Shown piece after piece: positions 1-32,000 of a DNA stretch of 32,000 nucleotides (within the stretch, counting starts at the first letter, position 1; every line of letters starts with the position of its first letter). The stretch lies in assembly GCA_041494705.1 (NCBI GenBank), contig JBGQBI010000001.1, positions 60,001-92,000 of the forward strand. The letters are read 5' to 3'. This DNA comes from Candidatus Methanoperedens sp. (lineage in GTDB: Archaea; Halobacteriota; Methanosarcinia; Methanosarcinales; Methanoperedenaceae). The notes below the pieces were generated by a model that saw only the letters and a list, made by a program, of their open reading frames with translations, did no database searches and was not told the origin of the DNA. A program made the translations under genes and the position numbers.

Positions 1-342
1 GAAAAAATCCTCAATGAATTTCCCGGTCTTTATTTTACTTTTGATGTGGTTCATGCGTTCATGGATTCTCCACAAACCCCCCTCTCCTTTATCGACCGGC
101 TTGGCGACAGGATAATTAACGTGCATGTGGGGGCGCCGCATGACGGGAAGCCGCACTATCCTTCGCATCGCGTGAAGAAGAATATGGATGCAGTGTTGCG
201 AAAACTCAACGGTTCCGGATATAACGGCGACCTGACCATCGAGATTGATGATAAGGTGTATTCCAGACCATTGTCGAGAGAGGATAAAGTAAAAGAATTA
301 ATTGGGGAGAGAAAGTACTTGGAATCGATATTCGATGTGTAA
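1..342 (+). CDS. Xylose-isomerase-like TIM-barrel protein (sugar phosphate isomerase/epimerase family), C-terminal fragment; 5' end lies outside the window
   Basis: Frame 1 is open from base 1 (EKILNEFPGLYFTFDVVHAF...). The pattern FDVVHA...INVHV...GYNGDLTIEI resembles the C-terminal metal-binding strands of AP-endonuclease-2/xylose-isomerase-like barrels. Confidence 0.55.
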   Translation, partial: EKILNEFPGLYFTFDVVHAFMDSPQTPLSFIDRLGDRIINVHVGAPHDGKPHYPSHRVKKNMDAVLRKLNGSGYNGDLTIEIDDKVYSRPLSREDKVKELIGERKYLESIFDV

Positions 343-432
343 TTTGTAGGAGTAGTTGGCTTATCCCAAAAAAATATATACTTTTATGATTAATAAAAAG
401 AGAATCGAAAGTTTGCTGAACTATTAAAAAGC

Positions 433-963
433 ATGAAAAAAGATTTAGATTGTTCAGCAAAAGAGAAAAATGAACAAAAAACAAGCCTTTTATTGGATTG
501 GAATTATTGCAAGTATTTTAGGAATATTAGTTTTGGACTTTATTGCTATGACAAGTGGACGGAAGTTAAATACGAAGGAGAATTAAAAACTTATTATGGT
601 GACACAAGAGTTATTTTCGGTAGTAATATTTTTATTGGAACCCCCAATATTTTGGTTGTAAACGAAAAGCCGATTTTTACCTCAGCCGTCAAAAATGGTA
701 AACTGTTTATAAGCATAATTATTTTTGATCGTGATGGAAAAGTTGTTGCCCAAATTGATGAGAATAAATGGTTTATCAATAAAAATAACTACTTCAGAAT
801 GGATATTTCAAACTCAGAAATAAAAGTAACTAATCAACAAGGTGAAGTTGCATTGGATGCTATTGCTCTGCCTGATGGGGCGGTCAAGGTTAATGGGACA
901 TTCTATATAGGTGGGAGAAAAATAATTGCAACTGATCAAGGGCTAACAATTATGGCGGATTGA
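433..963 (+). CDS. Hypothetical protein in an AT-rich islet, with a beta-rich C-terminal part. The N-terminus is probably frameshifted relative to a TM-anchor ORF at 470..586.
   Basis: 176-aa ORF. Its first ~45 aa are Cys/Trp/Tyr-rich and not protein-like. The +1 frame from ATG 470 encodes MNKKQAFYWIGIIASILGILVLDFIAMTSG..., a clean TM anchor, which stops at 584-586. Confidence 0.4.
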   Translation: MKKDLDCSAKEKNEQKTSLLLDWNYCKYFRNISFGLYCYDKWTEVKYEGELKTYYGDTRVIFGSNIFIGTPNILVVNEKPIFTSAVKNGKLFISIIIFDRDGKVVAQIDENKWFINKNNYFRMDISNSEIKVTNQQGEVALDAIALPDGAVKVNGTFYIGGRKIIATDQGLTIMAD

Positions 964-1118
964 ATGGTCTGCCCCTGCCCGACATTAAGAGTGGCGGCGC
1001 TTGCGAATCCGATATTAACAATTATTAAGCAGATACCGATAATTAATTTGTTGTATGCCATAATCTCACCATAATGGAATCGTTTTCCAGCTTTAAAAAG
1101 ATTGTGAATTAATGCAGT

Positions 1119-2084
1119 TCAACTTGAATTGCTTGCATTAATTCTTACACTGATTGTCTGGATACTTGGGGCGGTTCGCATTAAGTTGTAATATAACCCG
1201 AAGCTGTAATTGCCAGTTGTGTTGAAGATGTATTCTGCTTTCCCAGCTCCTCTGAGTGTTATATTGGCTATCTTTTTATCCGTCTCAACTATGGTGTATG
1301 TGGTATCTTCCATATTATCCCACAGCACTTTATCCCCGGCGTTTATTTGATGAGTCGGGTAAACAAACTTATCACTTTTTACTCTTGAATAAACAGATAT
1401 GCCCGTTGGTGTGGCTACGACCACTGGTTCTGGGGTGGGTGTTGGAGTCAGTGTAGCGGTTACGTTGATTGTTGGCGCCGGGGTTGGCGTGGGTGTCGGT
1501 GTGGGAGAAGGTGTAGGCGTTGGTGTAAACTCCCTGGTTTCTCCTGAAAGCAGCGTTATCGGGAGTGTCCTTGCTTCTATCTTCTGCCCATTTGCAGACA
1601 AGGTAATAGTGACTTCATAAATGCCTGCGAGGCTTTTGCCCTGTCTTTCCTTCTCAGTCGGGAAAACTGCGCTGAGCATTTTCTTTTCCCCGGGTTTAAT
1701 CAGGTAATATGGATTCTCACTGGAATCAAAATCTATTGTTTTAATCCCTGTTTTCTTTTCATCGCTCATGGTTTTTAAGTACAGGTTTGCAAGGGTATCA
1801 TCAAGCGTATTTACTTTGGCTTTTATTTCAACTGTTTCATTGGTAATATTTTCTGTCCCGGCATTTAGCACCATAAGCTCAGCCGTGACCTTTTCCCCGG
1901 CTCTGATGTCATTCCTGTCAAATTTTAATTCCGTCACTGTCGCATCAAGATTTGGGTCGGGATGTTCGAGCCTTTGCACCTGTACCGTAGCTGTATTGAT
2001 TGAAGTCGTTGCATTAGAGCCCGTACATCCTGATAGAGCTGTAACAATCAGTATTATTAATATGATGGGGAATAGCCTGTTCAT
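1119..2084 (-). CDS. Secreted lipoprotein with a Pro/Thr-rich linker and two beta-sandwich-like regions
   Basis: MNRLFPIILIILIVTALSGC is a signal peptide followed by a lipobox-like Cys. There is a long TPTPTPSPTPTPTPTPAPT linker. An alternative upstream ATG lies at 2126. The C-terminal region (GDKVLWDNMEDTTYTIV) resembles a cupredoxin-like fold but has no Cys ligand. Confidence 0.6.
   Translation of the reverse strand: MNRLFPIILIILIVTALSGCTGSNATTSINTATVQVQRLEHPDPNLDATVTELKFDRNDIRAGEKVTAELMVLNAGTENITNETVEIKAKVNTLDDTLANLYLKTMSDEKKTGIKTIDFDSSENPYYLIKPGEKKMLSAVFPTEKERQGKSLAGIYEVTITLSANGQKIEARTLPITLLSGETREFTPTPTPSPTPTPTPTPAPTINVTATLTPTPTPEPVVVATPTGISVYSRVKSDKFVYPTHQINAGDKVLWDNMEDTTYTIVETDKKIANITLRGAGKAEYIFNTTGNYSFGLYYNLMRTAPSIQTISVRINASNSS
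1405..1530 (-). repeat. Low-complexity GGTGT/GGCGT-type DNA repeat encoding the (Thr-Pro)n linker of the lipoprotein
   Basis: Direct reading: ggtgtggct...ggggttggcgtgggtgtcggtgtgggagaaggtgtaggcgttggtgta. It translates on the minus strand to TPTPTPSPTPTPTPTPAPT...TPTPTPEP. Confidence 0.7.
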
Positions 2085-2195
2085 CAAATCACCGATGCTG
2101 TGAATGGTATTATTGCTTAAAAACATTTCTCATAAAATTCATTAAAATGGTATTTTTTCGAATAAACTTTATATTCGGACACCAATCCTGTTATA

Positions 2196-2675
2196 ATGCG
2201 CCTGATGAGCCTTATATTATTACTGGTCTTTTCTGCTGCTGTTTTCCCTGTATCCGCCGAAACCACCCGCTGGTATGCATATGAGGAGGGCATGGTGGCA
2301 GCAGGTTCGATGGGAAAACCGGTTATCCTTGACTTTTTTGCAGACTGGTGCCCACCATGCATAGCGATGGAAGAGGGAACATATCCTGACCCCGGGGTGG
2401 TTTCAGAAATGAAGGATTTTATCGCCATAAAGGTGGATACCCAGAAAAGGATTGATATCGAAAGCAAGTACGGTATAACCTATTATCCCACGGTTGTATT
2501 TTTAGACTCAAAAGGTAAAGAGGTGTCGCGGCACATAGGATATCTGGGGCCTCTGGAAATGGTGAATGAGATAAAACAGTCGCGCGGGAAATTGCCGAAA
2601 GAAACTCCGGGGTTTGAAATCATCTATTTGGCGCTTGTATTCATGCTTTTGTTCTTAAAAAGAAAGCTATCGTGA
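2196..2675 (+). CDS. Membrane-anchored or secreted thioredoxin-fold protein (thiol:disulfide oxidoreductase-like)
   Basis: N-terminal signal peptide (MRLMSLILLLVFSAAVFPVSA). WCPPC active-site motif in a thioredoxin-like context (ILDFFADWCPPC...YPTVVFLD). C-terminal hydrophobic anchor. Confidence 0.7.
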   Translation: MRLMSLILLLVFSAAVFPVSAETTRWYAYEEGMVAAGSMGKPVILDFFADWCPPCIAMEEGTYPDPGVVSEMKDFIAIKVDTQKRIDIESKYGITYYPTVVFLDSKGKEVSRHIGYLGPLEMVNEIKQSRGKLPKETPGFEIIYLALVFMLLFLKRKLS

Positions 2676-3833
2676 GAATTTCTTGATATTTTTCACCATC
2701 GATTCCACAAGCGATGGGACATCTATCAATTTCTCTGCTTTGATAACTTCTTCCGGTTTTGCAGCGGTGGAAGGATATTCCGGGACTGCCATGCAGCAGG
2801 TCGCCGGTTTGGTCGAAGGTCCAAGTGTGCCAATTTTCCTTGCCATATCCGTAATCTCAAGCTTGTCTAACCCGATAAGAGGATGATAAATCGGGTATTC
2901 CATGCCGTACATCTCGGCAAGCATATTCTGCGAAGTCTGGGATGCGACCTGCCCGAGTGAGGAACCCGTGATAATCCCGTGCGCCTCTTCAAGTTTCATG
3001 ACCTCTCCTGCAATCCTGTACATCATCCTCCTACACAGAACGCAATTCAGCCTGTTGTCGCAATTTTCAAGGAAAGCAAGCAGGTTATCCCCATGAGGCG
3101 CCTCGTAAACAGTGAATTTTTTCTGGGGAGACCATTTCTGGAGAACATCGATACACTGCATCGCCCTCTCACGCGTGGTCTCATCCGAGAATGGCTCGTT
3201 ATTCATATACAGGGGCACTATCTCGCAGCCACGTTTCATCATTAACCAGGCAGCTACGGGCGAGTCAATGCCGCCTGAAATAAGCGCCACCATCCTGCCC
3301 TGGGTTCCCATGGGCAGCCCACCAACCCCTTTGACCGATTCTGTAAAAACATAAGCCCTATCCTGCCTCACTTCCACGAAAATCTCAACATCGGGATTAT
3401 CAAGATCAACCCTGACGTTCTTATTTATACTGTCAAACACTGCATCGCCGCATGCGACAGCTACATCGCGGGAGGTGAACTCATGGTTCCCTGCCCTTCG
3501 CGACCTTATGGCAAATGACTGGCCTTCCTTCATAATCCCGCCTGCAACTTCAGCGCAGAGCCGCGCGGCTGATTCAAGGTCGGGTTCGCATGTAAAAACT
3601 GCGCTTGCAGAAACAACGCCAAAGACTTTTGCTGCGCTTTTTACTGCCTCTGCGTCCTCGGAATGTATGAAAATCCTTCCCATTTCCCTGCTTATTTTGG
3701 AATATGAGCACCCGTCAGCATTGAGCATTGCTTTTATATTCCTGACAAGAATTTGTTCATACCTTGTCCTGACCCTTTTGCTTTTCAGGGCAAGCTCGTC
3801 GTACCTGACTAAAATCATATCTCTTGGGCTCAC
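2667..3833 (-). CDS. thiI: tRNA 4-thiouridine / thiamine sulfurtransferase ThiI, archaeal type without a rhodanese domain
   Basis: ILVRYDELALKS N-terminus and a THUMP-like region. PP-loop SGGIDS. CVLC cysteine pair typical of archaeal ThiI. The track start is GTG at 3833; the ATG at 3818 (MILVRY) is an equally plausible start. Confidence 0.88.
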   Translation of the reverse strand: MSPRDMILVRYDELALKSKRVRTRYEQILVRNIKAMLNADGCSYSKISREMGRIFIHSEDAEAVKSAAKVFGVVSASAVFTCEPDLESAARLCAEVAGGIMKEGQSFAIRSRRAGNHEFTSRDVAVACGDAVFDSINKNVRVDLDNPDVEIFVEVRQDRAYVFTESVKGVGGLPMGTQGRMVALISGGIDSPVAAWLMMKRGCEIVPLYMNNEPFSDETTRERAMQCIDVLQKWSPQKKFTVYEAPHGDNLLAFLENCDNRLNCVLCRRMMYRIAGEVMKLEEAHGIITGSSLGQVASQTSQNMLAEMYGMEYPIYHPLIGLDKLEITDMARKIGTLGPSTKPATCCMAVPEYPSTAAKPEEVIKAEKLIDVPSLVESMVKNIKKFSR

Positions 3834-3835
3834 GC

Positions 3836-4597
3836 CTACCCCATTGTATTTAAGCGATTTAAGGCTGCCGAATATAAGGATTCGTAAGGCTTCATCGGGA
3901 AAATCAACCAGGAATCATGTTTTTCAAGAAGTATTTTTCTCTCCTCTTCTGAAAAATCATCAGGCAGTTTATTGAAAACATGACTCAGCAGGTACTCATC
4001 GATATGCACATTCATGATATCATCCGTATTGTTGGAATGTTCAAGCCCCCATAGATGACCCATCTCATGAAGAAGCACCGGTGTCTCTACTTCCTGTGCC
4101 TGGACGACATCTTTAAAAATTATGATTGAATCGGCATTGTATGTTATCCCTGCGGCGCTATAATTCGTATTTCCTTCCCAGTTCGAATTGGTGTATATTA
4201 TATAAATCACCATACGCCCCGAGAGCCATCCGCTATGGTATTGAGTGTGGTTTCGAAGAATCCTGTCCCCAAACACGCTCACTCCGTCATCTTTAACTAC
4301 GCCTGAAATCTCAAAATCTTTTATATCAGGATATTTTACCAAAATAACATTCTTTCCGGTATAATTTGCCACCTTTTCTTTCAGGGTATCGAGAGATGCA
4401 GCAAAAGGCTCAGCCCCTTCCTGATAATGAACTTCTATGAGTATTGTATCATATGGTGAATGCTTTGAAAGTAATAATGTGTCATATGCGCCTGTGAATT
4501 GCCTGGCTGTATAATGGACATACAGGGGTATCATTATGCCGAAAGTAATGACAAGGAAAATCATCAGGGAGATGAGCTTTTTATAATTTTTACGCAT
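3836..4597 (-). CDS. Membrane-anchored metzincin-type zinc metalloprotease
   Basis: N-terminal TM helix (LISLMIFLVITFGIMIPLYV). Extended zinc-binding motif HEMGHLWGLEH, which fits HExxHxxGxxH. Confidence 0.7.
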   Translation of the reverse strand: MRKNYKKLISLMIFLVITFGIMIPLYVHYTARQFTGAYDTLLLSKHSPYDTILIEVHYQEGAEPFAASLDTLKEKVANYTGKNVILVKYPDIKDFEISGVVKDDGVSVFGDRILRNHTQYHSGWLSGRMVIYIIYTNSNWEGNTNYSAAGITYNADSIIIFKDVVQAQEVETPVLLHEMGHLWGLEHSNNTDDIMNVHIDEYLLSHVFNKLPDDFSEEERKILLEKHDSWLIFPMKPYESLYSAALNRLNTMG

Positions 4598-4683
4598 CCT
4601 TCTTCCAGTAATGTCAGGCTGACATTAATACTTTCATGTCGCTTTAAGAAAACTTATTTGCCAATTGATGCTATTTAGCTTAT

Positions 4684-5097
4684 ATGAAAACCGTTTATCT
4701 TGCAGCGCCCCTTTTTTCTGAAGCCGAGTGCGATTTCAACCGCAAACTGAAGGATTTGATTATGAGCGAGGGCTTTCTGGTTTTCCTGCCGCAGGAGGAC
4801 TCCAACAATATCTATGTTGAAAAAAACCGCCAGGAAATAATTTTCAATAAGAACCTTGCTGCGTTAGATAGGTCGGATATAATAGTTGCAGTGATTGACG
4901 GGGCAGACGTTGATTCCGGTACGGCATGGGAAATCGGTTATGCGTATTCAAAAGGTAAACCGGTGCTGGGGCTGAAAACGGATTTCAGGACGCTGGGTAT
5001 TGAAGGAAGGGTGAATCTTATGATAGAGAGGTCTATTGTTCTTTGCACAAGCGTTTCGGAGTTATTAAATCGTTTAAAGTCAATGCAGGATACATGA
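4684..5097 (+). CDS. Nucleoside 2-deoxyribosyltransferase-like protein
   Basis: VYLAAPLFSEAE near the N-terminus, and DSGTAWEIGYAY...GKPVLG, are characteristic of the nucleoside 2-deoxyribosyltransferase fold. Confidence 0.65.
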   Translation: MKTVYLAAPLFSEAECDFNRKLKDLIMSEGFLVFLPQEDSNNIYVEKNRQEIIFNKNLAALDRSDIIVAVIDGADVDSGTAWEIGYAYSKGKPVLGLKTDFRTLGIEGRVNLMIERSIVLCTSVSELLNRLKSMQDT

Positions 5098-5167
5098 AAA
5101 TTACAGGCATATCAGGAAGCCCAAAATACTGTGAATATGATTTTGATACACTTTCGGGATTCAGGTA

Positions 5168-5575
5168 ATGGACGAATATCATTTAATCAAGCAATTTTCA
5201 AAACCCAGGGAAGGGGAATATGTGCCTATAACCTTCATCGAGTTCAAACGAAAACTCGTAGGATGGTCGCCTGAACTGAAACGAAGCGTGTATATCGGGA
5301 GCGATGAGGACAAAGCAAAGCTCAAGAGAGTGAGAGAGATAAACCTCTTGATAGCGATAAACCACCTTTCAGGCAAAGCATCGTCTATAGAACTCACAGA
5401 CGAGGAGAGAGTGCAGTTTGAGGAGGTGTACAACTCATTCCTTGAAAAAGGCGGACAGCTTATGTACACGCGCAAGAAGACGGGGGCAAAAACAGTTTCT
5501 TTTTTTGAGCTCAAAGAAAGCGGGAGAAGGGTTTCCGAGGCGCCGGGAAAAAGCCTGTTATCTGAAAGAATATGA
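5168..5575 (+). CDS. Hypothetical protein with no motif I recognise
   Basis: 135-aa ORF with normal amino-acid composition, an ATG start, and the GC content of the backbone. Confidence 0.45.
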   Translation: MDEYHLIKQFSKPREGEYVPITFIEFKRKLVGWSPELKRSVYIGSDEDKAKLKRVREINLLIAINHLSGKASSIELTDEERVQFEEVYNSFLEKGGQLMYTRKKTGAKTVSFFELKESGRRVSEAPGKSLLSERI

Positions 5576-5665
5576 CTGAGTACTATAAAAAGGGAAAAAG
5601 CAAACAGACTGATATTTCAAGTTTACCCAGTAAAATATATAACTTTTGCAATAGATAGGTGCATA

Positions 5666-6736
5666 ATGGTCAGAAAGCAGGAGATTCTTAAAATTTTAGA
5701 AGGGTATGATAAGGAAAACCTGGCAATCGCCACGGTCTGCTCGCACAGCAGCCTCCAGATTTTTGACGGGGCACGAAAAGAGGGGTTCAGAACCATCGGT
5801 ATCTGCATGGGCGCGCCTCCGAAATTCTATGATGCTTTCCCGAAAGCGAAGCCCGATGAATTTTTTATAGTGAAAGATTACAAGGAAATCCTTTCAAAAT
5901 CGGATGAGCTTGCCTCCAAAAACGCCATAATTATCCCGCACGGCTCTTTCGTGGAATATCTCGGAGCAGATAATTTCCAGGAACTCCGCCTGCCCACGTA
6001 TGGCAACCGCAGGGTTCTTGAATGGGAATCCGACAGGGAAATGAGCCGCAACTGGCTTGAGGCGGCAGGCATAAAAATGCCGAAGCAGATAAAGAATCCT
6101 GAAGATATTGATTCACCTATGATGGTGAAGTATTACGGCGCTAAAGGCGGAATGGGTTTCTTTGTCGTGAAAAATTATTCCGACTTCAAGAAGAGGATAA
6201 ATCCGGCTGAAAAATTCACCATACAGGAATTCGTTCTCGGCACCCGATATTACATGCATTATTTTTATTCACCAATTAAATCCGACGGCTACGCATTGAG
6301 TAAAGGCACGCTTGAGCTACTCGGTATTGACAGGCGCGTGGAATCAAACGCTGACGAGATTTTCAGGATAGGTTCGCCGACAGAGCTTGCTGAAGCCGGT
6401 ATTTACCCCACTTTTGTAGTTACGGGCAATCTCCCTCTTATAGTGAGGGAATCGCTTCTCCCCAGGATATTCGATATGGGGGAAAAGGTAGTCGAGAAAT
6501 CGCTTGAACTGTTCGGAGGAATGATAGGGCCATTCTGTCTTGAAGCCGTTGTGACAGACTCGCTTGAATTGAAAGTGTTTGAGATTTCAGCACGTATTGT
6601 TGCAGGAACAAATTTATTCATATCCGGCTCTCCTTATTCTGATTTAGTGGATGAGAAACTCTCGATGGGGCGGCGTATTGCCCGGGAAATAAAGATAGCA
6701 AAGGACAAGGAGCTGCTTTCAGAGGTAATCTCATGA
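5666..6736 (+). CDS. purP: 5-formaminoimidazole-4-carboxamide ribonucleotide (FAICAR) synthetase, archaeal ATP-grasp PurP
   Basis: IATVCSHSSLQIFDGARKEGF N-terminal signature, ATP-grasp layout, and a length of about 355 aa, all typical of PurP. Confidence 0.88.
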   Translation: MVRKQEILKILEGYDKENLAIATVCSHSSLQIFDGARKEGFRTIGICMGAPPKFYDAFPKAKPDEFFIVKDYKEILSKSDELASKNAIIIPHGSFVEYLGADNFQELRLPTYGNRRVLEWESDREMSRNWLEAAGIKMPKQIKNPEDIDSPMMVKYYGAKGGMGFFVVKNYSDFKKRINPAEKFTIQEFVLGTRYYMHYFYSPIKSDGYALSKGTLELLGIDRRVESNADEIFRIGSPTELAEAGIYPTFVVTGNLPLIVRESLLPRIFDMGEKVVEKSLELFGGMIGPFCLEAVVTDSLELKVFEISARIVAGTNLFISGSPYSDLVDEKLSMGRRIAREIKIAKDKELLSEVIS

Positions 6737-8121
6737 CGCAAAAGAAAGAATATGACGTGATAATCGTGGGCTCAGGACCTGCCGGCATGTTCGCCGCAGA
6801 TGAACTTGCAGAAAAAATGAATGTTCTTATCATTGATATGGGACGCGACATAAACGAGCGCGAATGCAAGATGAAGCGCATGGGCGTCTGTACGCACTGC
6901 GACCCCTGCGATATCATGTGTGGGGTAGGCGGCGCAGGGACGTATTCGGACGGGACGCTCAACCTTCGCCCGGATATAGGCGGAGACCTGGCAGAGCAGA
7001 CTGGCGACCCCGATTATGCCTGGGAACTGGTTGACCATGTGGACAAGGTATTTGTGAGATACGGCGCGCCCGGGCAGTTATACATCCCCAAGGGAGATGA
7101 AGTCGAGCAGCTAAAACGCCGTGCTGCTGCTGTGGGAGCAAGGTTCATCGAGATAATCCAGAGGCACATGGGGTCTGACAATGCGCCAAAGGTTATTGGT
7201 AATTTTGAGAAAGACTTGAAGGAAAGGGGCATTGAATTCCTGCTTAATACGAAGGTATCAGACCTGATTATTGAGAACGATACATGCAACGGTGTAGTTT
7301 TACATGATGGGACTGAGCTCCGCTCCAGGTTCACGATAATAGCGCCCGGAAGGGTCGGAGCGAAATGGATAGATGAGATTATCCAGAAACACAAAATTGG
7401 AGCGAAATACGCACCTATTGACGTTGGCGTAAGGGTGGAAGTCCCGGCAATCGTGATGGACCCGATAACCAGGATCAACCGCGACCCGAAATTCCATATA
7501 CAAACTAAGACCTATGATGATTTTGTCAGGACATTCTGCACGAACGAGCATGGTTTTGTGGTCAAGGAGGAGTATGAGGATTTCATAGCCACTAACGGGC
7601 ATTCCATGACAAATATGGAATCTGAGAACACGAATTTTGCTTTTATTGTCAGGGTTGAGCTTACCGAACCCATTGAGAATACTGTGCGCTACGGGAGGTC
7701 GATTGCAAAGCTTGCTACCACAATCGGCGGAGGAAAACCGGTGCTTCAGAGGATGGGCGACCTCAGAAGAGGCAGGCGCAGTACTGAAGCGAGAATCAGG
7801 AAGAATGTTGTGGTTAATACCCTTAAGGATGTGACGCCGGGCGACATATCCATGGCGCTGCCGCACCGCATCGTCACGGATATCAGGGAAGGGCTTGAGG
7901 TTTTAAACGAAATAATTCCAGGTGTGGCATCCGATTCCACGCTTTTGTACGCGCCCGAGGTGAAATTCTATTCCATGCAGGTTCTTGTGGACAGGAACAT
8001 GGAATCCTCGGTCAAGAACCTGTTCGCAGCCGGGGACGGCGCCGGCCTTTCGAGGGATATTGTGAATGCTGCGGCGACAGGAGTGATTGCGGGCAGGGGG
8101 ATATTGAAGAAAAGTGTATAA
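6733..8121 (+). CDS. FAD-dependent oxidoreductase (uncharacterised NAD(FAD)-utilising dehydrogenase family, COG2509-like)
   Basis: Rossmann dinucleotide motif DVIIVGSGPAGMFAA. C-terminal AAGDGAG motif. ATGA overlap with the purP stop. Confidence 0.75.
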   Translation: MTQKKEYDVIIVGSGPAGMFAADELAEKMNVLIIDMGRDINERECKMKRMGVCTHCDPCDIMCGVGGAGTYSDGTLNLRPDIGGDLAEQTGDPDYAWELVDHVDKVFVRYGAPGQLYIPKGDEVEQLKRRAAAVGARFIEIIQRHMGSDNAPKVIGNFEKDLKERGIEFLLNTKVSDLIIENDTCNGVVLHDGTELRSRFTIIAPGRVGAKWIDEIIQKHKIGAKYAPIDVGVRVEVPAIVMDPITRINRDPKFHIQTKTYDDFVRTFCTNEHGFVVKEEYEDFIATNGHSMTNMESENTNFAFIVRVELTEPIENTVRYGRSIAKLATTIGGGKPVLQRMGDLRRGRRSTEARIRKNVVVNTLKDVTPGDISMALPHRIVTDIREGLEVLNEIIPGVASDSTLLYAPEVKFYSMQVLVDRNMESSVKNLFAAGDGAGLSRDIVNAAATGVIAGRGILKKSV

Positions 8122-8128
8122 TATGAAC

Positions 8129-8160
8129 ATAACAAGAATGTTATATAACAAAATTGTTAT
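8129..8160. promoter_or_regulatory. Two abutting 16-bp palindromes, ATAACAagaaTGTTAT and ATAACAaaatTGTTAT; possible operator or terminator at the islet boundary
   Basis: Read directly from the sequence. Their junction forms a third perfect 12-bp palindrome, TGTTATATAACA (8139-8150). The element lies 8 nt after the stop of the FAD oxidoreductase. Confidence 0.5.
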
Positions 8161-8310
8161 GCGGGCAAAAATATCGAGGCGCTTGCGAAAGGGGATTACT
8201 TTCACATACCTTTAATAAAGGATATATCCGAAAATTTATCAATGTATGCCATATCAAAAAATCGAATGGATTACTGGTGATTGAGGCAAAAGAGATACGA
8301 TTGGTGCAAT

Positions 8311-9807
8311 ATGAAAATTATTCTTGATACAAATATCCTAATTCACATAGAAGATCCAAAGGAGCTATCTAAAAATCTCCAAGATTTACTGAAGATATTT
8401 CGTGAACACGGGCATCAAATATTCATCCACCCGGCATCATTAAGAGATATAGACAATGACCAAAATGAATCCCGAAAAAAGGTTATTTTATCTAAATTAA
8501 ACGGCTACCCGCTTATAGAATCACCACCAAAACCAACAGATGACTTTTTATCCGCAGTAGGGATGGTATCAAATTCCAATGAAATAAACGATAATGAAAT
8601 ACTTTTTGCGATCCAGCGAAATGCGACTGATTTTTTAATTACTGAGGATTATGGTCTTCAGAAAAAAGCAATTCGAGCGAACCTTGAGGATCGTGTGCTA
8701 TCTCTCGATTCGGCATTGGATTATTTTAAGAATCTTTATGCAAGAAAGGCATTACATCATACCCTCTTAAAAGAAGTTTTAGTTCGCAGCCTTGATATAG
8801 AAGACACATTTTTTGATTCTTTAAAAGAGGATTATGGGAATTTGGATTTCAGGGATTGGTTTAAAAGGAAATCAATAGAAGGGCGAAAATGCTGGGTATA
8901 TCGTGAAAACGATAATATCAAGGCACTTTTGATGCTGAAAGAAGAAAATGAGACTATCCCGACATCTCCCCCTATACCGGCAGCAAAGAGACTGAAGATA
9001 GCTACGTTGAAAGTAGATATACCCGGCTCCAAGATGGGCGAGCTTTTTTTGAAAATGGCATTTCAATATTGCATTAGTAACCATATTTTTGAAGCTTTTC
9101 TCACCCATTATCGCAAACTTGACGACCGATTGATACCTCTCATTGAGAATTTCGGATTTGAATTCAGAGGATTTTTAGAAGAACGTAAAGGGATGATGGA
9201 AAAAGAGGAAGTTTATCTTAAAAAACTCATTCCAATAGAAAAAGATTTGCCGCCGATGGATTTAGCGAAAAAATATTATCCATCTTTTAAAGACTCTCCA
9301 AGCATTAGAAAATTCTTAATACCCATTATGCCCGAATATCATGACAGGCTTTTTCCAGATTTTAAAAAACGACAGATGAGAATTACCGATTATTTTGAGA
9401 TTAATATTCCTGGGAATGCTATTAAGAAAGCATATCTTTCGGGCTCGGCAATCAAAAAAATAAGACCTGGAGACCTTCTTCTTTTTTATCGGTCTCATGA
9501 CCTGAAAGCAATAACATCTATCGGGGTTGTTGATCGTGAACCTGTTCACACGAACGAGCCAGAAAAGGTAGTGAGCATAGTTGGGCAAAGGAGTGTATAC
9601 ACTTACGAAGAAATAAAGAACAAAACTCAAGAGGGTGTTTTAGTAATTCTTTTCAGGCATCATCTTAATCTGCCAACGTCTCCTGACTTAAATTATCTTC
9701 GGACTCATAATATTCCAGTGCCCCAGACAATTATAGAATTAAATCATAATCAATATCTAGCTATCAAAAAAGGAGGGAAATTGGATGAACGTTTTACTGT
9801 CAGTTAA
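8311..9807 (+). CDS. Multidomain protein: N-terminal PIN-like nuclease, central GNAT-like acetyltransferase, C-terminal ASCH/PUA-like domain
   Basis: PIN: MKIILDTNILIHIED, NDNEILF, DFLITEDYGL (acidic residues at canonical positions). GNAT-like: LKIATLKVDIPGSKMGELFLKMAFQY followed by LIENFGFEF. C-terminus: FLIPIMPEYHDRLF...GDLLLFY...ITSIGVVD...VPQTIIEL runs parallel to the neighbouring ASCH protein. ATG 8311 is preferred over TTG 8281. Confidence 0.6.
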   Translation: MKIILDTNILIHIEDPKELSKNLQDLLKIFREHGHQIFIHPASLRDIDNDQNESRKKVILSKLNGYPLIESPPKPTDDFLSAVGMVSNSNEINDNEILFAIQRNATDFLITEDYGLQKKAIRANLEDRVLSLDSALDYFKNLYARKALHHTLLKEVLVRSLDIEDTFFDSLKEDYGNLDFRDWFKRKSIEGRKCWVYRENDNIKALLMLKEENETIPTSPPIPAAKRLKIATLKVDIPGSKMGELFLKMAFQYCISNHIFEAFLTHYRKLDDRLIPLIENFGFEFRGFLEERKGMMEKEEVYLKKLIPIEKDLPPMDLAKKYYPSFKDSPSIRKFLIPIMPEYHDRLFPDFKKRQMRITDYFEINIPGNAIKKAYLSGSAIKKIRPGDLLLFYRSHDLKAITSIGVVDREPVHTNEPEKVVSIVGQRSVYTYEEIKNKTQEGVLVILFRHHLNLPTSPDLNYLRTHNIPVPQTIIELNHNQYLAIKKGGKLDERFTVS

Positions 9808-10261
9808 ACCAAAATATGCCGAGGAAATACTATCAGGCAGGAAAAAATACGAGTTCAGAAGGTCTATTTTTAAGAAACAGAATATAGAAAGGGTCTATAT
9901 TTATTCCAGTTCACCTGTAAGTAAAATCGTTGCCGCATTTGAGATTGAACAAATCCTGAAGGGTTCCCCTGAGAAGATCTGGAAGTTATGCCATAAATAT
10001 GCGGGTATATCAAAAAATGATTTTTTCGCTTATTTTAAAAATTCCGATGTGGCGTATGCAATTGAAATTGGGAATGTCGATAGTTTCCTAAACCCGATAG
10101 ATCCACATCATATAATTGAAGATTTCAAACCACCTCAGTCGTTCTATTATGTACCATTAAGTTTTCTCCTGAATCAATTTGATGGTCAATGTAATCAGGT
10201 GCAGAAATATACGCATTTGAGTGAACATTTTTCTGGAATTCCTCTGATAAATAAAATTTGA
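9785..10261 (+). CDS. ASCH-domain protein (PUA-like fold)
   Basis: LLSVKPKYAEEILSGRKKYEFRR...VYIYSSSPVSKIVAAFEI...PPQSFYYV is the classic ASCH pattern. It overlaps the upstream gene by 23 nt. Confidence 0.8.
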   Translation: MNVLLSVKPKYAEEILSGRKKYEFRRSIFKKQNIERVYIYSSSPVSKIVAAFEIEQILKGSPEKIWKLCHKYAGISKNDFFAYFKNSDVAYAIEIGNVDSFLNPIDPHHIIEDFKPPQSFYYVPLSFLLNQFDGQCNQVQKYTHLSEHFSGIPLINKI

Positions 10262-10302
10262 TTATTTAATCTATTTATGAAACCCTATATAGTGTAAAAA
10301 TT

Positions 10303-11175
10303 ATGACCACTTTCGACTCCTCCCACATCGCCCGCTGCGCCCAGCTCGCCATGATTCTTGAGGTCTCAGCCACACCCAAGCCGGGCAACATCGACAGAGA
10401 CCACAACTACACAGACACACGCTTTGAGCACTTTCTGGCAAGCGCCGTGGGCGTGTATCCAATCCTGGAAAAAGCTGCGCGCTCAAATTCCGGCGTTGGC
10501 GCGCTCATCCATGAGGCTGTCACAGAGAGCGGCAAATGGCAAAAAGGTGGCAACACACATTTCGGGGCGTTTCTCCTGCTCATCCCGCTTGCGATGGCGG
10601 CAGGGAAATGTGAAAATAAAACATGCTTGAAAGCGCAAACTCAAAAGGTTGTAAGAGAAACAAACGTGGAGGACGCAATTGAACTATACGGGGCATTTTC
10701 CGAAGCGAAAGTGAAAGTTAAACCTGTTAGCGACCTTGACCTTGGCGATACGGCATCTGTTGACAAAATTAAGTCAAAGGAATTGACCCTCTATAATCTC
10801 ATGGAAATTTCCTGTGGTTATGATATGATAGCAGAGGAATGGCTAAACGGTTTTGAGGGAACTTTTGAGTGCGCCGCGTCCATCCGGAATAAGCTCAAAA
10901 AACATGGTATTAATGATGCCGTTGTACTTACGTTTATGGAACTCCTTTCCACCAATAAAGACACATTCATCCAGACAAAATTCGACAGCAAAAAAGCAGA
11001 GGAGGTTTCCATGCGGGCAAAAGAGATACTGCAAAAAGGGAATATAGACAAGATAAGGGATGAAATACGTTCTTTTGATGAGGAGCTGTTAAACGAGGGC
11101 GTGAATCCCGGCTCAACTGCGGATATAATCATCGCGGGGCTGTTCGTATCGCTTTTTGAGGGGATGAGATTTTGA
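10303..11175 (+). CDS. Triphosphoribosyl-dephospho-CoA synthase (CitG)-like protein
   Basis: ATPKPGNIDR motif near the N-terminus and NPGSTADII near the C-terminus. Length and layout match the CitG/MdcB family. Confidence 0.78.
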   Translation: MTTFDSSHIARCAQLAMILEVSATPKPGNIDRDHNYTDTRFEHFLASAVGVYPILEKAARSNSGVGALIHEAVTESGKWQKGGNTHFGAFLLLIPLAMAAGKCENKTCLKAQTQKVVRETNVEDAIELYGAFSEAKVKVKPVSDLDLGDTASVDKIKSKELTLYNLMEISCGYDMIAEEWLNGFEGTFECAASIRNKLKKHGINDAVVLTFMELLSTNKDTFIQTKFDSKKAEEVSMRAKEILQKGNIDKIRDEIRSFDEELLNEGVNPGSTADIIIAGLFVSLFEGMRF

Positions 11176-11771
11176 TCGCCAGCGGCAAAGCGGCGCTCAT
11201 CGACATTGAAAAGTTCGGGATACAGGAAGGAATATCGGAAGTGATTTTTACAACCATCTCGTCCGACGGCATCCCGAATGCTGCACCTATGGGTTTACAT
11301 AACAAGGACGGCAGGCTCTTTGTGAGGATTTATAATTCAAAGACCCTGGAAAACATTATGAAAAAGCCCATTGCAGCTGCAAATATAGTGGATGACCCTG
11401 TATTGTTCGTGCAGTCGGCGCTTTCTGATGTCGGGCCAGAAAGATTTGAATTCATTGATGGTTTTCCAGTTTTGAAAGATGCTCCTGGATGGATTCTTTT
11501 TGAATGCAAATGTAAAAAGGGCGAAAATATTTCGGTTGTTGAGCTGTCCCCCGTTAAAGGAAAAATAAACACGCGAAAGCTCAAGCCTGTGAATCGCGGT
11601 TTCAATGCGGTCATTGAAGCTTCGATTCATGCCACAAGATATGTTGTGTTCAGGGAGCAAAAATACCTTGAACATATCGAATATTACAATTCTATCGTCA
11701 AAAAATGCGGCGGGGCGTGGGAGAAGGAAGCGATGGGATTGCTTTATGAACTGATTGGACACAAGAAATGA
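11172..11771 (+). CDS. DUF447-family protein (flavin-reductase-like split barrel)
   Basis: EVIFTTISSDGIPNAAPMG is typical of DUF447. TTG start in a TTGA overlap with the CitG-like stop. Confidence 0.65.
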   Translation: MIASGKAALIDIEKFGIQEGISEVIFTTISSDGIPNAAPMGLHNKDGRLFVRIYNSKTLENIMKKPIAAANIVDDPVLFVQSALSDVGPERFEFIDGFPVLKDAPGWILFECKCKKGENISVVELSPVKGKINTRKLKPVNRGFNAVIEASIHATRYVVFREQKYLEHIEYYNSIVKKCGGAWEKEAMGLLYELIGHKK

Positions 11772-11845
11772 GCTAAGGAACTGCCATGAAAAACTTGACC
11801 CAATGTCCAGCTAGGTTAACAGTGTGAAGTTACCTGTGAAATTGG

Positions 11846-12175
11846 TCAATTCTTAACAAATATTTCAAGAACATGCTCCTTCACAGGAGGCTTGTCTTTT
11901 TCCCATGACCGCCTCTGTGCAAGGTGAATGGTTGCATGTCCCGGTACCAGAGCCTCTATAGTAACCAGGACATCCAGGCTATAACCGGGAGGTAGTGGTC
12001 CGGTCTTTTTCCCATCATCCACAAAATCCAATGATACGGAGACTACCTTTTCGATTCCTTCAATATTGTATTCCCAGTTGTAGCCTGCTGCACCCAATCC
12101 TTTCAGTCTGAATGCGTGCTTTTCTCCGGCCTTGAGTTCAATTTTATCTGGAACAACGGATTCAATCGATTCTAT
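11846..12175 (-). CDS. Chagasin-family (I42) cysteine-peptidase inhibitor; the 5' end is uncertain because there is no canonical start
   Basis: [22 protein letters not shown] corresponds to the NPTTGYxW loop, and RRSWEKDKP to the RPW-type loop. The first canonical start (TTG 12097) falls inside the conserved loop. The frame is open up to 12220. An ATA at 12173-12175 overlaps the peptidase TAG. Confidence 0.65.
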
Positions 12176-12972
12176 ATTTTTTCTCCCCGCCGGATTGTCC
12201 AGAAATCGTCGGACAAGTTTCTATTTGCAAGATAGTCGTAGGGTATTGTGAAATAACCTTTCATACCCCAATCTTCTCCCCATGAATTGCGGACGATAAA
12301 TCTTTTCTTGGAATCGTCATAACCCACTCCGAGCACTGCATGACCGCCTAACTGCTTCTCGCCGGTCTTCGGCATCGGTACCACTCCGGTCTGCGCAACT
12401 TTCTGGGATTCAAAACTTTCGTACACCGAAAAGCCGAATACGAACGGATATCCATCTGCGAGGCAAGTCCTCATTTCATCAACTGTCTGGATGCGCTGGT
12501 ACGATGTTATTTTATGGGTTGAAGCTTCTTTATAACAGGGTGCGGCTGGCTTCACTGTAAACTTCGAAATATCATACGGCCAGCGTTTTTCTGAACACAC
12601 ACCCTGTTTGTTAAGAGTCTTTATCCCGTCACGGATCATAGCCCCTGAATCCGATGCCACCGAGTGTTCAATGACGCGTTCATTGTAATATATGAACAAT
12701 CTGCTCAATTCGATGTAGGTAACTTTGTCCTTCTTTTCCAGGAATTCCAATGCACCAACGAGGGCATTGCCCGAACAACTGCCAAGTTGCCCCTGGTCTT
12801 CCACCGTTGAACACATGGGACGCAAATCGACAGCAGACGGCAGCTTTGCAGATATCTTACGCACTGCGCTATACATTATGTCCCGGTGGTCGGGCAAATC
12901 TGGAACCCAGCCGTAACCGGATTTTTTCATTTCACTTTTTTTTGTCGAAACAACTTTTTTTTTCACAGGCAT
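12172..12972 (-). CDS. Papain-like (C1 family) cysteine peptidase with no signal peptide
   Basis: Catalytic elements are [11 protein letters not shown] (Gln/Cys), [12 protein letters not shown] (His) and [12 protein letters not shown] (Asn/Trp). The N-terminus is Lys-rich, not hydrophobic. Confidence 0.9.
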
Positions 12973-13186
12973 ATATATTTCTCCTCTTAATTTTAGTTAA
13001 ATCGTTATTAAAACCCCTGTTCCTCTTAATATAAACTTGTTCTTTTACTATTTATTGATTTTGGAACGGAACCACCTTCACCGATTCCATTAAAAGTTAC
13101 CTGGGAATGTTACAACATCGCAAAAAATTCAAGTTATTCTATGACAATCCCTAACTTCTCATTAAAATTTTACCCTGATTTTCCAA

Positions 13187-13855
13187 TTATTTTTCCGAAA
13201 GTTCAGCCCTGATTACTTTCATGATTCCGTGGTCTCCCATCCAGATATTCCTGGTCTCAACCAGGTCTATCCTTTTCCTGTAATACGGCGCGTCAAGCAC
13301 CAGCGTCTCGTACTCACCGCCCTCGCCTGCAATATGAACCCTGTACTTTCTGTTGAGCGCTTTCAGGTCTTCAATCATCTTTTCATCAAAGCGCCGCCCG
13401 AGCCATGATTCATCCATGCCCGCAGCCGCGACCTTTACCATCCTGATATCCATATATTTTATCATCTCGCAAAGCAGTTCTTCAGGTTCCTTGTGCCACA
13501 GCGGCGCATACATCTTAAGCCCGAGTTCTTCGCAGATGCGCCTCACACGCGAAGCTTGGTATTCGGATTCGATAGCGCCTACCGCAATGCCATCAACCTT
13601 TACCCGGCTCAGGGCAATTTTCAGGTCATCGAGTTCCTTTTCCTTCTCGCCTGTTGATGTCTCTACTGTTAGCGGAATTCCGCTTGCCTGTGAAATCATC
13701 TCGGTGAGATGGATGTTTGCAGAATGGAACATATACGAATCTTCGTTTGCCGGCTTTATTGTGATAAGGTCGGTGACACTATGTCCCTCTTGCAATGCCT
13801 TATATATTGCAAATGACGAGTCCTTGCCGCCGGAAATCAGCGCTGCCAGTTTCAT
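13187..13855 (-). CDS. PP-loop ATPase of the MJ0570/Dph6 family (diphthine-ammonia ligase-like)
   Basis: [15 protein letters not shown]-loop, [12 protein letters not shown] motif, and a length of about 220 aa. Confidence 0.8.
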
Positions 13856-14241
13856 TCTTCTTCCACTGCCGGTTTCTTCTTTTCCTTCTTCTCTTTTCCG
13901 CCTTCAAACTCCTCGACATCGACAACATTAAGAGGAGTGGTTCTTAATGCCTTGCCTATAGTGGATTTTGCAATCCTTGCCGCGTGTTCTTCGCTTTCGG
14001 CATCATATACTTTCATTTCAAGCAAAATGCCCACAAGCGCGGTACCTGCCGCCAGAAAAACACTGTCAAAAGCCTCACTGCATGCCGGGCAACTGGTAGT
14101 GCCAACCTCTATCTCCACAAAGTTCAGGTCAGGATTCAAAAGTTTTCCAACCTCTGAAATCGCTATATTCATTGCATCTTCAACGCTTTCTACATTTTTC
14201 ACAAGCCAGCCGGCTTCAAGTGTAACAATATAATTCGACAT
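13852..14241 (-). CDS. UPF0212/DUF555-family archaeal protein with a Lys/Glu-rich tail
   Basis: [33 protein letters not shown]...CPACSE...[25 protein letters not shown] matches my recollection of the UPF0212 family. ATGA overlap with the downstream PP-loop gene. Confidence 0.6.
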
Positions 14242-14256
14242 TTTATTATTCCTCTT

Positions 14257-14544
14257 TTAAATCGTAAACAGAGCTTCATCACTCACTTTAAAAACACCAA
14301 GTTTCACACCTGCATCCAGCCATGCATGCCCATAACTGAAACAGGCGAGGGCATTCACCAGATCCCCCTGCTCAATGAAATATTTGCCATCCTTATAGTA
14401 AGACCTTGCCATATTGGAAAAATCCTCTGCAACTTTTCTCAAATGGGAGTTTTCCTGCGGGGCTACCTCAAAAGCCCCAAGAGCCCTGTGCAACATGCCC
14501 TCGTATCTTTCCACTTTTTCCGATAGAACTGCATGACGTTTCAT
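14257..14544 (-). CDS. DUF357-family archaeal protein
   Basis: YYKDGKYF...GDLVNALACFSYGHAWLDAG pattern, and a length of about 95 aa. Confidence 0.55.
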   Translation of the reverse strand: MKRHAVLSEKVERYEGMLHRALGAFEVAPQENSHLRKVAEDFSNMARSYYKDGKYFIEQGDLVNALACFSYGHAWLDAGVKLGVFKVSDEALFTI

Positions 14545-14624
14545 TCAACATTATAATACTGGCAAAGATATGTAAAGGTATTGTAAAACAACTCACAACA
14601 TCTTTGTTTGAGATATTAAAAAAA

Positions 14625-14703
14625 GGTAGAGGATTACAAGATTTCATGGATAGGTTTGGATAGGATAGGAAGCGAATCTTGATAATTATTATTTATCCTC
14701 TAC
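14625..14703. repeat. Nested inverted repeat enclosing three GGATAGG copies
   Basis: The outer arms are GTAGAGGAT (14626-14634) and ATCCTCTAC (14695-14703). The inner arms are CAAGATT (14637-14643) and AATCTTG (14675-14681). The loop contains GGATAGGtttGGATAGGATAGG. Confidence 0.5.
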
Positions 14704-14773
14704 AGAACACATGTTTCTTTTATCATATAATAGTATTTTTCCAAGATTATACCCAAATTGTTTCCAAATTATG

Positions 14774-14806
14774 AATAAAAACTGATTTCCAGAATTAGAA
14801 ATCAGT
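14774..14806 (-). terminator. Stem-loop plus T-run at the 3' end of fae-hps
   Basis: The minus strand reads ACTGATTTC-TAATTCTG-GAAATCAGT-TTTTATT. This is a perfect 9-bp stem that includes the last codons and the stop, followed by an oligo-T tract. Confidence 0.5.
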
Positions 14807-15976
14807 CATTACCCTGTACTGGTCAATCTCGGGCTGCTTGAGTTCTTCAAGGAACTGTTCAGTCATGGAGCGCACATCTTTGGCTTTGGTGATTGCGCGT
14901 CCAACCACGATTATATCCGCGCCTGATTTAAGCGCTTCCTTGACCGTTTCAACACGGATTCCGCCTGCTACCGCCACCAGCAGCCTCTCTGACAGCTTCT
15001 TCATGGCTGGTATGTCTCCCCATGCATGTTCCGCTTTGTTTTCAGTATCAATTGCCCTGTGAAGTTCTACTACATCCGGCTTAACTGTGAGCGACTTTAG
15101 AACCGATAACGGTTTCTCCACGTTCAGCATGTCGATTACAGAGTAGATGCCCGTCTTCTTCGCCTCTTTTATGGCATTCGCGATGGTGGAAACTGGCGCA
15201 AGTCCTGATATTACAATGGCGTCAGCAGTTGCATCCGCGACCATGCGCGCCTCAAGGTTGCCTGTATCCAGCGTTTTTAAATCAGCTACTACAAAGGCAT
15301 TCGGCCGCACTTCCCTTATGGATTGTACCACATTCACGCCATATCTTTTGATAAGCGGAGTTCCGGCCTCGATTATAAGATGATCGCTTTGTGGTATCTG
15401 TTTCAATATGTTCCTGACAGCTTCGATATCGGGTATGTCAATCGCAACCTGAAGGTACGGCGGGTTCCATAACCTGACGACCTTGAATCCCATTATGGGG
15501 TGCATGGTTCTGTCCTTCTCGTACATGAGGGTCTTCTTGTCCGGGAATCCCTGCATCGCCCTTTCAATCGCAAGTTTTGTGGCGCCGTAATTGTAGCGGT
15601 ATATCTTATTGTAATCCTTTGCTTCGGGATGAATAAACACACTGACTACGATTGTAAGCTCTTCAAGCTGGTCTTCGGGGATGACTCCTTCCTGCACGGA
15701 ATCGGCAACCGCCCTTGCTACTGCGGTTTGCGCCGGGCCGAATATCTGGGCAGCCTGTGCCATGTTCTTGACCGTCACTTTCGGCACAATAAGGGTTGCA
15801 GGTTTGGTCAGAAGGTTTGGCCTTATCACTGAAAGAAGGGGAGTGTGCCCCTTGGATAATTGTGTAAAACCGTTCGCAAATGCCTGTCCTACCGGTCCTG
15901 TCTTTTCTCCTATGATCAAATCAATATGAGCAAGTTCTGGTTCCTCGCCGATTAAAGCCTCACCTACTAAAAACAT
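14795..15976 (-). CDS. fae-hps: Bifunctional formaldehyde-activating enzyme / 3-hexulose-6-phosphate synthase
   Basis: N-terminus [23 protein letters not shown] is Fae-like. The C-terminal half is an OMP-decarboxylase/HPS-type barrel ([11 protein letters not shown]...VAGGI...IVVGRAIT). The ~390-aa fusion is typical of methanogenic archaea. Confidence 0.9.
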
Positions 15977-16089
15977 TATCGTACCTCTGTGCTTTAATTG
16001 ATACTTTGGTATTTATGTATTTCTGCAATAGGAAGCGTTAGATTAATATAGGTTCGGTTAAATATTATCAGTGTATTTTAGCGGAGAAT

Positions 16090-17157
16090 ATGAATAAAAA
16101 CAAGTCAAATCTTAAAGCAATTGATTTCTTTTGCGGTGCCGGAGGAATGACAAACGGTTTCCGTAAAGCTGGAATTGAAGTAATTGCTGGAATTGACATT
16201 GACGGTGAATGCAAAGAAACATATGAAAAGAACAACAAATGTTCGAATTTCATTCTTGCGGACTTAAAAAAACTTTCTTTTGAGGAATTTGAAAGGCAAA
16301 CTGGAATAAAAAAGAATGACGATAATTTAATTTTCATAGGTTGTAGTCCTTGTCAATACTGGACACTACTTAAAACAGACAGAACCAAATCCGAAGAATC
16401 GAAAAATTTATTAGTCGATTTTCAAAGATATGTTGAAGAATATAATCCAGGATATGTTGTTATTGAAAATGTTCCTGGCATACTTACAAAAGAAGGAAGT
16501 CCTTTAAATGATTTCTTGGAATTTCTAAAAAGTAAGAATTATACTCACGACAAAGCGATTATTAATGCTTACAAATTCGGAGTGCCTCAAACAAGGAGGA
16601 GGTTTTTGTTGATTGCATCAAGAGTGAACATAAACATAAAACTTCCTAAGCCGAGAACAAAAAAAATTCCTACGGTTAGAGATTTTATTTCCGAATCAAA
16701 TAGATTTCCAAAATTGAAAGCGGGAACATTTGATAGCACTTTTAAAATACATACTGTTGCCGGATTATCAGAACTAAATTTACGCCGCTTAAAATTGACA
16801 ACGAAAAATGGCGGAACAAGGTTATCTTATGTAGATGATAAAGATTTAGCAGTTCCATGCCAATACCAAAAGAAAAATTCTTTTCACGACACTTATGGCA
16901 GAATGCATTGGGACAAGCCCGCCCCCACTATCACTACAAAGTTTTTCAGTATTTCAAATGGACGTTTCGCTCATCCGGAACAAGACAGAGCCATTTCGTT
17001 GAGAGAAGGAGCAACACTTCAAACTTTTGATATATCATATAAGTTTTATGGCAAAAATATTGCTTCGATTGCCAAACATATCGGTAATGCTGTTCCTCCT
17101 GCTTTATCAAAAAAAATTGCTTTATCAATAATAAAACTCCAAAATCATGAGCGATGA
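16090..17157 (+). CDS. dcm: DNA (cytosine-5)-methyltransferase
   Basis: Motif I FFCGAGGMTNGF, motif IV GCSPCQ, motif VI ENVPG, motif VIII QTRRRF, motif X GNAVPP. Confidence 0.92.
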   Translation: MNKNKSNLKAIDFFCGAGGMTNGFRKAGIEVIAGIDIDGECKETYEKNNKCSNFILADLKKLSFEEFERQTGIKKNDDNLIFIGCSPCQYWTLLKTDRTKSEESKNLLVDFQRYVEEYNPGYVVIENVPGILTKEGSPLNDFLEFLKSKNYTHDKAIINAYKFGVPQTRRRFLLIASRVNINIKLPKPRTKKIPTVRDFISESNRFPKLKAGTFDSTFKIHTVAGLSELNLRRLKLTTKNGGTRLSYVDDKDLAVPCQYQKKNSFHDTYGRMHWDKPAPTITTKFFSISNGRFAHPEQDRAISLREGATLQTFDISYKFYGKNIASIAKHIGNAVPPALSKKIALSIIKLQNHER

Positions 17158-18775
17158 AAAATTAATAATGACATTTGAAGCAAACACCATAAAGCATTTG
17201 GGTGTTAAAATGTATGCGAATCTGCCGCCTGCATTGGCAGAATTGATTGCTAACGCCTATGATGCCTGTGCAACGAAAGTGTTCGTTCGTTTATATGATG
17301 GTGCTGAAAAAAAAGTAATTGTTGAAGATGATGGTGTAGGAATGTCATTTGATGAAGTTAATGACTTCTTTTTGAGAATCGGAAGAAACAGAAGGGAAGA
17401 AAATCAAAAATCACCTTGTGGCAGAGTGCCTACAGGAAAAAAGGGTCTAGGGAAATTAGCACTTTTTGGAATTGGAGATACAATAAACATTACTACGAGT
17501 CAAGGAGAAGAAGGAGTTAGTTTCAATCTTGATTGGAACGAAATCCTTAGTTGGAAGGGTAGTGATTACGAACCAAAGTTTAGCATTTTGCCTAAAGGTA
17601 AAACTCCAAAAGGAACAATAATTACCTTAACGAACCTGAAGAGGAAAACAGGTTTTCCTGTTGAGGATTATGCCGAAAGCATAGCGAAACTATTTAATTT
17701 TCAAGATAAGTTTATTGTGTATTTATCTTTGAATGATGCTAAACCCATTAAAATTGATAGCAAACTGAAATATGAAAACATAACTCCCGAATTTGAGTGG
17801 GACATTCAAAAAATCATTGGGGTAAATAAGGAAGATTATGCTGATAAAAAAGAAATTCAAGGTACAGTTTTTACAAATGAAAAACCTTTAAAGTCAAATG
17901 CAACAGGTATTACATTGTTTGCAAATGGCAGAATGGTAAATATTCCAGAATTCTTCGGGTTGTCTGGTTCAAGCAATTTTTATTCTTACGCAACTGGCTG
18001 GCTCAATATTGATTTCATTGATAATTGGGACGAAGATGTTATTTCTACAAACCGCCAATCAATAGATTGGGAAAATGCAAGAACTTCTGAATTGAGAAAA
18101 TATCTTGCTTCTTGCATTTTAATCATTGAAAGACAGTGGAGAGAATCAAGAAAGGTAAAGAAGCAGGAAAATATTACCAAAAAGGCGAACATAGATGTCA
18201 AGGATTGGACGAATAAGTTGCCTGAGAATGCTCAGGGGCAAGTTGAAACTATTGTCAATATTTTGGATGATACGCCTGAATTATCAGAAGACACACAACA
18301 AAAAGTAATTAAACTTCTTCACGAAATCGCTCCCGAATATGCGAACTTACATTGGCGTAACCTGGATAACGAAATAAAAATTGCTTCTGAAAGGTATTAT
18401 CAAAATGCAGATTATTACACTGCATTTCTTGAAGCATTGAAGAGATATAGTCAAGAAGTAAGAGCTAGGTCAGGAAGCAGCAATGGAAGTGAAAGAAGTA
18501 TGATGGGGGAAGTTTTTTCAAATAGAAAACTTTCGGTTACAAAAAAGTATAAAAAAACAGATGGAACAAATTTTTTACCAGATTCAATAGAAAATATTGA
18601 AGCTGGACAGCAATATTTGTCAGAAGGTATTGTAATGGGCGGTAGAAATCCTCTTTCACACGAGGAACATGTAGAGTTAAGTAAAACAGGATTGTTTTCG
18701 GAAAAAGATTGCTTAGATTATTTAAGTTTACTTTCCCATTTGTCTAGACGATTAAATGATGCTGAAAAGCCCTAA
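17147..18775 (+). CDS. GHKL-superfamily ATPase (MutL/MORC-like HATPase_c) fused to a C-terminal Ymh/TIGR02391-like domain
   Basis: N box ELIANAYDA, G1 box DDGVGM, G2 box GKKGLGKLALFGIG. The C-terminus (YYTAFLEALKRYSQEVR...GGRNPLSHEEH...CLDYLSLLSHLSRRL) matches my recollection of the TIGR02391/Hypoth_Ymh family. It overlaps dcm by 11 nt. Confidence 0.72.
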   Translation: MSDEKLIMTFEANTIKHLGVKMYANLPPALAELIANAYDACATKVFVRLYDGAEKKVIVEDDGVGMSFDEVNDFFLRIGRNRREENQKSPCGRVPTGKKGLGKLALFGIGDTINITTSQGEEGVSFNLDWNEILSWKGSDYEPKFSILPKGKTPKGTIITLTNLKRKTGFPVEDYAESIAKLFNFQDKFIVYLSLNDAKPIKIDSKLKYENITPEFEWDIQKIIGVNKEDYADKKEIQGTVFTNEKPLKSNATGITLFANGRMVNIPEFFGLSGSSNFYSYATGWLNIDFIDNWDEDVISTNRQSIDWENARTSELRKYLASCILIIERQWRESRKVKKQENITKKANIDVKDWTNKLPENAQGQVETIVNILDDTPELSEDTQQKVIKLLHEIAPEYANLHWRNLDNEIKIASERYYQNADYYTAFLEALKRYSQEVRARSGSSNGSERSMMGEVFSNRKLSVTKKYKKTDGTNFLPDSIENIEAGQQYLSEGIVMGGRNPLSHEEHVELSKTGLFSEKDCLDYLSLLSHLSRRLNDAEKP

Positions 18776-18777
18776 TT

Positions 18778-19197
18778 ATGGCAGACATTTTTTCCAAAAC
18801 GAAACGCAGTGAAATAATGTCTAAAATTCGGGCGACAGAAACAAAGCCCGAAAAAATTGTTCGCAGTTTTCTTTTCGCAAAAGGTTTTCGTTATCGTAAA
18901 AATTTAAAATCACTCCCTGGCAAACCGGACATTGTTTTATCGAAATACAAAACAGCAATTTTTATCCACGGCTGTTTTTGGCACGGACACAAGAACTGCA
19001 AAGCTGCAACATTACCGCAGACAAGAAGAAACTTTTGGACTGATAAAATTAATGACAACAAAAAACGAGACGCAAAGAATTACAAGGAATTAAAAAAATC
19101 CGGATGGAAAGTAATTACCATTTGGCAATGTCAAATAAAAAATAAAAGTAAACAAGAAAGAACATTAAATCGTGTTGTAAATAAAATAATTAATTAA
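18778..19197 (+). CDS. vsr: Very-short-patch-repair endonuclease
   Basis: SEIMSKIR..TKPE...LF..GFRYRKN...PGKPDIVL...AIFIHGCFWHGH is canonical Vsr. Starts 2 nt after the upstream stop. Confidence 0.9.
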   Translation: MADIFSKTKRSEIMSKIRATETKPEKIVRSFLFAKGFRYRKNLKSLPGKPDIVLSKYKTAIFIHGCFWHGHKNCKAATLPQTRRNFWTDKINDNKKRDAKNYKELKKSGWKVITIWQCQIKNKSKQERTLNRVVNKIIN

Positions 19198-19252
19198 GCC
19201 AACGCATTGGCAAGCACATTTTCATTTTCTCCAACCACACCGATGGATAGAA

Positions 19253-19259
19253 TTTATAA
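19253..19259 (+). promoter_or_regulatory. Candidate archaeal TATA box for carB
   Basis: TTTATAA lies about 28-34 nt upstream of ATG 19287, which would give a nearly leaderless mRNA. This also argues against the earlier ATG at 19266 as the start. Confidence 0.3.
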
Positions 19260-19286
19260 CATGCCATGACATTTAGGCTTGAAATT

Positions 19287-22200
19287 ATGCCCAAAAGAAC
19301 AGACCTCAAGAAAGTACTGCTCATAGGCTCAGGCCCAATTATGATAGGACAGGGGGCGGAATTTGATTTTTCAGGCAGCCAGGCATGCCGCTCACTCCGT
19401 GAAGAAGGTATCAAGGTAGTCCTTGTCAACAGCAACCCGGCAACAATAATGACGGACACCGACATGGCTGATGCCATCTACATTGAACCGCTTGAGCCTG
19501 AAATCGTTGCAAAAATCATAGAAAAAGAGCGGCCTGACGGCATCATTGCGGGTCTTGGCGGGCAGACCGGCCTGAATATTACAACCGAGCTTGGCGAGAT
19601 GGGGGTTCTGGATAAATTCAATGTCGAGCTTCTTGGCACATCGCTCCAGGCAATCAAGGATTCGGAAGACCGCGACCTTTTCAAGAAGAAAATGATAAGC
19701 ATCGGCGAAAAAGTCCCGCGTTCAAAAGCCGTGAATACGCTAAAAGAAGCCGAGTCGCTGATTGAAGAACTCGGGCTTCCGCTTATCATCCGCCCCGCAT
19801 ACACACTCGGCGGCGCAGGAGGCGGCATCGCCTATACGCGCGAGGAACTCCTTGAAATCACAGAGCGCGGGCTTGAACGCTCACGCATTCACCAGGTGCT
19901 GATTGAAGAAAGCATCATCGGATGGAAAGAATTCGAATATGAGGTGATGCGTGACAAGAACGATACATGCATCGTGATATGCAATATGGAAAACTTTGAC
20001 CCTATGGGCATCCATACCGGCGAGTCCATAGTTGTAACGCCTTCACAAACGCTGTCGGATGCCGACCACCAGAAACTCAGGAGCACCTCGATAAAGATAA
20101 TAAGGGCGCTCGGCATCGAGGGTGGGTGCAATATCCAGTTCGCTGTCCGTGATGACGAGGTCAGGATCGTTGAAGTCAACCCGCGGGTCTCACGCTCATC
20201 CGCCCTTGCCTCAAAAGCCACAGGATACCCGATAGCCCGTGTCACTGCAAAAATCGCAATCGGCATGACACTGGATGAGATAACAAACGATATCACCAAG
20301 AAAACCCCTGCATCTTTTGAACCCACTATCGACTATACGGTTGTCAAAATCCCGCGCTGGCCTTTTGATAAATTCGTTACAGCAGACAAGCATCTTACCA
20401 CGGCAATGAAAAGCACGGGCGAGGTGATGGCAATAGGAAGGACTATCGAAGAAGCCCTGCAGAAAGCAGTTCGTTCACTTGAAGTGGACATGTACTTCGG
20501 ATTCAGGGAGTGGAGCAATGATGAGCTCTTGGATATCCTGCGCCATCCCACCCACGAGCGCCTGTTTGTCATTTACCAGGCTTTGCGAAACGGCATGCAA
20601 ATCAATGAAATTTCAAGGCATACCAATATCGACCCTTTCTTCATACGGAAAATAAAGAATATCATAGACATCGAGGATACAATAAAAGAAGAGCTGTCGG
20701 CTGATAACCTGCGAAAGGCCAAACGCATGGGGTTAAACGATGAGAGAATAGCGTTCCTGTGCGGAAGGACACGCGAAGAGATAAACGATATGCGAAGGGA
20801 AAATGGCATCATTCCCACCTACAAGATGGTAGATACCTGCGCAGCCGAATTTGCAGCAGCTACACCTTACTATTATTCCACCTATGAAGACCAGTGCGAA
20901 GCGGCTCCCACCGACAAAAAGAAAGTGCTCATTATCGGTTCAGGTCCCATCCGCATAGGACAGGGCATCGAGTTTGACTACTGTACAGTTCATGCCGTGA
21001 CAGCATTGAGGGAAGAAGGTATCGAAACCCATATCCTGAACAACAATCCTGAGACCGTGTCTACGGATTACGATACCTCTGATAAACTCTTCTTTGAGCC
21101 GCTTACGCTTGAAGATGTCATGAACGTGATAGACAGGGAGCGTCCTTATGGCGTGATGGTACAGTTCGGGGGACAGACGTCTGTAAACCTTGCCATTCCG
21201 CTTAAAAAAGAGCTTGACCGAAGGTCTGACCTGAATACCGTTATACTCGGAACAACTCCTGACGACATGGACATTGCAGAGGACAGGGGACGCTTTAACG
21301 CCATGATGAAAAAACTGGGCATCCTCCAGCCCGAGGCAGGGTGCGCAACCAATTATAAAGAAGCGTTCATTGAAGCGACAAGAATCGGATATCCTGTGCT
21401 CGTGCGCCCATCATATGTGCTTGGCGGGCGGGCGATGGAAATCGTTTACGATGACCGCGACCTTGAGCGATACCTGAAAGAGGCTGTGAGGGTCTCAAAC
21501 GAGCATCCGGTGCTTATCGATGATTTCCTCGATAATGCTGTGGAAATCGATGTGGATGCAATATGCGACGGGAAGGATGTGCTCATAGGCGCAATAATGG
21601 AGCACATAGAAGAAGCGGGCATTCATTCGGGCGACTCGGCATGCGTCATACCGCCGCAGTCCCTGAAACCCGAGATTATCGCTACTGTTCGCGATTATGT
21701 AAAAAAAATAGCTCTTGCCCTTCATGTGGTCGGGATAGTCAACATACAGATGGCAACCAAGAACGGCCTGGTCTATGTTCTTGAGGCAAACCCCAGGTCG
21801 AGCCGCACCATACCTTTTGTAAGCAAGGCAATAGGGCTTCCGCTTGCAAAAATTGCGGCAAAGGTTATGGCAGGTCACTCATTAAAGGAACTTGGTTATA
21901 CCGGCGATATAATTCCAAAGCATGTTTCTGTAAAGGAAGTGCTGCTGCCTTTTGACAAACTCCCGGGCGCAGACCCTGTGCTCGGGCCTGAGATGAAAAG
22001 CACGGGCGAAGTAATGGGAATAGATTATGATTTCGGGAGAGCCTTTTTCAAGGCAGAATGGGCTGCGGATAATACCCTGCCGCTTTCAGGAACGGTTTTC
22101 ATGTCGGTACGCGATGAAGATAAGAAGCTTATTATCGGTGTTGCAAAAAAAATGCAGGATGCAGGTTTGCATATCCTTGGCACGCGCGGTACGGTCAGGT

Positions 22201-22481
22201 TCCTGGAAAAGAACGGAATAAAGATTGATGTCATAAACAAGGTAAGCGAAGGCACGCCAAACATCGTAGACCTTATCCATAAAAAAAAGGTTGACCTTAT
22301 TATTAATACACCGACAAGCAAACAGACTGTGAAGGACGGTTTCCAGATAAGGCGTGCTGCTGTTGATTTCAGCGTTCCTTATATTACCACGATACAGGCT
22401 GCGCTTGCGGCTGCCGATGCAATTCAGGCAATGAAGAACGGGGAGATTACGATTAAGTCGCTGGGCGAATACCACTCGTGA
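19287..22481 (+). CDS. carB: Carbamoyl-phosphate synthase large subunit
   Basis: MPKRTDLKKVLLIGSGPIMIGQGAEFDFSGSQA, a duplicated ATP-grasp halves layout, and a C-terminal MGS-like domain. Length about 1064 aa. Confidence 0.95.
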   Translation: MPKRTDLKKVLLIGSGPIMIGQGAEFDFSGSQACRSLREEGIKVVLVNSNPATIMTDTDMADAIYIEPLEPEIVAKIIEKERPDGIIAGLGGQTGLNITTELGEMGVLDKFNVELLGTSLQAIKDSEDRDLFKKKMISIGEKVPRSKAVNTLKEAESLIEELGLPLIIRPAYTLGGAGGGIAYTREELLEITERGLERSRIHQVLIEESIIGWKEFEYEVMRDKNDTCIVICNMENFDPMGIHTGESIVVTPSQTLSDADHQKLRSTSIKIIRALGIEGGCNIQFAVRDDEVRIVEVNPRVSRSSALASKATGYPIARVTAKIAIGMTLDEITNDITKKTPASFEPTIDYTVVKIPRWPFDKFVTADKHLTTAMKSTGEVMAIGRTIEEALQKAVRSLEVDMYFGFREWSNDELLDILRHPTHERLFVIYQALRNGMQINEISRHTNIDPFFIRKIKNIIDIEDTIKEELSADNLRKAKRMGLNDERIAFLCGRTREEINDMRRENGIIPTYKMVDTCAAEFAAATPYYYSTYEDQCEAAPTDKKKVLIIGSGPIRIGQGIEFDYCTVHAVTALREEGIETHILNNNPETVSTDYDTSDKLFFEPLTLEDVMNVIDRERPYGVMVQFGGQTSVNLAIPLKKELDRRSDLNTVILGTTPDDMDIAEDRGRFNAMMKKLGILQPEAGCATNYKEAFIEATRIGYPVLVRPSYVLGGRAMEIVYDDRDLERYLKEAVRVSNEHPVLIDDFLDNAVEIDVDAICDGKDVLIGAIMEHIEEAGIHSGDSACVIPPQSLKPEIIATVRDYVKKIALALHVVGIVNIQMATKNGLVYVLEANPRSSRTIPFVSKAIGLPLAKIAAKVMAGHSLKELGYTGDIIPKHVSVKEVLLPFDKLPGADPVLGPEMKSTGEVMGIDYDFGRAFFKAEWAADNTLPLSGTVFMSVRDEDKKLIIGVAKKMQDAGLHILGTRGTVRFLEKNGIKIDVINKVSEGTPNIVDLIHKKKVDLIINTPTSKQTVKDGFQIRRAAVDFSVPYITTIQAALAAADAIQAMKNGEITIKSLGEYHS

Positions 22482-22490
22482 GGTTCATAG

Positions 22491-23720
22491 ATGAGCGGGG
22501 ACATCATCAAAGGAATAAAGAAAAACGTATTCGCCCTCGGATTTGTCAGCTTTTTCACCGACATCAGCAGCGAGATGCTGTACCCCATCATTCCCATATT
22601 CCTGACAACCGTTCTCGGCGCGCCGCTGACAATCGTCGGGATAATAGAAGGGGTTGCAGAAAGCACAGCTAGCATCATGAAAGTTGTATCGGGCTGGCTG
22701 TCAGATAAAACCGGAAAAAGAAAGCCATTTGTCATTTATGGATATGGTCTTTCAGCAATTGCAAAACCCCTCCTCGCGTTTGCAGCAACATGGCACTTCG
22801 TTCTTACGGCGCGGTTTCTTGACAGGTTCGGTAAAGGGCTTCGCTCCTCGGCAAGAGATGCGCTCATAGCGGATTCAACAGATGCCCAATACCGTGGGAA
22901 AGCCTACGGGTTTCACCGCGCCCTTGATACTATGGGGGCTGTTATCGGGCCGCTCATTGCCTTGCTCCTTTTATATTACCTTGATGGGAATTACAGGCTG
23001 ATATTCCTTATAGCGTTCATTCCGGCTGTTATAAGCGTTGTGTTGTTGTTTTTATACGTTTCTGAGAAAAAAAGCGATAGGAAAGAAGGACAGCGTTTTA
23101 AACTCTCGGAGTTTAGCCGTGAATTTAAGATTTTTCTTCTAATATCCGTTATTTTCGCAATTGGTAATTCAAGCGATGCGTTCCTGATTCTCAGGGCAAA
23201 AAATATTTTTGGGGCGAATCTTGGCGAGATACCTTCGTTCATCACCGCAAACTTCGGGGGTATGGCTGTTCTTGCAGTCGTTGTATTGAGTTATGTGGTT
23301 TATAATATCACATATTCGCTTGCTTCCATGCCTGCCGGGATTCTTTCGGATAAGATCGGGCGAAGAAATGTAATGGTTGGCGGGCTTCTGATATTCTCTT
23401 TAGTGTATCTGGGTTTTGCAGTGGCAAATTCCGGATATCATATATGGATCCTGTTCGCAGTATATGGGTTTTACATAGCCATGACAGACGGCGTGAGCAA
23501 GGCGTTTGTGGTTGATATGGTGCCGAAGGAAAAAAGAGGGACTGCAATAGGATTGTACTATACTGCGACAGGGCTTCTGGCTCTTCTTTCAAGCATAATC
23601 GCAGGCATTTTGTGGGATTACATAGGAGCTTATGCCACATTCCTGTTCGGGAGCGCAGCAGCGCTTGTGGCTGCATTTATGATGATTACGCTCTTGCCAA
23701 AACATAATAATATCTCATAA
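22491..23720 (+). CDS. MFS-type transporter
   Basis: About 12 hydrophobic segments. GWLSDKTGKRK and LDRFGKGLRSSARDA loops are typical of MFS motif A. Confidence 0.78.
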   Translation: MSGDIIKGIKKNVFALGFVSFFTDISSEMLYPIIPIFLTTVLGAPLTIVGIIEGVAESTASIMKVVSGWLSDKTGKRKPFVIYGYGLSAIAKPLLAFAATWHFVLTARFLDRFGKGLRSSARDALIADSTDAQYRGKAYGFHRALDTMGAVIGPLIALLLLYYLDGNYRLIFLIAFIPAVISVVLLFLYVSEKKSDRKEGQRFKLSEFSREFKIFLLISVIFAIGNSSDAFLILRAKNIFGANLGEIPSFITANFGGMAVLAVVVLSYVVYNITYSLASMPAGILSDKIGRRNVMVGGLLIFSLVYLGFAVANSGYHIWILFAVYGFYIAMTDGVSKAFVVDMVPKEKRGTAIGLYYTATGLLALLSSIIAGILWDYIGAYATFLFGSAAALVAAFMMITLLPKHNNIS

Positions 23721-23729
23721 CCGGTAGCA

Positions 23730-24314
23730 ATGTCACGCAAAACAGAAATCGCCCTCCTTTTGAAAACGCTTGATAAAGCCCTCAAAATAGATGAAACGCA
23801 GCTTGCGGATGAAATAAAATCCATAGGCTTTAAATGCAATAATTGCGCTCATTGCTGCCAGGCTGAATATGGCGATAACACAGTATTTGTTTTTCCTTCT
23901 GAGATAAGACGCATCAGTGAAAAAACCGGGCTCAAGCGTGATGATTTCGTAATTCCAACGCCTTCAGAAGACAGGGATTCCGAAGGAAATACCCATACTT
24001 TTGAATGGGTTCTCAGAAAAAACGGGAACTGCATTTTCCTAAAAGGTGGTTTATGTGAAATTTATGAATCAAGACCTTTTATATGCAAAACCTATCCTTT
24101 TTATTTGCTGGATGGACGCCTCATGGTTTCTGAATGTGAAGGCATTGGAGGCGATATCACAGAAGAGGAGAGCCGCAAACTCGCAACTCTTCTCAAGGAA
24201 AGATATATTGCTGAGATTAAAGAGGCGATTGCGCTCTTTGAGATATTTCGGGGCTTCAATCCTTCAGGAAGCGGGATATGCGTGCACGATAGCGAGGGCG
24301 AGCACTGGGTTTGA
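23730..24314 (+). CDS. YkgJ/UPF0153-type cysteine-cluster protein (putative Zn/Fe-binding)
   Basis: CNNCAHCC cluster plus downstream CIFL...GGLCEIYESRPFICKTYPF, characteristic of the CxxCxxCC family. Confidence 0.68.
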   Translation: MSRKTEIALLLKTLDKALKIDETQLADEIKSIGFKCNNCAHCCQAEYGDNTVFVFPSEIRRISEKTGLKRDDFVIPTPSEDRDSEGNTHTFEWVLRKNGNCIFLKGGLCEIYESRPFICKTYPFYLLDGRLMVSECEGIGGDITEEESRKLATLLKERYIAEIKEAIALFEIFRGFNPSGSGICVHDSEGEHWV

Positions 24315-24395
24315 AGTTGCAAAATCCTGACCGAAATTTAGCGAGGCGGTTACATTACGTGTTGGGTAAATTGAAAAGATATTAAAAAATGGATG

Positions 24396-25277
24396 TTACA
24401 AAAAATTATCCCATTTTTCTTTAAGCCATTTTATAAACCTTCTGCTTTCCTGAATAGCTTGTGGGAGTGCCAATATTGCTGATGGGATGGATATTATTGC
24501 AATTGCTAAAGCTAATATTCCCAAATATAATGAGTTCATGGTAGCCTTATCCAAATCTAGTTTCATTGGGTCCGGATGAATCTTATAATCAATAAGAAAA
24601 GGACTCATTATATTGCTGTTCTCATTATACCACCATTCTATGGATTCCCCTCTTCCAAATGATGTGCGATAATCATATTTTGGAAATGTATCCAAAATTT
24701 CTTCCCAATAATAAGGGTCGTTGGGTAAATTCACTTTAATAATAAGAGATTGAACATTTTTGTTGGGGAATGGCAATAAATAAAATATAAACTTACTATA
24801 GTCTCCCGTGTTTGAAGAAATTTGAATAATTTTGGTTCTTGTTCTAATTGTAAGTAGCTGGTTCTTAAGAAAAGTAGTATATTGACCACTTTTGGGGGAT
24901 ACTGCAATAACATATTCATGAATATATGTAGAATCGCTGTTTTTAGGGGATATAGTATAATTTCTAATAGAGTAATTATAACTAGTATAATTATCTCCCA
25001 CTGAAACCTCCGTTAGATTTGCTTTTTCTTTTGAAAAAGAGGTTATACGTATAGGAATTTCTAACGGAGTAGATGAATCCCATTCAAAATTATCATCTAG
25101 ATTCTGATATCTGATTATAGTTACGAGTTCACCATTGCCATCCAAATCTAAGGAAAAGGTATAAGTAGCAAAAATGTATGTGTTTGGAAAATTGACCGTT
25201 GCTTGGGCAGATTGAGTGCCGAATATGACCGTTGCTAAAAGCAGAGCAAAGAACACATATAGCGCTTTTTTATACAT
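24396..25277 (-). CDS. Hypothetical secreted or membrane-anchored protein in an AT-rich islet
   Basis: N-terminal signal-like segment (ALYVFFALLLATVIFGTQSAQA). C-terminal TM helix (LYLGILALAIAIISIPSAILAL). Asn/Tyr/Ile-rich. No motif I recognise. Confidence 0.5.
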   Translation of the reverse strand: MYKKALYVFFALLLATVIFGTQSAQATVNFPNTYIFATYTFSLDLDGNGELVTIIRYQNLDDNFEWDSSTPLEIPIRITSFSKEKANLTEVSVGDNYTSYNYSIRNYTISPKNSDSTYIHEYVIAVSPKSGQYTTFLKNQLLTIRTRTKIIQISSNTGDYSKFIFYLLPFPNKNVQSLIIKVNLPNDPYYWEEILDTFPKYDYRTSFGRGESIEWWYNENSNIMSPFLIDYKIHPDPMKLDLDKATMNSLYLGILALAIAIISIPSAILALPQAIQESRRFIKWLKEKWDNFL

Positions 25278-25472
25278 TTCTCAGTCACCCATGGTTTTCA
25301 AAAGTGAAAAGTGCATCTTGACTAGCTTTTAAATACCTCATCGCACCCTCTTATTGGTTTGATTAATAAATAGTTATTGCAGAATAGATAAAAGATTCCT
25401 CGAATAATCAATAAGCAACATTAACCATATTTAGTATATATAAATTTATAAGATTTAACTATCTCTATCCAA

Positions 25473-25617
25473 AAAATCGTTTCAATATATGTTAGTGAAT
25501 AAAAATTATAGGATGAACCTAAACTGGTGATGGCATAAACGTAATTACAATCAACCATAACCCCGTATTAAGGTAATTTATTGTCTCAGTACACCCAACA
25601 CCAATTGAAACGATTTT
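25473..25617. repeat. Perfect 14-bp inverted repeat pair flanking about 117 bp of AT-rich DNA
   Basis: AAAATCGTTTCAAT (25473-25486) and ATTGAAACGATTTT (25604-25617) are exact reverse complements. They sit in the 380-bp intergenic region upstream of the metallophosphoesterase. Confidence 0.45.
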
Positions 25618-25657
25618 AACATTACAATTATAAACAACTGAACTAATATTACACCCT

Positions 25658-26293
25658 ATGAAGCTGCTTGCACTATCAGACCTTCACGGCGATTATTCCC
25701 ATGTGGAATCCATTTGTGAGGAGGCTGGGGATTTTGACGCCGTATTGATAGCGGGCGACCTGACAAATTTCGGGCCTGATGAAAAAGCGCTTGAATTACT
25801 CGCAATGTTCAAAAAGCCGGTTCTTGCAGTGCCCGGAAATTGCGATAACCCCTCACTGCTGGAAATATTGGACGAAAATGAAAATACCATAAATCTTCAT
25901 AATTCATTTCATGAATTCGGAGGGCTCAACTTTATCGGTCTTGGCGGCTCAAACCCCACACCATTCAATACGCCTTTTGAACTCTCAGAAAAAAAGATAG
26001 GAGAATATGTCGGCACATTATTAAGCAGATTAAACGGGAGGATTATTTTACTATCCCACGCCCCGCCGCGCAATACCACAGACAGGCTGCCGCACGGGAA
26101 TGTGGGAAGCGTTGCGCTGGCGCGGTATCTGGGAAGATTTGACCTCGTAGTTTGCGGGCATATCCATGAAGCGCGCGGAATTGTCCGTGTGAACGGAACG
26201 CATGTGGTTAATCCCGGTACGGCTGCCAGAGGCCAGGGCGCTTTAATTACGATAAAAGATGATATAAACACAGAGTTTATTGATGCTAAATGA
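25658..26293 (+). CDS. Calcineurin-like metallophosphoesterase
   Basis: Motifs LSDLHGD, AGDLTNFG, PGNCD, GGSN, SHAPP, GHIHE. Confidence 0.85.
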   Translation: MKLLALSDLHGDYSHVESICEEAGDFDAVLIAGDLTNFGPDEKALELLAMFKKPVLAVPGNCDNPSLLEILDENENTINLHNSFHEFGGLNFIGLGGSNPTPFNTPFELSEKKIGEYVGTLLSRLNGRIILLSHAPPRNTTDRLPHGNVGSVALARYLGRFDLVVCGHIHEARGIVRVNGTHVVNPGTAARGQGALITIKDDINTEFIDAK

Positions 26294-27048
26294 TTAAAAT
26301 CGCAATCTCAGGAAAAGGCGGCGTGGGGAAGACAACGCTATCAGGCACGCTTGCCAGGCTTTTTGCAAGAAAAGGTTACGATGTCCTGGCTATTGACGCC
26401 GACCCGAGTATGAACCTCGCTTCAGCGCTTGGAATAAAAAACCCGCCAAAACCGCTAACTGAATTCAAGGAACTCATTGATGAAAGAGCCGGGGGTCCTG
26501 CCGGTGTATTCAAATTGAACCCGAAAGTGGATGATATTGCAGGGAAATTCGGCGTCACAGGACCAGATAATGTGAAATTGCTGGTCATGGGCACAATAGA
26601 ACGGGGCGGGAGCGGATGCATGTGCCCTGCAAGCTCTTTTTTAAAAGCCCTTATGCGCCATGTGATTTTAAAACTTAACAGCGTGGTTATCCTGGATATG
26701 GAAGCCGGGGTTGAACATCTCGGGCGCGGAACCACAAAAGGAATCGATTACATGCTCATCGTGGTGGAACCCGGGGCAAGGTCAATCGAGACTGCTGGAA
26801 GGATTGCCGGACTTGCCCGCCATATCGATATTCACAAATTCGGAGCAGTCATCAATAAAGCCGGAGCCGATGTAAAGGATATCGAGGATAAGCTTAAAGA
26901 ATACGATATACCGGTGATAGGCGTTATACCGTTTGATTCCACCCTCGTGCAGGCGGACATGGATAATATTGCCCCTGTTGACACAGGCGGCCCGGCAATT
27001 CTGGCGATAAGAAAAATTTTTGAGAAATTATCGGAGGGATACCAATAA
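26290..27048 (+). CDS. cooC: CooC-type P-loop ATPase (Ni-insertion accessory protein of the MinD/ParA superfamily)
   Basis: Deviant Walker A SGKGGVGKTT and the GSGCMCPA CxC metal-binding motif. ATGA overlap with the upstream gene. Confidence 0.82.
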   Translation: MIKIAISGKGGVGKTTLSGTLARLFARKGYDVLAIDADPSMNLASALGIKNPPKPLTEFKELIDERAGGPAGVFKLNPKVDDIAGKFGVTGPDNVKLLVMGTIERGGSGCMCPASSFLKALMRHVILKLNSVVILDMEAGVEHLGRGTTKGIDYMLIVVEPGARSIETAGRIAGLARHIDIHKFGAVINKAGADVKDIEDKLKEYDIPVIGVIPFDSTLVQADMDNIAPVDTGGPAILAIRKIFEKLSEGYQ

Positions 27049-27734
27049 AAAAACAGGACAGGATTCCCTGCGGATGCAAATCCATCGACGAGATGCTTGG
27101 CGGCGGGTTTGAGACCGGCATAGTCACTCAACTTTACGGCGCTTCGGGCACCGGTAAGACCAATATCTGTATCCAGCTCGCTGTGGAATGCGTAAAAAGC
27201 GGAAGAAAAGTCATTTTCATAGACACGGAAGGCTTCTCCTCAGAAAGGTTCAAACAGATAGCGGGCGAGGAGGCAAAAAAAATCGCAGGGGATATAATCA
27301 TATACGAACCCGCAAGTTTTGAGCAGCAGTATTCTGCAATTACGGATATTGAAAAATTAATGAACGAGAAAATCGGATTGATAATCCTGGACTCTGCTGC
27401 GCTTTTTTACAGGCTTGGGCTTACCCAGGATGATTCAAATGAAGAGAACATGGCGATTCGGCGCGAACTTGTGAACCAGATAGGGATACTTCACGGGATT
27501 GCACGAAAGCACGGGGTCGCCGTGGTAATTACAAACCAGGTTTTTAAAGATGTAACCACAGGCGAACTGTGTCCGGTCGGAGGGAATGCAATGGAGCATC
27601 TCTCAAAAACAATTATCCTGTTTGAGAGGACGGGCGTCAACAAACGCAGGGCAGCCCTGCGAAAGCACCGTTCAATAAGCGAGGACACGTTCGCAGACTT
27701 CACACTGACCGATAAAGGAGCGCAAAGCTTATGA
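27045..27734 (+). CDS. radB: RadB recombinase paralogue. The first canonical start is ATG 27093, but conserved sequence extends upstream.
   Basis: SIDEMLGGGFETGIVTQLYGASGTGKT (Walker A) and LIILDS (Walker B). The frame is open from 27024. IPCGCKSIDE, upstream of ATG 27093, aligns with the RadB N-terminal xSTGxxxLDxLLGGG segment. An in-frame ATA at 27045 overlaps the cooC TAA. Confidence 0.8.
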   Translation: MKKQDRIPCGCKSIDEMLGGGFETGIVTQLYGASGTGKTNICIQLAVECVKSGRKVIFIDTEGFSSERFKQIAGEEAKKIAGDIIIYEPASFEQQYSAITDIEKLMNEKIGLIILDSAALFYRLGLTQDDSNEENMAIRRELVNQIGILHGIARKHGVAVVITNQVFKDVTTGELCPVGGNAMEHLSKTIILFERTGVNKRRAALRKHRSISEDTFADFTLTDKGAQSL

Positions 27735-28160
27735 TTTCGGTTTTGAATTCGGTTTTTCTCCCTTCAGGATTTTTCCCAGCTTCCGGGGGAAATCCTTGAG
27801 CTGATTCCATGATGAACCTGGGCCAGGCTGTTTCCCCGTTGGCGCCGCAGGCGCTGCCTTTTTCACGGGCGTTTCCCTCAGAAGATACCACGTCAGCACT
27901 TCGGCATATGCAACTATCCCGATAAATGCAGACCAGATAAGAAGCAGGATATGGATATTATATACCGGCACAGTCCCGCCCACAAACGAAAATTGCTTTA
28001 TTGAAAAAAATCCTATGGCTTTAACAGGAAGAATGTAAATGGACGCCACAGGAGCCAGAATCATGATGAAAGCAGAAAGCAGCGGCGAGACGTAAACGAG
28101 AATAACCAGTATGAGCAGCGAGTATATGAGAAAAAGTATTAGTGAAAGAATATCCATCAT
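27729..28160 (-). CDS. Small integral membrane protein with a basic, Pro-rich C-terminal tail
   Basis: There are three to four hydrophobic helices. ATGA overlap with the upstream surface-protein gene. Its 3' end overlaps the radB 3' end by 6 nt (convergent). Confidence 0.5.
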   Translation of the reverse strand: MMDILSLILFLIYSLLILVILVYVSPLLSAFIMILAPVASIYILPVKAIGFFSIKQFSFVGGTVPVYNIHILLLIWSAFIGIVAYAEVLTWYLLRETPVKKAAPAAPTGKQPGPGSSWNQLKDFPRKLGKILKGEKPNSKPKS

Positions 28161-29797
28161 CCTGACCTCGTTTTGAATCTTGTTATTAAATAAGCCGCTA
28201 TTGCCACGCTGCCTATTATTGCTGCAATTACAAGGAACGATGATACCATAAATATTATTATTTCATTCCGCCCTGCATTTATAGGTGATGTTTCATCAGC
28301 TTTATCGGAAGAATCCGCATTTTTGGTTTCGATATTATTTGACAGGGCCTGTCTCGTGATGCCGCGAATATCGCGGTACGTTGCATTAGCAGCAGGAAGA
28401 GACACGATATTCCCCTGCAATGAGTATTCGAAAGAGACTTTATCGCCACCTTCAATAAAACCCGACCAGGTTGATTTTCCAAAGACCAGAGGATACATAT
28501 CAGGTATTTTATCCGATAACGTTACCATCGCAGGCCTGTCTCCGGTATTGCTGATAGCGAGTTCCACATCAGTCAGGCTCCCATTATTTTGTGCTTTTTT
28601 TGTGATGGTGATATATGGCATATGCACGGTTGTATAATTCACTCTGGATACCGAAGATTGGTCGTCCCATCTGGCTATTGCAGGCGGCAGCTCATATTTC
28701 CTTGGTTTCTGGGGTGTAATATTATACATCAGGTTTCTTGAATTTTTGTACCCCAGTTCAATATTCCAATCATGTTGCTCACTGGTGGTAAACCCGGAAG
28801 GTATGTCGTCGTGGATGCTGATGGATTTGTTATCCATTCCTGAATTATAGACATACAATTCAACAGGCACGTTTTCATCATCTGTTTCTTCAGGTATGAT
28901 TTTTGCAATAGAGATATTCGGGGTGATTTGTATATCTTTACTTATGGTGAGGAGGCGGGCGTTGTTGTAATAATCGCGTGTCTCAACCTGTGCAATTAAT
29001 TTAATTGTAGAATTTGGAGGCAGCCGGGTTATCCGGGATTCAAAGGATTTTGTGCCTTTAATGCCCGAGATTGAGAACACGTCGGGCTGGATTTTTATCG
29101 GATTATTGGTATCCAGGACTATACCTGCAATATTTTGGGTATCATCGCTTGTTAAATTTATAATGACATCTACTGTTTCATCGGGATAATATTCGTCTTT
29201 ATTGGTGATAATTTCGGCTTTAACCTCCGGAGGCTTAAAGGCCAGGGATTCAAGTTCGACAAAACCTGTTCTGTTTATACTCCTCACGGCGATGCGCAGG
29301 TTCCCAAAATCCTTGAAGCCGTCTTTTTGGAAAATCCCGGTTTCACTCATGGTTTTATTTGATATTGTCAGGTTCACGGTATTGGTTCCAAGCGCATCAA
29401 TACTGATTGAATAATTTTGAATTGAATAGTTGTCTCCCCATTTTAATGTCGTTGTTTCCAGGGGCGTCCAGATATCCCTGTCTTCAAGTTTGGAGAGGGC
29501 TATCCACGAATAATCACCACGTATCCCGAGCAGGGTTATCCCGATGCCGTTATAAATTTTAAATTCATTTACCTTAAATTCGTCTGCCGCTATCAGGGAT
29601 TGGTCTTTGTATAAGGCTAAAGAGGCGTTTGAACCATCTAAGGCCGTTACTCTTATCAAATAATTTTCATATGCGAGAGATTCGTTTAATTTGATATAAC
29701 CAGAGGTTTTGGCTGCCCAGACCCTGTCTGTTGTAACGGCGGACGCGGCAGGGAGAAAACAGATTATTATGAAACATATTACAATTTTTATGTTCAT
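28157..29797 (-). CDS. Large extracellular or cell-surface protein with a signal peptide and a C-terminal TM anchor
   Basis: MNIKIVICFIIICFLPAASA signal. C-terminal IIIFMVSSFLVIAAIIGSVAIAAYLI anchor. Many N-x-S/T sequons. Beta-rich repeats reminiscent of archaeal S-layer or DUF11-type domains (weak). Confidence 0.6.
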   Translation of the reverse strand: MNIKIVICFIIICFLPAASAVTTDRVWAAKTSGYIKLNESLAYENYLIRVTALDGSNASLALYKDQSLIAADEFKVNEFKIYNGIGITLLGIRGDYSWIALSKLEDRDIWTPLETTTLKWGDNYSIQNYSISIDALGTNTVNLTISNKTMSETGIFQKDGFKDFGNLRIAVRSINRTGFVELESLAFKPPEVKAEIITNKDEYYPDETVDVIINLTSDDTQNIAGIVLDTNNPIKIQPDVFSISGIKGTKSFESRITRLPPNSTIKLIAQVETRDYYNNARLLTISKDIQITPNISIAKIIPEETDDENVPVELYVYNSGMDNKSISIHDDIPSGFTTSEQHDWNIELGYKNSRNLMYNITPQKPRKYELPPAIARWDDQSSVSRVNYTTVHMPYITITKKAQNNGSLTDVELAISNTGDRPAMVTLSDKIPDMYPLVFGKSTWSGFIEGGDKVSFEYSLQGNIVSLPAANATYRDIRGITRQALSNNIETKNADSSDKADETSPINAGRNEIIIFMVSSFLVIAAIIGSVAIAAYLITRFKTRSG

Positions 29798-29847
29798 TAT
29801 ACTTCAGATTGAATTCAATTGGTTTAAACCTTTTCTTGATTTTATAA

Positions 29848-31086
29848 TTATATGTATATCCGGTCTCCATTGGCAGGAGCGAAAGATTGAACTCCGAGTT
29901 CTTCCTTTATCCAGTTTGCAAAGCCGGCTGTATTGTCCCCGTGCACTACGATTACTGTTTCAGTTCCACGGTCGGCGAAATTCTTTACAACTTCTTTTAA
30001 TTGCAAATCCCCGCAATGGGCTGAGAAATCATATAGTTCAAGCCTGCAATTAAGCTTTATCGTGTCCCTTCCATCTACTATATACCCGCTTTGCAGCGCT
30101 TTTCTCCCGTTTGTATCTTCTGCCTGGTAACCTGTGAGATGGATTTTGGATTTCGGGTCGTCATGAATTTCGCTCAAGTAATAAAGTACCGGGCCCCCGT
30201 TTAGCATCCCGGCGCTTGTCACGATTATTGACGGCTCGTTGATAATCTTTTTGCGCTGTTGCGGCTCTACAATACTTGAACTCGAGAAGGCTTTTTTGAG
30301 TTTATCAATATCACGCACATTTTCAGGCGACCTTGCTATGAGGTTGAAAACGTCCACTCCCATGCCGTCCACATAAGCAAAGAGACCGTGTTTTTTCAGG
30401 ATGAGCATTATTTCCTGCGTTCTCCCGATACTGAAAGCCGGGATTATGGCTTTTCCTCCGCTATCGATTGTCTCTTTTACGGATCCTATAAATCTTTCTT
30501 CAAGTATCTTGCGAGGCGTGTGGTTTTTCCCGAAATAAGTGCTTTCGATGAGCAGGATATCGCTCTCAGGCACCTCTTTATCCGCGCCTTCCTGGAGTTC
30601 TGTCCGGATTGTGTTTATGTCTCCTGTATATAACAGGCTCTGCTTGTCTTTTTCAAGATAGACCAGGGATGAGCCTGGAATATGTCCTGCATCGTAAAGA
30701 CATGCATTATATCCGGATGTCTTGAATTCCTGTTTGTACCCGATTGCCCTGGCTTTGCGCTCGAATTCCTGTATCTCATCTGTATAATAAGGAATGACGT
30801 GACCTTTCTTCGCTGCTATTTTGAGTGTATCTCTTGCAAGGAGCGCTGATAAGCGGGCTGTCATGTCCGTGCAATATATTTCAGGTTCAAGGTCCATTAA
30901 GTTCGGCACAAGCCCGCAGTGGTCAAGATGACCGTGGGAAATTATTACGGTTTTGGGGCGAAGACCGTTTGAGGGATATTCGGGCGGGTCAGTGGGTTTT
31001 ATCCCGTAATCAAGAAGAAGTTCCTCGTTTACCAGGATGGCAGACCTTCCAACTTCTCCTGCCCCTCCTAAGAATCGTAAATTTAT
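29848..31086 (-). CDS. Metallo-beta-lactamase / beta-CASP family ribonuclease (aCPSF2-like). The 5' end is extended beyond the track ORF.
   Basis: My translation upstream of the track start (GTG 30909) gives NLRFLGGAGEVGRSAILVNEELLLDYG...TVIISHGHLDHCG, which contains the HxHxDH motif. There is no ATG/GTG/TTG between the in-frame TGA (31096-31098) and 30909. An ATA at 31084-31086 fits the expected start. Confidence 0.78.
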   Translation of the reverse strand: MNLRFLGGAGEVGRSAILVNEELLLDYGIKPTDPPEYPSNGLRPKTVIISHGHLDHCGLVPNLMDLEPEIYCTDMTARLSALLARDTLKIAAKKGHVIPYYTDEIQEFERKARAIGYKQEFKTSGYNACLYDAGHIPGSSLVYLEKDKQSLLYTGDINTIRTELQEGADKEVPESDILLIESTYFGKNHTPRKILEERFIGSVKETIDSGGKAIIPAFSIGRTQEIMLILKKHGLFAYVDGMGVDVFNLIARSPENVRDIDKLKKAFSSSSIVEPQQRKKIINEPSIIVTSAGMLNGGPVLYYLSEIHDDPKSKIHLTGYQAEDTNGRKALQSGYIVDGRDTIKLNCRLELYDFSAHCGDLQLKEVVKNFADRGTETVIVVHGDNTAGFANWIKEELGVQSFAPANGDRIYI

Positions 31087-31331
31087 GTTATCGCCTCAGA
31101 TTATTTTTATTTGTTGGCGTAAATAGTTTACATCAGACATAAGTTTAACTCTTGCTTGACATGCATTCTTTCCTATCGAGTTCGCGAATGATTTTAACGA
31201 GCATGCGCCGGTATAGCTTGTGAATGAAGAGGTCAGGAGAGCGGATGGTAGGGAGGGGCTAAGTACACAAAGTCCGTTGGTTGTGTGACCTTGTCGGAAA
31301 GCTTTTAAGTCATTCAACCAGAATTAATACT

Positions 31332-31535
31332 ATGAAAGATGCTTTAGAATATTTCAGAGCAAATCTTGTGAATATGATTGCCAAATACGAAGGGGAGTAT
31401 GTCGCCATCATTGAAGATAAAATCATAGCTCATGGCAAAGATGTAAAAAAGGTCTACCAAGAGGCAAAAGATAAATTTCCTAAAAAGGTTGTGTTCTTAG
31501 GTCAGGTTCCGAGAAAGGAGGCTCTGATTCTTTGA
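31332..31535 (+). CDS. Small DUF5678-like protein
   Basis: YEGEYVAIIEDKIIAHGKDVKKVYQEAKDKFP...VVFLGQVP fits my recollection of the DUF5678 pattern (xWVAIxDGKVVAxG...). ATG 31332 is preferred over the upstream alternative start. Confidence 0.5.
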   Translation: MKDALEYFRANLVNMIAKYEGEYVAIIEDKIIAHGKDVKKVYQEAKDKFPKKVVFLGQVPRKEALIL

Positions 31536-31927
31536 GAAAATGTTTCAAGTTTGCAAAGGAAAATTCTTCAAGTCTCGGGATTGTTTATAGACCGATAGCG
31601 AAAGTGGGTTTGAGAGATGCCGGTGGAGATTTGTTCGAATTAAGCATGCTGGTTGATTCCGGTGCCGATATAACGATTCTTTCGAAAAGAATAGGTGATA
31701 TAATGGGCGTGAATGTGGAACAGGGTGAGGCAAAAGTATTCCGGGGAATAGTTGGGGAAATGATAGCTTATGTCCATGAAATACCGCTGTTCATAAATGG
31801 AAAGGAAATTGAAACGAGAGTAGCATTTGCCCTTTCCGAAGTACCAAATTTATTGGGCAGGCTGGATATTTTTAAAAATTTTGAGATAAGTTTCAGGAAA
31901 GAAGAGGATTTTTGCTTCAGCGATTGA
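31532..31927 (+). CDS. Retropepsin-like aspartic protease
   Basis: LVDSGADITILS (the D-S/T-G-A catalytic motif) and a C-terminal NLLGRLDIF (LLGRD-like) motif. TTG start in a TTGA overlap with the upstream gene. Confidence 0.7.
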   Translation: MRKCFKFAKENSSSLGIVYRPIAKVGLRDAGGDLFELSMLVDSGADITILSKRIGDIMGVNVEQGEAKVFRGIVGEMIAYVHEIPLFINGKEIETRVAFALSEVPNLLGRLDIFKNFEISFRKEEDFCFSD

Positions 31928-31954
31928 TTTTTAGATCAATGAAAGTTGGTTATA

Positions 31955-32000
31955 ATGAAAACACTCAAAGATAGAATGTGTGTTGTATGCGGGCGCAAGT
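31955..32000 (+). CDS. Start of an ORF running out of the window (MKTLKDRMCVVCGRK..., possible zinc-ribbon start)
   Basis: Only 15 codons are visible, with an ATG and a CxxC. This is too short to support any functional call. Confidence 0.2.
   Translation, partial: MKTLKDRMCVVCGRK

Follow-up and report, generated by a model that had tools for sequence, protein, structure and literature searches.

A PIN-GNAT-EVE/ASCH gene pair of the PADLOC candidate family PDC-M11 standing alone at a variable intergenic site of a Candidatus Methanoperedens genome

Operons in which a fusion of PIN, GNAT and EVE/PUA-like domains is followed by a gene for an ASCH protein are known from comparative genomics. PMC7641849 traces a PIN-GNAT-PUA/EVE protein with a second PUA/ASCH gene to Iyer et al. 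2013, the same architecture was placed in families PIN_15 and PIN_17 by Matelska et al. 2017 (PMC5499597), and Bell, Wolf & Koonin 2020 described the (PIN)-GNAT-EVE + ASCH operon (PMC7641849). The family is tied to type I restriction-modification (R-M) and to other defence genes (PMC7641849, PMC5499597). PADLOC holds it as PDC-M11; the PDC systems, PDC-M11 included, are phage defence candidates obtained by guilt-by-embedding (Payne et al. 2024, 10.1101/2024.01.29.577857), and PDC-M11 is itself a prediction. Homologues are also found in GenBank record PV340567.1 (Escherichia phage PhiR47_2), adjoining cI and labelled 'GevT toxin' and 'GevA antitoxin'; these names are the depositor's annotation of the record, for which we found no paper.

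The window analysed here, a stretch of 32,000 nucleotides from Candidatus Methanoperedens sp., carries two overlapping genes, A and B, that match this family over their full length. Protein A was matched by the PADLOC profile PDC-M11A (PDLC04422) with an E value of 7e-143, its residues 1-497 aligning with profile positions 1-500 of 501, and protein B was matched end to end by PDC-M11B (PDLC04424; E 1.8e-49). The domain order in A (PIN, GNAT fold, EVE/PUA-like) and the downstream ASCH gene are identical to those of the (PIN)-GNAT-EVE + ASCH operons. By these profile matches the A/B pair is a member of the two-gene (PIN)-GNAT-EVE + ASCH family, PADLOC candidate PDC-M11. The original prediction, made from the DNA letters, had taken the three-domain architecture not to be that of a described system, and in this it was wrong, as the three studies above, PDC-M11 and GevT/GevA show. 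We found no structural difference from the described operons; the window copy differs from them in being solitary, in its housekeeping setting and in having neither an AAA_17 ATPase gene nor an HTH-fused ASCH. What is new here are the counts of synteny and overlap, the proximity to hsd genes, the insertion site, the conservation of catalytic-type residues in all of the domains and the homology of B, with its GxKxxExR motif, to the Zymomonas mobilis protein ZmASCH. The features of the locus are as follows (coordinates in the window, strand, description).

8122..10302, no strand: low-GC inserted block, spanning from the stop of the FAD-oxidoreductase gene to the start of citG (GC content and the junctions in relatives)
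8129..8160, no strand: two tandem 16-nt palindromes, ATAACAAGAATGTTAT and ATAACAAAATTGTTAT (3 matches against 0.2 expected)
8211..8229, + strand: TTTAATAAA and then the palindrome GGATATATCC (sequence reading)
8311..9807, + strand: gene A, 498 aa, ATG start, PIN-GNAT-EVE fusion (PDC-M11A; PADLOC PDLC04422)
8311..8745, + strand: PIN domain, VapC-like, aa 1-145 of A (Pfam PIN_3 in the family, residues, model)
8770..9240, + strand: GNAT-fold domain, aa ~154-310 of A (Foldseek, family profile, Pfam, conservation)
9274..9804, + strand: EVE/PUA-like domain, aa ~322-498 of A (Pfam EVE, Foldseek, conservation)
9772..9777, + strand: GGAGGG, Shine-Dalgarno-like element for gene B, inside A's conserved GG..DERF tail
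9785..9807, + strand: 23-nt dual-coding overlap of A and B (counts over related loci)
9785..10261, + strand: gene B, 158 aa, stand-alone ASCH protein (PDC-M11B; Pfam ASCH, PADLOC)

The gene calls of the source contigs give identical coordinates for A and B, and an alternative TTG start of gene A at 8281 is less likely than the ATG at 8311. In 76 of 77 loci gene B follows A directly, downstream and on the same strand, so that the pair proved syntenic in other genomes, a point that had been proposed for checking. Of 77 related loci, 73 have an overlap of exactly 23 nt, and the same 23 nt recur in psiM100 ORFD/ORF5 and in the E. coli phage pair GevT/GevA. GGAGG or GGTGG elements stand at the corresponding place in other loci. 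The 23-nt overlap noted at the outset was confirmed in the window, and the co-translation deduced from it was borne out.

Protein A has 1814 cluster representatives, almost all of about 490-510 aa, and a pattern scan found the pair in 320 of about 185,579 species genomes, a patchy distribution. Among the carriers are 32 plasmid and 15 phage records, including prophage psiM100 ('inserted fragment IFa'), and 6 IMG/VR contigs were the only ones matched there. PIN-less GNAT-EVE + ASCH pairs are common. The GevT/GevA pair of PhiR47_2 and related lambdoid phages is one of these: GevT belongs to PDC-M11A (E 2e-133) and can be aligned with residues 161-497 of A, and GevA is homologous to B (47% identical). 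It differs from A/B in that GevT has no PIN domain and in being bacterial and prophage-borne.

The GC content inside the 8122-10302 block is 0.34-0.38, against 0.44-0.51 in the flanks; by gene, it is 0.36 for A (8311-9807) and 0.34 for B (9785-10261), whereas the FAD-oxidoreductase gene and citG reach 0.51 and 0.48. The ORFs and this composition bear out the description of an AT-rich two-gene islet between the FAD-oxidoreductase gene and the CitG-like gene, and the impression that it is mobile was upheld by the same junction in relatives. In L086, L087 and L110 the FAD-oxidoreductase/citG junction is only 33-157 nt long, that is, an empty site, and in L085, L088 and L137 it is filled with other cargo, of a defence type: L085 has a gene for an HNH nuclease there, and L137 an MNT/HEPN-like pair. 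The empty junctions together with the cargo in L085 and L137 point to mobility of the pair. Protein A also diverges faster than its flanks, with 86% identity to the L003 copy against 95-98% for the flanking proteins. A variable intergenic hotspot of this Methanoperedens-like genome carries the A/B pair as a solitary cassette: the copy lies outside any prophage, its neighbours are housekeeping genes, no R-M or other defence gene adjoins it between the FAD oxidoreductase and citG, and the nearest R-M system, a Dcm/REase/Vsr islet, is ~6 kb off. Neither a target-site duplication nor an integrase gene was found at the insert. The palindromes at 8129-8160 were considered as ends of the islet and rejected because L086, whose site is empty, has the same double palindrome immediately before citG; they resemble a native part of the intergenic region more than cargo. 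The element at 8211..8229 is conserved in the upstream regions of L001 and L003, and may be the pair's promoter element, TATA-like and of archaeal type.

When A was scanned as a single sequence against Pfam and NCBIfam, the sole matches were to EVE and NYN and stayed below threshold, so that family-wide scans were needed. These were combined with an AlphaFold model (pLDDT 86, pTM 0.76; low confidence at residues 354-368) and with residue conservation in 133 representatives that are 32-47% identical to A. The N-terminal domain had been read as a PIN nuclease and this stands: Pfam PIN_3 matches it in 27 of 29 family members, a model of the PIN region by itself matches VapC11, VapC15, PAE0151 and SMG6 in structure comparison, and the acidic residues, whose conservation was to be checked, are kept (D6 98%, E14 90%, D50 90%, D94 98%, D113 99%). 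A profile search of the PIN region against PDB sequences returned nothing significant, and the domain was placed through structure comparison and Pfam only. Apart from this PIN, single-sequence and family-wide Pfam scans detected no nuclease family, and hence none of the HNH, PD-(D/E)XK, GIY-YIG or PLD types that type IV modification-dependent restriction enzymes join to a PUA-like reader.

The centre of A is a GNAT core, as had been supposed: Foldseek matched it to many GNATs, a profile of the family finds Naa50 (E 8e-4), the part aligned being its motif-A region, and Pfam Acetyltransf_1 matches 7 of 28 family members. Its loop x-G239-x-K241-x-G243-E244 has the length of motif A, but not the R/Q-x-x-G-x-G/A sequence. 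Matelska et al. regarded motif A as degenerate and the domain as probably inactive (PMC5499597). The loop is divergent yet near-invariant, with G239, G243 and E244 at 94-99%, and together with K229, W183 and K304 these residues are 94-100% conserved. The C-terminal domain had been called ASCH-like and said to parallel B segment by segment. Its PUA-like fold and a Foldseek match to ZmASCH (E 1e-6) agree with this, but the domain is better named EVE; Pfam EVE matches it in 21 of 28 members. The parallel with B holds at the level of fold and not of sequence. Because hhalign against the B family gave a probability of 1.9%, a recent duplication as the source of the two PUA-like modules was rejected. 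P324, P338, F348, Y375, Y393 and F448 of the EVE domain are 100% conserved. As for the PIN region, a profile search against PDB sequences gave nothing significant for the EVE region, which was placed through structure comparison and Pfam only. A helicase/ATPase module of the TmcA/NAT10 type was found in neither A nor B by Pfam and NCBIfam scans and in the structural model.

The Pfam search proposed for the 158-aa protein B returned a canonical ASCH domain at 22.6 bits, above the gathering cut-off of 21.2. Its octapeptide G18-R-K20-K-Y-E23-F-R25 (G-x-K-x-x-E-x-R), with K20, E23 and R25 invariant, is kept as a GxKxxExR motif in 115 of 120 B homologues; Y40 and S119 are also invariant, and the C-terminal tail is variable after about residue 125. 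ZmASCH (5GUQ/5GUS) is matched from one end to the other by the profile of the B family (E 3e-19), and by this comparison B is its homologue. ZmASCH has a GKER-type octapeptide as well, and its Y47 and S128 correspond to Y40 and S119 of B. In vitro it binds single-stranded nucleic acid and cleaves ssRNA (PMC5615036). ASCH proteins deacetylate tRNA ac4C, the K and E/T of their octapeptide, G-x-K-x-x-E/T-x-R, being catalytic, and ZmASCH did not lower ac4C in vivo (bioRxiv 10.64898/2026.02.27.708502). Homology to ZmASCH and the retained motif make it possible that B is an enzyme. Unlike B, ZmASCH has no adjoining PDC-M11A gene; it was considered as the ASCH component of a Zymomonas version of the system and rejected, its 375-aa upstream neighbour being unrelated to A (BLASTP E 1.9, no PADLOC match). 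The Pfam scan of B found ASCH alone and no RHH, AbrB or HTH DNA-binding domain. HTH-ASCH fusions exist in other lineages (PMC7641849) and in plasmid annotations.

Type I R-M (hsd) genes lie within 4 kb of the pair in 30 of 74 family loci, on both sides in 15, which answers the proposed search for enrichment near defence genes; GmrSD, YhcG and AlbA_2 neighbours also occur. Such neighbours fit the account in PMC7641849 and the derivation of the PDC systems by guilt-by-embedding (10.1101/2024.01.29.577857). From the PDC-M11 matches, the domain folds, the residue conservation, the synteny, the mobility, the defence context, the GevT/GevA labels and the signs that B may be an enzyme, we consider that the A/B pair is probably, though by no means certainly, a toxin-antitoxin-like, virus- or plasmid-related conflict module. 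The original prediction of a modification-linked toxin/antitoxin or abortive-infection module coincides with the published comparative-genomic prediction for the family. As to toxicity, antidote function, substrate, anti-virus activity and mechanism, we infer the following scheme. Protein A would be an effector aimed at nucleic acid and B its antidote; the EVE domain would dock on nucleic acid, probably RNA/tRNA or DNA with a particular base, the GNAT-fold domain would acylate the docked target or bind acyl-CoA, and the VapC-like PIN, with its acidic site intact, would cut RNA. The conserved 23-nt overlap would hold the output of B in a constant ratio to that of A, and B could bind A or, as an amidohydrolase, reverse the modification made by A. 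Counted against the conflict-module reading are the solitary housekeeping position of the window copy, the departure of the GNAT loop from motif A and the fact that ZmASCH, the nearest solved relative of B, has no A-type partner in Zymomonas; the ac4C result for ZmASCH in vivo, the domain content of B, which includes no DNA-binding domain such as type II antitoxins typically have, and our literature search, in which no experimental study of PDC-M11, PIN-GNAT-EVE/ASCH or GevT/GevA was found, are also counted against it.

With VapBC and the GNAT-type TacAT/AtaRT toxin-antitoxin systems the pair shares a VapC-like PIN with its acidic site, a GNAT fold and the arrangement of two translationally coupled genes in a compact operon. 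It differs in that A fuses both toxin-type domains to an EVE reader, that ASCH takes the place of an RHH, AbrB or HTH antitoxin, and that the large gene comes first. In DarTG the toxin writes a mark on nucleic acid by ADP-ribosylation and the hydrolase antitoxin, a macrodomain, removes it. This writer/eraser logic may be common to A/B, whose folds and chemistry differ. In such an acylation-based toxin-antitoxin, which we put forward tentatively, the GNAT of A would write an N-acyl mark on a base of tRNA, other RNA or DNA, the EVE domain would select the target, B would remove the mark as an amidohydrolase, and the PIN would cleave marked RNA in the archaeal and R-M-embedded form.

It seems to us unlikely that the pair is instead a modification-dependent, restriction-like accessory of type I R-M, in which EVE and ASCH recognise a base of incoming DNA, whether modified or not, the PIN is the nuclease and there is no toxin-antitoxin behaviour. 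The frequent embedding of the pair in hsd operons, the role of EVE/PUA-like domains as modified-base readers in defence, an ASCH-HsdS fusion in Methanohalophilus (PMC7641849) and the JGI label 'type I restriction enzyme S subunit' on many B homologues all agree with such a role, but VapC-like PINs are a class that acts mostly on RNA, the strongly conserved GNAT is left without a role and the window copy has no adjoining R-M partner. Moreover, the PIN-less pairs are common and labelled toxin/antitoxin, which indicates that the system does not have the nuclease at its core. These PIN-less forms, which retain GNAT-EVE and carry the 'toxin' label, also argue against a VapC-type toxin-antitoxin in which the PIN alone is catalytic, the GNAT-like domain is an inactive scaffold or ligand sensor and the ASCH protein is an unusual protein antitoxin. 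The intact acidic residues of the PIN and the departure from motif A (PMC5499597) would suit that arrangement, but conservation of G239, G243, E244, K229, W183 and K304 goes beyond the usual need of a scaffold, and we think it doubtful.

Base marking can also protect an element's own DNA from restriction, as Mom of phage Mu does. That the GNAT-EVE protein acylates bases of its element's DNA or RNA as a counter-defence, with ASCH as a regulator, would be in line with the proposal of base acetylation that PMC7641849 attributes to Iyer et al. 2013, with the occurrence of the GNAT-EVE form in prophages according to Bell et al. (PMC7641849) and with the homologues in lambdoid phages and psiM100. 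However, the form with a PIN sits on chromosomes and is associated with R-M loci, IMG/VR matches are few and the window copy is not prophage-borne, and we regard self-marking as improbable. Still less probable, to the point of being nearly dismissed, is a housekeeping pair for RNA modification, for example a writer and an eraser of ac4C on tRNA or rRNA: the combination of GNAT and ASCH chemistry and the deacetylation of tRNA ac4C by ASCH (10.64898/2026.02.27.708502) speak for it, but the distribution is patchy, the site is empty in close relatives, the composition is low in GC, plasmids and prophages carry the pair, and the TmcA/NAT10-type helicase domain is absent.

The window copy adds no new architecture; it is a clean example from an archaeon, standing alone where a hotspot of insertion can be defined. 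The family to which it belongs is widespread and deeply conserved, from its cluster representatives and species genomes to plasmids and prophages, and its function is a prediction. It combines PIN RNase, GNAT acyl transfer and PUA-like base reading, which other conflict systems use separately. If the writer/eraser toxin-antitoxin proved true, immunity by nucleic-acid modification would gain a new class. The ASCH partner belongs to a family for which erasure of tRNA ac4C was recently reported, and the window copy offers concrete residues to mutate.

The AT-richer block between the FAD oxidoreductase gene and citG holds, as had been read from the sequence alone, two open reading frames that overlap by 23 nt. 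Their GC content is 0.36 (A) and 0.34 (B), against 0.51 for the upstream FAD oxidoreductase gene and 0.48 for the downstream citG.

8311-9807, + strand: gene A, 498 aa counted from the ATG
9785-10261, + strand: gene B, 158 aa

A TTG at 8281 is an unlikely start for A because homologues begin with MKI or MRI and the gene calls of the source contigs also place the start at 8311. The pair is flanked by housekeeping genes of a Methanoperedens-like archaeon (purP-like, FAD oxidoreductase, citG, DUF447, fae-hps and carB), and the nearest A homologues are those of Ca. Methanoperedens.

Comparison with PADLOC-DB gave full-length matches of PDC-M11A to A (E 7e-143) and of PDC-M11B to B (E 1.8e-49). PDC systems are predictions obtained via 'guilt-by-embedding' within known defence loci (10.1101/2024.01.29.577857), and we found no validation of PDC-M11 in the literature. 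The architecture, PIN-GNAT-PUA with a second PUA/ASCH gene, is present in Matelska et al. 2017 (PMC5499597). Bell, Wolf and Koonin 2020 described '(PIN)-GNAT-EVE' toxin-antitoxin-like operons, of which they tied the PIN form to type I restriction-modification (R-M) and the one without PIN to prophages, with credit to Iyer et al. 2013 (PMC7641849). The three-domain architecture had at first not been recognised as a described system. The pair is instead a further member of a described candidate system, and this identity is secure.

Alone, A is almost blank against Pfam (EVE sub-threshold, NYN E 0.15). At the family level, PIN_3 matched the N-terminal domain of 27 out of 29 diverse members, and among full-length members EVE was matched by 21 of 28 and Acetyltransf_1 by 7 of 28. 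Foldseek searches with an AlphaFold model of A (pLDDT 86, pTM 0.76) matched the centre to many GNATs, among them PaiA, Naa50, NatD and HP0935, and the C-terminal domain to ZmASCH (E 1e-6, TM 0.78) and the EVE protein 2GBS, while a model of residues 1-150 only (pLDDT 88) matched VapC11, VapC15, PAE0151, SMG6 and Utp24. The A-family profile also aligned with Naa50 in the motif-A region (E 8e-4); the motif-A loop of A is G239-x-K241-x-G243-E244 in place of R/Q-x-x-G-x-G/A. The PIN and GNAT calls were therefore upheld. The C-terminus, first called ASCH-like, does have a PUA-like fold, but its Pfam family is EVE. Across 133 cluster representatives with 32-47% identity to A, the acidic PIN residues are kept as anticipated (D6, D94 and D113 98-99%; E14 and D50 90%), as are G239, G243 and E244 (94-99%) and W183 and K304 (100%) in the GNAT domain and Y375, Y393 and F448 (100%) in the EVE domain. 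Strong constraint therefore acts on all three domains.

B exceeds the Pfam ASCH gathering score, and its family profile aligned end to end with ZmASCH (PDB 5GUQ/5GUS; E 3e-19). The invariant Y40 and S119 of B are the counterparts of Y47 and S128, the nucleic-acid-binding residues of ZmASCH (PMC5615036). B has the ASCH octapeptide, G18-x-K20-x-x-E23-x-R25, a motif that 115 of 120 homologues and 71 of 75 translated loci share. According to a 2026 preprint, 19 ASCH proteins, including ZmASCH in vitro, strip ac4C off tRNA, and the K and E/T of the octapeptide are essential for this removal (10.64898/2026.02.27.708502). The C-terminus of A had been thought to parallel B segment by segment; profile comparison found no relationship between them (hhalign probability 1.9%), and only the PUA-like fold is common to both.

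Other observations concern the wider ASCH subfamily. B matched the non-L22 part of NCBIfam PRK12279, '50S ribosomal protein L22/unknown domain fusion protein' (E 3e-11). Some bacteria thus appear, from this profile match, to have a B-type ASCH domain joined to a ribosomal protein, a hint that the target is related to translation. Many stand-alone B homologues (P0121, P0127, P0130 and others) are labelled 'type I restriction enzyme S subunit' by JGI, probably a carry-over from fusions of ASCH with HsdS, which have been reported in Methanohalophilus, for example. In Zymomonas mobilis, a 375-aa protein (L151:4825-5952) is encoded on the same strand 48 nt upstream of the crystallised ZmASCH gene. 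Pfam and PADLOC gave no match to this protein, and it does not resemble A; it may be an alternative partner of this ASCH subfamily.

The A family comprises 1814 representatives (50% clustering), nearly all of about 490-510 aa, and relatives turned up in 320 species genomes in a pattern scan. The best 80 of these 320 are mostly archaeal (Methanosarcinales, Methanomicrobia, Micrarchaeota, Asgard, Thermoplasmata and Altiarchaeales), with a few scattered bacteria. As the proposed association of the fusion with a free ASCH gene implied, a B homologue lies directly 3' of A on the same strand in 76 of the 77 loci with room for it. In 73 of 77 loci the two genes overlap by exactly 23 nt, a length that recurs in archaea, bacteria and phages, and a GGAGG/GGTGG element lies within the conserved GG..DERF tail of A in related loci. 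This constant overlap together with the element indicates tight translational coupling, in agreement with the predicted co-translation. The tail itself (9760-9807 and all related loci; GG-x-x-DERFT-x) is dual-coding and strongly conserved, and its DNA holds the Shine-Dalgarno-like element, start codon and first seven codons of B. Dual coding may be part of the reason for this conservation.

The islet had been described as mobile-looking, and comparison of related genomes agrees. The FAD-oxidoreductase/citG junction is empty (33-157 nt) in three related metagenome contigs (L110, L086 and L087) and is a cargo hotspot, with other genes in three further contigs:

L085:5038-5811: HNH nuclease gene (PADLOC HNH, E 3e-99)
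L137:434-1287: MNT nucleotidyltransferase and HEPN-like pair (PDC-S09/M05A-like)
L088:2873-3931: reductase gene

Two related loci, L001 and L003, have the pair between the same flanking genes as the window; a third contig, L002, begins just upstream of A and its downstream genes, citG and DUF447, match. Identity between L003 and the window is 95-98% for the flanking proteins but falls to 86% for A. Two 16-nt palindromes in tandem, ATAACAAGAATGTTAT and ATAACAAAATTGTTAT, are found at 8129-8160 and nowhere else in the window. The double palindrome is also found at the empty site of L086, just upstream of citG, which assigns it to the backbone rather than the cargo; it may be a backbone operator or terminator. 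The window copy of the pair looks like a solitary cassette moved into this hotspot.

A second low-GC islet (16090-19197, GC 0.33-0.35) lies between fae-hps and carB and encodes a Dcm-type C5-cytosine methyltransferase, a 542-aa HATPase_c_3/Hypoth_Ymh protein matching PADLOC type II REase models, and a Vsr nicking endonuclease; the corresponding L003 junction (~2.7 kb) has no homologues of these three. Two low-GC (~0.32) ORFs, 24396-25277 (-; 293 aa) and 433-963 (+; 176 aa), matched nothing in Pfam or PADLOC and may be further acquisitions. A 131-aa ORF at 31532-31927 (+) weakly matched PADLOC PDC-M52B (E 3e-4).

The pair is carried by 32 plasmid records and 15 phage records, but by only 6 IMG/VR contigs. 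In Escherichia phage PhiR47_2 (GenBank PV340567.1), a PIN-less A homologue is annotated 'GevT toxin' (PDC-M11A, E 2e-133) and its partner 'GevA antitoxin' (PDC-M11B, E 7e-52; 47% identity to B); we found no paper behind these names. Their genes overlap by 23 nt, as in the window, and adjoin cI. In lambda, rexAB lies beside cI. Prophage psiM100 (L154, NC_002628.3; 4001-5846) encodes a PIN-GNAT-EVE protein, ORFD, with 38% identity to A, mostly within the annotated 'inserted fragment IFa', and the ASCH gene, ORF5, overlaps it by the same 23 nt. ORF5 is annotated as common to phage psiM2, which, if this annotation holds, would have retained the ASCH gene but no intact large one.

The best reading of these data is that A and B form a conflict module that is mobile and resembles toxin-antitoxin systems. 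In it, A would be an effector directed at nucleic acid, with an EVE domain as reader, a GNAT domain for acyl transfer or acyl-CoA binding and a PIN domain as RNase, and B would be the antidote, made in stoichiometric amounts and acting either by binding A or by reversing a modification. That A writes and B erases such a mark is rather doubtful; the intact GKER motif of B and the reported deacetylase activity of its relatives keep this model alive.

The expected linkage to defence genes was found: hsdM, hsdR or hsdS lies within 4 kb of the pair in 30 of 74 loci, on both sides in 15, the closest relatives beyond the window lineage (L004-L014) lie inside type I R-M loci, and AlbA_2/HATPase_c_4, YhcG, MNT and GmrSD genes recur nearby. 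A rival to the conflict-module reading is that the pair assists type I R-M as an accessory for modification-dependent restriction. Alternatively, A could owe its toxicity to the PIN domain only, the GNAT domain being inactive, as was judged probable for PIN-GNAT-PUA proteins (Matelska et al. 2017, PMC5499597), or the pair could act in counter-defence as a modifier like Mom. Another rival is a housekeeping pair for ac4C, but the patchy distribution, the empty sites in related genomes and the carriage by mobile elements argue against it. In all, the (PIN)-GNAT-EVE and ASCH family, still a candidate system, is an attractive experimental target.
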